Part shown: one piece after another, positions 1-64,000 of the stretch
Layout of the letters: the number at the start of each line of letters is the position of its first letter
Position numbering within the stretch: position 1 is the stretch's first letter
Assembly: GCA_964500675.1 (NCBI GenBank)
Contig: CAZCNY010000007.1
Coordinates: 152,456-216,455, forward strand
Direction: 5' to 3'
DNA length: 64,000 nucleotides
Source: an uncultured Verrucomicrobiaceae bacterium
Lineage (GTDB): Bacteria > Pseudomonadota > Gammaproteobacteria > Pseudomonadales > CAMLJR01
The notes under the pieces: generated by a model
Seen by the model: the letters and a program-made list of their open reading frames with translations, nothing else
Told to the model about the DNA's origin: nothing
Database searches by the model: none
Program-made: the position numbers and the translations under genes

Positions 1-3000
1 TCACGGTAATGGCGATCGCCAGCGCTGCGTTGGCCGTGTGAATTTGTGAACCAGCAATTTCGCCGCGAAGGCGTTCGGCAAACGCGTGAGCACCCCGCAT
101 ATCGGTACCCGGCAGCAGGACCGCGAACTCTTCGCCGCCTAAACGCCCGAACACATCGATGTTGCGCAAGTTGCGGCGCACGAGCTCTGCAAAACTCTGC
201 AGCACCGCATCGCCAGTCGCGTGGCCGTAGGTATCGTTGATATGTTTGAAGTGATCGATATCGAGCATCAATAAAGCGGTAGCTTCCCCGAAACGTTTGA
301 CGCGAGCGAATTCCAGTTCGAGTTTGTAAAGGAAAAGCCGGCGATTGGCCGCACCCGTCAGCGGGTCCGTCGTGGCTAAGCGCTTCAATTCCTGCTCCAT
401 CGCTTTGCGCTCGGTGATGTCCATCGCGGTTCCCGACATGCGCAATGCTTTGCCTTCCATGTTGCGTTCGACGACCATTCCACGAAATGAAATCCACACC
501 CAATGGCCATCTTTATGGCGCATGCGCAGTTCTGCTTCGAAAGATGGTGTTTCCGCGTCGAGATGACGTTTCAATGAACTGCTCGCGATCAGCGCGTCGT
601 CGGGATTTATCAGCGCTCTGAACTCGTTGCGATTGGTCGGCATTTCCTCCAGTGTATAGCCGAGTAATTTCACCCAACCGTCGCCAAAAATATAGCGATC
701 ATTCTGCAGGTCCCGATCGAGCCATGCCAGTTCCGCGCCCTGCAATGCAAAGGTCAAGCGTTCGCGCGTGATTGCCAGTGCTTTCTCCGTGGCTTTGCGC
801 TCCGAGATATCTCTGAATACCCAGAGCGTGTCGGCTTCCGAGAGTTTTCCAAATTGAATGGCTTGTCCCGAAATATGCAGATCGATGTCGCTGCCATCCT
901 TGCGTTGCAGCGTGGAGTCTTTGGAGAAGCGCTGGCCCCGAGCGAGCACCGGATAGGCTGCGCGCCCCAACTCTTCATACGCTTCTTGCGACGAATAAAA
1001 TATCCGCGTGTCGACATGATCCATTTCTTTCAATGTATAACCGAACAATTCCGCCATGCCCTGATTGGCCCAAATCTGCACGCGGTCTTTCACCAGCGCG
1101 ACGCCGACGTTGGCGTTTTCAAGAATGGCCGCAAGCAACTCTTTTTGTTCACGCAACTCGATTTCGGCCCGCTTGCGCTCGGTAATATCTTCGACGATGG
1201 ACCAGATATATTCTTGCCCGTCGCTGCCGGTAATTAAAATTCCATTCAGCTCCAGCGGAATACGGCGACCATCCTTACGCACGTATTCCTTTTCAAACGG
1301 GCCGTAATGGCCTTGAGTGCGCAACAATTCCAATTGCTGCTGCTCATCCGCGCTATATTCGCTCGGCGTGAGAGTCCAATAATCCAACTGCTTGATCTCA
1401 TCGCTGCTGTAACCGCAAATATGTTTGAACGCATCGTTGAATTCGATGAAATGTCCCTGCATGTCGGCCAGCGCAATACCCAGCGGAGACAAGCTGTAAA
1501 GGCCGCGCAATTTCGCCTCGCTTTCGCGCAAAATGCCGAGATATATTTCGTTTTTCTTGCTCGCGCGCGCAAGGTCTTCGGTGCGTGCGATGACGTTCGC
1601 TTCGACGCGTGCGGTATAACCGGTGCCGAGCAACAGCAATGCGCCGATTAAACCCGTACCGAAAAAGCCGACGGCGGCGACAGTCCAGCTTTGCCAACCG
1701 CGATGCTGTGACAGATAGAGCGCACTGGGTTGTGTTTGCAAAAGGTATTCGCGCCCGCCGTATCGCAATGTCTGTGCGTAGGTTCCGGCATGGGAGCTCG
1801 CATCGAGCTGACCATAGATTTGCTCGTGCGCGGCGATATCCGTCAACGCAACCGAAAATAAAGAGCGCTCGTCCGGCAGCACGTTATCCATAAAATCGCT
1901 GACTCGGAGCGCCATTGCGACGAGGCCTGGATGATCGGCATCCATGGGCAAATTGACGGGCAAAAACAGAGTGATATTGCGTTGAGCCGATCGTGTTTGA
2001 ATCAGCGGCAAGGGTCCCGATGCGACGGTGGAGTTATTTTTCAGCGCGCGCACTATCGCGAAACGGCGCTCGGCATTGGAGCCCAAATCGAACCCTATCA
2101 ATTTACGATTTGGCGCGAACGGCTCGACATAGACGACCGGGTAATAGTCCGGGTGCTCGCCTGCCGTCATCAGATCGAGCTCTGCATTTTGCTCGGTGAT
2201 GCGGTAAGCGAAATGGTCTCGCTGCTGCGCTTCAAATAGGTTGCGTTCGTTTCGCGCGACATGGGGTGCCCAAACGACAGCCTGCACCATCGGAAAGCGC
2301 GTTAACGATTGGTTGACGAAACGTTGAAAGTTTTCGCGAGTGATGGACGCGCCGGGTAAATTCAGCAGGTGTACCCGAATTTCTTCCAGCAGAAACTCCT
2401 GCTCCTCAAAGCGCGTTTGCACGAGATCCGCCATGCGCTGCGATCGGGCGTGAAACTCGACGAGCGACTCCTCGTTTTCCCACCGACTCGTTCGCACAAA
2501 CACCGTGGCGACCGTTAGCAGTGCCAGCAGCATCGGCACGACAATGATGATCACACGTCCGCGCCACGCCGATCGCGGCCTGCTTGCCAGGGCCAGCACA
2601 ATCGGCGTCATGACGGCGGCGCCGAGCGTATCGCCGATCCACCAGGTAAACCAGGTGACCGCGAAGCCGGATGCATTCACGGTGCCGATTAACGTAAGGC
2701 CGCTGACCGAAATCGTCGCGCTGATCAGACACGTTAACGGTGCGATCAGCAGCAGCAAGACGACATCGCGGACCTGATCGAAAGCCGATTGACGGCTCAC
2801 CGCGTAGCGAAGGCTGGTACCGCCGGCTGCGGCTTGCAGTGTTGACGCCGTCGCGATAAGCCATGCAGCAATGACGCTGCTCGCGGAAATCGTGTGACTG
2901 AAGGCGTACCCGGCCCAGAGATTGAGCAGGAGCGAGCCGAGAAATATCCAGGGCAGTGTGGCGCGCCCGGCGATGAACGCAGCAGCCATGGCGATGCCGG

Positions 3001-3139
3001 CGGGAGGGAAAATAGCCGATGCGTAGCCGGGCGGTAGCGCCAGCATTAAACCCAGTTTACCGGCCAGCACATAGGCCAGACACAATAGGCTTCCAGACTG
3101 CCACGCAATACCGGTATCGAGCGAGGAATGCGGTTTCAA
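1..3139 (-). CDS. Diguanylate cyclase, MASE1-CHASE-PAS-PAS-PAS-GGDEF; 3' end runs off the window edge
   Basis: Translated by hand on the minus strand (missing from the ORF track because there is no stop in the window). Frame is consistent from TTG at 3139 to base 2. N-terminal LALPPGYASAIFPPAG and TWWIGDTLG (MASE1); YYPVVYVEP..LIGFDL (CHASE); three PAS/PAC blocks ending EDITERK, RDISERK, MDITERK; TDPLTGAANRR, LDIDHFKHINDTYGHATGD, RNID I-site and GRLGGEEF. Start codon uncertain. Confidence 0.92.
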   Translation of the reverse strand, partial: MKPHSSLDTGIAWQSGSLLCLAYVLAGKLGLMLALPPGYASAIFPPAGIAMAAAFIAGRATLPWIFLGSLLLNLWAGYAFSHTISASSVIAAWLIATASTLQAAAGGTSLRYAVSRQSAFDQVRDVVLLLLIAPLTCLISATISVSGLTLIGTVNASGFAVTWFTWWIGDTLGAAVMTPIVLALASRPRSAWRGRVIIIVVPMLLALLTVATVFVRTSRWENEESLVEFHARSQRMADLVQTRFEEQEFLLEEIRVHLLNLPGASITRENFQRFVNQSLTRFPMVQAVVWAPHVARNERNLFEAQQRDHFAYRITEQNAELDLMTAGEHPDYYPVVYVEPFAPNRKLIGFDLGSNAERRFAIVRALKNNSTVASGPLPLIQTRSAQRNITLFLPVNLPMDADHPGLVAMALRVSDFMDNVLPDERSLFSVALTDIAAHEQIYGQLDASSHAGTYAQTLRYGGREYLLQTQPSALYLSQHRGWQSWTVAAVGFFGTGLIGALLLLGTGYTARVEANVIARTEDLARASKKNEIYLGILRESEAKLRGLYSLSPLGIALADMQGHFIEFNDAFKHICGYSSDEIKQLDYWTLTPSEYSADEQQQLELLRTQGHYGPFEKEYVRKDGRRIPLELNGILITGSDGQEYIWSIVEDITERKRAEIELREQKELLAAILENANVGVALVKDRVQIWANQGMAELFGYTLKEMDHVDTRIFYSSQEAYEELGRAAYPVLARGQRFSKDSTLQRKDGSDIDLHISGQAIQFGKLSEADTLWVFRDISERKATEKALAITRERLTFALQGAELAWLDRDLQNDRYIFGDGWVKLLGYTLEEMPTNRNEFRALINPDDALIASSSLKRHLDAETPSFEAELRMRHKDGHWVWISFRGMVVERNMEGKALRMSGTAMDITERKAMEQELKRLATTDPLTGAANRRLFLYKLELEFARVKRFGEATALLMLDIDHFKHINDTYGHATGDAVLQSFAELVRRNLRNIDVFGRLGGEEFAVLLPGTDMRGAHAFAERLRGEIAGSQIHTANAALAIAITV

Positions 3140-3216
3140 GGACGCGGCACACAGTTGGAGCTAGGTAGGAATTTTCAAAGTGTAGCTCGTCGCGCCTGCC
3201 TTATAGGCGATCGAAA

Positions 3217-4500
3217 TCAATTTATAGGCATTTTTTGGGAGGGCGCGGTGTAGCCATCGGTGAGCGTTTTCAAAAACGCCACGACGTCCGCGATCTGGTT
3301 GTCATCCCACACGGGCTTGTCGCCGATTTTGCGGTTGAGCGGTACATCTATCGTATCGATGTTGCCACGATATTCTTCCGGCAAATCGTTGAATTTATCC
3401 ACTTCGCCGTTGCGTTTGCGCGGGTACCATTTGTACGGATGCGTATCGCGTTGCACGTAGAAGCGCAGCGCATCTTTCAATGTATGAAAATACCCGTTGT
3501 GAAAAAACACGCCACGCTGCGCGACATTGCGCAATGTCGGCGTTTTGAACAGACCACAATAATTCGCCTGCGATTGATCGCGGCGCAGCGGGCCACAAAG
3601 GCCCATGTCGTAATAAGCGGGATCGGCATTCGCGGCTAATGCGGGGTTGCGCGGCACACCCAGCGCCTCGAATTGAAAATTGGTGAACAGCGGATGGCTG
3701 CCGTCTGCGCCTAATCGACTGGAGTGACAAAATGCGCAGTTGCCGCTGTTGGGATCGTTGAATAATTTTAAGCCGCGCATTTCCCGTGCGCTGAGTTGTG
3801 CTTTGCCATCGAGATACGCATCGTATTTGCTCGTATACGGATGAAAACTTGCATCGTCGAGTTCGAAATACTCGATTGCTTGCGCGGCTTGCGCAAAAGC
3901 TAATTTAGTCTCGGCAAAAATATTTTCGCCAAAGATGCGGCGAAATTCCCCGGCATAAGCGGCGCGTGCAATTTTTGCGACCACGGCAGCGGGGGTGGGG
4001 TTGGCCATTTCATTCGGATCGAGCCACGGAATGGCGGCTTGATCGCGCAGCGCATCGACGCGACCGTCCCATGTAAAACCGCCGAACGGCGGATGCGCTT
4101 CGCTGTTCTGTTCCTGCGGTTTAGCGGCTTGCTCGCGGAACCAGCGCGGCGTTCGATTCAGCGCATACATCAACGTGGGTACCGCGCGCTTTCCGGATTG
4201 TTTGAGATCGGCGCCGCCGAATTGAACGGGCAAATGATTGGGCGGGCCGTAGGCGTGCTCTGGGCTGTGGCAGCTGGCGCAGGACATGCGGCCCGATGCG
4301 GAGAGCGACGCATCGAAAAACATTTTTTTGCCGAGCGCGGCCATCGCGCGCCTGGATAATGTATTTGCAGTCTTTGCGGTGAGAGGGATTTGCGTAGCAG
4401 CGATCGCACTGTTACCGCACGTCATTAATTGCAATGTTGTCGCTACTATTCCGCCACAAATCAGCAGATTTTTGCCGGCACAAATCCACCGATTTTTCAT
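3217..4500 (-). CDS. Secreted diheme cytochrome c peroxidase family protein (MauG/BthA-like)
   Basis: Two CxxCH motifs (CASCH, CAFCH), FTWDGR, GLCGPLRRD, FKTPTLRNVA, VFFHNG and an N-terminal signal-like segment. Confidence 0.9.
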   Translation of the reverse strand: MKNRWICAGKNLLICGGIVATTLQLMTCGNSAIAATQIPLTAKTANTLSRRAMAALGKKMFFDASLSASGRMSCASCHSPEHAYGPPNHLPVQFGGADLKQSGKRAVPTLMYALNRTPRWFREQAAKPQEQNSEAHPPFGGFTWDGRVDALRDQAAIPWLDPNEMANPTPAAVVAKIARAAYAGEFRRIFGENIFAETKLAFAQAAQAIEYFELDDASFHPYTSKYDAYLDGKAQLSAREMRGLKLFNDPNSGNCAFCHSSRLGADGSHPLFTNFQFEALGVPRNPALAANADPAYYDMGLCGPLRRDQSQANYCGLFKTPTLRNVAQRGVFFHNGYFHTLKDALRFYVQRDTHPYKWYPRKRNGEVDKFNDLPEEYRGNIDTIDVPLNRKIGDKPVWDDNQIADVVAFLKTLTDGYTAPSQKMPIN

Positions 4501-4613
4501 GTCGTGCTTTTTGCCGAAAAGCGATGCGATTTAAAAGTTCCCCCTCTCGATTTCGAGAGAGAATGCTGCGAGATGATGTCAAATCGCAGCGACATTATAA
4601 GTTGGTGAATACA

Positions 4614-5813
4614 TCATAAATTGGTGAACACGTCCTCGCCAAAACCGACCAAGCCATCCTGCCCCGCATAGCCGAGATGACCGTTGGTGCCAAAAATATC
4701 TTCGAGGCTTTTTAACAGCGAATAATGGTTGTACGGCGTGTTGGTGACCGTGCCCGGTTTGATGAACGGCGATAGCAGCACGGCACCGGTGTTATCGCCG
4801 CCGATGCCATCGATTTGCAATGCGCCGAAAATGGTTCCTGGGCGCGTGACATTGGGTCCGACCTGCTCGCCGCAGCAATGGTCTCCAGGGAATATCGCTT
4901 TGCCGTTGGATATTGTGTAATTGCCCTCGTCAAAATTGATAATCAGCAAGCCGTCTTTTTTATAGGCGGGCGACGCCATGATGAGAGGCACCCATTTTTG
5001 CAAAAACGCATCCGCCGAAACCAAACCGCCGGGATCGCCGTTGGCGCAATGCGTGTCGTGGCCGTCGTTGCAAAGATTGGGCGTGATGAACGTAAAATTC
5101 GCTGTGGTATCGATCGACTGCAAATCTTGTTGCAACGCATTTAGATTGACGACGTGCGTTGCGCAATCGGGCGAATCGATGATCGAGTGAAAATACATAA
5201 AGGGATTGTGCCGGGTCGCATATTGATCGCCGAGCGGTACGGCTGCACTCGGTGCTTCCGCGCCTTGCGTATTGTCGGCGGCATTCAGCGCGGGATGACC
5301 GCAGGTCGACGCCTCGCGCGCGGGATCATTGCCCATATCCTCCATGTAACCTTTCCAGCTCAGACCGATTTCCTTCAGCTGGTCGGGCAGCGTTTTTATG
5401 CTGGCGGGATACACGCAACCGGTGCCGATGGCCTGACCATCGGGAGTCATGCCGTTGAGCTGAAAATCTTGATACGTAAAACAATCGGTGCCCGTTTCGT
5501 TGGTCGCGGCCTGACCGCTCAGCATCGCAATGTAATTATCCAAGCTGACGTGTCCGGTGCCGTAATATTCGCGCAGCAGCGCGCCTTGGCCCGTTAGCGT
5601 TTGCGCGAGATAAGGTGCCGACGAATTCGTGCCGAAGGTATCCGCGTAACTCTTGTTTTCCAGCGTAATGACAAACACGTGTTTGATGGCGTTGTGCTGT
5701 TTTTGCGCGGTGTTGAGTTTGGTGCTGTGTGCGCCGCATGCGGCCAGAAAGATGCCGAGCGCAAGCGACAAAATTATCGCGCCGGTGGTTCGCAATGCAA
5801 TAATTTTTGACAT
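4614..5813 (-). CDS. Phosphoesterase (AcpA/PLC acid phosphatase superfamily), predicted lipoprotein
   Basis: IKHVFVITLENKSY, GHVSLDNY, RHNPF, NDGHD, YNHYSLL; lipobox IFLAAC; start set at MSKII after CAGGAG. Confidence 0.88.
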   Translation of the reverse strand: MSKIIALRTTGAIILSLALGIFLAACGAHSTKLNTAQKQHNAIKHVFVITLENKSYADTFGTNSSAPYLAQTLTGQGALLREYYGTGHVSLDNYIAMLSGQAATNETGTDCFTYQDFQLNGMTPDGQAIGTGCVYPASIKTLPDQLKEIGLSWKGYMEDMGNDPAREASTCGHPALNAADNTQGAEAPSAAVPLGDQYATRHNPFMYFHSIIDSPDCATHVVNLNALQQDLQSIDTTANFTFITPNLCNDGHDTHCANGDPGGLVSADAFLQKWVPLIMASPAYKKDGLLIINFDEGNYTISNGKAIFPGDHCCGEQVGPNVTRPGTIFGALQIDGIGGDNTGAVLLSPFIKPGTVTNTPYNHYSLLKSLEDIFGTNGHLGYAGQDGLVGFGEDVFTNL

Positions 5814-5934
5814 GAAATAACTCCTGCAACTGTTTTTAGTTGTTGTCGATTTATTCACAGTGAATGCCCCATGCTACCTGAAGCTTGTGGCTGAATTATT
5901 CACAACGCGGCATAGCTCGCACGCGTCGACACTA

Positions 5935-6855
5935 CTACAATGTAGCAGGCGGCGCAAGCCGGGTCGCCGGTATTCGTCCGTGGGTTTCGCAGGTTACGAT
6001 CGCTGCCGTTGCGCGCAACCGTTCGGCGTAGCGTTCGATTTCCGCAACGCTCAAATTGTTGGGGATTCCGCTTAAAGCGAGTTCCAGCGCGACGGCGCCG
6101 GTAGGTGAGAAAACGGGCACCGAGATATAACTAATTCCCGCGCTGCCAGCATCCGCGATATTGAATAACTGGATCTCCGGTACAGACAAAGCGGCAATCA
6201 GTTCATGCAACCGCGACCAGTAAGCATCATCGCGCCGATGATCGATAGGATATGTCGCAGTCTGACGCAACGCGCGCAGAGCATCGCCATTCGCGGCGAT
6301 GGCATATCCGCGCTCGCGGATGACAGCCAATATTTTCTGCAAATAATTGCGCATTGAATCGCTCAGGGTTAATTTTGCTTTATCGAGGTAGGATGCGATC
6401 GTGTGTTTATCCGCCCATGCGATATGCCCCAGCCCCAGTGGCGGTATGAACGGACGCCGCTCGCCAACCCGATTCAATCCATCGTGCGTTTGCGGAACGC
6501 CCTCTTTCGCCAGAAACAGCAGCTCGTCGTCGACAATAGCGGTAGCGATGCACTGCGCTTTCAACTCATCGGTCAAGCGCGCCATTTCGCGGCGTGCGAT
6601 GTCGATGCCGCGATGTTTTTCGAGCGCGGCGTGACCGATCGCTACCAGCGCCACACCCAGCGAATAGGTTTTGTGCTTCGGATGGCGCGAGAGATAGCGC
6701 GCCTCAGTCAATGTGGTTAGAACGCGATGTGCGGAGCCGCTGCTGAGTTCCAGATGCTCGGCCAGCTCCGATAGCGTGAACGCTTCGGTGGGGTGGGCCG
6801 CGAGAAAGTTGATCACGTCGATCACGCGGCTATTGGGTCCAAAAACTTCGCTCAA
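5935..6855 (-). CDS. IclR-family transcriptional regulator
   Basis: N-terminal HTH (TLSELAEHLELSSGSAHRVLTTLTEARYL..YSLG) and effector domain with RERGYA and SVPVFSPTG; TTG start at 6855 inferred. Confidence 0.88.
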   Translation of the reverse strand: MSEVFGPNSRVIDVINFLAAHPTEAFTLSELAEHLELSSGSAHRVLTTLTEARYLSRHPKHKTYSLGVALVAIGHAALEKHRGIDIARREMARLTDELKAQCIATAIVDDELLFLAKEGVPQTHDGLNRVGERRPFIPPLGLGHIAWADKHTIASYLDKAKLTLSDSMRNYLQKILAVIRERGYAIAANGDALRALRQTATYPIDHRRDDAYWSRLHELIAALSVPEIQLFNIADAGSAGISYISVPVFSPTGAVALELALSGIPNNLSVAEIERYAERLRATAAIVTCETHGRIPATRLAPPATL

Positions 6856-6878
6856 AAATAACGCTCCCGCCACGTTGA

Positions 6879-6934
6879 GAAAACAGGGTCTTGAAAACAG
6901 TGCCTCGAAAACGAGGTCGTGAAAACAGGGCTGT
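6879..6934. repeat. Four tandem imperfect 14-bp direct repeats with a GAAAAC core
   Basis: gaaaacagggtctt / gaaaacagtgcctc / gaaaacgaggtcgt / gaaaacagggctgt, immediately followed by TTGACA at 6934-6939. Confidence 0.85.
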
Positions 6935-6983
6935 TGACATCGGGTCAGATTCAACCGATTATTTCCAATATTAAAACATATTT

Positions 6984-6997
6984 TTCCATATATGGAA
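6984..6997. promoter_or_regulatory. Perfect 14-bp palindrome, candidate IclR operator
   Basis: ttccatatatggaa, 7 bp upstream of the sulfotransferase ATG in the AT-rich divergent region. Confidence 0.55.
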
Positions 6998-7004
6998 TTT
7001 TAAA

Positions 7005-8150
7005 ATGCAAACCAAGAATCTGATCGCTGCTGCACAAGAACTGACAGGTCTCACCAATCTCGGCGATGAAAGCATCCTGGACGCGTTAAATCGTTTGGTC
7101 GATGCGCTGAATGGCGAAGCGAAACTCAATGCCCGCGGCGAGAAGAGCGTCGAAGCCAATTTGGTGAGCACGCTCGCCAACCGGCTGCGCGTGGAAGATT
7201 ACTTGGCGAAGCACCCGGAACTGCTGGAGCGCCCAATTGAAAAGCCGATGTTTGTTTTCGGTTTGCCGCGCACGGGCACCACGCTCGTTATCAACCTGCT
7301 GAATGCCGATCCCGCCCGCCGTTCTTTCTTGCGCTGGGAGGCGTTCGATTCGGTACCGCCGCCGCAACCCAGCGAACTGCATGCGGGACCGCGCTACGAG
7401 AAAGCGCAGGCGCAGATCGACATGTCATTGAAATACGCGCCGCATATCTCGGCGATTCATCACGAGGATGCCGATTCGCCGACCGAATGCCAGTTCGCGA
7501 TGTCGCCGTCGTTCTGCGCTCAATACTACGATTCGATGTATCACATGCCGAGCTACCACCAATGGCTCCTCCACGAAGCGGATTATCTGCCCGCCTTTCG
7601 CTACCACAAACGCTTGCTGCAACTGTTGCAGGCGGAAACAGGCGGTCGTTGGACGCTTAAAAATCCGTGGCATCCGCTGTTTCTCAATGCGTTGACCACT
7701 GTCTATCCCGATGCGCAACTGGTCATGACGCACCGCGATCCGGTCGATGTGGTCGGCTCGGCGTGCAGCCTGCTCAAAGCCGTGCGTCCGATGTTCAGCG
7801 ATGGCGTGGATTTAACCGACATCGGCAAAAATATGCTCGACACCTTCGACAAAATGATCGAGCGCGTCATCGCCTATAAGGAAAAACACGGCTGGGATTC
7901 GATTTACGATGTGCAATATGCGGAAGTGATGCGCGATCCGATCGGCGCAATTAAAAAAATCTACAAACACTTCGACGAGCCTTTCACCGCGGAAGCGGAG
8001 GCGGCGATGCATGCCTTCATGCAGAGCAATCCGCAAGGTAAACACGGCCGCCACACGTACGCACTCGAAGACTATGGGTTGAGCAAAGAACAGGTGCGCG
8101 CGCGCTATAAGGACTATTGCGAGCGCTTCAAGATTCCAGTCAAAGCCTAA
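7005..8150 (+). CDS. Sulfotransferase family protein
   Basis: 5'-PSB loop FGLPRTGTT, WTLKNPWH, THRDPVDVVGS, YAEVMRDP. Confidence 0.9.
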   Translation: MQTKNLIAAAQELTGLTNLGDESILDALNRLVDALNGEAKLNARGEKSVEANLVSTLANRLRVEDYLAKHPELLERPIEKPMFVFGLPRTGTTLVINLLNADPARRSFLRWEAFDSVPPPQPSELHAGPRYEKAQAQIDMSLKYAPHISAIHHEDADSPTECQFAMSPSFCAQYYDSMYHMPSYHQWLLHEADYLPAFRYHKRLLQLLQAETGGRWTLKNPWHPLFLNALTTVYPDAQLVMTHRDPVDVVGSACSLLKAVRPMFSDGVDLTDIGKNMLDTFDKMIERVIAYKEKHGWDSIYDVQYAEVMRDPIGAIKKIYKHFDEPFTAEAEAAMHAFMQSNPQGKHGRHTYALEDYGLSKEQVRARYKDYCERFKIPVKA

Positions 8151-8187
8151 GCGGATAATTGACGATCGCTGTGATGCTTTGTTAGCA

Positions 8188-8211
8188 GCAGCCGCAAGGA
8201 TAGGCGGCTGC
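8188..8211. terminator. GC-rich hairpin between convergent genes
   Basis: gcagccgc-8 nt loop-gcggctgc; no clear U tract. Confidence 0.35.
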
Positions 8212-8247
8212 GCATCGACGCGCGAAATTAAATTGAGTCATCGCTCA

Positions 8248-8514
8248 TCATTTCACATTTTCCGATTTGAGCTTTGCTTCGCGCTCGTCATTTTCGATTC
8301 TTAGTTTTCGGGTCTCCTCTTCTGCGCGGTTTCTTTTCGCTTCCAGCGCGTCGCTGACTTTTTCAATGACGCTGTATACACCCACAACCGCAAGAAAAAT
8401 CACCAGTCCGATACCGAGAAAATAAAAGTTGCCCCTGCCGCCTTTATCGGCGGCTTCTTGTGCGGCCGCCAAGAGAGGGTATGCAAACACGATAAGAGCC
8501 AATAGCCGTTTCAT
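8248..8514 (-). CDS. Small hypothetical membrane protein (signal-like N-terminus, one TM helix, charged coiled tail)
   Basis: 88-aa ORF with GGAG upstream; MKRLLALIVFAYPLLAAA, then FYFLGIGLVIFLAVVGVY. Confidence 0.6.
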   Translation of the reverse strand: MKRLLALIVFAYPLLAAAQEAADKGGRGNFYFLGIGLVIFLAVVGVYSVIEKVSDALEAKRNRAEEETRKLRIENDEREAKLKSENVK

Positions 8515-8913
8515 ATTTCAACGCTCCGTTTGTCATCGAAGAGGGTGCCGCTGCGGCATGAATATATACATAACCCGCAAATTATCATACCGATAACTCT
8601 TCATTTTGATGTATGTCATGCAATCCATGCTCCGGCGCGCTACTTTTGCGTGCGCAGGCGATTCCGGTTTAAATGACCCGATATTGACGACCGGCTTAAT
8701 TCGTTGATTATTCGAGGATTGGAAGGTCTGCGTAATAATGCGAGTTGGGCGAGTCTAGGGTTTGTATGAGGCGGTGGCTCGATACTTACGACGTAGATGC
8801 CGCGAATAATACTATTTCGATGCGAATTTTTTATTGTAAAAGCTTTGTTTGTTTCTACAAGGTTCATGCACAAGCACTTACTTGTTCGATCGAAAGGTTG
8901 TACTAACATCTAA

Positions 8914-9441
<528 letters not shown>

Positions 9442-9921
9442 CCGAATATGTTAGGTTCCGAACTAACGAGTTAGCTATGGTTGTGAATTAAATCAAAAGT
9501 GTGGCATTTTGATCTCGCTGGCGAATGCCGCGATAATTACTGCCGCTCCGCGCTCTCCGCAGATATTGACCATGACGTACGTAAGTATTTATCCCTACCT
9601 TCATCTCTAAAATAGTTGATTCTTTTCAGTCTTTCGGTAGATCTCTGCGCACTAATAATGCTTTATAACTAAGCGCCCGTTTTTATATTTCAAACTTTTC
9701 TCTTTGTGTTGATCGCAATCATTGGTACGCGCAAATATCTACTTGTTAGATAAAACTGTTGTACTACCCTCAAAGGCGTGATTTTTTTTAAAGCTCAGAT
9801 GTCGACTTTCTAGCGGCCTCCAATGGCGAGGCTTGCATTTGTTTTGCGATCGCCGCCCAAGATTGGCAGCATCGCTATATTCTGGAAAAAGTAATCGGCC
9901 GGTACAGGAGTTATTAACCGA

Positions 9922-11100
9922 ATGTCGACGAATATTATGTCTGCCATGTTGGCAATGGTGCTCGCCGCGTCCGGATTTGGCATAGGTTCCATACTTGGCT
10001 TTCCCGCCGTTGGGTTGGGTCTTGCATTCCTTCTCTATGCATTTGCGGTTCCTTTTTTTGCGAGGCGCGAGCTGCTGCGCAGTCGTCAGTTGCAATGCGT
10101 ACAGCACAACACGGAAATTGCCGCGATCGGCGAAGAGGCGCGCAAGTTCTTTGCACACTTTCAAAACTTGATCGGCACACAGAGCCGCGATATGCAGGGC
10201 GAGGCCGGGCGCGTGCAATCGTTGCTGGGCGATGCCATTAAGACGCTGGTCGAAAGCTTCACCGATCTGCACCGCTTGTTGCAGCACCAACAATCGATTG
10301 CAACCGATCTCACGCAAAATTATCGCAATGATCGCACCGGTGATGAAGGTACTTTTCAGGACTTTGTCACGCAAACCTCGAATACGTTGTCTTTATTTGT
10401 CGAAGCCACGATCGCGACCTCGCATTCGTCGGTGATGCTGGTCGAGCGCATGGACGAAATTCGCGACAAGGTCGACGCGATCCTCGCCATCATTGACGAA
10501 ATCAACGCCATCGCCGGCCAAACTAATTTACTTGCGCTCAACGCCGCGATCGAAGCGGCGCGCGCCGGCGAGGCTGGACGCGGATTTGCGGTGGTCGCCG
10601 ACGAGGTGCGTGCGTTGTCGAATCGTTCGAGCGGTTTTGCCGAAAATATTCGTCTGCTCGTCAACGATGTGCACGGTGCAGTGATCGGCGCTGAGGATGC
10701 GCTGCGTCAGCTTGCCGAGAGGGATATGTCGTTCGCACTGCATTCAAAAACGCAGATCGAGGAAATGATGACTTCGCTGCAATCGACCAATTCGCAAATC
10801 GTCGGCGTCGTCGATCAGATGGGTGATATTTCGTCGGAGGTCGGAGCCAGAGTCAACGCCGCGGTGCGCGCACTGCAATTTCAGGACATGAGTGACCAGT
10901 TGCTAAATCATTTGCAGAAGCGTCTGCGCAGCTGGCAGGAAATTTCCGATGCCGCCGCGGAAACACTTCCCGCCGGTGGCAGCAGCGATTGGGAGCAATT
11001 GCAAGAATCATTGCAGCGCTGTAACCAGCGTTTGGCACTGCTCGATCATGTGCCGGTGAAGCAGCGCGATGTCAGCGGTGGTGAGATCGAGCTTTTTTAA
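9922..11100 (+). CDS. Methyl-accepting chemotaxis protein, McpA/CttP-like (short hydrophobic N-terminus, no large sensor domain)
   Basis: [34 protein letters not shown] hairpin, LQFQDM, C-terminal GGEIELF. Confidence 0.92.
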
Positions 11101-11119
11101 AATACGGGGAGGCGAAGAA

Positions 11120-11428
11120 ATGGCGATTGGCGTTAGCAGCAAAACAGGCAGCAAAGGCATCGTGCGACTTACTTGTCGCTTCGACTTTAATTGCATTCGA
11201 GAATTCAAAGAGTTGTACGAGCCGCTCTTGAGCGACACAGCGATAAGCGCGATCGAGATCAACATGAGCGGCGTCGAATATATCGATAGCACCGCGCTCG
11301 GCATGTTGTTGGCATTGCGAGACAAAGCCAAGACCATCAAAAAAGAGGTCGTGCTCGGCGGCTGTGCCGGTGTTCCTCGGCAGGTGCTCGAGGTCGCCCG
11401 ATTTAATCAGCTGTTTGAAATGGTTTGA
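11120..11428 (+). CDS. STAS domain anti-sigma factor antagonist
   Basis: RFDFNCIREF and VEYIDSTALGMLL (conserved phosphorylatable Ser). Confidence 0.88.
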   Translation: MAIGVSSKTGSKGIVRLTCRFDFNCIREFKELYEPLLSDTAISAIEINMSGVEYIDSTALGMLLALRDKAKTIKKEVVLGGCAGVPRQVLEVARFNQLFEMV

Positions 11429-11498
11429 GGGCAACCTGTTTCGAAGTCGGTGCTTTTCGAAATTGAGACGAAGCAATTAAGAGTTGCGGGGATAGCGG

Positions 11499-11864
11499 AT
11501 GAGCAAGCGTGTTTTGGTGGTTGATGATTCGTCTTCAGTGCGGCAGATGATCTGTTTCACATTGAACACAGCGGGCTATCAAACCGAGGAAGCGGGTGAC
11601 GGTAAGCAGGCATTGACGAAAGCGCAGAGCGGCGCATTTAACATGGTTTTTACCGATCAAAACATGCCGGTGATGGATGGGCTCACGCTGATTCGATCGC
11701 TGCGGCAATTGCCGACGTATAAAGCCGTACCGATCTTAATGTTGACCACCGAAGCCGGTGCCGACATGAAAGCGCAGGGCAAGGCCGTAGGTGCAACGGG
11801 TTGGTTGGTTAAACCATTCGATCCGGAAAAATTATTGGAAGTGGTCAAGAAAGTTCTTCCATAA
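11499..11864 (+). CDS. cheY: Chemotaxis response regulator CheY
   Basis: VVDDS, FTDQNMPVMDG, LTTE, LVKPF; located in the che operon. Confidence 0.93.
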   Translation: MSKRVLVVDDSSSVRQMICFTLNTAGYQTEEAGDGKQALTKAQSGAFNMVFTDQNMPVMDGLTLIRSLRQLPTYKAVPILMLTTEAGADMKAQGKAVGATGWLVKPFDPEKLLEVVKKVLP

Positions 11865-11892
11865 AACAGGATCGCAGCGCGGCGATGCTTCC

Positions 11893-13773
11893 ATGAAAGT
11901 CGATACCAGCCAATTCCACCAAGCCTTTTTCGACGAAAGCGCCGAACATCTTGCTGAAATGGAGCGCCTGCTGGTTGCGCTCGATATCGACAACCCCAAC
12001 GCCGAAGATCTCAATGCTATTTTCCGCGCCGCGCATTCGGTGAAAGGCGGCAGTGGCATTTTTGGTTTTGCCGAAATGGCCGTAGTCACGCATGCGCTCG
12101 AATCGCTGCTGGATTTGCTGCGCAAAGGTCATGCGCAACCCGAGGCGGCGATGATCGATGCCACTTTAAAAGCTGGCGATCTGCTCGGCGAATTATTGCA
12201 ATGTTATCGCGCAGGTTCTGAGCTCGATGCGCGCTTGCATGCATCGTGCGATGAAGTTATCGATGCATTGCAAAAACTGTGTATCGCCGTCGGCGCCAAC
12301 GGGTCTGCTGCGATGATGACAGCGTCAGCGCCTGCGCGCATCGATGACGATAGCTTTGGTTTCTTCGACGATGAGGCGACCGCTGCAGATGAAGGTTTTG
12401 GTTTTTTTGCGGACGAGGATGCGAGCGCGCAGGATTGCGGGCTGTTCGAAAACGCACCGGGTGCCGCGATCGACATCGCGCCGCCAGACTCGATTGCTGC
12501 AGTGCTCGTTGCGGCTTCCGCACCGCCCAAACCAAATGCAAGCGAAAGCTCCTCGATTCGTGTCAGCATCGAAAAAACCGATGAGCTCATCAATTTAGTC
12601 GGTGAGTTGGTGATCACCGAAGCGATGCTCGAACAGATGGGACGCGAACTCGATCTCGATCCGGGCGAGCGTATCTATCAGGCGTTGTCGCAGCTCGCGC
12701 GCAACACGCGGCAATTGCAGGAAGCGGCGATGTCGCTGCGCATGTTGCCGATCGGTCAAATATTTTCGCGCTTTCCTCGGCTGGTACGCGATCTCGCCAG
12801 CAAGCTCGGCAAACAAATCGATTTGGTCCTGGAGGGCGAGCATACCGAGCTCGATAAAGGCTTAATCGAAAAATTGACCGATCCGCTCACGCATATCGTG
12901 CGCAATAGTATCGATCACGGCATCGAAATGCCGGAGCAGCGCGCGGCGTCTGGAAAAAATGCGCGCGGCAAAGTGCAGCTGCGCGCATTTCATCGCGGTG
13001 GCAACATCATCATCGAAGTGATCGACGACGGCCGCGGGCTCAATCGCGAGAAAATTTTGGAGAAGGCGCGCGAGCGCGGTTTTTCCGTCGATAACACGAT
13101 GAGCGATGCCGATGTCTGGCAATTGATTTTCGAGCCGGGTTTTTCCACCGCGGAAGTCGTCACCGATGTTTCGGGGCGCGGCGTGGGCATGGATGTGGTG
13201 CGGCGCAATATCGCGTCGATGTCGGGGCGCGTCGATATCGAATCGTGGGCGGGGCAGGGCAGTCGCATCGCGATTCGCCTGCCGCTCACACTCGCGATTC
13301 TCGACGGCATGCTGGTCACTGTCGGCGCGGAAACTTACGTGGTTCCACTCGCATCGATCGTTGAATCGCTACAGCCAGAAGCCGATAGCATTTCCACGAT
13401 CGCTGGACGTGGGCGTGTTATCCGCGTGCGCGGTGAATTCATTCCCTTGGTGGCCTTGCACGAGTTGTTCAATATTTCTTCGAATTGCCGCGATGCCAAT
13501 GAATCGATCGTCGTGCTGCTCGAAGCAGCAACGGGAACATTTGCGCTGCAAGTCGACGCGCTTGCAGGTCAGAGCCAGGTCGTCATCAAAAGTTTGGAAA
13601 ACAATTATCGTCGTGTCGATGGATTTTCAGGAGCGACGATTCTCGGTAGTGGCCGCGTCGCGATGATTCTCGATATCGATGGATTGTTGCGTATGAGCCA
13701 CGAAAATTTAGCCAGCGTACCGCGCGCAGCGATGTCGAATGCGGTGCACACCTTTGCGCCGCGAGGAGAGTAA
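11893..13773 (+). CDS. cheA: Chemotaxis histidine kinase CheA
   Basis: P1 RAAHSVKGGSG, HIVRNSIDHG, DDGRGL, SGRGVGMDVV and a C-terminal CheW-like domain. Confidence 0.96.
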   Translation: MKVDTSQFHQAFFDESAEHLAEMERLLVALDIDNPNAEDLNAIFRAAHSVKGGSGIFGFAEMAVVTHALESLLDLLRKGHAQPEAAMIDATLKAGDLLGELLQCYRAGSELDARLHASCDEVIDALQKLCIAVGANGSAAMMTASAPARIDDDSFGFFDDEATAADEGFGFFADEDASAQDCGLFENAPGAAIDIAPPDSIAAVLVAASAPPKPNASESSSIRVSIEKTDELINLVGELVITEAMLEQMGRELDLDPGERIYQALSQLARNTRQLQEAAMSLRMLPIGQIFSRFPRLVRDLASKLGKQIDLVLEGEHTELDKGLIEKLTDPLTHIVRNSIDHGIEMPEQRAASGKNARGKVQLRAFHRGGNIIIEVIDDGRGLNREKILEKARERGFSVDNTMSDADVWQLIFEPGFSTAEVVTDVSGRGVGMDVVRRNIASMSGRVDIESWAGQGSRIAIRLPLTLAILDGMLVTVGAETYVVPLASIVESLQPEADSISTIAGRGRVIRVRGEFIPLVALHELFNISSNCRDANESIVVLLEAATGTFALQVDALAGQSQVVIKSLENNYRRVDGFSGATILGSGRVAMILDIDGLLRMSHENLASVPRAAMSNAVHTFAPRGE

Positions 13774-13776
13774 TGT

Positions 13777-14262
13777 ATGAGTAACGCCGCTGCCGTAGTC
13801 GCTCACGCGAGTCAAGAATATTTGACGTTCGTCTTGGGTGACGAAGAGTACGGAATCGACATTCTGCGCGTGCAGGAAATACGCGGATACGATGCCGTTA
13901 CCGCCATCGCTAACGCACCGCCGTTTATCAAAGGCGTGATCAATCTGCGCGGCACGATTGTTCCGATCGTTGACATGCGCATTAAATTTAATTTGTCGAA
14001 TGCCACCTATGACGAATTTACCGTCGTCATCATTCTGAATGTACTGCAGCGCACCATCGGTATTGTTGTCGATGGCGTGTCCGATGTGGTTGCGCTGGGT
14101 GTCGATGATATTAAACCGCCGCCGGAGTTCGGTTCCGCCTTCGATACCAGGTTTTTGAAAGGTCTCGGCGTAAACGGCGATCGCATGCTCATCATGGTGG
14201 ATATTGAAAAGCTGCTGAGCAGTAAAGATTTGTCGCTGATGGACTCCGACGCGTCGGAATAA
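13777..14262 (+). CDS. cheW: CheW coupling protein
   Basis: [39 protein letters not shown]. Confidence 0.96.
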
Positions 14263-14298
14263 CGGTATTCAACATTTGAAGGTTACAGGAGTTATGCC

Positions 14299-16347
14299 AT
14301 GAATATGATTCAGAAAGTTTTCCATTTGTACGATCAGCAGCATGTCGATACATTGCAAAGTAAGTTCGATGAGATGGAAGGTGTTATCGAGGCCATTCAT
14401 AAATCGCAGGCAGTCATTGAATTCGGCCTCGATGGCAGAATCATCGCCGCTAACGACATATTTCTTCGTTTGATGGGTTACACAGCGGCTGAAATTCAAG
14501 GACAGCATCACAGCATCTTCGTCGATCCGTCTTATCGGTCGAGCGGCGAGTATCAGCTGTTTTGGGAAAAATTGCGCCGGGGTGAGTTCGACGCCAATCA
14601 ATATCGGCGGATAGCGAAGGACGGCAAGGAGATTTGGATTCAGGCTTCTTACAATCCCGTGCGCGACAAGCAGGGTAGGTTGTGCAAGGTGGTCAAGCTG
14701 GCCACTGATATTACTGAACAAAAAAACGCGCAGCTGGCACTGGAAGCTGCCGAGAAAAGCCGCGCTGCAGACGCGGCGAAAATGGCGGAGGCGAATGCGC
14801 GCATTCGCGCTGCGCTCGATAATGTCACCACCAATGTCATGATCGCCGATAATGACCGTCAGATTATTTATATGAACCGTTCGGTTTCGGAAATGTTAAT
14901 TACCGCTGAAGCCGATGTTAAAAAAGCGCTACCACATTTTGATGCGCGCAAACTCATCGGCGCGAGCATAGATGTGTTTCATCGCAATCCCGCGCATCAA
15001 CGCGATTTGCTCGCCAATTTGCGCAGCACCTATAACGCGCAAATCAATGTCGGTGGTCGCACATTCTCGCTCATCGCCAATCCCGTGTTTGGACCTGACG
15101 GCGCGCGTCTTGGTTCGGTCGTCGAATGGAAGGATCGCACCGAGGAGGTCAAAGTCGAAAACGAAGTCGGCGATATCGTGATTGCTGCATCGAACGGTGA
15201 TTTCACGCGCCGTATTACACTCGACGGCAAACAGGGATTTTTCCGGCAACTGGGCGAAGGTATCAACCAGCTCGTCAATACTTCCGAGCAGGGTCTCAAG
15301 GATGTGGCGTACGTGTTGGAGGCATTGTCGCGTGGCGATCTGACGCGCTCGATCACGGCCGATTATCAGGGCACATTCGGGCAGCTCAAAGACTACAGCA
15401 ATAATACGGTTCAAAGTCTTACGCAGATGTTGCTGCAAATTCGCGAAGCGACCGAGACGATCAACACCGCGGCCAACGAAATCGCAGCGGGCAACGCCGA
15501 TCTTTCTTCGCGGACCGAACAGCAGGCCTCCAATCTCGAAGAGACCGCTTCGAGCATGGAGGAGTTGACGTCGACCGTTAAACAAAATTCCGATAATGCG
15601 CGGCAGGCGAATCAACTTGCGGTGACCGCATCGGGTGTTGCGCAAAAAGGCGGCGCGGTAGTGCAGAACGTGGTTGAAACGATGGCGGCGATCAACGACA
15701 GCGCGCGCAAAATCGCCGACATTATTTCGGTGATCGATGGCATCGCATTCCAAACCAATATTCTCGCGCTCAATGCGGCGGTCGAAGCGGCGCGCGCGGG
15801 CGAGCAGGGGCGCGGTTTTGCCGTGGTTGCGGCCGAGGTGCGCAATCTCGCGCAACGTTCGGCATCGGCCGCGAAAGAAATCAAATCGTTGATTACCGAT
15901 TCGGTAGAAAAAGTGGACGACGGCAATAAATTGGTGAGCGAAGCCGGCACCACGATGCAGGAGATTGTGCGGTCGATTAAGCACGTCACCGATTTGATGT
16001 CGGAAATTGCAGCGGCATCGGAAGAGCAGAGTTCCGGCATCGAGCAGATTAATACTGCAGTGACGCAAATGGATGAAATGACCCAGCAAAATGCCGCGCT
16101 GGTTGAAGAAGCTTCCGCTGCGGCTGAGTCGTTGCGCGAGCAAGCCGATACATTGTCGCAATCGGTGGGTGTATTCGTGCTCGCAACGGGTGAAGGTGTG
16201 TTGCCACGACCGACGGTGCACGCGCTGCCGAAGCAGGTGGCAAAACCCAGCGCGCTGCCAAAGGCGAGCGTGCCGAAAGCTAAGCTTGGGAAATTAAAAA
16301 CCGCCAAGGCTGCGAAACCTGCCGAAGACGAGTGGGAAGAGTTTTAG
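14299..16347 (+). CDS. Cytoplasmic Aer2/McpB-like chemoreceptor (PAS-PAS-HAMP-MCP) with a C-terminal pentapeptide
   Basis: No TM segment; PAS1 with WIQASYNPV; Aer2-type [34 protein letters not shown]; MCP signalling domain; ends EWEEF. Confidence 0.92.
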
Positions 16348-16425
16348 GCTGCAACCCATTTGTACCACTCCGAGATGCAGATGTGTCGGAGTGGTTGATG
16401 CTGTTTGGCGCGGGGTGCTGTATCG

Positions 16426-17274
16426 ATGGCGGTTAATGTTGGTCGCGAATTTATTTATACGCGTGCCGATTTTGCGAAGATTCGTCAACTCATTTATCAA
16501 CATGCCGGTATCACGCTGACCGACGGTAAACAGCAACTCGTCTACAGCCGACTGGCACGGCGGCTGCGCGAGCTCGAGCTGCGTCGGTTTAGTGACTATG
16601 TCGATTTATTGCGACCCGATGTGCCGGAGTGGGAACATTTCACCAATGCGCTGACGACAAATCTGACGTCATTTTTTCGCGAACAGTATCATTTTCCAAT
16701 TCTCGCCGAATACGCGCAAAGCATCGCACGGCGCCCGCTGCGGTTGTGGTCGGCCGCATCTTCCACGGGCGAAGAGCCGTACTCGATGGCGATGACGATG
16801 GTCGAATCATTCGATTCGTTTTCTGCTCCGGTGCGCATTCTCGCTTCCGATCTGGATACCAAGGTGCTTGAGGTCGGCGCGCGCGGTATCTATCCGCTGG
16901 AACGGCTGGAGAAAATTCCTCTGGTGCAAAAGAAACGGTTTTTTCGTCGCGGCGTAGGCGATAACCTGGGTTACGCGTGCGTGGTGCCACCATTGCAGCA
17001 GCTGATCGAGTTCAAACAAATCAATTTGCTCGACGCCAGTTGGGATATCGATTGCAAATTCGATGCGATTTTTTGTCGCAATGTCATGATCTATTTCGAT
17101 AAGCAGACGCAGCGCGCCGTAATTGAAAAGTTTTTGCGCGTGTTGCAGCCGGATGGTCTGCTGTTTACGGGGCACTCGGAAAGTTTTTTTCATGTCGGCG
17201 ATCTTATCGTCCCGGTTGGGAAAACGGTCTATCGCGCCGGATCGCGCAAACGTAGCGGAGCTGTCGATGGCTGA
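16426..17274 (+). CDS. cheR: Chemotaxis methyltransferase CheR
   Basis: [33 protein letters not shown]. Confidence 0.95.
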
Positions 17275-17878
17275 CTACAATTACGCGCAAGCGCTGGCAC
17301 CGACGAATTATTTTGATCAGCATTTCAAGCGCGAAGCGGTAAAGATATTGCCGGGTGAATACTACGTGACGACGCGCGATATGCTGATTGTCACCGTGTT
17401 GGGCTCCTGCATTTCGGTGTGCTTGCGCGATCGAAAAAGCGGTATCGGCGGCATGAATCATTTTATGCTGCCGGGCAATAACGATGGCGATGCCGGGCCG
17501 GTGAGCAGCTCCGCGCGTTACGGTAGCTACGCGATGGAGATATTGATCAATCATCTGCTAAAACTCGGCGCCGAGCGCCGTCGGTTGGAAGCAAAAGTAT
17601 TTGGCGGCGGCCGGGTATTGCCGGGTTTCACGGTCAATCAGGTCGGCGATCGCAATGCCGAGTTTGTGTTGAGCTATTTGCGCGCGGAAAAAATTCCGAT
17701 CATTGCCCAGGATTTGCTCGATATTTACCCGCGCAAAATTTATTTTTTTCCGGCTGAGGGGCGCGTTCTGGTGCGAAAGCTGAAAACACAACATAACAAC
17801 ACGATTCTCGACCGCGAAACCGAATACCGCCGAAAAATTGCCAGCGCAAAAGTGGCGGGCGAGGTCGAATTGTTTTAG
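17267..17878 (+). CDS. cheD: Chemoreceptor glutamine deamidase CheD
   Basis: [32 protein letters not shown]. Confidence 0.95.
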
Positions 17879-17924
17879 AGGAGTTTTCAGGGCTGGATGT
17901 CGTTCAATCCTGTGGGGCGCTTAA

Positions 17925-18992
17925 ATGACCGCGAAAACCAAGGTTCTAATCGTCGACGACTCAGCGCTGATACGCAGCATGCTGCGAGAAATCATTGCCA
18001 GTTTTCAAGAATTTGAAGTGGTCGGTGCGGCGCCCGATCCCTACGTCGCGCGCGATATGATCAAGCAGTTGAATCCCGATGTGATTACGCTCGATGTTGA
18101 AATGCCGCGCATGGATGGCTTGGATTTTCTGGAGCGGCTCATGCGCATGCGGCCGATGCCGGTGGTGATGATTTCCTCGCTCACCGAACGGGGCGCGGAC
18201 ATCACGTTGCGCGCGCTCGAATTGGGTGCGATCGATTTCGTGACCAAACCCAAAGCGGCGAACACGCTTGAATTGGAGCAATACGCCGATGAGATCGCGG
18301 AAAAACTGCGCGCAGCGGCGCGCGCAAAATTGCGACCCGCTGCGAAAACGGTAAGCCCAGCGACTCATTCGGCGGCGAAAGAGCGCTCGCCGTTTGCGAC
18401 CTCGGAAAAAATAATTTGCATCGGCGCATCGACCGGCGGCACCGAAGCGATTAAAGCGGTATTGATGGGGTTGCCGCCGGATAGTCCCGGCATCGTCATC
18501 GCGCAACACATGCCGCCTGGGTTTACGCACTCGTTTGCCGAGCGTCTCGATAAATTATGTGCGCTGAAAGTGGTTGAGGCGCGCGGAGGTGAGCGCGTGC
18601 TGCCGGGCCACGTTTTCATCGCGCCGGGCCACGCGCATTTATTGCTGCGCAGGTCGGGAGCCAATTACGTCACTGAATTATCCGGAGCCGACCCCGTCAA
18701 TCGTCATCGCCCCTCAGTCGATGTGTTATTCAAGTCCGCCGCCGAAGCGGCGGGGCGGAATGCGATCGGCGTGATTCTGACCGGAATGGGGCGCGATGGC
18801 GCGCAAGGGCTGTTGGAAATGCGCAATGCGGGCAGCTTTACCGTTGCGCAGAGTGAGCGGAGCTGTGTGGTTTATGGCATGCCGAAAGAAGCTGTGAATG
18901 TCGGTGCCGTGGAGCATATTGTCGATCTCGAAAAAATCGCCGAGGAATTGCAGAGTGCGCAGATTGTGAAGGCGAAAGCCGTGCGCATCTGA
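17925..18992 (+). CDS. cheB: Chemotaxis methylesterase CheB (REC plus esterase)
   Basis: [26 protein letters not shown]. Confidence 0.96.
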
Positions 18993-19016
18993 AGCTGTTT
19001 GCGAATATCGGCGTTG

Positions 19017-20720
19017 CTAATGCGTTGCGATATTGTCGCCGCGCGGCCAACGGTACAGCGCCGTAATCGAATTCCCGGTTGCGTTGGCGCTGAGGTTATC
19101 GCACATCGCGGCGATGGTGCACAGGCCGCGCCCGCTATGGCGCCAATTCTGTTCCGTCGCGGTTAGCGCAGCGCTGAAATCGAAACCGGGTCCGCTGTCC
19201 TCGCAACGAATAACAAAAGTGCCGACACCATCGGTCACATCGCAGCTGATTTCGACATTGATCTGTCCGGCATCAAAGGCGGCGAGGCGCTCTGCGCGCT
19301 GTGAAAAATATTCGAACATGCCGTTCTCTTGTTCCTTGAGCGCGGATTCCAGGCGCAGCAAACCATGATCGAGCGCGTTGACGAATAATTCGTTGATGAT
19401 GAATGAAATGTCGGCGCGCGCGGCGCGCACGATGGGGTGTGCGGGCAGTGTGCTGAAAATAAGTTCCAGCGGGTGTTCGCCGCGCAGTTGTTGCGGTTCG
19501 AGCTGAAATTGCGTGCGCCAATGAAAGCCATCGACTTCGGCGGCTTCCTGAGTATTGGTGAAGAGTTCGGGAATTCCGCTGTATTCGGCACTGTTGAAGC
19601 AAAAAATCGTGACGTCGTCGCTGAGCGTGCCGTGATCGACGAACGGATACAGCGTTTCAATAATGCGATCGATAATGCCGAGTTCGGGCGATTGTTCGAG
19701 CGTCTTCAGCAAATTCTCTTCGCCGAACATTTCGCCCTGTGCATTGGCGGTTTCAGTGACGCCGTCGGTGAAACACAAAATCTGCTGACCTGGTCGCAAG
19801 TCGATGCTGACGACGCTGTCGTCGAATTCGGCGTCGATCAATGCACCGAGCGCCATATGCTGGGACTGCAATACGGATTCGACGCGGCCGTGCTCGTCGA
19901 AAATCAGTTGCGATGGCATACCCCCCGACCAAATATGCAGGCGCCGACCCTGATCCTGCACGGCGATCAATACAGCCGCGCACAGCAGATAATCGGGCAT
20001 GCGTTTGCGAAACACCTTGTTCATTTCGCGCGCCATGGCGCCGACACCGAAGCCTTTGCTCGTCATCGTGAAAAATGTTTCAGCGATCGGAATCGTGCCG
20101 AGTGCAGCGGGCAAACCGTGTCCGGTGATATCGGCGACGAGTACGTTAAAGCCCTCGCCGGGACGCGGCGACATCAGCAATAAATCACCGCTGAACGATG
20201 AATACGCCGAAAGAAATGAGCTGACACCTGGCACCGCGGGTAAATTTTGTGCGTTGATGTACGAGAACACGTCGGTGGCAATTTGCACTTCCGCTTCGGT
20301 TTGACTGCGAAACTGTTTGAGTTCGCGATTGTGTTCGTCGAGCTGCAGATACAGTTGGCGCGTGCGCTGCATCGCGAGCAGTTTTGCCAGCAAGACGGCT
20401 TGGCTGAACGGTTTGATGACGACATCATCGCCGTACCGCAACAACTTCACCAGTAACTCAGAGTCTTCGCTGTGACTCAGAAACACCACCGCCGCGTGCT
20501 GGCCGCGATCGGTGTTGCGAATGCGATTGGCGAGCAGACACGAATCGATGTCGGGTAGTTGTGTCGAGAGCAATACTAAGCCGATGTTATCGTCGTCGAA
20601 CCAGATATCGAGCGCTTCATCGCCGCTCGCAGCGAACAGCGTGTCGCAATGCAATTCGTCCGAGGCGATGAAAAACAGCAGACGAATTTCCGCCTCCGGG
20701 TCAACCACGAGGATTTTCAC
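19017..20720 (-). CDS. Partner-switch protein: degenerate REC, PP2C/SpoIIE phosphatase and RsbW-like kinase (HsbR-like)
   Basis: SGDLL, ADITGHG, FTDGVTE, DDVT (PP2C); NELFVNALDHG, EDSGPGF, SGRGL (HATPase); the receiver Asp position is Ser. Confidence 0.88.
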   Translation of the reverse strand: MKILVVDPEAEIRLLFFIASDELHCDTLFAASGDEALDIWFDDDNIGLVLLSTQLPDIDSCLLANRIRNTDRGQHAAVVFLSHSEDSELLVKLLRYGDDVVIKPFSQAVLLAKLLAMQRTRQLYLQLDEHNRELKQFRSQTEAEVQIATDVFSYINAQNLPAVPGVSSFLSAYSSFSGDLLLMSPRPGEGFNVLVADITGHGLPAALGTIPIAETFFTMTSKGFGVGAMAREMNKVFRKRMPDYLLCAAVLIAVQDQGRRLHIWSGGMPSQLIFDEHGRVESVLQSQHMALGALIDAEFDDSVVSIDLRPGQQILCFTDGVTETANAQGEMFGEENLLKTLEQSPELGIIDRIIETLYPFVDHGTLSDDVTIFCFNSAEYSGIPELFTNTQEAAEVDGFHWRTQFQLEPQQLRGEHPLELIFSTLPAHPIVRAARADISFIINELFVNALDHGLLRLESALKEQENGMFEYFSQRAERLAAFDAGQINVEISCDVTDGVGTFVIRCEDSGPGFDFSAALTATEQNWRHSGRGLCTIAAMCDNLSANATGNSITALYRWPRGDNIATH

Positions 20721-20765
20721 CGCGCGCTAACCCCCATCATTGTGCCTCAGCCTTTGCACATCGCT

Positions 20766-21065
20766 TTAGCTCATCGAGAACTTTTTGTCGAAGCGCGCGA
20801 TTTCGAGGATTTTCCTAACGGTTTCGTTGGCGTGCAACAGCGATATCTTTTTGTCGGGCCCGAAAAAGTTGCGCATCGATAACAGCATGCCGAGCGCGGC
20901 GCTGTCGATGTATTCAACGCCGCGCAGGTCGACGTCAATCTTTTCCGGCGGCTGCTCCGCATTCTTGTAACTGGCGGCGAACTCTTTATAGAGGGAAAAA
21001 GTGAAGCGGCCACTGATTTTGATGGTGAGATTGGATCCTTGCTGCGTTGCGGCGACAGTATTCAT
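20766..21065 (-). CDS. STAS anti-sigma factor antagonist (HsbA-like)
   Basis: ISGRFTFSLYKEF, VEYIDSAALGMLL; GGAGG upstream of the ATG at 21065. Confidence 0.9.
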   Translation of the reverse strand: MNTVAATQQGSNLTIKISGRFTFSLYKEFAASYKNAEQPPEKIDVDLRGVEYIDSAALGMLLSMRNFFGPDKKISLLHANETVRKILEIARFDKKFSMS

Positions 21066-21253
21066 TCTGGCCTCCCGAATTCGATGTCGCGGTAAAGTGT
21101 AGACAGCGGCGGTGGACCCCGCCAAAGCCTTTCGCCGCTCAAAGTTACGCCGTTTGTTTAAGGATTCTGCGGAGTTGCAGTGACAATTGCGATTTTCTCG
21201 ACCAGACTATTGACCTGAAATCTAAATACATCGCGAAGATGCATTTAGATTTC

Positions 21254-21321
21254 GCGGCAAATGCCGCATAAAACGCATCCTGCGTTTGTTATCAATCCGG
21301 TGAAAATTGCCGGATTGATAA
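21254..21321. promoter_or_regulatory. Three consecutive inverted repeats in the STAS/HD-GYP divergent region
   Basis: gcggca-aa-tgccgc; aaacgca-tcc-tgcgttt; ttatcaatccgg-9 nt-ccggattgataa. Confidence 0.5.
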
Positions 21322-21356
21322 TGTGACACCAAATTGACTGCCCGAAGACCGTTACT

Positions 21357-22637
21357 ATGTCTCGAGAATCGATTCCGGTGCGTCAGCTTCAGCCCGGACT
21401 GTATATTGAATTACCGCTGCGCTGGAACGAGCATCCGTTTCTACTCAGTAAGTTTCGTATCAAGGATACCCAGCAGATCCTGTTAATCCGCTCGCTCGGT
21501 TTGCGGGAGGTATGGTTCTATCCCGAGAAGTCGCGCGTGGAGCCGCTGGCGCCCGATACCGCCGAAGCGGCTCCCGACCCTGACGCCGCCGGGACGCAGC
21601 AGGTATTGCAGCAGCAGTGGGATGAAAAGAAAGAGCAGGCGCAGCGGCTCAGTCAGCGCCGCCAGGAAATTCAAAAAGTCGAAAAGCAATACGGCGAAGT
21701 CGTCGGCGAAGTCAAAGACTTGATGACCAAGATGAATAGTTCGCCCGTGCAGGCGATGAACGAGGCTACGCGGGTGGTCGGCAGTATCGTCGGTACATTG
21801 AGCGCCGATAAAGAAGTGCTCGTGCACTTGATGAATGCCAACAACCTCGATGATTCGATGTATTACCATGTGCTCAACACGTCGGTATTGTCGCTGCTCG
21901 TCGCGCGCGAAATCGGCATTGCGGATAAAGAGCAGTTGATGACATTGGGTCTGGCGGCGCTGTTGCACGATATCGGTCGCACCAAATTGCCGCCGCAGTT
22001 GCTGCGTAAAACCGTACCGCTGACCAAGCCCGAAGCCGATCTCTATGCGCGCCACGTGCGCTTCGCGATCGAAATGATCGGTCAGCACGCGAAGTTGAAG
22101 TTGACCGTGAAGCCCACGTTGCTTGCGATCATCGAACAGCATCACGTGCTTCTCGATCGCAGCGGTTATCCGGCCGATATCGATCCGGCAAAAATGCACC
22201 CGCTGTCTAAAATTCTTGCGATCGTCAATTACTACGACGAGCTGTGCAACCACAACGATCCTAAGCAAAGCATGACGCCGCACGAAGCGCTGAGCTTGAT
22301 GTTTTCCAAGCAGGCGGCGAAATTCGACAAGCAAATTTTGCAGGCGCTGGTGAAAATGCTCGGTATCTATCCGCCCGGTACCGTCGTGCAGTTGTCCGAC
22401 GATTCGATCGGCATCGTGATTTATTTGAATCGCAAGGAATTGTTGAGGCCGGGTGTGCTGGTCTATTCGCCCGAGATTCCCAAAGCCGAGGCGGTGATTG
22501 TCGATTTGACCGCGCAGGGCGATTTATCGATTCGCAAAAGTTTACGGCCCGCGCAGCTTTCACCCGAACAGTTCGAATATTTGAATCCGCGCGAACGCAT
22601 TTCGTATTTCTTTGCGCTAAAACCCGAAGAAGAATAA
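21357..22637 (+). CDS. DUF3391 plus HD-GYP domain protein (c-di-GMP phosphodiesterase family)
   Basis: QLQPGLYIELPLRWNEHPFL N-terminus, LLHDIGR, HHVLLDRSGYP, GIYPPGTVVQLSD. Confidence 0.9.
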   Translation: MSRESIPVRQLQPGLYIELPLRWNEHPFLLSKFRIKDTQQILLIRSLGLREVWFYPEKSRVEPLAPDTAEAAPDPDAAGTQQVLQQQWDEKKEQAQRLSQRRQEIQKVEKQYGEVVGEVKDLMTKMNSSPVQAMNEATRVVGSIVGTLSADKEVLVHLMNANNLDDSMYYHVLNTSVLSLLVAREIGIADKEQLMTLGLAALLHDIGRTKLPPQLLRKTVPLTKPEADLYARHVRFAIEMIGQHAKLKLTVKPTLLAIIEQHHVLLDRSGYPADIDPAKMHPLSKILAIVNYYDELCNHNDPKQSMTPHEALSLMFSKQAAKFDKQILQALVKMLGIYPPGTVVQLSDDSIGIVIYLNRKELLRPGVLVYSPEIPKAEAVIVDLTAQGDLSIRKSLRPAQLSPEQFEYLNPRERISYFFALKPEEE

Positions 22638-22683
22638 ACGGTGTGTTCCCGCTGGCCACGCTCCCGCGGGGAGCGGGAGCTGA

Positions 22684-23637
22684 TTAGAGCCAACCCTTAC
22701 GCTTGAAATACCAGTACGGCGCGATGCCCGACAACACCATCAGCAGCACCGCCATCGGATAACCTAACTCCCAATTCAATTCCGGCATGATTTGAAAGTT
22801 CATGCCGTACATGCTCGCCACCAGTGTCGGTGGCAAAAACACAACGGCTGCGATCGAGAAGATTTTGATGATCTGGTTTTGCTCGATATTAATAAAGCCC
22901 TGTGCAGCGTCCATCAAGAAGTTGATTTTTTCAAACAGGAACGCCGTGTGCGACATCAGTGTTTCGATGTCGCGGAAAATTTCGCGGCAGGTTTCCTGTT
23001 GCTCCGGGTAATTGCGGATATGGCGCTGTAGAAAGGAAATCGAGCGCTGCGTATCCATCAGGCACAGCCGGATTTTACCGTTGCTGTCTTCGAGTTTTGC
23101 CAGCTTGTCGATGGCTTCTTCGAGTTCGGCCTCTTCGTCTTCAAGCACGAGATGGCTGACATCCTCAAGACGCTGGTGAATATTTTCGAGCGTGTCGGCA
23201 AGATTTTCGACTTTCTGTTCGAGCAGCGCGAGCATGATGTCGAGCGAATTGTTTGCCTCGACCCAGCCGCGATGCGCGCGCATGCGCAACAGCCGGAAGT
23301 CGGGCAGTTCGGTATCGCGAAAGGTCAGCAGTTGTTTGTCGTTGAGAATGAACGCCACCGAATCGGTTTTGTGGCGGCCTTCACTCTGATAGAGAAACAA
23401 CGAGTGTACATGGATGCCGGCGCTGTCGGTAAAGAAGCGCGCCGAGGCTTCGATTTCCTCCACCTCATCGGGATCGGGTAGCGGTGCTTTGTGCACGCTC
23501 TCGATCATCACGCGCTCGGCGGGGTTGGGGTCGGTGACGTCGATCCATGCGGCTTCCGTGATCGGCACCGGCACTTCACCGGAGCCGCTGCGCAGCTCTT
23601 TCAGTGTGGCGTTGATGATATTGAAGACGTGCAGCAT
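22684..23637 (-). CDS. corA: Magnesium/cobalt transporter CorA
   Basis: WIDVTDP, EEIEASARFF, LPPTLVASMYGMNF signature, two C-terminal TM helices. Confidence 0.95.
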   Translation of the reverse strand: MLHVFNIINATLKELRSGSGEVPVPITEAAWIDVTDPNPAERVMIESVHKAPLPDPDEVEEIEASARFFTDSAGIHVHSLFLYQSEGRHKTDSVAFILNDKQLLTFRDTELPDFRLLRMRAHRGWVEANNSLDIMLALLEQKVENLADTLENIHQRLEDVSHLVLEDEEAELEEAIDKLAKLEDSNGKIRLCLMDTQRSISFLQRHIRNYPEQQETCREIFRDIETLMSHTAFLFEKINFLMDAAQGFINIEQNQIIKIFSIAAVVFLPPTLVASMYGMNFQIMPELNWELGYPMAVLLMVLSGIAPYWYFKRKGWL

Positions 23638-23805
23638 GAAGTCAGTCCTGCGCAGGGGGGGCATTGGCCGTTCAAATCGGCGCGGATGTTAATTCGCATG
23701 CCAGGGGTGTGCAACCGCGACAACACTATAGGCGAGGAAGCGCGCCGATGTTCGGCTGCGATTGGCGGGCGGGAGCCGGCTCTCGGGCGGACCCCAACGG
23801 TTAGG

Positions 23806-23835
23806 TGGACACTGCGGCGCGCGTTCGCGTACAAT
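23806..23835 (+). promoter_or_regulatory. Putative sigma70 promoter of carAB
   Basis: TGGACA-N18-TACAAT. Confidence 0.6.
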
Positions 23836-23871
23836 TCACATCCGCGATTCGCAGCTGAATAAGCGCGATAC

Positions 23872-23962
23872 ATGGCGGAACCAGTCAGTCGAAGGCGAGA
23901 TGGGGTACCACTTCATCTCGCCTTTTCGCAAGTGAAAAAGGCGCAAATGCGATAGGTTTGCG
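23872..23962 (+). promoter_or_regulatory. Candidate carA leader ORF (27 aa, contains RRR) with alternative hairpins
   Basis: ATG 23872 to TAG 23955, MAEPVSRRRDGVPLHLAFSQVKKAQMR; overlapping stems 23892-23924, 23919-23943 and 23942-23962; weak Shine-Dalgarno. Confidence 0.4.
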
Positions 23963-24076
23963 AGTGCGTTGGGTTGCACATGGGGTCGATAACCGTGTGC
24001 ACCGGCCTACCTCGACGCGCCCGCTTCCGCCTCTTCATGCTCGAAACAACGCCACACATCCTGTCAGGAGGTTCGA

Positions 24077-25207
24077 TTGACCGTCTCAGCTCTGCTCGCC
24101 CTCGAAGACGGTAGTCTGTTCCGCGGTACCGCCATTGGTGCGGAAGGGCGGGCCACAGGCGAGGTCGTATTCAATACCGCGATGACAGGGTATCAGGAGA
24201 TTCTCACCGATCCGTCATACGCGCAGCAGATGGTCACGTTGACTTATCCGCATATCGGCAATACGGGTACCAACAGCGAAGATGAGGAGGCCGGTAAAAT
24301 CTGGGCGACGGGCCTGATTATTCGCGATTTACCGCTGCTCGCGAGTAATTTTCGCAACACACAGGCGCTCGGCGATTATCTGCGCGCGCGCAACGTGGTC
24401 GGCATCGCCGGCATCGATACGCGCCGTCTGACGCGCCTGCTGCGCGACAAAGGCACCCAGAATGGGTGTTTGATGGCAGGGCGTATCGATGAGATCGAAG
24501 CGCTGGCGACGGCGCGCGCTTTTCCGGGCTTGAAAGGTATGGATCTGGCCAAGGTGGTCTCGACCCCATCGCGCTATGAATGGCGGCAGGGCAGCTGGAC
24601 TCTCGGTAAGGGGTTTAAAGCATTCAGCGACGACGAATTGCCGTTCCACGTTGTCGCTTACGATTACGGCGTAAAGCGCAACATTCTGCGCATGCTCGTC
24701 GATCGCGGTTGCCGCCTGACGGTGGTGCCTGCGCAAATGTCTGCCGCGGATGTGCTTGCGCTCAAGCCCGATGGGATTTTCCTATCGAATGGTCCCGGTG
24801 ATCCCGAAGCGTGCGACTATGCGATCGCCGCCATCAAAACATTTTTGCAAACCGATATTCCGATTTTCGGCATTTGCCTTGGCCATCAGTTGCTCGGCCT
24901 CGCGAGCGATGCGAAAACGTTGAAGATGAAATTCGGCCATCACGGTGCTAACCACCCCGTGCAGAATCTCGCTACCGGCAGCGTACTCATCACGAGCCAG
25001 AACCACGGTTTTGCCGTCGATGAAAGAACGTTGCCGCCGACGCTGCGCGTTACGCACAAGTCGCTGTTCGATGGCTCCTTGCAGGGTATTTATCGCACCG
25101 ACCGCCCTGCGTTTAGTTTTCAAGGGCACCCGGAAGCGAGTCCGGGTCCGCACGATGCAGCGCCATTGTTCGATCATTTTATTGAATTGATGAAAGCGCG
25201 CCGCTGA
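24077..25207 (+). CDS. carA: Carbamoyl phosphate synthase small subunit
   Basis: [41 protein letters not shown]. Confidence 0.98.
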
Positions 25208-25236
25208 TTTAAACCGTTAGATTCGACAGGGTTCTC

Positions 25237-28200
25237 ATGCCGAAACGTACCGACATCAAAAGTATCTTGATTATCGGCGCCGGTCCGATCGTGATCGGCC
25301 AGGCGTGTGAATTCGATTATTCGGGTGCACAGGCGTGCAAGGCGCTGAAGGAGGAAGGCTATCGCGTCATTCTGGTGAATTCGAACCCAGCCACCATCAT
25401 GACCGATCCGCAGATGGCCGATGCCACCTACATTGAACCGGTCACGTGGCGTACCGTCGCCAAAATTATTGAAAAAGAACGGCCCGATGCATTATTGCCG
25501 ACGATGGGCGGGCAAACCGCGCTCAACTGTGCGCTCGATTTAGCGAAACATGGCGTGCTCGATCAATTCAATGTCGAGTTGATCGGCGCGACGAAAGAGG
25601 CCATCGACAAAGCCGAAGATCGTCAATTATTTCGCCAGGCGATGGCGCGTATCGGTCTCGAATCGCCGCGCGCTGCGATTGCGCACAGCATGGAAGAGGC
25701 GCTGCAAGTGCTCGATCAAATCGGCTTCCCGTGCATTATTCGCCCGTCGTTCACGATGGGCGGTTCAGGTGGCGGCATCGCCTACAACCGCGACGAGTTC
25801 ATGGAAATTTGCGAGCGCGGTCTCGACTTGTCGCCGACCAATGAATTGCTTATCGACGAATCGCTGATCGGTTGGAAAGAGTACGAAATGGAAGTCGTGC
25901 GCGATAAAAACGACAACTGCATTATCATCTGCTCGATCGAAAATTTCGACGCGATGGGTGTGCACACGGGCGACTCGATCACTGTCGCACCGGCGCAAAC
26001 GCTGACCGATCGCGAATACCAAATCATGCGCAACGCGTCGATCGCGGTATTGCGCGAAATCGGCGTCGAAACCGGCGGCTCGAATGTACAGTTCGGCGTC
26101 AACCCCGAAGATGGCCGCATGGTCGTCATTGAAATGAATCCACGCGTATCGCGTTCGTCTGCGCTCGCCTCGAAGGCGACGGGCTTTCCAATTGCGAAAA
26201 TCGCCGCGAAATTGGCGATCGGCTACACGCTCGACGAATTGCGCAACGAAATCACCGGCGGCGCGACACCCGCATCGTTCGAACCGTCGATCGATTACGT
26301 CGTCACCAAAATTCCGCGCTTCACATTTGAAAAGTTTCCCGAAGCCAGCCAGCGCCTGCACACGCAGATGAAATCGGTCGGCGAAGTGATGGCGATCGGC
26401 CGTTCGTTTCAAGAGTCGGTGCAGAAGGCTCTGCGCGGCCTGGAAGTCGGTTCATCGGGTTTCGAGCATAAAGTCGATATCGATGCCGACGATGCGCGCG
26501 ATATTTTGATCGGCGAATTAAAAAATCCTGGGCCCGAACGGATCTGGTACGTCGCCGATGCATTTCGCTCGGGCATGAGCATCGACGAAATCTACGAATA
26601 CTCGGCGATCGATCCGTGGTTTCTCGTGCAGATCGAGGATCTCGTCAAAACCGAAAATGCGCTGAAGACGGTTGCACTGTCGGAAATCTCCGCGGAGAAA
26701 ATGCGCGAACTCAAGCGTAAAGGTTTTTCCGATAAGCGTCTTGCCGTACTGCTCGCGGTCAGCGAGAAAGAAATTCGCAAACGCCGTCATCAACTCAACG
26801 TGCGCCCTGTATATAAGCGCGTGGATACTTGCGCGGCGGAGTTTTCGACGAGCACCGCATACATGTATTCGACCTACGAAGAAGAGTGTGAAGCGAACGT
26901 CAGTGCGCGCGACAAGATTCTCGTGTTAGGCGGCGGGCCGAACCGCATCGGTCAGGGTATCGAATTCGATTACTGCTGCGTGCATGCAGCGCTCGCGATG
27001 CGCGAGGATGGTTACGAAACCATCATGGTCAACTGTAATCCGGAAACCGTTTCGACCGATTACGATACGTCGGATCGTCTGTATTTCGAGCCGGTTACAC
27101 TCGAAGACGTGCTCGAAATCGTCGCGAAAGAAAAACCCAAAGGTGTGATCGTGCAATTCGGCGGACAGACGCCGCTGAAGTTGGCGCGTGATCTCGAAGC
27201 GAATGGCGTCCCGATAATCGGCACCAGCCCCGATGCGATCGATCGCGCCGAAGACCGTGAACGCTTTCAGCAAATGATCGAGCGTCTGCAATTGAAGCAG
27301 CCGCCGAATGCGACGGTGCGCTCGACCGAACAGGCGTTGATAGCCGCGCAAAAAATCGGTTTCCCGCTCGTTGTACGCCCGTCGTATGTTCTCGGCGGTC
27401 GCGCGATGGAGGTTGTGCACAAAGAGGACGAGCTGAAGCGCTATATGCGCGACGCGGTGCAGGTGTCGGAAGACTCTCCCGTTTTGCTCGATCATTTCTT
27501 GCACGCGGCGGTTGAAATCGATGTCGATGCGGTGAGCGATGGTGAAACCGTTGTGATCGGCGCCATCATGCAACACATCGAGCAGGCCGGTATTCACTCG
27601 GGGGACTCCGCGTGTTCGTTGCCGCCGTATTCGTTGAGCGCGGATTTGCAGGACAAAATGCGCGATCAAGTAAAACGCATGGCGCTCGAGCTCGGTGTCG
27701 TGGGTTTAATGAACGTGCAGCTCGCCGTGCAGGATGGCGAAATCTACGTGATCGAAGTGAATCCGCGCGCCTCGCGCACGGTGCCGTTCGTGTCGAAGGC
27801 GATCGGCGTGTCGCTCGCGAAAATTGCGGCGCGTTGCATGGCGGGGAAAACCCTGGCGGAACAAAATTTCACGAAAGAAGTGGTGCCGCCATATTACTGT
27901 GTGAAAGAAGCCGTATTTCCGTTCAATAAGTTCCCCGGCGTCGATCCAATACTCGGCCCCGAAATGAAATCGACCGGCGAAGTGATGGGTCTCGGCGAGA
28001 CATTTGCCGAGGCGTACGCCAAAGCGCAGTGGGGCGCGGGCGAAAAATTGCCAAAAAACGGCAAGGCATTTCTCAGTGTGCGCGATCAGGATAAGCCCGG
28101 GGTGGCGCAAGTGGCGCGCGATCTCATCGCGCTCGGTTTCACGCTGTGCGCAACGCGCGGCACGCAACGTGTGCTCGCGACTGAAGGCATTGAATGTCAG

Positions 28201-28458
28201 CGCGTGAATAAAGTGACAGAGGGTCGTCCCCACATTGTCGATATGGTGAAAAACGGCGAAATCGATCTTATCGTCAATACGACTGACGGCCGTCAGGCCA
28301 TCGCTGACTCATCGACGATTCGACGCTCGGCACTTTCGCAGAAAATTTTTTACAGCACGACGCTGGCTGGCGCCGAAGCAGTGGTGCTCGCATTGCGTCA
28401 CGGCGAAGAAAAAGCGGTGCGGCCGCTGCAAGAAGTTCATCGGTTACACAAGGCGTAG
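25237..28458 (+). CDS. carB: Carbamoyl phosphate synthase large subunit
   Basis: [30 protein letters not shown], duplicated ATP-grasp domains, MGS domain. Confidence 0.99.
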
Positions 28459-28472
28459 GGGAGAATGAGCGC

Positions 28473-28955
28473 ATGAGCACGGGACAGGTTCCGATGACGG
28501 TGGCTGGTGAAGCTGCGCTGCGTGAAGAATTGCAACGTTTGAAAAGTGTCGAGCGTCCGCGCATCATTCAGGCGATTGCGGAGGCGCGCGCGCACGGCGA
28601 TTTAAAAGAGAACGCCGAATATCACGCTGCGCGTGAACAGCAGAGTTTTTGCGAAGGGCGCATTCAAGAAATTGAAGGCAAACTCGCCGATGCGCGCATT
28701 ATCGATATCAGCAAAATTCCGTGCACGGGAAAAGTGATTTTTGGCGTGACGGTCGATTTGATTAATTGTGAAACGGACGCGGCCGTCACCTACAAAATCG
28801 TCGGCGAGGATGAAGCCGACGTCAAACAAAATCGCATCTCGGTAACATCGCCCATCGCCCGCGCTTTGATTGGAAAAGAATGTGGTGATGTCGTCGTAGT
28901 CAAAGCGCCGGGTGGCGATGTCGAATACGAAATCGACGATGTGCGCCACGTTTAA
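28473..28955 (+). CDS. greA: Transcription elongation factor GreA
   Basis: [29 protein letters not shown]. Confidence 0.98.
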
Positions 28956-29035
28956 TCGTGTCGTTACCCTTAAGCAGGGGCGTATTGCTGCCCCCATATA
29001 TTGATCGGCGCGCGCATGCCATGCGCCTCTACGAA

Positions 29036-29344
29036 TTACAGCGGGCGCAATAAATTCGATAGGCGTGGGTTGGGTTTTTGCGCGGCGCGATAAATCAAGA
29101 TCACTTTGCCTACCGCCTGCACTAGCTCGGCTCGATGTTGCTCGCACAGCGTGGCGGCCAATTCGCGGCGTTCGGCGGGATCGGCAAGCCCTAACTTCAC
29201 CTTGATCAGCTCGTGGTCTTCCAGCGCGCGCTCCAACTCCAAATTCACGCCTTCAGAAATACCTCGCTCAGAAATCATCACCACTGGATTTAGTTGGTGG
29301 CCGATGGCACGCAGTTGTTTTTTGCGGGTCTGATCAAGAGGCAT
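29036..29344 (-). CDS. yhbY: CRM-domain RNA-binding protein YhbY
   Basis: LRAIGHQLNPVV, HELIKVK, VGKVILIYR. Confidence 0.95.
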   Translation of the reverse strand: MPLDQTRKKQLRAIGHQLNPVVMISERGISEGVNLELERALEDHELIKVKLGLADPAERRELAATLCEQHRAELVQAVGKVILIYRAAQKPNPRLSNLLRPL

Positions 29345-29428
29345 GGACGCAAGCCGTGTCGGTTAGGCGGGCGCGCATTGTAATGCAGAAAGCTGCGCTC
29401 AGAAAGGCGAGAGGTTGTCCTGGATAGT

Positions 29429-29454
29429 CTTGCAATGGCGGTAGCAGTCCCCAT
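29429..29454 (+). promoter_or_regulatory. Putative sigma32 (RpoH) promoter for ftsH
   Basis: CTTGCA-N14-CCCCAT, close to the CTTGAA/CCCCAT consensus. Confidence 0.65.
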
Positions 29455-29631
29455 CTTTGGAAAAGGCGCGTGTATTTAGTGAATTGCTGGTTTTACTACG
29501 TAAAAATGCGGAGTCAAGTCCATGGAGGGGCGCGCGGTTCTGTAGTACAGTGTGTTTAATGATAGTGCAGTGTATTTGACGTTATTTCCCCAGTGTAAGC
29601 GGGAGCCAGCGGCGAAAGAGAGGGTCCGCAT

Positions 29632-31548
29632 TTGAACGACATGGCCAAGAATCTTTTATTGTGGCTGATCATCGCGGCGGTGCTGCTGACGGTTTTCAAC
29701 AACTTCAGCATGCAGCCGAGCAAGGAGCAGCTCAACTATTCCGATTTTATCGAAGAGGTGCGCCAGGATCGCATCAGTCAGGTCACTATCGATGGGCAAA
29801 TGATTCTGGGCGTGCGCAGCGATCATTCAACCTTTGAAACGGTCCGTCCCTATCTTGAGGATCCCAAACTCATAGACGATTTGATCGATCATAAAGTCGA
29901 GGTCAAGGGCGTCAAGCCTGAGACGCAGAGCCTGTGGTCGCAATTGCTGGTGGCCAGCTTCCCGATTTTGATCATCATCGTTGTCTTCATGTTCTTTATG
30001 CGCCAGATGCAAGGTGGCGCGGGCGGTCGCGGCGGCCCGATGGCCTTTGGCAAGAGCAAAGCGCGCTTGCTGGGCGAGGATCAGATCAAAACCACGTTTG
30101 CCGATGTGGCCGGGTGCGATGAAGCGAAGGAAGACGTAAAAGAGCTGGTCGAATTCTTGCGCGATCCAGGCAAGTTTCAAAAGCTGGGCGGCCGTATTCC
30201 GCGCGGCATTCTCATGGTCGGTCAACCCGGTACGGGTAAAACGCTGCTCGCGAAAGCGATCGCGGGTGAAGCCAAAGTGCCGTTTTTTTCGATCTCGGGT
30301 TCGGACTTCGTCGAGATGTTCGTCGGTGTTGGCGCTTCGCGCGTGCGCGATATGTTCGACCAGGCCAAGAAGCAATCGCCGTGCATCATCTTCATCGACG
30401 AGATAGACGCGGTTGGTCGCCATCGCGGTGCCGGTCTCGGCGGCGGTCACGACGAGCGCGAACAGACCTTGAACCAATTGCTCGTCGAAATGGATGGGTT
30501 CGAGGCGAACGACGGCATCATTGTTATCGCCGCGACTAACCGTCCCGATGTGCTCGATCCCGCGTTGCTGCGCCCGGGTCGTTTCGATCGTCAGGTCGTG
30601 GTCGGGTTGCCCGATATCCGTGGCCGCGAGCAAATTTTGAAAGTGCATATGCGCAAAGTACCGCTGGCAGACGATGTCGATCCCGCCGTGATCGCGCGCG
30701 GCACGCCGGGTTTTTCGGGTGCTGATCTCGCCAATCTCGTCAACGAAGCGGCGCTGTTTGCTGCGCGCGCGAATAAACGCATGGTCAGCATGACGCAGTT
30801 TGAACTCGCGAAAGACAAGATCATGATGGGCGCCGAACGCAAATCGATGGTCATGTCGGAAGCCGAGAAGCGCAATACGGCTTTTCACGAAGCCGGGCAT
30901 GCTATCGTCGGTCGCCTGATGCCCGAGCACGATCCTGTGTACAAGGTCAGCATTATTCCGCGCGGGCGCGCGCTCGGTGTGACGATGTTCCTGCCAGAGG
31001 AGGATCGCTACAGCCTCAGCCGTCGCCATATTCTCAGCAATATTTGTTCACTGTTTGGCGGCCGTATCGCCGAGGAAATGATTAATGGTATCGATGGCGT
31101 TACCACGGGCGCATCGAACGATATCAAACGCGCGACGGAAATTGCCCGCAACATGGTGACGAAGTGGGGGTTGTCCGAAAAAATGGGTCCGCTGCTTTAC
31201 GATGAAAGCGAGGAGGAGATTTTCCTCGGTCGCAGTGCCGCGACCGGACCGCGCAACGTTTCTGGCGTTACCGTGCGGGAGATCGATCAAGAGGTGCGTC
31301 GCATCATCGATGAGTGTTATGGCATTTCGAAAAATCTGCTTACTGAAAACCGCGACAAACTCGATTTAATGGCCGATGCACTGATTCAGTACGAAACCAT
31401 TGATGCCACGCAGATTGAGGACATTATGGCTGGCCGCAAGCCACGCCCACCCTCGGACTGGAACAATAATTATCCGAGTGGCGGTGAGCCTGCGCCGCAG
31501 GAAGGTAATCGCGCCGGCCCCATCGGCGGACCTGCCAGCGAACACTGA
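29632..31548 (+). CDS. ftsH: ATP-dependent zinc metalloprotease FtsH
   Basis: GQPGTGKT Walker [14 protein letters not shown] zinc motif, two N-terminal TM helices. Confidence 0.99.
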
Positions 31549-31558
31549 CCGTTTCAAT

Positions 31559-32446
31559 ATGAGTGCAACAAATCCCGGTCCGGCGCTTAATTGCGCCGGG
31601 CGTGTTTTGGATCTTTCGCGACCGCGTGTCATGGGCATCCTCAACGTTACCCCTGATTCATTTTCCGATGGCGGAGCCGTTTTTTCTGCGGGCAAGCTGG
31701 TGCCCGAAAAAGCCTTGCGGCGCGCGGCGCAAATGGTTGCCGACGGCGCCGATATGATCGATATCGGCGGCGAGTCGACGCGCCCTGGTGCCACTTCGGT
31801 TTCAACGCAGGAGGAGATGGATCGTGTGTTGCCCGTCATCGAGTTGCTGGCGCGCGAGCTCGATGTGGTGTTATCGATTGATACGAGCAATCCCTTGGTT
31901 ATGCTGGCGGCAGCGGCGAGCGGTGCCGGCTTTATCAACGATGTGCGCGCGCTGTGTCGGCCCGATGCCGCCAAGGCGGCCGCCGCGTCCGGGCTGCCCG
32001 TCTGCCTCATGCACATGCGCGGCGACCCGGCGTCGATGCAAGCCGATCCGTATTACGGCGACGTCGTCGCCGAGGTCCGGGACTTCCTGGCGCAGCGCAT
32101 AGAGGCGTGTACTAAACTGGGGGTCGCCCGCCGCAATATCGTTATCGATCCCGGCTTCGGGTTCGGCAAGACCACTCTGCACAATTTGCAGCTGCTCAAT
32201 CGATTGGATCAAATGCTGGTGTTGCGATGTCCTGTGCTGGTAGGACTTTCGCGCAAATCATTGATTGGCGCCGTGCTCAAACGGCCGCTGGGGGAGCGCT
32301 TGGCGGGTAGTCTCGCGCTGGCGGCGATGGCCGCTCAGCGCGGTGCAGTCATATTTCGAGTGCATGATGTCCGCGAGACGGTCGATGTGGTCCGGCTCTG
32401 CCGTGCAGTAGATGAAGTGTCATGCAGTCATGAAGGAGCAATGTGA
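31559..32446 (+). CDS. folP: Dihydropteroate synthase
   Basis: MGILNVTPDSFSDGG, GGESTRPG, DPGFGFGK, GLSRKS, RVHDV. Confidence 0.97.
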   Translation: MSATNPGPALNCAGRVLDLSRPRVMGILNVTPDSFSDGGAVFSAGKLVPEKALRRAAQMVADGADMIDIGGESTRPGATSVSTQEEMDRVLPVIELLARELDVVLSIDTSNPLVMLAAAASGAGFINDVRALCRPDAAKAAAASGLPVCLMHMRGDPASMQADPYYGDVVAEVRDFLAQRIEACTKLGVARRNIVIDPGFGFGKTTLHNLQLLNRLDQMLVLRCPVLVGLSRKSLIGAVLKRPLGERLAGSLALAAMAAQRGAVIFRVHDVRETVDVVRLCRAVDEVSCSHEGAM

Positions 32447-33784
32447 ATGAGCAGGCGTTATTTTGGTACCGATGGTGTACGTGGTTTGGTGGGTGAGGGG
32501 CCGATCAATCCTGAGTTTGTGTTGAAGTTGGGGTGGGCTGCGGGAAAAGTTTTTGCACGCGGCGGCCGCAGTAAAGTCATCATCGGCAAGGACACACGCA
32601 TCTCCGGTTACATGTTTGAATCGGCACTCGAAGCCGGGCTGGTAGCGGCGGGGGTCGATGTGTCGTTGCTGGGACCGATGCCGACACCGGCGATCGCCTA
32701 TTTGACGCGCACATTTCACGCGCAGGCGGGCATTGTGATCAGCGCATCGCACAATCCCTATCACGATAATGGCATCAAGTTTTTTTCGAGCGAGGGCACG
32801 AAATTGCCCGACGCGATCGAGCTGGAAATTGAAAAACAAATCGACCAGCCGATGACGACAGTGGAATCGGCGCAACTCGGTAAAGTGGTGCGTATCAACG
32901 ATGCCGAGGGGCGTTACATTGAATTCTGTAAAAGTACGGTGCCCTCGTATTTCAATCTGCGCGGCAAGAAAATTGTGGTCGATTGCGCCAACGGCGCCAA
33001 CTATCACGTCGCGCCCGCGGTGCTCGATGAATTGGGCGCCTCAGTGATTGCGTTAGGTGTGGAGCCGAATGGGCTCAATATCAATGCCGATGTCGGTTCG
33101 ACCTCCCCCGAAACGTTGCGCCGCCGCGTATTGATAGAGAAAGCCGACCTCGGTATCGCATTCGATGGCGACGGCGATCGCGTTTTATTTGTCGATCATT
33201 GCGGTGAGCTGGTCGATGGCGATGAGCTGCTCTATATCATCGCGTGCGATCAATTGCGCACGCGCGGCAGTTGTAGCGGCGTGGTCGGCACGTTGATGTC
33301 GAATCTCGGTTTTGAGCTGGCATTAGCGGAGCTTGAAATTCCGTTTGCGCGCGCAAAAGTCGGCGATCGCTATGTCAACGAGTTGATGAAGTCGCGTGGT
33401 TGGCAATTGGGCGGAGAAAATTCTGGGCATATCATCTGTGCCGATGTGACGACGACGGGTGACGGTATTATCTCGGCGCTGAAAGTGTTGTTTGCAATCG
33501 TCAATACCGGCAAATCGCTGCACGAACTTAAGTCAGGGATGCAGAAATTTCCGCAGATTATGCACAACGTTAAGCTTGCGCAGCGCTTTGATCTCGATGC
33601 GACGCCCACAGTGCGCGACGCGGTGGCGGTGGTTGAGGAAAAACTTGCGGGTCGCGGCCGCGTCTTGTTGCGACCGTCGGGTACCGAGCCGGTCGTGCGG
33701 GTGATGGTTGAAGGTGAAGATAGTGCGCTGGTTCAAATGCTCTGTAGCGAACTCGCGGATGCCGTGAAGCGCGCCATTGGCTGA
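32447..33784 (+). CDS. glmM: Phosphoglucosamine mutase
   Basis: [29 protein letters not shown]. Confidence 0.98.
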
Positions 33785-33855
33785 TCCCATCTTCGCTGGT
33801 TTAACTGCGACGCTTTTTGGTTTACCATTGCCCGCCGTTTTGACAGGGGGATGGC

Positions 33856-34599
33856 ATGCGTCGCAAGTTAGTCATCGGCAACTGGAAAATGCATGGCACC
33901 TACGCGGCAAACGCGGCGCTGGTGAGCAAGTTGTTGCGCACGTTACCGATTCTGTCGCATGTCGAGGTCGCTGTCTGCCCGCCGTTTGTTTACTTATCCT
34001 CGGTGCGCGAGCAGCTGGCGACCAGCGCTGTAAAGCTCGGCGCGCAAAACGTTTGCACCGAAGCGCAAGGGGCATTCACTGGCGAAGTATCCGCAGTGAT
34101 GCTGCGCGATTGCGGCTGTGATTTCGTTATCGTCGGTCACTCGGAGCGTCGTCAGCTGTTCAATGAAAGCGACGAGCAAACGGCGATAAAAGCGTCGCTC
34201 GCGCTGCGCAGCGGATTGACGCCGATCATTTGCGTTGGTGAAAGTCTCGCAGAGCGCGAAGCGGGCGATGCGCTTCGTGTAATCGAGCGCCAGCTCGGAG
34301 TGGTACAGGAAAAACTGAGCGCCGCCGATTTGCAGCGCATCGTTATCGCCTACGAACCGATATGGGCGATAGGTACTGGGTTTACGGCGACACCCGAGCA
34401 GGCGCAAGCGGTACACGCGTTTATTCGGCAACAATTGCGAGCGCAGCAAGCTGATGGAGTGCCGGTTTTATACGGCGGCAGTGTGAAAGCCGATAATGCG
34501 CAAGTGTTGTTTGCGCAAGCGGATATCGATGGCGGCCTCATTGGAGGCGCCTCACTTAAAGCAGAGGAGTTTGCCGCGATTTGTCGAGCGGCGGAATAA
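33856..34599 (+). CDS. tpiA: Triosephosphate isomerase
   Basis: GNWKMH, VGHSERR, AYEPIWAIGTG, LYGGSV, IGGASL. Confidence 0.99.
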   Translation: MRRKLVIGNWKMHGTYAANAALVSKLLRTLPILSHVEVAVCPPFVYLSSVREQLATSAVKLGAQNVCTEAQGAFTGEVSAVMLRDCGCDFVIVGHSERRQLFNESDEQTAIKASLALRSGLTPIICVGESLAEREAGDALRVIERQLGVVQEKLSAADLQRIVIAYEPIWAIGTGFTATPEQAQAVHAFIRQQLRAQQADGVPVLYGGSVKADNAQVLFAQADIDGGLIGGASLKAEEFAAICRAAE

Positions 34600-34605
34600 A
34601 TCGTT

Positions 34606-34998
34606 ATGCAAATGTTAATTATTGTCGTGCATGTACTGGCCGCGCTGTGCATTATTGGCTTGATACTCATTCAACAAGGTAAAGGCGCTGATATGGGGGC
34701 ATCGTTTGGCGCCGGCGCATCGCAAACGTTGTTTGGAAGTCGCGGGAGTGGTAACGCGTTAACGCGTGTTACCGCAATTCTTGCAACAATTTTCTTTGCG
34801 ACGAGTCTCGCGCTGTCCGTGCTGGCGAAAAAGAATTCGGAACATGCAGGTCAGATCGATTTACCAGCAGCAGCGATGAGTGCAACGCAGGCGCAAAAAG
34901 CGCCGGCACCTGGAAAATCTGTTGACGAGGTTCCTGCAGTCGAGCACAATTCCGCGCCTGCTGCAGGCGAGGTTCCGTCCGCGCCCGCGCAGAAGTAA
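34606..34998 (+). CDS. secG: Preprotein translocase subunit SecG
   Basis: QQGKGADMGASFGAGASQTLFGSRG. Confidence 0.97.
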   Translation: MQMLIIVVHVLAALCIIGLILIQQGKGADMGASFGAGASQTLFGSRGSGNALTRVTAILATIFFATSLALSVLAKKNSEHAGQIDLPAAAMSATQAQKAPAPGKSVDEVPAVEHNSAPAAGEVPSAPAQK

Positions 34999-35014
34999 TC
35001 TGCATACTGAATTT

Positions 35015-35099
35015 GCCCAGGTGGTGAAATTGGTATACACGCTACCTTGAGGTGGTAGTGGCGCAAGCCGTGCTGGTTCGAGTCCAGTCCTGGGCACCA
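35015..35099 (+). tRNA. tRNA-Leu (anticodon GAG)
   Basis: GCCCAGG acceptor stem, CTACC-TTGAGGT-GGTAG anticodon arm, long variable arm, GGTTCGAGTCC, encoded CCA; usual position after secG. Confidence 0.97.
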
Positions 35100-35109
35100 A
35101 ATGGAAAAT

Positions 35110-35137
35110 AAAAAAACCCGCTTTTGCGGGTTTTTTT
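35110..35137. terminator. Bidirectional intrinsic terminator
   Basis: aaaaaaacccgc-tttt-gcgggttttttt. Confidence 0.9.
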
Positions 35138-35151
35138 ATTTGCGGTCGTGG

Positions 35152-35493
35152 CTATCTGTTATAGCGCAGGCGCGTTCCAGCCATCACCGATAAGCGAATT
35201 TCTTCGGCGCTCAACTCTTTCGGAAAGTAACAGCCGGATATTTTCGCTTCGATCATGCTCGCTCCTTCTAAGTTGGTGTTGCGAAAATCAATGCCGCGTA
35301 AATCGGCTCCGCGAAAATACGCATCGCCAAAATCGAGGCCGTCGGCGTTCATGTCGCGCAAGTCGAGATTGCGGTAGACACCGCCGCGCAGCGTGGCTGA
35401 TTTTGCCGCCTCGTGGCGACGATTGAACTCGGCGATGTTCTCGTTGTAGAGCAATTGGTAGATGGGATCGGTGTGGATTTGTGGAGCGGCCAT
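35152..35493 (-). CDS. Short pentapeptide repeat protein
   Basis: YRNLDLRDMNADGLDFGDAYFRGADLRGIDFRNTNLEGASM. Confidence 0.88.
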   Translation of the reverse strand: MAAPQIHTDPIYQLLYNENIAEFNRRHEAAKSATLRGGVYRNLDLRDMNADGLDFGDAYFRGADLRGIDFRNTNLEGASMIEAKISGCYFPKELSAEEIRLSVMAGTRLRYNR

Positions 35494-35600
35494 AATGCGA
35501 TCTCGCAATTTGATGCGGATTAACGATAGAGCGATGGACTAACTATAGTTGGCCGGATAAATGGCGCCAGAGCGGCGTGCTGAAAGCTACTGCCTAGCGC

Positions 35601-35629
35601 TTGTGTTCACGGCCGGCATTGCGTAAAAT
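35601..35629 (+). promoter_or_regulatory. Putative sigma70 promoter of rplU-rpmA
   Basis: TTGTGT-N17-TAAAAT followed by a GC-rich discriminator (tcgccgccc). Confidence 0.6.
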
Positions 35630-35785
35630 TCGCCGCCCTTTAGTGGTGGTACCAGATGCCTGGTGCCCGATAGATACTAACCAAAGCGCTGGCATCGAGT
35701 GTCGATGTTCGCGCTGCCTGTACTTGCCCCGGCATCGCCCGGATCATGCAAAACCTTTGCAAGCAGGCCCTACGGAGTAATGGCA

Positions 35786-36100
35786 ATGACTTACGCAATT
35801 ATCGAAGCCGGCGGCAAGCAGCACCGAGTGCAGCCCGGTGAGGTTCTCAAAGTGGAAAAAATCGAAGCTGCCACGGGTGCTTCGATCGATTTCGACAAGG
35901 TGCTGTTGGTCAGCGATGGTCAAAGCGTCAAAATCGGTGCGCCCTACGTAGCGGGCAGCAAGGTGACGGCGGAAGTGGTCGAACAGGGCCGTCACGACAA
36001 GATACGCATCATCAAGTTTCGCCGCCGCAAGCACCACATGAAGCGCGCTGGTCATCGCCAGTGGTACACCGCTATCAAAATTACGGCAATCAACGCGTAA
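35786..36100 (+). CDS. rplU: 50S ribosomal protein L21
   Basis: [32 protein letters not shown]. Confidence 0.98.
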
Positions 36101-36140
36101 ACTTTCCATTTTGAGAGCGTAGGCTCGCAGGAGAATAGTA

Positions 36141-36398
36141 ATGGCACACAAGAAAGCAGGCGGTTCCAGCCGCAACGGCCGCGATTCACAGAGCAAGCGA
36201 CTGGGTGTGAAGCGCTTTGGCGGCCAACTGGTTACGGCGGGCAGCATCATTGTGCGTCAGCGCGGCACCAAGATTCGTCCGGGTGTGAATGTTGGCGTCG
36301 GCCGCGATCACACATTGTTCGCGACGGTTGACGGCACTGTACAGTTCGAGACCAAGGGCCTCGACAAGCGCAAAGTGGTCAGCATCGTAACGGTTTAA
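36141..36398 (+). CDS. rpmA: 50S ribosomal protein L27
   Basis: [24 protein letters not shown]. Confidence 0.99.
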
Positions 36399-36414
36399 TC
36401 ACGCCGCTGATTTC

Positions 36415-36441
36415 AAAAGCCCCACTCGCTGGGGCTTTTTT
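36415..36441 (+). terminator. Intrinsic terminator after rpmA
   Basis: aaaagcccca-ctcgc-tggggcttttt. Confidence 0.85.
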
Positions 36442-36501
36442 ATTGGTGGTTAAGAACTATTTGTAGCGGATAATGCGCGCATCAGCATTGAGTAGTTAGC
36501 C

Positions 36502-37701
36502 ATGAAATTCGTCGATGAAGTCGTTATCAAAGTGCAAGCCGGTCGCGGCGGTAACGGCTGCATGAGTTTTCGGCGCGAACGCGCGGTGCCGTTCGGGGGG
36601 CCCGATGGTGGCGACGGCGGCGATGGCGGCAGCGTGTTTCTCGTTGCTGACCCTGCCGTGAATACGATGGTGGATTACCGCTACATCCGCAGCTATCAGG
36701 CCAAAAGTGGCGAGTCGGGTCGCGGGGCCAATTGCACAGGTCCAAGCGGTGATGACTTGGCGCTACAGGTGCCGATTGGTACCACGGTTATCGACGAGGA
36801 TACGGGTGAGGTGCTCGGCGATCTGAAGACACCGGGGCAGCGGTTGTTGGTCGCGCAAGGAGGATGGCATGGACTCGGCAACACGCGCTATAAATCGTCG
36901 ACCAATCGCGCGCCGCGACAGACCAGCAAAGGCACCGAGGGCGAGCAGCGCAATCTGCGCATGGAAATGAAGGTGCTCGCCGATGTGGGGCTGCTCGGCC
37001 TGCCTAATGCCGGCAAATCGACGTTGATTCGCGCCGTGTCCTCAGCGAAACCGAAGGTGGCCGATTACCCATTTACAACGCTGGTTCCAAACCTTGGTGT
37101 GGTGCGTGTGCAGGCGCATCGCAGTTTTGTGATGGCAGATATTCCTGGGTTGATTCCAGGCGCATCGGAAGGCGCTGGGCTCGGCATTCGTTTTCTCAAG
37201 CATTTGACGCGCACGCGCCTGCTTCTGCATCTGGTTGATATGCTGCCGCCCGACGGTAGCGATCCGGTTGCGGCCATCGAAGGCATCGCCAACGAGCTGC
37301 AATTATTTAGCCCGACATTGGCGAGTCGTGAGCGCTGGCTGGTTTTGAATAAGGTCGATCTGTTGCCGCCCGACGAGGCCGATGCGATTTGCGGCGATGT
37401 CGTTGCGCGTTTGCAATGGCAGGGGCCGGTCTATCGTGTTGCTGCAATCAGCGGCGAGGGCACAAGCAAATTGTGCGGCGATATCATGACGCATCTCGAG
37501 AGCCGTTGGCAGCAGGAGGCAAACGACGCCGAGCTTGCGCAGCGTGAGGAGCAATTGAAAACCGCGATGCAGGCCGAGGCGCGTGAACGTATCCATGCGC
37601 TTGAAGCCGCGCGCAAAGCGCGGCGTGCTGCGAAACTCGATGCCGACGACGAAGATGACGATGACGACTACGATGGCGTTGAAGTGGAATACGTGCAGTA
37701 A
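36502..37701 (+). CDS. obgE: GTPase ObgE/CgtA
   Basis: Gly-rich Obg domain, [22 protein letters not shown], acidic tail. Confidence 0.98.
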
Positions 37702-37725
37702 CCGAACTTACTGAAAGGTTGGTCG

Positions 37726-38838
37726 ATGACGAATATAAAAAGTGCGCGGCGCTGGGTGATAAAAATCGGTAGTGCGCTGCTTACCAATGACGGTCGCGGT
37801 TTGTATCTCGCTGCGATCGAACAATGGGTCAGGCAGATCGTTGAATTGCGCCAGCGCGGCATAGAGGTTGTGTTAGTGTCATCGGGTGCTGTGGCCGAAG
37901 GCATGGTGCGGCTCGGTTGGAAAACGCGACCGCACGCTTTGCATGAATTGCAGGCTGCCGCTGCGGTCGGGCAGATGGGGCTCATTCAGGCTTACGAATC
38001 ACAATTTCAGCGTTATGGATTGCATACCGCCCAAGTGTTGCTCGGTCACGACGATATTTCCGCGCGCGATCGCTACCTGAATGCGCGCGGCACCTTAAAG
38101 ACACTGGTGCAGCTCGGCGTCATTCCCGTCATCAACGAGAACGATACCGTCGTCACCGACGAGATCCGTTTTGGTGACAACGATACGCTCGGCGCGCTCG
38201 TGGCCAATCTTATCGACGCCGATCTGCTCGTGATTCTCACCGATCAAGAAGGTCTGTTCGAAAGCGATCCGCGCAGCGATCCTAACGCGGTGTTCGTGGC
38301 GCGCGGACGCGCGGGCGATCCGCAGTACGAGCGGATGGCGGGTGGCGGTGGAATACTCGGTCGCGGCGGCATGCTCACGAAAATTCGCGCGGCGAAATTG
38401 GCGGCGCGCTCGGGTGCCGACACCGTGATTGCAAGCGGTCGCGCGGATAATGTGCTGGTACGCTTGGCGGCTGGCGCAGCGGTGGGTACACGTTTGACCG
38501 CCGATAACCAGCCCTTGGCCGCGCGCAAGCAGTGGCTGGCTGGACTCATGCAGGCGAGTGGGTGTTTGACGCTCGACGATGGCGCGGTGCGCGTGCTGCG
38601 CGAATCGGGGAAAAGTTTGCTGCCGGTCGGTGTGAAATCAATCGACGGACGATTCAATCGCGGCGATTTGGTCGCGTGTGTCGATTTGCGCGGTGCTGAA
38701 ATTGCGCGAGGTCTGGTGAACTACGCGTACGACGAAGCGCAAAAAATTATCGGCCAAAGCTCCGACCGTATCGAAATTTTGCTCGGTTACCAGGGCGAGA
38801 AAGAATTAATTCATCGCGACAATCTTGTCGTGCTCTAG
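37726..38838 (+). CDS. proB: Glutamate 5-kinase
   Basis: [38 protein letters not shown] domain. Confidence 0.98.
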
Positions 38839-38863
38839 TCACGCGGTGCTCTAGCTGCTCGCT

Positions 38864-39625
38864 ATGATCGGATTCGCGCTCAAAAAAATTATCGGTGTGT
38901 GGTTGATGCCGCTGCCGTTCTCGGTGGTGTTGCTCAGCGTCGGTTGTGGTTGTCTGTGGTTGAAACGCGAATGCGGTGCGCGCTGGCTGATTACCATCGG
39001 CCTCGGCGTGCTGATTATTTCGAGCTGTACCGCGATCTCCGATTTGGCGCTTTTGCCGATCGAAGAGCGTTACCCAAAATGGCAGGGAACAACCGAAAAA
39101 ATCGATTACATCGTGGTGATGGGGGCCGGTCAGGAAGATGCGCCGCGGCTGCCGCTCACGAATCGTCCAAATACGGCTGCTGTGTATCGTCTGCTTGAAG
39201 GCATTTCGATTTATCGAGCCAATCCCGGTAGCAAATTGGTCTTATCGGGTGGTGGAGTGCGTGAGTCTCATGCGATGTTGATGGCGCAGGTGGCGACGCG
39301 CATCGGCGTACCCGCCGGCGATATCGTATTGCAGACGGTATCGCGCGACACTGAGGAAGAGGTCGGTTTGCTCAAGCCGATTGTCGGCGCTCATCGTTTC
39401 GCGGTAGTAACATCGGCGGCGCACATGCCGCGGACGATAACACTATTTAACGCGGTGGGACTCAACCCGATTCCCGCGCCCACCCATTTTCTCGATCGTG
39501 ACAATCCGCATCCGAATTGGCGCGACTTCGCGTTGCCTAACACGGACAGTCTGGCGCGCTCGGAGTTTGCCGTGCACGAATATCTCGGTTTGTGGTGGCT
39601 GAAGTTGAAAAGCTGTTTCGAGTGA
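38864..39625 (+). CDS. elyC: ElyC/YdcF (DUF218) envelope biogenesis factor
   Basis: Two N-terminal TM helices, YIVVMGAG, RLLEG, LSGG, VTSAAHMPR, HEYLG. Confidence 0.85.
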   Translation: MIGFALKKIIGVWLMPLPFSVVLLSVGCGCLWLKRECGARWLITIGLGVLIISSCTAISDLALLPIEERYPKWQGTTEKIDYIVVMGAGQEDAPRLPLTNRPNTAAVYRLLEGISIYRANPGSKLVLSGGGVRESHAMLMAQVATRIGVPAGDIVLQTVSRDTEEEVGLLKPIVGAHRFAVVTSAAHMPRTITLFNAVGLNPIPAPTHFLDRDNPHPNWRDFALPNTDSLARSEFAVHEYLGLWWLKLKSCFE

Positions 39626-39637
39626 AATGAAGCCAAT

Positions 39638-39664
39638 AAAAAAGCCGGCAATGCCGGCTTTTTT
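39638..39664. terminator. Bidirectional intrinsic terminator between elyC and rpsT
   Basis: aaaaaagccggc-aat-gccggctttttt. Confidence 0.9.
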
Positions 39665-39676
39665 ATGCGCTGATGG

Positions 39677-39952
39677 TTAAGCAGCTTTCTGTACGAGCGC
39701 TTTGATCTGCGCATTCAAGCGACTCTTATGACGAGCCGCCTTGTTTTTGTGAATGATGCCTTTGTCGGCGATGCGATCAATCACTGGCACAGCCGCGGCG
39801 TAAGCGGTTTTTGCAGCTTCGGCATCGCCTTTGGCGATAGCGGCAACAACTTTCTTGATATAGGTGCGTACCATCGAGCGCAAGCTGCCGTTGTGTTGGC
39901 GGGCTTTTTCTGCCTGCCGTGCGCGCTTGCGTGCCTGTGCCGTATTCGCCAC
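39677..39952 (-). CDS. rpsT: 30S ribosomal protein S20
   Basis: [28 protein letters not shown]. Confidence 0.99.
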
Positions 39953-40014
39953 CGCTGAACTCCTGCTCTTTTGAGTCGTGAAAACTGTTAGGTCGTAAAA
40001 AATTGAGAGGCGCG

Positions 40015-40043
40015 ATTATTCATACCAGCGCCTGGCTTGTCAA
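40015..40043 (-). promoter_or_regulatory. sigma70 promoter of rpsT
   Basis: TTGACA-N17-AATAAT on the minus strand. Confidence 0.75.
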
Positions 40044-40080
40044 TATGCAAAAGAGGGGGAACGCCGTCTGGAGAGGTGTT

Positions 40081-40458
40081 TCAGCCGACAAAACGCTGCC
40101 ATAGCGACGGCGCCCAGACGATCAGAAATAGCATCAAGCTCGTGAAGACGCCGGCCGAGCCGATATCTTTGGCCTGTCCCGAGAGCGGGTGCATTTCGGA
40201 GCCGAAGCGATCGATGGCGGCCTCGATCGCGGAGTTGAACAGCTCCGCCAGAATGACGATGGCGCAGGTCACCACCAGTAGCAGCTTATGTGTCAAACTT
40301 TGGCCAACCCAGAATGCGAGCGGCACGCAAACACAGGCCAGCGTCGCCTCGATGCGGAATGCCTCCTCATGGACCCAAGCGGCGCGAAAGCCTTTTATCG
40401 AGTAGCCAGTTGCAGCGATGAGGCGGGCGATACCGGTCTTGCCGGGCTTGGTCATCAT
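40081..40458 (-). CDS. dgkA: Diacylglycerol kinase
   Basis: KTGIARLIAATGYSIKGFRAAWVHEEAFR, ELFNSAIEAAIDR, AKDIGSAGV. Confidence 0.96.
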   Translation of the reverse strand: MMTKPGKTGIARLIAATGYSIKGFRAAWVHEEAFRIEATLACVCVPLAFWVGQSLTHKLLLVVTCAIVILAELFNSAIEAAIDRFGSEMHPLSGQAKDIGSAGVFTSLMLFLIVWAPSLWQRFVG

Positions 40459-40537
40459 GCGAGCGGTATCCTGAGTGCAAAACTCGCGCATGGTAACGAT
40501 TGCGCCGGCGCTGTCAAACGGTGCGGTGGTATCGGAT

Positions 40538-40768
40538 TCAGCCACGGGTATGACGACCTTCGCGGCGGTTGGACGCCGTGGCGTGAGTGCTAAGCGCCAC
40601 GCTGGTCGCAGCGGGGTTCACGCGTATGTTCTGCTCTGTCGGGGGCCACGGTGCGAACAACGGTAATACCGCGTATTGCGCCAGCACCGTCGTGAACCGG
40701 TTACCGGCCGGTGCGAAGCGAGGCGCCAATGCCGAGGTTGTGGCGGTGCTCGCCGGATCGATATTCAT
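40538..40768 (-). CDS. Possible small hypothetical protein
   Basis: 76-aa ORF whose ATG overlaps the upstream stop (ATGA); no recognisable motif. Confidence 0.3.
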   Translation of the reverse strand: MNIDPASTATTSALAPRFAPAGNRFTTVLAQYAVLPLFAPWPPTEQNIRVNPAATSVALSTHATASNRREGRHTRG

Positions 40769-40995
40769 TTGACCAGCGCCAGCGCGATCAGGAACCAGCC
40801 TGCGGCCGCGATGATGATGGGGTCTTTGGCAACTTTCCAGCGCGATAAAGCATAAAGGTACGAGAGCGGGGGCAGTATCACCGTGATAAGTCCCCACGCA
40901 AAATCTTCTCGACTGCTGTAGATCAACAGTAAGATCCAGCTACCGATCAGCGCAACGATACCGGTAAAAAGAAAAAAAGCATCTAACTCAGGCAC
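40765..40995 (-). CDS. Small multi-pass membrane protein
   Basis: GTG start; three hydrophobic segments, WGLITVILPPLSYLY. Confidence 0.65.
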   Translation of the reverse strand: MPELDAFFLFTGIVALIGSWILLLIYSSREDFAWGLITVILPPLSYLYALSRWKVAKDPIIIAAAGWFLIALALVK

Positions 40996-41118
40996 TTTGC
41001 AATTTCTCCATCTGTGTTTTTGGCAGATGAATAATAGAGCCTTGAGGTGACCATAACAACCCGCGGGTAGCGAGTAGAATTCGCTACGCTGTTGGTTAGT
41101 GCAACTGGATTTGTTTTT

Positions 41119-43206
41119 ATGACCTCGATGCAACCGACGATATCACCAGACGATCCGCAACAGACCCTGCGCGCAGAGCAGTTGCGACTGTTATTTGAAA
41201 CCCAGCCGTTCAATATCGGCGCCAGTTTGGCAATTACCGCCATTGTTGTATTGACGCTGCTGCCCGATGTGCCTCTGGCGCGTATTGCGCTTTGGTGTGC
41301 CGCCATGCTGGTTGGCAATACGGCTCGCGCACTGATCACCGTGGGTTGGCGTCGCGATTCCAGACGTTTGCAACATACGCAACAGTGGCGGCGAAATTTT
41401 TTAATCGCGTCTCTACTCGCGGGAGCGGGATGGGGACTGTGCAATCTTTTGTTATTCCCGGCACAAAATCCGTCACAGCAAATGCTGTTGGTATTTATCA
41501 GCTGCGGTATTTCCGCTGCGGCGGCGGCATCGCTGGCGGTGGATCGTGTTATCGCTTGGGCGTTCTTGCTGCCGTGCACATTGCCGCTGGAATTTCAGCT
41601 CTATATACATTCGAGCGATTTTGGTTCGCGTTTGAGCGCGATGGCCGTGGTGTATTTGATATTTCTGGCGGGTGTTATCAACCGCCTGCACAATTACATC
41701 AAAGATAACATCACGCTGCGCCTTGCCGACAAGGAACGCGAGCAACGGCAAAACGAAATCGCACAGGCATTGCTCTCGAGTCAGGAAAAATTGCAGGCAT
41801 TGTTTGAGTTGTCCCCGCTGGGCTGTACCTTGATGCGAACCGATGGCGCGGTGGTTGAGGTGAACCGGGCGCTTTATCGCATGCTCGGTTACAGTCGCGA
41901 AGACATCAAAAGACTTTTTGAAGCCTCGGGCGCGCCGGTTTTGCGCGAGGAAAACCGGCAAGGCTGGGCGCAGCTGATTCAACAGGGCGGCACCGATTCT
42001 CTCGAATGCGAGTTGAAGCGGAAAGATGGCAGCTCAATTTCGGTTTCATTGCACCGAATCGCGATTGATACCTGCGACGGACAACACTATGTGTGGTCGT
42101 TGATAGAGGATATTACCGAGCGCAAGCAGCACGAACAGCAATTACGCGAACTGAATAACCGCCTTTCTCTCGCAACGCAGGCGGGTGGCATCGGTGTGTG
42201 GGAGTTGGATGTCGCGTGCGAGGAGCTGTTGTGGGACTCGCGCATGAGCGAAATCTACGGCATGGAGCCCGTTGCGAGAACGCTGTCTTTTCAAACGCCC
42301 AATAAGCTCGGGCACCCGGACGATTGGGAGGCTGCCGCAGCCATATTCTTTGAAGCGCTACAAAACCCCGCGACTGACCGCTATGTAACCGAATTCCGAA
42401 TCGTCCTGCCCGATGATATCGAACGCTGGGTGCGCACCGCCGGTATTTTTCGGCGCGATGAATCGGGCCGTACCCAGCGCGTGATCGGAGTCGCTTGGGA
42501 CATCACCGAACTCAAGCATGTGGCCCGAATGAAAAGCGAATTCGTCTCAATGGTTTCGCATGAATTGCGCACACCGTTGACATCGATTCGCGGTTCTCTC
42601 GGTTTGGTCAAGAGCGGAGTGGTCGGTGAATTGTTGCCGGCGGCACAAGAATTAATCGATGTCGCGTACAAAAATAGCGAACGTCTGTCGCTATTGATCG
42701 ACGATATTCTCGACATCGAAAAAATGGAATCGGGGAAAATGCGCCTCGATTTACAACAATATTCGTTGCGATCATTGATAGAGCAGGCGGTTGCGGACAA
42801 CCGGGGATTTGCGCAGAGTTTCTCCGTGTATTTGCAGCTCAGCATTCAAGGCGATACCTCGATCGTTGTCGATGCGCACCGGTTTATGCAGGTGATGGCT
42901 AATCTTATTTCCAATGCCGTGAAATTCTCTGAGGCCGAAGACAGCGTCGAAATTGCGGTGTTGAACACGCTGGCGCGCGTGCGTATTGAAGTCTGCGACC
43001 GCGGACCAGGAATCCCCGCGAATTTTCAGGAGCGCATCTTTCAGCGTTTTTCTCAGGCCGATTCGTCGGATGCGCGCGCGCGCGGCGGCTCGGGTTTGGG
43101 CCTTGCAATTACTAAATCCTTAGTTGAAAAGATGCATGGAAAAATCGGTTTTGCGGCTCGCGAAGGCGGGGGCACGGTCTTTTTCGTCGAATTCCCGCGC
43201 GGATAG
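41119..43206 (+). CDS. Membrane sensor histidine kinase (multi-TM, PAS-PAS, HisKA, HATPase)
   Basis: VSHELRTPLTSI, NLISNAVKFS, DRGPGIP, GSGLGL. Confidence 0.95.
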   Translation: MTSMQPTISPDDPQQTLRAEQLRLLFETQPFNIGASLAITAIVVLTLLPDVPLARIALWCAAMLVGNTARALITVGWRRDSRRLQHTQQWRRNFLIASLLAGAGWGLCNLLLFPAQNPSQQMLLVFISCGISAAAAASLAVDRVIAWAFLLPCTLPLEFQLYIHSSDFGSRLSAMAVVYLIFLAGVINRLHNYIKDNITLRLADKEREQRQNEIAQALLSSQEKLQALFELSPLGCTLMRTDGAVVEVNRALYRMLGYSREDIKRLFEASGAPVLREENRQGWAQLIQQGGTDSLECELKRKDGSSISVSLHRIAIDTCDGQHYVWSLIEDITERKQHEQQLRELNNRLSLATQAGGIGVWELDVACEELLWDSRMSEIYGMEPVARTLSFQTPNKLGHPDDWEAAAAIFFEALQNPATDRYVTEFRIVLPDDIERWVRTAGIFRRDESGRTQRVIGVAWDITELKHVARMKSEFVSMVSHELRTPLTSIRGSLGLVKSGVVGELLPAAQELIDVAYKNSERLSLLIDDILDIEKMESGKMRLDLQQYSLRSLIEQAVADNRGFAQSFSVYLQLSIQGDTSIVVDAHRFMQVMANLISNAVKFSEAEDSVEIAVLNTLARVRIEVCDRGPGIPANFQERIFQRFSQADSSDARARGGSGLGLAITKSLVEKMHGKIGFAAREGGGTVFFVEFPRG

Positions 43207-43328
43207 TCGATGCGCGTCAAAAAAATAGAAGAATATCGACAAGATAGATAAAATAATTGCGTCGCGAAGATAACCAATATCGACGTAATGCCCGGATAGA
43301 GCACACGGACAAGAAACGGGGGTAACCG

Positions 43329-44120
43329 TTGAGCAAGGTATTGCACAATATTCTCTATGTCGAGGACGAACCTGATATTCAGCGCGTGGTTAAACTCGCG
43401 CTTGAGGCGATAGCAGGTATGCATGTCATCGTGTGTAGTTCGGGTGCCGAAGCGGTGGCGCGCGCAGTCGGTGCCGCGATCGATTTAATTTTGCTCGATG
43501 TCATGATGCCTAACATGGATGGTCCGACCACGTTGCGCCGCTTGCGCGAAATACCCGCGCTGGCGCACACACCGGTGGTATTCATGACCGCGAAGGCGCA
43601 TCCGCATGAAATTGCCTATTTCAAATCGCTCGGTGCACTCGACGTGATCGCCAAGCCGTTCGATCCTATGACGCTGGCGGCGACATTGCGCGCGATTTGG
43701 GCGCGCGCATCAACCGCATCGCAATCGATTTCTGCGGCTGAAGAGAAAAAGTTAACCGATGCGGCACAGTCCAGTGCTGAAGAGCGTTTTGCCGCGCGCA
43801 TGGCGGTGCTCACCGCGCAATTTCAGCGCGAACTGCCGTCGCGTTTCAATACGTTGCGCCGGCAATGGCGCATGTTGAGCGAGTCTTGGAGTTTTGATGC
43901 GCTCGATGCGCTGCACGGCAGCACGCACAATCTCGCCGGTGTCGGCTCCACGTTTGGATACGATGAATTGACCGTGCGCGCGCGCGCACTCGATCGCCAT
44001 TTCAAAACGCTTTTGCGTGAGCAGCGTGCGCCCGATACAGCGCTGTGGGTCGAAATCGGCGCGTTGTTCGCGGAGCTTGAGGCCGAGTTGCAACGTATCG
44101 TGGTTCAGTTCGATCATTGA
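43329..44120 (+). CDS. Response regulator with a C-terminal Hpt domain
   Basis: VEDE, LLDVMMP, MTAK, IAKPF; HNLAGVGSTFG Hpt motif. Confidence 0.9.
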   Translation: MSKVLHNILYVEDEPDIQRVVKLALEAIAGMHVIVCSSGAEAVARAVGAAIDLILLDVMMPNMDGPTTLRRLREIPALAHTPVVFMTAKAHPHEIAYFKSLGALDVIAKPFDPMTLAATLRAIWARASTASQSISAAEEKKLTDAAQSSAEERFAARMAVLTAQFQRELPSRFNTLRRQWRMLSESWSFDALDALHGSTHNLAGVGSTFGYDELTVRARALDRHFKTLLREQRAPDTALWVEIGALFAELEAELQRIVVQFDH

Positions 44121-44171
44121 TCATTAATTATTGCGAAGCTCGGTATTTTCACCGATGAGTTCGAGACAGCG

Positions 44172-45224
44172 ATGGCGGCACCGATACGCATAGGTATTCT
44201 GAACGATATGTCCGCAGGCCCGCCGAGTCCAAGCGATATCGAACGCTGGTTGCGTCTGGTTGCGGATGATTTGATTGGCGAGGGCCGCATCGCGGGTGAG
44301 ATTGAATTCATCAATGCCTGGGGATTGGGTCTTCCAGCCGGTAGCGCGGCCGCGGTGGAGCGCGCCTACGCAGCGCTCGTTGCACAGGATGTTTTGCTCA
44401 TCGTCGGGCCGGCGATTGGCGATAATGCGCTGTTGGCGACACCGCTCGCCGAGCGTTACCGAGTTCCGACCATCAACTGGGCGGGCGCCGAAAATGCGCG
44501 CGGCGAATATATGTTTCATCTTCAGGTGGGTTCGCATGAAGACGAGTCCATCGTGCTCGCGCGTTATCTTGCATCCCTCGGTGCACAGCGCGTGGGCGTG
44601 GTCTACGACAACTCGCCGATCGGTCATCGCTATCTCGAATTTCTTCAGAGCGAAGCCGGTCTCGTTGGATTAAACATCGTTGCGGTCGTCGAAATAATTC
44701 CGCTCGCTGAAAATGCCGACACCGAGATTGCGAATCTACTCGATGCGGGAATCGATGCGCTGATTTATTTAGGTCTCGGGATTTCCGCTCCGGCGGTGGC
44801 GCGGGCGTTGACCGCGCGCAGCTGGAACGGTGTGCGCGCGATGAATACCGCCGGCATTCGCGGTTACGCGCCGGCGTTTGCGAAGATCATCGACGGCTGG
44901 ATTTATATCGACATGTTCTCCGATCAAAATACCGCACTCGTGGAATTTTATCGGCGCGCCGAAGCGATAACCAAACACAAGCTTGCCGTCGCGAAGGGTT
45001 ACGATCTCGGCCGCCTCGTTGCCGAGAGCTTGGCGCGCGCTCCCGAGTTGACGCGGGAAGGCATCAAACGCGGGCTGGAAAAAGTGAAGTGGCTGCCTGC
45101 GGCGCAAGGGCATGAAGGCACGCTGCTCGGCTTCGGCAAGTGCGATCGCGGCGCCTTGCATGGCCGCTATCTGGTTTTGCGGCAGTGGCGAAATCAATGC
45201 TCGATCGAGGTGCCTTGCGGCTGA
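44172..45224 (+). CDS. Type I periplasmic-binding-fold protein (LivJ-like) with no signal peptide
   Basis: IRIGILND begins at residue 5; LLIVGP, RVGVVYDNS, GYDLG; no ABC permease nearby. Confidence 0.75.
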   Translation: MAAPIRIGILNDMSAGPPSPSDIERWLRLVADDLIGEGRIAGEIEFINAWGLGLPAGSAAAVERAYAALVAQDVLLIVGPAIGDNALLATPLAERYRVPTINWAGAENARGEYMFHLQVGSHEDESIVLARYLASLGAQRVGVVYDNSPIGHRYLEFLQSEAGLVGLNIVAVVEIIPLAENADTEIANLLDAGIDALIYLGLGISAPAVARALTARSWNGVRAMNTAGIRGYAPAFAKIIDGWIYIDMFSDQNTALVEFYRRAEAITKHKLAVAKGYDLGRLVAESLARAPELTREGIKRGLEKVKWLPAAQGHEGTLLGFGKCDRGALHGRYLVLRQWRNQCSIEVPCG

Positions 45225-45337
45225 CCACTCAGCATTGTGCAAATATATCGCATTGGCTTTTTCCTGCGCCCGACTCGGGTAATAATTAGCAGCCCTCTAA
45301 TCGGCACCCTTTCTCCTAACATATTTCAGGATTGCGC

Positions 45338-48300
45338 ATGTGGATTGTTCGTGTCGCATTGCAGCGGCCCTACACGTTTATCGTTCTTGCGTTGCTGTTG
45401 CTGATCCTGGGGCCGCTGACGATCCTGCGCACGCCCACCGATATTTTCCCGAATATCGATATTCCCGTGATCACCGTGATCTGGAACTACAACGGTCTGC
45501 CCGCGGAAGAAATGGCGAGCCGTATCACGGTCAATTTCGAGCGCGTCGTCACCATCACCGTCAACGATATCGAACACATCGAATCGCAATCGCTCGGCGG
45601 CATCGCCGTGATCAAAATCTTCTTTCACCCGCATACCAAAATCGATTTGGCGATGAGCCAGGTTACCGCAGTGTCGCAGACCGTGCTGCGCGGTTATCCG
45701 CCCGGCACGCAGCCGCCGTTGATCATGAGTTACAACGCGTCGAGCGTGCCGATCATGCAACTGGCGTTGTCGAGCGCGAAACTCACGGAGGCGCAAATAT
45801 TCGATTTCGGCAACGTATTCATGCGCTCACAGCTCGCGACCGTGCAAGGCGCTTCGATTCCTTATCCGTACGGCGGCAAGCAGCGCAATATTCTCGTCGA
45901 TCTCAATCCGCGCGCGTTGCAGGCGCATGGATTGTCGGCGCAGGATGTGACGAATGCGATCGGTGCGCAGAACTTAATTCTGCCTTCGGGCACCGAAAAA
46001 ATTGGCGAATACGAATACAACATTCGCCTCAACGGCAGTCCGCTCAGCGTTGCAGCACTCAACGATCTGCCGATTAAAACGCTCAACGGCGCGACGATTT
46101 ATATCCGCGATGTTGCGCACGTGCGCGACGGTTTCGTGCCGCAGGTGAATATTGTGCGCGTCGACGGTCAGCGCGCCGCGCTGATGACGATTCAAAAAAC
46201 CGGCAACGCCTCGACACTCGATATCATCGATCGCATCAAAGCGTTGCTGCCGCAAATCAGAGACAGCGCGCCGGCCGATCTGAGCATTCGTCCACTGGCC
46301 GATCAATCGCTGTTCGTGCGCTCGTCGATCGCGGGCGTCATTCGCGAAGGCGTTATCGCCGCGGCGTTGACGGCACTGATGATACTGCTATTTCTCGGCA
46401 GCTGGCGCAGCACGCTGATCATCGCCATTTCGATTCCGTTGTCGGTGCTGGCTTCGATCATCACCTTGTCGGCGCTCGGCGAAACGATCAATATCATGAC
46501 ACTCGGCGGGCTCGCGCTCGCGGTGGGAATTCTCGTCGACGATGCCACAGTGGCGATCGAAAATATCAACTGGCATCTGGAGCAGGGCAAAGCGGTTGAA
46601 CTCGCGATACTCGACGGCGCGCAGCAGATCGCCGTGCCGGCGCTGGTGTCGACGCTGTGTATCTGCATCGTGTTCGTGCCGATGTTTTTCCTCGACGGCG
46701 TATCGCGTTATTTATTCGTGCCGCTCGCCGAAGCGGTGGTGTTCGCGATGCTCGCTTCCTACGTTTTATCGCGCACGCTGGTGCCGACACTCGCGAAATA
46801 TTTGTTGAAGCCGCACACCGGAGAGCACACTGCGCCGCTGCAAAAGCGCAATGCGTTGCAGCATTTTCAGCGCCATTTCGAGGCGCGTTTTGAAGCCGTG
46901 CGCTGCGCCTATCGCAGCTGGCTCGAACTGGTATTGCATCACCCGCGCGTATTTATCGGCGGATTTCTCGCGCTCATCATTATTTCGCTGCTGGTGCTGA
47001 CGCCGTGGCTGGGCAGCGACTTTTTTCCCGATGTGGATACCGGTCAAATCAAATTGCATCTGCGCGCGCACACCGGCACTCGCGTCGAAGAGACCGCGCG
47101 CATCGCGTACGATGTCGAGCAAGCGGTGCGCGAAGTGATTCCCGCGCATGAACTCGGCACCGTCGTGCAAAATGTCGGTTTGCCCGTCAGCGGCATCAAT
47201 TTGTCCTACACCAATTCGGCGCCGATCGGTCCCGCAGATGCCGATATCATGATTTCGTTAAAGCCGGGCCACGCGCCGACGGCCGATTACATTCGCACAT
47301 TGCGCCGGCGTTTACCCGAGCAATTTCCTGGCGTCACGTTTGCGTTTTTACCGGCCGATATCGTTTCGCAAATTTTGAATTTCGGTTTGCCGGCGCCGAT
47401 CGACGTTCAGGTTGTCGGCTATAACGCCAGCGCTAATCGCGCGCTGGCGCGGCGGATGCTGGAACAGTTTCGCCACATTCCGGGTATCGCCGATCTGCGT
47501 ATTCAGCAGACCTACGATTTGCCCGAGCTGCATGTCGATGTCGATCGCACGCGCGCGCAGCAGGCCGGTTTGACGCAGCGCGATGTTGCGACCGATATGC
47601 TGATTTCGCTGAGTGGCAGTTTTCAAACGCAGCCTGCATTTTGGCTGAACCCCAAAAACGGTGTGAGCTACACCATCAGCACGCAAATGCCGCAATACGA
47701 TCTCGGTTCGCTCGATGCGCTGCGCAATCTGCCCGTGACGAGCGCCGATGGCAATAAGCCGCCGCAAATTCTCGGCGGTCTCGCGACATTTTCGCGCGGC
47801 AGTGCGGCGGGTCTGGTATCGCATTACAACGCGCAGCCGGTGATCGATATTTTTGCCGCCGTGGAGGATCGCGATCTCGCCGCCGTTGCCAAAGAAGTGA
47901 ATAAAATTGTCGCGGAGCAGTCGCAGCATTTACCGAAAGGAACGCAATTGATCGCGCGCGGCCAGATGCAAACGATGCAGACATCGTTCAAAGGGCTTTA
48001 TCTCGGTTTGGCATTTGCGATCGTGCTGGTGTATTTGCTGATCGTGGTGAATTTTCAGTCGTGGCTCGATCCATTCATTATCATCACGGCGTTGCCCGCC
48101 GCGATCGCGGGCATTGTGTGGATTTTATTTTTAACGCATACCACGCTGAGCGTGCCGGCTTTGACCGGAGCGATCATGTGCATGGGCGTGGCCACAGCTA
48201 ACAGTATTCTCGTGGTGAGTTTCGCGCGCGAGCGGTTTCGCGAAACCGGCGATGCGGCGCGCGCTGCGGTCGAAGCGGGTTACACGCGCTTTCGTCCGGT

Positions 48301-48502
48301 GTTGATGACGGCATTGGCGATGATCATCGGCATGGTGCCGATGGCGCTCGGGCTCGGCGATGGCGGCGAGCAGAACGCGCCACTCGGCCGTGCGGTGATC
48401 GGTGGGTTATTGAGCGCAACGATCGCCACATTATTTTTTGTACCGGTGGTATTTCGCATCCTCTACCAGCGCCGGCGCGTGCCGACGGAGGCGCAACAAT
48501 GA
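45338..48502 (+). CDS. RND efflux transporter permease
   Basis: DIFPNIDIPVI, GILVDDATVAIENI (proton-relay DD), TRFRPVLMT. Confidence 0.96.
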   Translation: MWIVRVALQRPYTFIVLALLLLILGPLTILRTPTDIFPNIDIPVITVIWNYNGLPAEEMASRITVNFERVVTITVNDIEHIESQSLGGIAVIKIFFHPHTKIDLAMSQVTAVSQTVLRGYPPGTQPPLIMSYNASSVPIMQLALSSAKLTEAQIFDFGNVFMRSQLATVQGASIPYPYGGKQRNILVDLNPRALQAHGLSAQDVTNAIGAQNLILPSGTEKIGEYEYNIRLNGSPLSVAALNDLPIKTLNGATIYIRDVAHVRDGFVPQVNIVRVDGQRAALMTIQKTGNASTLDIIDRIKALLPQIRDSAPADLSIRPLADQSLFVRSSIAGVIREGVIAAALTALMILLFLGSWRSTLIIAISIPLSVLASIITLSALGETINIMTLGGLALAVGILVDDATVAIENINWHLEQGKAVELAILDGAQQIAVPALVSTLCICIVFVPMFFLDGVSRYLFVPLAEAVVFAMLASYVLSRTLVPTLAKYLLKPHTGEHTAPLQKRNALQHFQRHFEARFEAVRCAYRSWLELVLHHPRVFIGGFLALIIISLLVLTPWLGSDFFPDVDTGQIKLHLRAHTGTRVEETARIAYDVEQAVREVIPAHELGTVVQNVGLPVSGINLSYTNSAPIGPADADIMISLKPGHAPTADYIRTLRRRLPEQFPGVTFAFLPADIVSQILNFGLPAPIDVQVVGYNASANRALARRMLEQFRHIPGIADLRIQQTYDLPELHVDVDRTRAQQAGLTQRDVATDMLISLSGSFQTQPAFWLNPKNGVSYTISTQMPQYDLGSLDALRNLPVTSADGNKPPQILGGLATFSRGSAAGLVSHYNAQPVIDIFAAVEDRDLAAVAKEVNKIVAEQSQHLPKGTQLIARGQMQTMQTSFKGLYLGLAFAIVLVYLLIVVNFQSWLDPFIIITALPAAIAGIVWILFLTHTTLSVPALTGAIMCMGVATANSILVVSFARERFRETGDAARAAVEAGYTRFRPVLMTALAMIIGMVPMALGLGDGGEQNAPLGRAVIGGLLSATIATLFFVPVVFRILYQRRRVPTEAQQ

Positions 48503-49710
48503 CCGCATTCAACAACGATAACGGCTTCAAAAACGACGGTTCAAAAAATAGCGATGAATTTGCGCTGAGCAAAACCCAGCGGCGTTGGCTGTTCGCAATT
48601 GCCGTGATTGTCGTCGCGTTGGTTCTATTCGGAATCGCGACGCGAATACAGGCCGAAAAAACCTTGGAGCGACGCGTCGCCGCAACAGCCGCCGCGATCG
48701 TTGCCACGCAGAAACCGCGCGTGCAGTCGGGCGCTGAAACATTGACGCTACCGGGCGATGTGCAGGCTTACGCCGATGCGCCGATCTATGCGCGCACGAG
48801 CGGCTATTTGAAAAGCTGGAAGGTCGATATCGGCACGCACGTGAAGAAAGGTCAATTGCTCGCGGAAATCGACGCCCCCGAAGTCGATCAGGAACTGCTG
48901 CAGGCACAGGCGGATTTAGCGACAGCCGAGGCCAATGCAAAACTCGCGCGCAGCACGGCCGAGCGTTGGATTGAATTGCGCAAATCGGATGCGGTATCGC
49001 AGCAGGACGCCGATGAAAAAGTTGGCGATGCGGCGGCCAAGGCTGCGCTGCGCGAATCGGCGCATGCGAATGTCGAGCGCTTGCGCGAGCTGCAAGGCTT
49101 CAAACGCATTGTCGCGCCGTTTAGCGGTGTGATCACCGCGCGCAATATCGATATCGGTGCGCTGGTCAACGCGGCTTCTGGCGTCGAGCTGTTCCGTATT
49201 GCGGCGAGCGAAAAACTGCGCGTCTATGTTCAGGTGCCGCAGATTTATGCGCCAGCGATTAAACCCGGCCTTGCGGCGGAACTTGAATTCGCCGAGCGTC
49301 CGAATCAACATTTTCACGGAACCCTGGTGCGCAGCGCCGACGCCATCGACAACGCATCTCGCACGCTGCGCGCGGAAATCGAAGTCGATAACGCCGCCGC
49401 GAAATTGCTGCCCGGCGCTTATGCGCGCGTGCATTTGCAGCTGCCTGCGCCGGCGGCGTTGCGACTGCCGGTGAGCACATTGATTTTTCGCAGCGCCGGG
49501 TTACAGGTTGCCACGGTCGATGCGCAGCAACATATTCATTTGAAATCGATTCAGCTCGGCCGCGATTTTGGCAACGAAGTTGAAGTCATCGCGGGCTTGA
49601 ATAGCGAAGACAATGTCGTGCTTAATCCGCCCGATGCCGTCATCGACGGCGAGTCTGTGCGTGTTGTGCAACCGCAAGCGGAGAAAACCAGCAGCGGTAA
49701 TCAGGAGTGA
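48499..49710 (+). CDS. RND membrane fusion protein
   Basis: N-terminal TM, ARTSGYL..VKKGQLLAEID, IVAPFSGVIT; ATGA overlap with the permease. Confidence 0.95.
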   Translation: MTAFNNDNGFKNDGSKNSDEFALSKTQRRWLFAIAVIVVALVLFGIATRIQAEKTLERRVAATAAAIVATQKPRVQSGAETLTLPGDVQAYADAPIYARTSGYLKSWKVDIGTHVKKGQLLAEIDAPEVDQELLQAQADLATAEANAKLARSTAERWIELRKSDAVSQQDADEKVGDAAAKAALRESAHANVERLRELQGFKRIVAPFSGVITARNIDIGALVNAASGVELFRIAASEKLRVYVQVPQIYAPAIKPGLAAELEFAERPNQHFHGTLVRSADAIDNASRTLRAEIEVDNAAAKLLPGAYARVHLQLPAPAALRLPVSTLIFRSAGLQVATVDAQQHIHLKSIQLGRDFGNEVEVIAGLNSEDNVVLNPPDAVIDGESVRVVQPQAEKTSSGNQE

Positions 49711-49754
49711 TTGCGCGAATTTGATTTTCGCTGTAAGAAATCGCATAGTTTTTC

Positions 49755-49799
49755 GATGAATAGTTTCGTGATGAATAGTTTCGTGGTGAATTGATTCGG
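49755..49799. repeat. 15-bp tandem repeat (two perfect copies, one degenerate) just upstream of msrA
   Basis: gatgaatagtttcgt gatgaatagtttcgt ggtgaattgattcgg. Confidence 0.8.
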
Positions 49800-49808
49800 G
49801 AGATCGCT

Positions 49809-50453
49809 ATGGCTGTGTTCGGTTCGAGAGAATACAAAACGGCAATGCCGACGCGTGAACGGGCCTTGCCGGGCCGCGCGCAAAAAATGCCCGTGCCGAA
49901 AAAACATTTCGTGCACGACGCGCCGCTGCTGCCGCCGTTTCCCGCCGGCATGGAGCAGGCGCTGTTCGGTCTCGGTTGTTTCTGGGGCGCGGAGCGGCGT
50001 TTCTGGCAGCAGCCGGGCGTGTACACGACGGCGGTTGGCTACGCGGGCGGTTTCACGCCGAACCCCACGTACGAGGAGGTGTGCACGGGTTTGACGGGGC
50101 ATAACGAAGTGGTGCTCGTGGTGTTCGATCCACAAAAAATTGCGTATGAAAAATTGTTGAAGGTGTTTTGGGAGAGCCATGATCCCACCCAAGGTTTTCG
50201 GCAGGGCAACGACATCGGCACGCAATATCGCTCGGGTATTTATTGTTTCTCGGCTGCACAGAAAGACATGGCGCTGGCAACGCAAGCGCAGTTTCAACGC
50301 GAGTTGAAAGCGGCGGGATACGCCGCGATCACGACTGAAATTATCGATGCGCCGGAGTTTTATTACGCCGAAGATTATCATCAGCAGTATCTTGCAAAAA
50401 ATCCGCACGGCTATTGCGGTCTCGGCGGTACCGGTGTTTGTTTGCCAGCCTAA
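49809..50453 (+). CDS. msrA: Peptide methionine sulfoxide reductase A
   Basis: [36 protein letters not shown]. Confidence 0.98.
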
Positions 50454-50586
50454 TCCGATTTCCCCAAAATATTGACGTATTCATTTTTTTTATGCGGGTA
50501 TCGAGCCAAGCGCCAGAAATTTGGATGACAATTCGATAACTGATTTATTTTTGCGTGATATCAAAATAAGAAACTCTTGGTGAGAA

Positions 50587-50604
50587 TACCGAAAATTTTC
50601 GGTA
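50587..50604. promoter_or_regulatory. Perfect 18-bp palindrome, candidate operator for the lipoprotein/Cys-rich operon
   Basis: taccgaaaattttcggta in an AT-rich 250-bp intergenic region. Confidence 0.6.
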
Positions 50605-50713
50605 AATAGCGTAAATACATTGAAGTTCTGTTTTTGCGTCCATTATGTCTAACGCAATTGCGCTGGACCGCTTCTAAACTCGAATCTGTTGAATCAGCTT
50701 CGGGATGTTTCCT

Positions 50714-50902
50714 ATGAAAAAAATCAGCGTGCGTGCAGCGATGCTAGCCGGATCGGTGGTGGTTTGTTTATTTGCGGGTTGCGGCGGTGGAGGTGGTCAT
50801 AGCTCTTCGTCCTCATCGACAGCCAGCACCTCCATAAAAGGTGTGGCTACGCCGAGCAGCGTATCGGTGGTAACCGCACAAAACGCCAGTGCCGGCGGCT
50901 AA
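50714..50902 (+). CDS. Very small lipoprotein of unknown function
   Basis: MKKISVR, hydrophobic core, lipobox LFAGC, G5/S-rich linker, then SIKGVATPSSVSVVTAQNA. Confidence 0.75.
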   Translation: MKKISVRAAMLAGSVVVCLFAGCGGGGGHSSSSSSTASTSIKGVATPSSVSVVTAQNASAGG

Positions 50903-50931
50903 TGCCCAGACCGAATTCGGAGAAATTCATC

Positions 50932-53247
50932 ATGTCCGCAAACTCATTTCCAATTAAAAAAATAGTGCTTGCTGTTTCGGTCGCGCTGCCGTCGTTGTCG
51001 TTCGCCGCACCCCCAAGTACTTCTGCTTATGAAACCGATCCGCAAAATAGTTATGTTGAGGACGCCACCTCGAAAGGCATCGGCCAGGTGAATATGATTA
51101 CTTGCTTTATTGGCGCTATGGCACCCGATAAGTTGGTGAATCAAGGCAATTACATCGCTCTGGTCGATCAGGCGAAGTGCGATCCCAATTCGCGTTCGAG
51201 CACGAGTAATTCCAGCGGGTCCGGTACGCAGGCCGCTGATTATCAGACGGCGATCGTCAATTCCACGCGCGTCTCGAATAGCGATCCGATGATTGCGAAG
51301 GTGTGGGTCAACGATGTTAACGACGGTCATCAGTCGACAATTTACGTTCGCGCCAGTGCGGAACAAGCGCCATCGACCACGCTGCCGTATGGTATTTTCC
51401 GGCTGGATTTTTGTGGTCGAGCCGATGGCTTGAATTTACCCGCTTGCATGATGAATGGTTTTATCTCGGCGGATAGCACGGGGTTGAGTTATTACCAGAC
51501 AGAAAATGGCGGTCAGGGTGTTAGTACCACAGCGCTGCGGTTAAGTGCCACCACTACGGACAATGGCAGCGGCAGCCTCGATATCAATGAATCGCAAGGC
51601 AATCAAAGTGTGCACAGCGTGTTTGATTTTGCCTACAACCACGATTATTTCTTGCGCGGCGATCAATGCTTTAGTCGCGATGCCAACGAGGCCGATTTCT
51701 CGGTTTGGCGTTATGGTTTATACGATGCGGTGACTGGCGATCGCGTAACGGTTAATTCCGGTTTCCCGATTGAATATACGCCGAATGCGAGTACTCAAAC
51801 CTATCAAGGCTATCTCGGCTATTTCGGTTTGTCGCTCTCGCCTGATGCGATGACTGCGCTTGCAAATGAAGCGAATCCTGTCGTACAGAAAGTGGATTAC
51901 GGCAACGGTAACGGGGCGCCCACGCGCACAAACTACAGCGTGGTCATGGCGGCCGGTAAGTTGACCAAGTACACGAAAAAAACTCGTCATCTGAACGAAA
52001 TTGATCAAATTAAACTGAACGTTTTCGTCGGCGATGCGACCGGCTTTTTCAGTGGGGCAACATCGAACGCGCAATACGAAATCTATTGGGATAACACTGC
52101 CAACAGTTTCGTAGCCGATGGCATCGTCAATTGCGGTGGTAACAATGGGTGCAGCACCGATGCACTTAATACGACGCCGGCGACGCAGCCCATTCCACTG
52201 TCGTTTTTTAGCAATATGGGCGGCGTGCAAGGTTGGTCGCAATCGCTCGGTGGCGAAGTGTTTATCGATCTGCACGGCGTGAGCACGATCAGCGATTCCA
52301 GTGCAATTACCGTTGTGTATCGCACGCAAGATTTGGTGTATCCGAGCGATATGGCTGCGCTGGGACAGTTGTTTTGTTTGCGCGACTGCCCGACCGCTGC
52401 ATCGATCAGCAGTTATTTTGCACCGGGATCGAGCGATATGTCGCCGATGACGTTGGCAAATAACTGGAATCCCGTTGTGAGCGGACAGCAGGTGAGTTAC
52501 AGCTTGAATTCGACCACGGGGCTGTTGCTCGATGCGCAAAGTCAGCCGGTGGTGATGACCGATGCCAATGCCTTGCAGCAACATCCGCAGTATCAAAGTG
52601 GTGTGCGTAGCGGTCGGCTGTTTACATCGGCTGATTTAGCCGCAGTGGCCTGCGATAATCAACCGGGCAGTTTGTGCGATTACAAAGTGAATTCGCTCGA
52701 TGTTTACTATGTGTGGGAGACCGGCGCGAATAGCTGGAATCAGTTGGCGGTCGTGAAAGATAGCAACGGCAACTATCTGCACTTCGATGCGCCGTTGCAG
52801 TTGAATTACACGGTGCCCGCAACCGGCGCGCAATACGGCGCATACGCTGGCAAAGCCTTGGTGTTGCAGTACGGTGGTTTCGGCGATCTGTGGGGCTTGC
52901 CGGGCCATTGCGTATCGCATCTCACCAATCAAACCGTGGATTGCGGTGCGCAAAATGACGATGTGCGTTACGTGCCGGCGTTCGCCATCAAGAAAGGTGA
53001 GCAGGTTACCAGCGGTTCACACACTTATCTTGTGAAATGGCTTGAGCGCGAAGTTCGTTTCGCGCGCAAGGATATAACCGACGGTGTGTCGTGTGCGGGA
53101 CTCAGCACAACGAATATTAATGTCACCCTTCCCACGGCTGCGGATTTGAAAGATCCTTCATCTGCCGCGCAAGCCGATGTTTATATCGGCAAGAAGCCGG
53201 TAGTGACCGACTCGCCGCGCGTGATACAAGGCGACGTCAAATACTAG
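50932..53247 (+). CDS. Large secreted Cys-rich protein of unknown function (771 aa, 14 Cys)
   Basis: GGAG before ATG 50932; signal peptide MSANSFPIKKIVLAVSVALPSLSFA; S/T/N/G/Y-rich; Cys mostly in close pairs; no family I can name. Confidence 0.9.
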   Translation: MSANSFPIKKIVLAVSVALPSLSFAAPPSTSAYETDPQNSYVEDATSKGIGQVNMITCFIGAMAPDKLVNQGNYIALVDQAKCDPNSRSSTSNSSGSGTQAADYQTAIVNSTRVSNSDPMIAKVWVNDVNDGHQSTIYVRASAEQAPSTTLPYGIFRLDFCGRADGLNLPACMMNGFISADSTGLSYYQTENGGQGVSTTALRLSATTTDNGSGSLDINESQGNQSVHSVFDFAYNHDYFLRGDQCFSRDANEADFSVWRYGLYDAVTGDRVTVNSGFPIEYTPNASTQTYQGYLGYFGLSLSPDAMTALANEANPVVQKVDYGNGNGAPTRTNYSVVMAAGKLTKYTKKTRHLNEIDQIKLNVFVGDATGFFSGATSNAQYEIYWDNTANSFVADGIVNCGGNNGCSTDALNTTPATQPIPLSFFSNMGGVQGWSQSLGGEVFIDLHGVSTISDSSAITVVYRTQDLVYPSDMAALGQLFCLRDCPTAASISSYFAPGSSDMSPMTLANNWNPVVSGQQVSYSLNSTTGLLLDAQSQPVVMTDANALQQHPQYQSGVRSGRLFTSADLAAVACDNQPGSLCDYKVNSLDVYYVWETGANSWNQLAVVKDSNGNYLHFDAPLQLNYTVPATGAQYGAYAGKALVLQYGGFGDLWGLPGHCVSHLTNQTVDCGAQNDDVRYVPAFAIKKGEQVTSGSHTYLVKWLEREVRFARKDITDGVSCAGLSTTNINVTLPTAADLKDPSSAAQADVYIGKKPVVTDSPRVIQGDVKY

Positions 53248-53263
53248 GTTTACATTTATCTAC

Positions 53264-53285
53264 AGGGGCCTGCGGGCCCCTTTTT
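53264..53285. terminator. Intrinsic terminator ending the lipoprotein/Cys-rich operon
   Basis: aggggcc-tgcg-ggcccct-tttt. Confidence 0.8.
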
Positions 53286-53307
53286 CATTTCAAAAATTGT
53301 TGCAATC

Positions 53308-55152
53308 TCAAAAAGCAACCGAAATTCCGCCAAACACTTGCAGATCGCGCTGATTGTCCTGCGCAAAATGCTGTATCGCGCCGATATTGTAATTGGCCCC
53401 GCCCGGCAGCGCGCCGCTTAAACCGAGTTGCGCGGTGTAGCGCGTGCGTCCTGGCCCTTCGACAGGCATCGTGAACGGCAGCGCTTCGGGAATTGACAAT
53501 GCGCTCACGTCGACACTGTATTGGTTATCTTCAAAGTCGCGATCGACGGCGATACGCGCGTAGGGTTTGAATGTCTGCGCGCGATATTCGAATTGCCAGC
53601 CCGCGCTGCCGACGAGCGAGTGGCGCTGCTGCGCGCCGTAGCCGAGATCGACAATGCCCGCATTTTTTTCGTCGAAACCGTCGATACGGAGATCTTGCGC
53701 GAGCAAGCCGAGCACGGGCCCCGTGACAAAGCGATCGAGCGTGAATTCATAACCGCTTTCGAGCTGCGCGGACAGATCGCGGCCAGCAGTGTGCCCATCC
53801 GCCGTATAACTGGAAATGCCCAATGGCACGCGGCGATGCAGCGAATATTCGGTGTCGCCATAGGCGAGCGCGCCGCGCGCGAACCATGGATCGCTTTCCC
53901 AATTTCCATAAATGCTCAGCGTGATATCGCGCTGCGAATAATTACCGCGATTCTGCGCGTAATCGGCGCTGCCGTTAGCGATGCTGAGTGCGGCGCCGGC
54001 AACGATTTGCGAGTTGATTTGCGTGTCCATACCGAGCGCAAAGTGATAATCGCTGGCATCGGTGCCGGGATTGGCTTGAACATTATCGCGGTCGAGCGTC
54101 TGGTTTTGCACGGAAATCCATACATGGTGTCCGTTGTTTTGACGCGCATTAGAACCGGCGATTAATTGCGAGCGTAGCAAATCGTGCAACGCGCCGCGCG
54201 AGGCGATGGCGCTGTCGGCCAGCATTCCAACTTGCTGTGGCGCACTTAACACACTGAGTACGTAATCGCCGAGGATTTTATGCGTGCCCGTCGTCGGGTG
54301 AACGCCATCGGCGAACAGATAAGTTTGGTTGGCGCCGACAGCGTAGTCGCCCGTCGTGCATACCAGCGATGATGGCAAATTGCCGCAGGCTTTTCCCGTT
54401 GTATTTTCTATGCCGAATTTCGAAGCGTCGTCGATGATTTGATGCAGCAACCCGAACGTATCGATCGGGATGACGCGAATGCCCTGCGTCGCCAGCTGCG
54501 TGAATAATTCGTGATTGTAGGTTTGCACGAATTGCGTCGCCTGTGTCTGCGCCGCCGTGCCCGCGGTGATCGAACTCGGTGTGCTGCCGATATCCGGCAG
54601 GTTGAGCACGACGAGATAGCGCGCGCCGGCATTACGAAGACGGGCGATCTGAGCGGTCATATTGTCCGCGACTTGCGCCATAGGTAAAGCGTTATAAGCG
54701 GGGTCGCCATCCTGCAGCGCGAACACATCGTTGGCGCCGGCCCATAACGCATACAGTGCATGCGCATCCGCCCGCCCGCCCGTCGCTGTCAAATAAGTCG
54801 TTATCTGTTCCGAAACCGACGGTGCGGTTTGAATGAACGGCACCAGCGCATTGTTTGGATAGCCCGGCTCCGAGTTCACGCGCGCGCCGCCCGCCGCGTA
54901 GTCGGTGCCGCCCTGATTCAAGGGCGACGTTGGATGTCCGAGTGCAGCGGCGACGACTTCCGCCCACACCGAACCAGGATTCGTGGTGAATTTCCCCGCG
55001 ATTTGATAAACCCCTCCGAGCGGCGGTTGCCCCACGTACGTTCCGGTATCGGTGAGACTGTCGCCGAAGAAAATCGCGTTTGAATAATCCGCAGCGGAAG
55101 CTTGAACCGAACAAACAGCAGCGATGGTGGCGGCGAGTACGTGAGCGCGCAT
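53308..55152 (-). CDS. GDSL esterase autotransporter (EstA/ApeE-like)
   Basis: Signal peptide, FGDSLTD, WAGAND, DGVHP, C-terminal beta-barrel ending in F. Confidence 0.93.
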   Translation of the reverse strand: MRAHVLAATIAAVCSVQASAADYSNAIFFGDSLTDTGTYVGQPPLGGVYQIAGKFTTNPGSVWAEVVAAALGHPTSPLNQGGTDYAAGGARVNSEPGYPNNALVPFIQTAPSVSEQITTYLTATGGRADAHALYALWAGANDVFALQDGDPAYNALPMAQVADNMTAQIARLRNAGARYLVVLNLPDIGSTPSSITAGTAAQTQATQFVQTYNHELFTQLATQGIRVIPIDTFGLLHQIIDDASKFGIENTTGKACGNLPSSLVCTTGDYAVGANQTYLFADGVHPTTGTHKILGDYVLSVLSAPQQVGMLADSAIASRGALHDLLRSQLIAGSNARQNNGHHVWISVQNQTLDRDNVQANPGTDASDYHFALGMDTQINSQIVAGAALSIANGSADYAQNRGNYSQRDITLSIYGNWESDPWFARGALAYGDTEYSLHRRVPLGISSYTADGHTAGRDLSAQLESGYEFTLDRFVTGPVLGLLAQDLRIDGFDEKNAGIVDLGYGAQQRHSLVGSAGWQFEYRAQTFKPYARIAVDRDFEDNQYSVDVSALSIPEALPFTMPVEGPGRTRYTAQLGLSGALPGGANYNIGAIQHFAQDNQRDLQVFGGISVAF

Positions 55153-55234
55153 CGTGTTTTCCTCCAAATGAAACTTTATTGTTAATGTTGTGTTATTGCT
55201 TAGTATGAGCCAATGCGGTACGTGAAGGCGAGAG

Positions 55235-55945
55235 TCACGAGAATAATCGCGCGACGAGCGTTGTCAGCGCATTTTCCACGCGCAGAATGCGCGTACCAAG
55301 ATGCACGCCGCACAAACCTGCCTGCAACAACTTATCGATTTCGTAATTCGTAAAACCGCCTTCGGGACCGATCGCGAGTGTGCAGTCGCGGTTGAACGCG
55401 ATAGGACATGCAGTGGCGCTGCCCGGATGCGCGACGAAGCCGTGCGAATTTTGCAGCAGCGCGGGCAAGCGATCCTCGACAAACGGTTTGAATAATTTTT
55501 CGCATGTCAGCGCCGGCAGTATCGTGTCGCCCGCCTGCTGCAAGCCTTCGATAAAATAGCCGCGCACGGTTTCTGCAGCGAGTGCTGGCGTCTGCCAATA
55601 ACTTTTTTCGACTTTTGCCGTGTTGACAAGAATCAGTTCGCGCACACCGAGCTCGGCCACGGTGCGCAGGATACGCCGCAGCATTTTCGGGCGCGGCAGC
55701 GCGAGCATAATCGTGAGCGGCAGTTTCGGCGGCGGCGCGCGATCGAGCGTTACACGCAGCTCAACGGTATTTTCATCGATATGCAGAATCTCGCCGCTGC
55801 CGAGCAACCCGTTGAGATTGCCAACCTTGATCATTGTATTTTTTTCAGCGCCGAGAATGTCGCGAATATGCCGCGCGCGTTTGTCGCTTAAGCGGGCGTG
55901 TCCATCGCCGATATAGTCGTTCGGTTCGAGTAGAACGATATTCAT
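55235..55945 (-). CDS. rsmE: 16S rRNA m3U1498 methyltransferase RsmE-like
   Basis: LALPRPK, AIGPEGGF, HLGTRILRVENA. Confidence 0.9.
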   Translation of the reverse strand: MNIVLLEPNDYIGDGHARLSDKRARHIRDILGAEKNTMIKVGNLNGLLGSGEILHIDENTVELRVTLDRAPPPKLPLTIMLALPRPKMLRRILRTVAELGVRELILVNTAKVEKSYWQTPALAAETVRGYFIEGLQQAGDTILPALTCEKLFKPFVEDRLPALLQNSHGFVAHPGSATACPIAFNRDCTLAIGPEGGFTNYEIDKLLQAGLCGVHLGTRILRVENALTTLVARLFS

Positions 55946-55961
55946 CGACTTTTTTACGTGA

Positions 55962-57329
55962 TTAAGCGAGAGCGGCGGGCGCTGCCCACAAGTCGTATTC
56001 GTCGGCGTCGATGACTTCGACCACGAGCGTATCGCCGGGCTGCAAGCCTTCAAAGCCGTCGAGATATTCGCGATCGATAAAGACGCGGCCATCGATTTCG
56101 GGCGCGTCGGCCCACGAGCGCGCGACGGCGCCTTCGTCGACGACTTCATCGACGAGCACTTCGATAGGCGTGCCGATTTTTCTCTGCAAACGTTCCGCGC
56201 TGATTTGTTGTTGCAATGCCATGAAGCGCTCATAGCGATCTTTCTTGATTGCATCGGGTACGTGATCGGGCAGCGCATTCGCCGTCGCACCTTCGACCGG
56301 CGAATATTCAAAACAGCCGACGCGATCGAGTTGTGCTTCCCGCAACCAATCGAGCAGCATTTGAAAATCGTCTTCGGTTTCGCCGGGAAAGCCGACGACA
56401 AATGTCGAACGCAACGTTAATTCGGGACATTCTTGGCGCCAGCGTTTGATTCGTTCCAGGGTTTTTTCCTGATGCGCGGGTCGCTTCATCAACTGCAAAA
56501 TACGCGGGCTGGCGTGCTGAAACGGAATGTCGAGATACGGCAGAATTTTGCCTTCGGCCATGAGTGGTATGACGTTATCGACATGCGGATACGGATACAC
56601 ATAGTGCAAGCGCACCCACACACCGAGTTCGCCGAGCGCTTCGCAAAGTTCCTGCATGCGCGTTTTGAGCGGCTGGCCATTCCAGAAGCCCGTGCGATAT
56701 TTGGTATCGACGCCGTATGCACTCGTGTCCTGCGAAATCACGAGAATTTCGCGCACACCGGCTTGCACTAAACGCTCGGCTTCGTCCATGACGTCGCCGA
56801 TCGGGCGGCTGACGAGATCACCGCGCATCGACGGAATAATGCAAAACGTGCAGCGATGATTGCAGCCCTCGGAGATTTTCAAATACGCGTAATGGCGCGG
56901 CGTTAATTTAATTCCCTGCGGCGGTACCAGATCGATCAGCGGATTGTGTTGTTGTTGCGGCGGTAAATATTGATGCACTGCTTGCATCACGGGTTCGTAT
57001 TGCGCGGCGCCCGAGATCGACAGAATTTGCGGATGAACTTCTTTGATGCGCTGCGCATCGGCACCCGAACCCATGCAGCCGGTGACGATGACGCGGCCAT
57101 TTTCCTTGATCGCTTCGCCGATCGCGTCGAGCGATTCCTGTTTCGCGCTGTCGATGAAACCGCACGTATTCACCACCACGACATCGGCATCCTGATACGT
57201 CGGCACCACGTCGTAACCTTCGAGTTTTAACTGCGTGAGGATGCGTTCCGAATCGACCAGCGCTTTCGGGCAGCCGAGTGAAACAAATCCGACTTTGCGG
57301 GGGTTGGGGTTCGACGAGCTGGCGGACAT
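55962..57329 (-). CDS. rimO: Ribosomal protein S12 methylthiotransferase
   Basis: [31 protein letters not shown] radical SAM motif, TRAM domain. Confidence 0.98.
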
Positions 57330-57465
57330 GCGTGATCTCTGCGTATAACGGTACCGGCAAGGGCGCGTAGTTTACCCGAGTTGAGTTGCCGCGGCATGCG
57401 AAGATTCCGCCGAATCCGCTATGCTGTGCCGCTTATTGAGTTCCATAACACAAGAGGAATACAGA

Positions 57466-58329
57466 ATGCGTGGGTTGCGCGGCCTAGTCGCTCAGAGATT
57501 GTTTTGTGGCGCCATCGGATTGGTGTTAACGGCGTGCGGTGTTGTCGATCCTGTTCCCGACGGCAGCAAGCGCGTTGCCGATGCGTGGGTGCACAACGAG
57601 CCCGTGCCGCTGCTCAGCGATCGCTTCGGTAAGAACCTCACCGCCGAGGCGGCCTATCGCATACAGTTCAACGCATTGCATCAGGTGCCGCTATCGAAGG
57701 CGCCCGATGGTTTCAAAGCGGGTTTGACGACACCGGAAAGCCAGCAAATGTTCGGCTCCAACGAACCGCTTGCGGCGGTATTGCCGGGTGGCAGCCAGCT
57801 GAAAAAGCGCGAAGACGGTTATCACGTGAATATGCGTGAGTATCGCCAGCCACTCGTTGAAACCGAAATCGGTTATCGCTTTTCCGAGCGTATTCAATAT
57901 CCGTTGCCCGATGTACAAGCGCTGCAAGCGGTGGTTGACGAAATGATGCCCGCGATCGAATTGCCCGAACTCGCGCATGCCGACCCCGATAAAAAAATCA
58001 CCGCGATCGATCTGATCGCGAGCAACGCCGGCGCCAAACATTTCATTGCGGGACCCGGCCGCGCGCCGAGTGTGATCGATCCAAACTCGGTGTCCGTGGT
58101 GCTGTATCGCGATGGCGATGTCATCGCTCAAGGTAATGGCCGCGATGCGCTGAACGATCAATGGCAAGCGTTATTGTTTCTCGTCAATCGCACACTCGCG
58201 AGCGGTTGGACGATCGAACCCGGACAAATATTAATTACCGGCGCACTTGGCAAAGCCACGCCGATGCAAAAAGGTATTTACGTTGCGGATTATGGGCAGC
58301 TTGGGCGGATTGAGTGGGTGAGTGAGTAA
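57466..58329 (+). CDS. 2-keto-4-pentenoate hydratase-like (FAH superfamily) protein with a lipoprotein signal
   Basis: AYRIQ, GFKAGLT, VETEIGY, AIELP, GQILITGAL; N-terminal lipobox VLTAC. Confidence 0.8.
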   Translation: MRGLRGLVAQRLFCGAIGLVLTACGVVDPVPDGSKRVADAWVHNEPVPLLSDRFGKNLTAEAAYRIQFNALHQVPLSKAPDGFKAGLTTPESQQMFGSNEPLAAVLPGGSQLKKREDGYHVNMREYRQPLVETEIGYRFSERIQYPLPDVQALQAVVDEMMPAIELPELAHADPDKKITAIDLIASNAGAKHFIAGPGRAPSVIDPNSVSVVLYRDGDVIAQGNGRDALNDQWQALLFLVNRTLASGWTIEPGQILITGALGKATPMQKGIYVADYGQLGRIEWVSE

Positions 58330-58343
58330 GCAGTGGCGTTTGT

Positions 58344-58850
58344 TTACAAATCGATTCGACTCGGTTGACTGAAATTGCGCACGCTCAGCCCTTGTGCGCG
58401 CAACAGTTGCAGCAATTTTTTGCTGTCGTCCTTATTTAAAAAATTGCCGACCGGAATGGTTTGCTCGCGGCTGCACAAAAATATTTTGAGCGGATCCCAC
58501 GGATGAAGTTGCACTTCCACCGACAGCGAAACCGCATCGCGCGGAAAGCTCCACGAGAAACGCGGGTAGTACGCACCTTTTTGCAGCGTGATTTGCGCGT
58601 CGCGGAAATACAGCACGTGACGCTGTTGCAATTTCCAGCTCACGTAGTACAGCGCTAATGCGAGCCCGCCGACTTCGAGACCGGCGAAGGGCAGGATCGG
58701 CCATAAACCTCTGAATACGAAAAAGCTCGCGATCAACAGCCACCACAGCGCAAACGCGGCGATGACGAGCTTATTCATGTGCCAGCTCGCCGAACGGTTG
58801 GGTTGTGCGACGAGCAAGGTTTCGTCGTTGTGTTGTTGCAAGGTCACCAC
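58344..58850 (-). CDS. DUF2244-type membrane protein
   Basis: LVAQPNRSASW, GLWPILPFAGLEV, VGNFLN. Confidence 0.85.
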   Translation of the reverse strand: MVTLQQHNDETLLVAQPNRSASWHMNKLVIAAFALWWLLIASFFVFRGLWPILPFAGLEVGGLALALYYVSWKLQQRHVLYFRDAQITLQKGAYYPRFSWSFPRDAVSLSVEVQLHPWDPLKIFLCSREQTIPVGNFLNKDDSKKLLQLLRAQGLSVRNFSQPSRIDL

Positions 58851-58895
58851 GGTGATTGTGCGCTCGCGAATGGTTGCTGTTGGCGAGACTTTACA

Positions 58896-59561
58896 CTAGA
58901 ACGGCACGGCGGCATTGAACGTCATGCGCTTGCTGCTGACGGGGTGGGTCAATTGCAATTCACGCGCGTGCAGCGTTAAGCGGTCGTAGGCATTTTTTGC
59001 GTCGGCATGCGCATAGAACGGGCAGCCCAAAATCGGATGGCCGATTTCCGCCAGATGCACCCGCAATTGGTGCGAGCGCCCCGTGATCGGCTGCAAATCG
59101 ACGCGCGCAATATTTTTTTGCGTATCGCGCTCAAGCACTGTGTAAAGCGTTTGCGCGGGTTTGCCGTTGACGTGATCGACAATTTTTTTAGGTCGATTCG
59201 GCCAGTCGACGCAAATCGGTAAATCGATTTTGCCGCTATCTTCAGCGGGCAAACCCCACACCAGCGCTTGATAATATTTTTCAACTTCGCGCTGTTCGAA
59301 TTGGCGATTCAAATGGCGATGCGTTTCGGCGTCGCGCGCCAAGATCATTAATCCCGAAGTGTCGAAATCGAGCCGGTGCACGATGCGCAGTTCGCCGAAT
59401 TCAGCGTGCAGGCGGCTCGGCACACAGTCGCGATTGGCGGGGTCGCGGCCAGGCACCGAGAGCAAGCCGTAGGGTTTATCGACGACGACCACGTGTGCGT
59501 CGGCAAACACAACGGCGATCTGACGTTCGCAATAGGGGGCGATGAAGGGTGTGCCGGTCAT
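58896..59561 (-). CDS. rluA: RluA-family pseudouridine synthase
   Basis: DKPYGLLSVPG, VHRLDFDTSG (catalytic Asp), TGRSHQLRVH. Confidence 0.93.
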   Translation of the reverse strand: MTGTPFIAPYCERQIAVVFADAHVVVVDKPYGLLSVPGRDPANRDCVPSRLHAEFGELRIVHRLDFDTSGLMILARDAETHRHLNRQFEQREVEKYYQALVWGLPAEDSGKIDLPICVDWPNRPKKIVDHVNGKPAQTLYTVLERDTQKNIARVDLQPITGRSHQLRVHLAEIGHPILGCPFYAHADAKNAYDRLTLHARELQLTHPVSSKRMTFNAAVPF

Positions 59562-59642
59562 GTGCTGCCGTGTTGTGTGGCTACATCGGCCCGCATGATA
59601 GAACGCGAACGCGGCTGTGTGCCAGCGGTTGCGGACACAGGT

Positions 59643-60032
59643 TTATTGCGCCTGATAGCGCACGAGCTTGTCGATGATCAAACCGAAAAATTGATTGGCT
59701 TCGCCGTTCTGATAAAACCAGCCGAGATGTTCGCCGCAATCGCTGCAACGCGCGGTTTGCCAAACGTAGCCTTTGAACCACGAGTACTCGTCGGTGGAGG
59801 GACCGCCGATATCACAGCCGGGTGCACGTTGGAAGCAGCCAATTAAAAATTGAAATCCGTTCGGATTGACGAAGCGGTGTTGATGGCTGCCGCTCATGAC
59901 CCATTCATCGCGCTTGCTGGTGATAGCCGCATGACAAAAGCGGCACAGGATTAAGTCCGCGCGCGAAATGCTGTCTGAGCCTTGCAGCTCTGGGATCAGT
60001 TGATGCAGTGGAGCCGTTGTGGGTTGACGCAT
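59643..60032 (-). CDS. Bacterial cereblon homologue (stand-alone CULT domain)
   Basis: CRFC and CSDC zinc ligands, FVNPNG, EYSWFKGYVW, HLGWFY aromatic cage. Confidence 0.9.
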   Translation of the reverse strand: MRQPTTAPLHQLIPELQGSDSISRADLILCRFCHAAITSKRDEWVMSGSHQHRFVNPNGFQFLIGCFQRAPGCDIGGPSTDEYSWFKGYVWQTARCSDCGEHLGWFYQNGEANQFFGLIIDKLVRYQAQ

Positions 60033-60193
60033 GCTACAGCCGGGGAAGTAATTCTTGTATTGCGGATGCGTCCAGTATAGTTGCTTGCCGCCGGGCTGCT
60101 GCGAAAACTGACCGGCGGCACACTATAAAGATGTGTTAGAGAGAAATTCTTGCACGGACTATGCGCCGTGCGCGGAAGAGGCTGACACAGCGC

Positions 60194-61417
60194 TCACTGC
60201 GTCAGCTTAAACACGATGGGGACGATATATTCAAAGTTGTTGCCTTCGAGCGTATCCGGTGCCTTCGGAAACGGCGCGGCTTTTTTCACGGCCTTTTCTG
60301 CCGCGCTGTCGAGTAAATCGTTAGCCGATTGCGCGATCTCGAACGAGGTCAGCTTGCCGCTGTGATCGACCTTCATGCGAATCATCACCATGCCTTCGAT
60401 ATTATCTTTCACCGCACGGCGCGGATAATCAATATTGGTCAGAACCTGTTTGCGCACAACGCCGAAGTAGCTCTGGTTCAATTCGTCCTGCTCTTTGTCG
60501 TGCGCGGCTTTTGCAGCTATTGCCGCCGCGTCGGGCACGGGTTTAGCAGGGGCAGCAGGTGCCGACTTGGCAGCTTCGGCAGATGCTGTCACGGCGGATT
60601 TGGCTTCGGCGTGGGCTTTGTTTTCAGCGCTGGGTTTAGCTTCAGCACTGGGTTTGGCTTCAGCGCTAGGCTTGGCTTCCGCAACGGGCTTCGCTGCGGC
60701 TTCGGGTTTCGCGGGTTCGGATTTTTTCGATTCCGCTGGCGCAGCAACCGCTACCGCGGTAGCAGCGGCAGTTGCAGCCGGCAGTTCGGGCTCGGCTTTG
60801 TAGCCCCAGCTCGCGATCACTTTTTTGCGTGCTTCGTTCGGATGAACGCTGTCAAAACGCGCGACGAGATCGTTGCCGGCCTGGTCTTTCGGCAGATCGA
60901 GAATATCGCGCTTGAATTCGGTGGTAGGTGGTCGCGGTCCGATCCAGGCGTTAACCAGCATCGTGAACAGCGCAGAGTTGTTCGTGTGCAGCGCGGCGAC
61001 ACCGTTGAGCGATACCTGCGTCGTGTTGTTGCTGGTGAGATCGATAGTCAGGCGATCGCCCGCAACCAGATCCCCCTTCGGAATGCTCGTAAACGCGAGA
61101 ATGTCGAGCGCGTTGGCGTTGATGAATGCGCTGGAGTTGTTGATGGTGATTGCCTGATTCCACATCTGCGAAAAGCGCAGCGACGGCCAGCGATCCACCG
61201 TGATGTGGAGCTCCATACGCTTTTTTCCCGGCATATTGGCAATCGTTGCCGGATCGCGACCCGGCCAGCCGAGGTAGAGCGCACCGATATAATACTCCAG
61301 ACGCAGCTGCTCAAAAGCGGCCATGCCATTGAGGTTGAGATCGTTATTTTGTGCGCGCGCGCACAGAGAGCTTGTTATCAGCGCCAGGCTGATTACACAT
61401 GCATAAATTGATTTCAT
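60194..61417 (-). CDS. Chalcone-isomerase-like domain, Ala/Pro/Lys linker and TonB C-terminal domain fusion
   Basis: Signal peptide; YYIGALYL..KKRMEL..GDRLTI..VSLNG..LFTMLVNAWIGPRPP (CHI-like); AEAKPS repeats; YPRRAVKDNIEGMV..LLDSAAEKAVKKAAPFP (TonB_C). Confidence 0.82.
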   Translation of the reverse strand: MKSIYACVISLALITSSLCARAQNNDLNLNGMAAFEQLRLEYYIGALYLGWPGRDPATIANMPGKKRMELHITVDRWPSLRFSQMWNQAITINNSSAFINANALDILAFTSIPKGDLVAGDRLTIDLTSNNTTQVSLNGVAALHTNNSALFTMLVNAWIGPRPPTTEFKRDILDLPKDQAGNDLVARFDSVHPNEARKKVIASWGYKAEPELPAATAAATAVAVAAPAESKKSEPAKPEAAAKPVAEAKPSAEAKPSAEAKPSAENKAHAEAKSAVTASAEAAKSAPAAPAKPVPDAAAIAAKAAHDKEQDELNQSYFGVVRKQVLTNIDYPRRAVKDNIEGMVMIRMKVDHSGKLTSFEIAQSANDLLDSAAEKAVKKAAPFPKAPDTLEGNNFEYIVPIVFKLTQ

Positions 61418-61755
61418 CGTTTGCGTCGCTTTTTCACCCTGACAACTTGGTCGTTTAGCTCTGTTATACGACCCGTGATCGCGCTGCACCGCGGTTGCAC
61501 CGTGCATTCGCGTCCCCTTGGACTGACCCTCGGTAAAGATAGACCATGAAGTTTTGTTCAGCGAGTCGCCCCGTTATTGGCAAGAATCTGAAATTATCGA
61601 TAAGAAGTTGAGGGCGCTGTGATTGGAAACCGAATACTCTGTGACAAGAAGCCAAAAAGGTGGTTCCGGTTCGTCGCAAATCCGGCTACATTGACTAAGT
61701 AAAGGGCGATTGCGCTGCAAGCGCGATGATCGGATGCGGCAAGCGAAGCCAATCA

Positions 61756-62427
61756 ATGAATATTAAAGAGATCAGAAACATTCCTCGCGGTGAGCTCACC
61801 TTGCTGTTGACGCGAATTCCATTTTTCAAGGAATTGCGTCTGCGCGACGAGGAGCAGCTGGAGCTGTTATTGACGTACTGCTGTCTGGTCGAATTGGCGC
61901 CGGGTGAGACCATCATGCGGCGCGGCCAGAAAGGGACATGGCTGTATTTCCTGATCAAAGGCAAGCTGATTGTCTATCGCGATCAGGTCGATCCCGCGCA
62001 GGCGATTAATAGCATTACTCCAGGCGAGTTGTTCGGTGATCTCGCGCAATTGTGCGATCACCAGCGCAAGGCCACGGTGGCCGCGTCCGAGGAGCGCAGT
62101 GCGCTGTTATTCGCATGCGATTTTAAGGCATTTGGCGAGATCGACAACTTTACGCAGATACAACTTTCGACCAAGCTGCTGTTCTATCGCACCGTTGTCC
62201 ATAGCATTCGCTGGCGGCTCGAAGTATTGCGCATGGAGCAACCCGATCACGGCTTGGTGGCCGAACTGCTCAAAATGCCGGTGTTTGCGGGGCAGCGCGA
62301 CAGCGTTGACGAGCTGCGCGCATTGCATCGACAGGCACAATACCTGGCGGGAATTCTCGAGCGATGGAATCGTGACAACGGTACGCTGGGTGAACTCTTC
62401 GTCGCCAATACCGCGGCGGTCTCCTGA
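61756..62427 (+). CDS. Cyclic nucleotide-binding domain protein without a clear HTH
   Basis: IPFF, PGETIMRRGQKGTWLYFLIKG, GELFGDLA..RKATV. Confidence 0.85.
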   Translation: MNIKEIRNIPRGELTLLLTRIPFFKELRLRDEEQLELLLTYCCLVELAPGETIMRRGQKGTWLYFLIKGKLIVYRDQVDPAQAINSITPGELFGDLAQLCDHQRKATVAASEERSALLFACDFKAFGEIDNFTQIQLSTKLLFYRTVVHSIRWRLEVLRMEQPDHGLVAELLKMPVFAGQRDSVDELRALHRQAQYLAGILERWNRDNGTLGELFVANTAAVS

Positions 62428-62459
62428 CGATACGGGTTGCGGCAATCTGACCACAGCCA

Positions 62460-62486
62460 TCTATACTGAACGAAGTTTGCCGATAA
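62460..62486 (+). promoter_or_regulatory. Putative sigma28 (FliA) promoter
   Basis: TCTA-N15-GCCGATAA (perfect -10, imperfect -35), 25 bp before the receiver gene. Confidence 0.45.
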
Positions 62487-62511
62487 CAGGGCTGTAGGGC
62501 GTATCGATCGA

Positions 62512-62877
62512 ATGTCAATCCCGCTACTCATTTGCGACGATTCCAATATGGCTCGCAAGCAGGTGTTGCGCGCGCTGCCGGAAGGTTGGGATGTCGATGT
62601 TACGTTTGCCGAAAATGGTGTGGACGGGCTCGAAGCTATTCGCGCCGGTAAGGGTGAGATGGTGTTTCTCGATCTTACGATGCCGCGGATGGATGGTTAC
62701 GAGGTGCTCGAACACATCCGCGATGAGGGGCTGAAGTCGGTGGTCATCGTCATTTCGGCCGATATTCAACCCGACGCGCGCGCGCGTGCGCTCAAGCTCG
62801 GCGCGCTCGACTTCATCCGCAAGCCGATCGATAGCGGCAAGCTGCAGGACACGCTGCGCACTTTTGGTTTGCTTTGA
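62512..62877 (+). CDS. Single-domain response regulator (CheY-like)
   Basis: ICDDS, FLDLTMP, ISADIQ, IRKP. Confidence 0.92.
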   Translation: MSIPLLICDDSNMARKQVLRALPEGWDVDVTFAENGVDGLEAIRAGKGEMVFLDLTMPRMDGYEVLEHIRDEGLKSVVIVISADIQPDARARALKLGALDFIRKPIDSGKLQDTLRTFGLL

Positions 62878-62918
62878 AAAAACGGTTTGCTTTGCAAGGG
62901 CGGTCCGCTCTAACAGTT

Positions 62919-62960
62919 TCGATAAGCGCTATTCGATAAACCCCACTCGATAAACCCTAC
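62919..62960. repeat. Three tandem imperfect 14-bp repeats with a TCGATAA core
   Basis: tcgataagcgctat tcgataaaccccac tcgataaaccctac, overlapping the transglycosylase stop codon. Confidence 0.75.
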
Positions 62961-63622
62961 ATGTCGCCTGCATACCAGCGGTCGCGCCACACATCCATCA
63001 CGCGCGCCGGGTACCACAATTTGCCGTAGCTGCCGTTGTAACGCGCGAGCGCCTGCATCCAATTGCCGTTTTCTTTCAGCATGTAGTATTTGAGAATTTG
63101 GCAGCCGTACCAGAGATTCGTTTCGGGGTTGGTCAGGTTGTCGTCGGGATGACCGATGTCTCTTTTCCAGAATGGCATGACTTGCATGAGTCCCTGTGCG
63201 CCGACGCGTGAGACGGCGAAGCGGTCGAACCGGCTTTCGACTTGAATCAGCGCCAGCACGAGATCGGGCTTTAATTGCGCGCGGCGCGCCTCGCGATGAA
63301 CCGCGCGCAATAGATCAAGCCGTTCTTCGGGATTGGGTATGAACGGCGCGAGCCGCGTCGACATATCGAGCAGCCACACTTCGGCATCGAAACGATCGGC
63401 AAAACTATCCGATTTTTTGATGGCATCCTTGAGAAATTCGCGCATCTCCGCGCGCTCCTTTTCATCGCGCGGCATGCCGCTGGCGTGAGCATGCATGGCG
63501 CTAAGTAAAAGTGTTAGAGTGAGTGCAATACACTTGATGCAGGCGAGGGTTTTGAATCCCCTCTCCCTGCGGGCCCTAAAGGGTCTAAAGGAGAGGGGAG
63601 GAATCTTAGCGCAATGAAACAT
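62957..63622 (-). CDS. Lytic transglycosylase (SLT domain)
   Basis: LIQVESRFD (catalytic Glu), [17 protein letters not shown]; start uncertain, ATG at 63622 overlaps the end of proS. Confidence 0.9.
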
Positions 63623-64000
63623 TCTGCTGTAAAAAGGCATCGATCTCGGTTAATGCAATTTCGCGCGCGGCGGATTCGCGGCGGTGTTTGTATTCGATCT
63701 TGTTCTCCGCAAGGCTGCGCTCGCCGATAACGAAACGGTGCGGAATACCGATCAGGTCGATATCCGCGAATTTCACGCCCGGGCGTTCGCTGCGATCGTC
63801 CAGTAACACAGCATAGCCCATGCGCTGTAAACGCTCGTACAGTTGTTCCGATTGCGCGCGCACGGTTTCCGATTTTTGCGCATTGAGCGGCACGATGGCG
63901 ATTTGGAATGGCGCGATCGCATCGGGCCAAATGATGCCGCTATCGTCGTGATTTTGCTCGATGGCGGCGGCGACCACGCGGCTCACACCGATGCCGTAGC
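63606..64000 (-). CDS. proS: Prolyl-tRNA synthetase, 3' part (5' end outside the window)
   Basis: [51 protein letters not shown]. Confidence 0.97.

Follow-up and report, generated by a model that had tools for sequence, protein, structure and literature searches.

Within the 64,000-nucleotide stretch of DNA that we analyzed (hereafter the window), a gene for a 62-aa lipoprotein is followed by a gene for a 771-aa secreted protein with 14 cysteines, and the question raised by this locus is whether the two products are independent proteins or parts of one. Together with a terminator the two genes form an operon unit on the + strand, the features of which are listed below.

50587-50604, no strand assigned: perfect 18-bp palindrome TACCGAAAATTTTCGGTA, 110 nt 5' of the small gene
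50648-50689, + strand: conserved upstream blocks TCTAACGCAA ... TTCTAaACTCGAA.CTGT, from the alignment of the three closest loci
50714-50902, + strand: micro-lipoprotein gene, 62-aa precursor made of MKKISVRAAMLAGSVVVCLFAG and, after the cleavage site, CGGGGGHSSSSSSTASTSIKGVATPSSVSVVTAQNASAGG
50783-50830, + strand: Gly/Ser-rich disordered tether GGGGGHSSSSSSTAST, variable between species in length and sequence
50831-50887, + strand: putative docking peptide SIKGVATPSSVSVVTAQNA, C-terminal and conserved in the family
50920-50924, + strand: GGAGA, Shine-Dalgarno (SD) sequence of the large gene, 29 nt past the stop codon of the small gene
50932-51006, + strand: Sec (SPase I type) signal peptide MSANSFPIKKIVLAVSVALPSLSFA, followed by A, from the alignment with homologues
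50932-53247, + strand: large secreted protein, 771 aa, beta-rich, 14 Cys (about 7 disulfides), of an uncharacterised family
53264-53291, + strand: intrinsic terminator with a 7-bp G+C stem, a 4-nt loop and a T-tract

The operon is marked by the SD sequence, a 29-nt intergenic spacing and the terminator, and the same sequence of the locus was obtained in two independent runs. The GGAGA sits 8 nt 5' of the large-gene ATG and its GGAG is kept in the two closest relatives, L086 and L087 (large proteins 87% and 85% identical, respectively). Downstream of the large gene, the intrinsic terminator described in the initial annotation is present as a hairpin (53264-53281) followed by the T-tract TTTTTCATTTC. 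A 781-aa reading of the large protein from the ATG at 50902, which overlaps the TAA of the small gene, was rejected because this start is not conserved; L087 has, in place of the overlap, TAG, a 40-nt spacer and GGAG-ATG. Upstream of the operon the palindrome is exact and is the sole match in the window at up to 3 mismatches (0.01 matches expected by chance). The regulatory role initially attached to it found no support, as the palindromic form is broken in L086 and L087, where the half CGAAAA is the only portion retained. It may be a species-specific operator. The blocks at 50648-50689 are, judging from their conservation, likely promoter or 5'-UTR elements of the operon, and a simple sigma-70 scan of them returned no promoter-like site.

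The product of the small gene has the sequence characteristics of a lipoprotein, namely a positive n-region, a hydrophobic h-region and a lipobox of the type [LVI][ASTVI][GAS]C (MKK...VVVCLFAG/C). Its signal peptide comprises residues 1-22, and the lipobox LFAG/C places Cys23 at 50780-50782 and leaves a mature part of 40 aa; the MKK start at 50714 was preferred over the ATG at 50705 after alignment with relatives. The window peptide contains no cysteine except that of the lipobox. This gene was skipped by gene callers in the organism's own contigs, and Pfam, NCBIfam and PDB sequence searches with the small protein gave only sub-threshold matches to the signal peptide or linker (SslE, fusolisin and others). 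At related loci, 69 of the 71 upstream ORFs detected by script contain a lipobox. The two ORFs outside the pattern are that of L003, with VLHG/C, and that of L011, which is frameshifted in a MAG; the upstream ORF of L050, read by hand, also has a lipobox. Conservation in the micro-lipoproteins is limited to the lipobox Cys and a C-terminal 20-mer with the consensus [TAP][VI]xG[VIL]xTPxSV[SA]VVTAxNAx, and the Gly/Ser/Pro linker between them varies (10-40 aa; G 26%, S 23%, P 15%, A 13% and T 10% over 72 micro-lipoproteins). Among these 72 sequences the peptide keeps G at -7 in 68, P at -3 in 71, V at +2 in 70, V at +3 in all 72, T at +4 in 69 and N at +7 in 70, and the protein ends exactly 5 residues past VVT in 57. 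The description of a minimal lipoprotein whose mature part is a Gly/Ser tether plus one segment is therefore accurate, with the addition that only this C-terminal segment is conserved. The residue at lipobox position +2 is variable (Gly 56, Ser 8, Asp 4, Lys 3), which may mean that not all clades target the same membrane.

For the large protein, we located its own SD, its signal peptide, the paired-Cys motifs CGGNNGC, CLRDC, CDNQPGSLC and CVSHLTNQTVDC and the distinct tail GKKPVVTDSPRVIQGDVKY, all as initially read. The signal peptide is probably cleaved near A25/A26, and 13 of the 14 cysteines are kept in at least 25 of 26 homologues. The family amounts to 1199 clusters at 50% identity, in Proteobacteria, Planctomycetota and Nitrospirota, and a tblastn search of plasmids gave no match. 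Among culturable bacteria, candidate carriers are Ampullimonas aquatilis LMG 28208, Caldimonas mangrovi, Vibrio nigripulchritudo and V. mediterranei. Searches with the large protein returned 0 hits in Pfam, 0 in NCBIfam and 0 in the PDB (phmmer), the best PDB match of the family profile was to a gasdermin (E 0.087) and was judged noise, and all listed homologues are without precomputed Pfam domains. The name MshQ, given in UniRef to the homologue P0144, was rejected: an NCBIfam scan of P0144 found 0 families and the name is apparently an annotation carry-over. The long N-terminal extensions of some members contain only Ig-like modules of a generic type (Flg_new_2, BACON), which give no functional clue. 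Residues conserved throughout the family are nearly all Gly, Pro, Cys and aromatics, with no conserved cluster of acids or His, and our best guess for the body is a cell-envelope protein with a non-catalytic role in binding or as a scaffold.

The association of the two genes was analyzed at related loci taken from a scan of genome contigs, one of which (L006) has no upstream sequence. The micro-lipoprotein gene lies directly upstream in 73 of the 75 related loci with readable upstream DNA, and the remaining two, from Simiduia (L074) and Oleiphilus (L078), have one fused lipoprotein gene. In the 73 split loci the small ORF ends between 35 nt inside and 79 nt before the start of the large gene, and the anchor gene adjoins the body gene in all of them as well as in three further clades. 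Lack of such co-occurrence had been named beforehand as an outcome that would speak against the pair; co-occurrence was found in every related locus that could be checked. Neither an all-against-all ORF comparison of 78 loci nor the precomputed Pfam domains of neighbours in six contexts revealed a conserved partner gene. Contexts were varied, and the most-shared neighbouring gene occurs in at most 12 of the 78 loci, which we attribute to lineage synteny.

We collected 439 full-length family members. Split-type proteins make up 212 of them, and about 190 combine lipobox, peptide and body in one fused protein. The initial statement that some similar unannotated proteins are single fused lipoproteins was thus borne out. 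The order in the fused proteins is lipobox, linker, the same peptide, a non-hydrophobic spacer and the body. One of them, P0181, can be aligned with the window protein over its full length (26% identity, E 9e-51); in this alignment the spacer of P0181 lies opposite the signal peptide of the window protein. Split bodies (n=228) have a hydrophobic h-region in 96% of cases, an N-terminal K/R in 98% and an AxA-like site in 97%, whereas only 7% of the fused proteins are hydrophobic at the position equivalent to the h-region. Since a single fused lipoprotein is found in many other bacteria, the pair looks like a lipoprotein that has been split, and more than once. In a neighbour-joining tree of 112 bodies the split state appears in four or more separate clades that are nested among fused ones; the tree is crude, which leaves the count of independent fissions uncertain, and a fusion could account for some of the events. 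In three further split clades the peptide of the upstream micro-lipoprotein (with C-termini ...LILPSSLEVVTNENAK, ...LTLPSKLEVVTNEN and ...GLSVANKVSVVEAKTN) matches its own clade. The presence of the same segment at the equivalent place in fused homologues suggests that this segment belongs integrally to the protein and binds the body, and hence that the micro-lipoprotein would supply a lipid anchor in trans.

An AlphaFold2 model of fused P0181, built with 112 sequences, reached a pLDDT of 86.2 and a pTM of 0.84, for a protein only 26% identical to that of the window. In this model residues 41-50 of the peptide have a pLDDT of 90 and the flanks (1-29 and 58-71) are below 50, a pattern that would be expected only if the peptide packs against the body. 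DSSP assigned neither strand nor bridge to the peptide, and beta-strand donation specifically is therefore not supported. The initial proposal of an anchor that donates a strand is accordingly retained for the lipid anchor in trans, which is argued from the fused homologues, whereas donation of a strand and a place at the outer membrane or surface gain no support here. Mean-field DCA of 258 peptide-body pairs (Meff about 206) had too little power and was confounded by phylogeny; its top pairs (Y297/F298, D159, G658 and Y638) were scattered and did not converge on a coherent docking site. The best PDB match of the P0181 model in Foldseek had an E of 5e-3 at a TM of 0.07, and matches in BFVD had a TM of 0.14 or less. 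The large protein of the window modelled alone reached a pLDDT of only 70, and Foldseek gave no credible PDB match for it. Weak matches to propeller, avidin and TbpB folds were discarded because their TM was below 0.4 even on the target side. The absence of a characterised family for the large protein, as first claimed, holds for Pfam, NCBIfam and the PDB and for the fold comparison.

In all, we think it probable that a single functional protein is encoded here in two pieces, one per gene: a docking peptide with a lipid anchor, and a body with which it reassembles after export. The ancestral form would be a single lipoprotein of the kind still common elsewhere, in which an SPase II signal peptide and a lipobox Cys precede a disordered Gly/Ser/Pro tether and a docking peptide (about 20 residues), and a short spacer that is not hydrophobic leads to the beta-rich body (about 740 residues) with its disulfide bonds. 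In the clade of this organism a cut immediately behind the docking peptide would have divided the gene, one piece becoming the micro-lipoprotein and the downstream piece a body with a newly gained Sec signal peptide. Both pieces would be made from one transcript and exported separately, and Lgt, LspA and Lnt would lipidate the small one. The body would fold in the oxidising periplasm, and the docking peptide would bind it non-covalently, at the site that the peptide would occupy in cis in the fused proteins. The body would thereby be tethered to a membrane by a flexible leash of 10-40 residues.

A different use of the same peptide would be to act in trans between subunits and so to build lipid-nucleated oligomers, a lattice or a fibre on the surface, in line with the adhesin, lattice or polymer first suggested. 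The disordered spacer of 25-45 residues between peptide and body in fused proteins permits docking in cis or in trans, the split form implies that docking in trans must work, and the Ig-like stalk modules of some members (Flg_new_2, BACON) are typical of surface proteins. However, the micro-lipoprotein has one peptide and no body, so the split form can cap a chain and not extend it. Moreover, no usher, chaperone, sortase or Slam genes were found in the neighbourhoods compared, the peptide is without a DSSP strand in the P0181 model and there is no fold likeness to pilins or S-layer proteins, and we regard polymerization as unlikely. We also hold it improbable that the small ORF is an independent small lipoprotein, or a uORF for coupling or regulation, and that the large protein is free in the periplasm or secreted. 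The gap of -35 to +79 nt in many loci is compatible with translational coupling, but a purely regulatory uORF would not keep a lipobox and a C-terminal peptide of 20 residues so strongly conserved at the protein level across bodies only 26% identical. In addition the same peptide lies inside mature fused proteins, its type tracks the clade of the body and its pLDDT in the fused model is high.

That the large protein is an outer-membrane beta-barrel, with the micro-lipoprotein as its plug or assembly partner as in LptD-LptE, appears very unlikely. Its 771-aa size, its cysteines and its lipoprotein partner do recall LptD-LptE, the C-terminus of this clade (...VIQGDVKY) resembles an OMP beta-signal and the P0181 model contains a run of 11 long up-and-down strands. 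Against this, neither Pfam nor NCBIfam gave an LptD or OMP match, the Foldseek TM to the barrels of LptD, BamA, TamA, FhaC and TonB-dependent receptors is 0.16 or less, and the terminal aromatic residue is not kept in other clades (...VIDGEVQ in Simiduia). The model also has helices, mixed domains and about 7 disulfides, and the fused members are ordinary N-terminally lipidated proteins. Finally, although the two ORFs lie in different frames and overlap at TAATG, and fused homologues exist, a pseudogene or frameshift artefact of a single lipoprotein gene is refuted for practical purposes: as the initial annotation had argued from the second signal peptide, the split is real, with complete signal peptides and their own SD in the bodies, purifying selection on both parts, an identical sequence from both runs and recurrence at the same structural point in 73 independent loci and three further clades with differing spacings and frames.

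The split lipoprotein that we favor can be compared with several known systems. The lipoprotein adaptors of NlpI-Prc, LbcA-CtpA and LpoB-PBP1B tether or control a soluble periplasmic partner. They resemble the predicted arrangement in that a separately encoded lipoprotein holds a separately exported protein at the membrane, and LpoB likewise reaches its partner through a long disordered linker. Unlike the present adaptor, which is a tether plus a 20-residue peptide and always adjoins the partner gene, they have folded domains and an independent origin, and their genes are usually not adjacent to those of their partners. Because fused homologues exist, the micro-lipoprotein is a demonstrable fragment of its own partner. 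LptD-LptE likewise combines a Cys-containing envelope protein (about 780 aa) with an obligatory lipoprotein, but it shares no sequence or fold likeness with our pair, whose body is not predicted to be a membrane barrel and whose lipoprotein partner is a peptide instead of a folded plug. Foldseek against LptDE structures gave TM values of 0.08-0.14 at a probability of 0.02-0.03, and the 26-strand barrel of LptD was not recovered.

In donor-strand complementation of chaperone-usher pili and strand exchange of type V (FimA/Mfa) pili, a segment from another polypeptide also completes or occupies a beta-rich site, and type V pilins are likewise made as lipoproteins. In contrast, our locus has no chaperone, usher, pilin families, protease-processing partner or polymerising body repeat, and the model lends no support to a strand conformation of the peptide. 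No Pfam matches of this kind, conserved neighbour genes or pilin fold match were found. SpyTag/SpyCatcher and strand 11 of split GFP are similar to what we propose in that a protein is cut into a short terminal peptide and a remainder, which are synthesized separately and then come together again. These systems are man-made, and SpyTag is covalent, whereas the present one is natural, occurs in several separate clades and would have a lipid-bearing peptide; we have no evidence here for a covalent bond between peptide and body. The type II-secreted surface lipoproteins PulA and SslE share a lipobox followed by a long low-complexity linker, and micro-lipoproteins of the Vibrio clade, which begin with CDSSS, share the Asp at +2 with both of them. 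In NCBIfam the small protein of the window matches the N-terminus of SslE weakly (E 0.046; 11 bits against a cutoff of 3000) and over the signal peptide and linker only. Most members, including the window protein, differ in having Gly at +2, and no linkage to a T2SS was seen. With respect to Slam-dependent surface lipoproteins, the match to TbpB is poor (E 0.38, probability 0.05, TM 0.09) and none of the contexts read has a Slam-like (DUF560) neighbour.

Full-text literature searches turned up nothing relevant on lipoproteins that are split or bipartite, on strand complementation or on small lipoproteins that act as tethers. Known modes of attaching a protein to a Gram-negative membrane are a lipid on the protein itself, a transmembrane segment, a lipoprotein partner with a folded domain, and sorting tags at the C-terminus. 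A bare peptide that is cut from the protein's own N-terminus and provides the lipid anchor in trans would add to these modes. More tentatively, the pair may exemplify natural split-protein anchoring in several lineages, in which a tag of about 20 residues, lipidated and carried on a disordered leash, binds non-covalently to a separately secreted body of about 740 residues and the fission is adaptive and not a neutral accident, a wider claim against which we would lean slightly. If it is true, splitting would make attachment adjustable, through the ratio of anchor to body, release of the body or its handover between membranes, and the peptide-body pair could be a possible orthogonal tag-and-catcher module for the periplasm and for envelope biology. 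Pairs of fused and split proteins would constitute a natural experiment in periplasmic protein fragment complementation. Micro-lipoprotein genes, at 50-70 codons, can be overlooked even though their products may be essential parts of larger proteins, and the body family, with more than 1000 clusters in several phyla and neither a Pfam or NCBIfam model nor a solved structure, is a clear target for studies of structure and function.

The operon described by the initial annotation comprises a small gene, encoding a micro-lipoprotein of 62 aa, and a large gene, encoding a secreted protein of 771 aa (the body). The palindrome, both ORFs, the terminator, the Cys motifs and the C-terminal tail that it listed were all found, and the region is organized as follows:

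50587-50604, exact 18-bp palindrome TACCGAAAATTTTCGGTA
50648-50657, upstream block TCTAACGCAA, conserved in the three closest loci
50672-50684, upstream block TTCTAAACTCGAA, conserved in the three closest loci, then ..CTGT, the conserved stretch reaching 50689
50714-50902, + strand, micro-lipoprotein ORF, 62 codons, precursor MKKISVRAAMLAGSVVVCLFAG / CGGGGGHSSSSSSTASTSIKGVATPSSVSVVTAQNASAGG with a classical lipobox
50932 (ATG) to 53247, + strand, large ORF, 771 codons, GGAGA ahead of the ATG
53264-53291, + strand, terminator, G+C hairpin with a T-tract

From the lipobox cleavage point the mature micro-lipoprotein is 40 residues long, and 29 nt separate the two genes. Both start codons were settled by alignment with the two nearest relatives (loci L086 and L087), the small gene starting with MKK at 50714. 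Within TAATG at 50900-50904 the TAA of the small gene overlaps the ATG of a 781-aa reading of the large ORF. This overlap is kept in L086 and missing in L087, where a TAG and a 40-nt spacer take its place; we therefore assigned the large-gene start to the ATG after GGAG, and the ATG within TAATG is probably ruled out as a functional start. The overlap could allow some coupled re-initiation. Automatic gene calling skipped the 62-codon gene in the organism's own contigs in public assemblies (L079 and L080), leaving a seemingly empty gap of 480 nt ahead of the large gene, and the small gene is a "hypothetical protein" in the NCBI annotation of several cultured strains. The palindrome is statistically unusual; alignment shows that only a single half-site is retained in the nearest relatives, and a regulatory role is possible but unsupported. 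The blocks at 50648-50689, which gave no match to the sigma-70 consensus in a simple scan, may be promoter or operator elements.

No further neighbour gene was found to be conserved across the related loci, and the surroundings of the pair show no relation to one another in Vibrio, Simiduia and a betaproteobacterium. This makes the unit a self-contained two-gene module, as had been proposed. In the window, an RND-type permease gene (45332-48502, + strand) precedes a membrane-fusion-protein gene (48499-49710, + strand) with a 4-nt overlap, inverting the common MFP-then-RND arrangement, and between this pair and msrA there is no gene for an outer-membrane factor. A gene for a GDSL lipase/esterase fused to an autotransporter beta-domain (EstA-like, 53308-55167, - strand) is convergent with the operon and shares the intergenic terminator region with it; next to this lipase/esterase gene are RsmE-type (Methyltrans_RNA) and MiaB-like (radical SAM/TRAM) genes. 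A single tRNA gene (35015-35096, + strand) is the sole Rfam match at the gathering threshold in the whole window.

The large protein begins with a Sec signal peptide and contains 14 cysteines; 13 of these are retained in 25 or more of 26 homologues. Searches of Pfam-A, NCBIfam and PDB sequences with the large protein gave no match, in agreement with its initial assignment to an unknown family. The first homology search recovered at least 705 relatives of 750-775 aa, none with a precomputed Pfam domain and all labelled hypothetical, and a profile run against a library of 50%-identity representatives gave 1199 clusters at E <= 1e-3 and 581 at E <= 1e-30. Divergent seeds extended the family to marine Gammaproteobacteria (Vibrio, Enterovibrio, Simiduia, Hahella, Cellvibrio, Endozoicomonas), Planctomycetota, Nitrospirota and Desulfobacterota, with no annotation among the members reached. 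Neither a 112-member profile searched against PDB sequences nor an NCBIfam scan of seven diverse members gave a match. One of these seven, P0144 from Enterovibrio sp. ZSDZ35, bears the UniRef name 'MSHA biogenesis protein MshQ', which no NCBIfam or Pfam model backs. Longer members (980-1040 aa for P0257, P0268 and P0299; about 1460-1490 aa for P0249 and P0286) have Ig-like modules (divergent InlB B-repeat, BACON), or else an unannotated stretch of several hundred residues, ahead of the body, as if it were placed on an extended stalk. Residues conserved family-wide are mostly Gly, Pro, Cys and aromatics, and charged near-invariants are limited to R172, R345, K765 and E770 (numbering of P0181, a fused Sedimenticola homologue); this pattern tentatively points to binding or scaffolding and away from catalysis.

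A scan of genome contigs led to 78 loci, of which 75 were examined. The micro-lipoprotein co-occurs with the large gene as an upstream ORF in 73 of the 75, and the other two are fused genes; one locus had no upstream DNA. The small ORF ends between 35 nt inside the large gene's start and 79 nt before it. Its product has a lipobox, then a linker rich in Gly, Ser, Pro, Ala and Thr, and at the C-terminus a peptide that is conserved. The 72 micro-lipoproteins compared span 29-61 residues when mature (median 42), with a linker of 10-40, and the peptide follows the consensus [TAP][VI]xG[VIL]xTPxSV[SA]VVTAxNAx, with near-invariant G (68/72), P (71/72), V (70/72), V (72/72), T (69/72) and N (70/72). 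The C-terminus lies exactly five residues past VVT in 57 of the 72, and conservation is confined to the two ends. Apparent frameshifts in MAG contigs (large gene in L005, small gene in L011) are probably assembly errors and not real pseudogenes.

Simiduia aestuariiviva and Oleiphilus each have one gene at the locus, of 830-843 codons, which encodes, in order, a lipobox, a linker, LVLPETLQVVSAN or YELPEQLEIVQSG, a spacer of ~25 residues and the body. Many database members share this build with clade-specific peptides (e.g. ALTVADKVSVVDAK, LSLPSTVSVVTAQNE), and the 439 full-length members gathered, a sample biased by mode of collection, include 212 split-type and ~190 fused proteins, which bears out the fused lipoproteins mentioned in the initial annotation. 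P0181 aligns end to end with the window protein (E 9e-51), its spacer falling opposite the window protein's signal peptide. Split-type bodies have a hydrophobic h-region in 96%, a K/R n-region in 98% and an AxA-like site in 97%, while just 7% of fused proteins are hydrophobic across the 30 residues ahead of the body. The two genes of the operon therefore look like two halves of one lipoprotein, apparently cut just after the conserved peptide, the second half having gained its own export signal. A neighbour-joining tree of 112 bodies has fused forms throughout, with split forms nested among them as four or more separate groups, the number and direction of events being only indicative because the tree is crude. 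In each of three split groups checked beyond the window's clade there is an upstream micro-lipoprotein whose peptide is of the kind seen in its close relatives, ending in LILPSSLEVVTNENAK (Cellvibrio), LTLPSKLEVVTNEN (Agaribacterium) or GLSVANKVSVVEAKTN (P0252 group) before the stop. The cut always lies a few residues past the VV core, where the disordered spacer begins.

The window-protein model (26 sequences) reached pLDDT 70, with poor N- and C-terminal regions, and that of P0181 (112 sequences) pLDDT 86.2 and pTM 0.84. The latter consists of a small helix-containing N-terminal module, a disordered acidic/Gly/Ser loop, ~11 long up-and-down strands and then more beta-rich and mixed domains. 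The conserved peptide (P0181 residues 41-50) has a mean pLDDT of 90 and both flanking linkers are below 50, as would be seen if the peptide were packed onto the body. DSSP assigns it no strand or bridge in this model; we therefore call it a docking peptide, and the beta-strand donation initially proposed is not supported. Foldseek with the P0181 model found nothing credible in PDB (best E 5e-3, TM 0.07) and no match above TM 0.14 in BFVD, so that at whole-chain level the predicted architecture seems to be without a solved relative.

Trans-anchoring of the body by the micro-lipoprotein is the best-supported reading. One transcript would yield two exported polypeptides; the small one would be lipidated, and the body would fold and form disulfides in the periplasm. 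The docking peptide would then bind at the site taken in cis in fused relatives, and the flexible leash would hold the body on a membrane. A covariation analysis aimed at the docking site did not converge on one position. A barrel with its plug, as in LptD-LptE, is disfavoured, since the searches returned neither a family nor a fold match, the aromatic residue at the C-terminus lacks conservation, and some members are fused lipoproteins. If the upstream ORF were purely regulatory, neither its conservation as a protein nor the occurrence of its peptide within mature fused proteins would be accounted for. The polymer or lattice first suggested may form, but no result obtained here supports it. 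A frameshift artefact or pseudogene, already doubted in the initial annotation, is excluded by the large number of independent loci in which the genes are split and the signal peptides complete.

Residue +2 is Gly in the window and in most members, which mostly start CGGG, versus Asp in the Vibrio clade starting CDSSS (L071-L073 and L076, from Vibrio penaeicida, V. nigripulchritudo and Vibrio sp.), where the last 14-35 nt of the small ORF lie within the large gene. In Lol sorting, Asp at +2 would suggest inner-membrane retention or a PulA/SslE-like route. This difference suggests unlike membrane sorting in the Vibrio clade, and location may therefore vary by clade.

The family is uncharacterised and its fold unmatched, and searches of Pfam, NCBIfam, PDB and full-text literature turned up no account of it or of a lipoprotein split into peptide anchor and body. 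Tethering of a soluble partner by a lipoprotein is a known principle, as in NlpI-Prc, LpoB-PBP1B and LptE-LptD. What is new here is that the proposed anchor is a bare peptide, that this peptide is a piece of the very protein it would hold, and that the same cut occurs in several separate clades.
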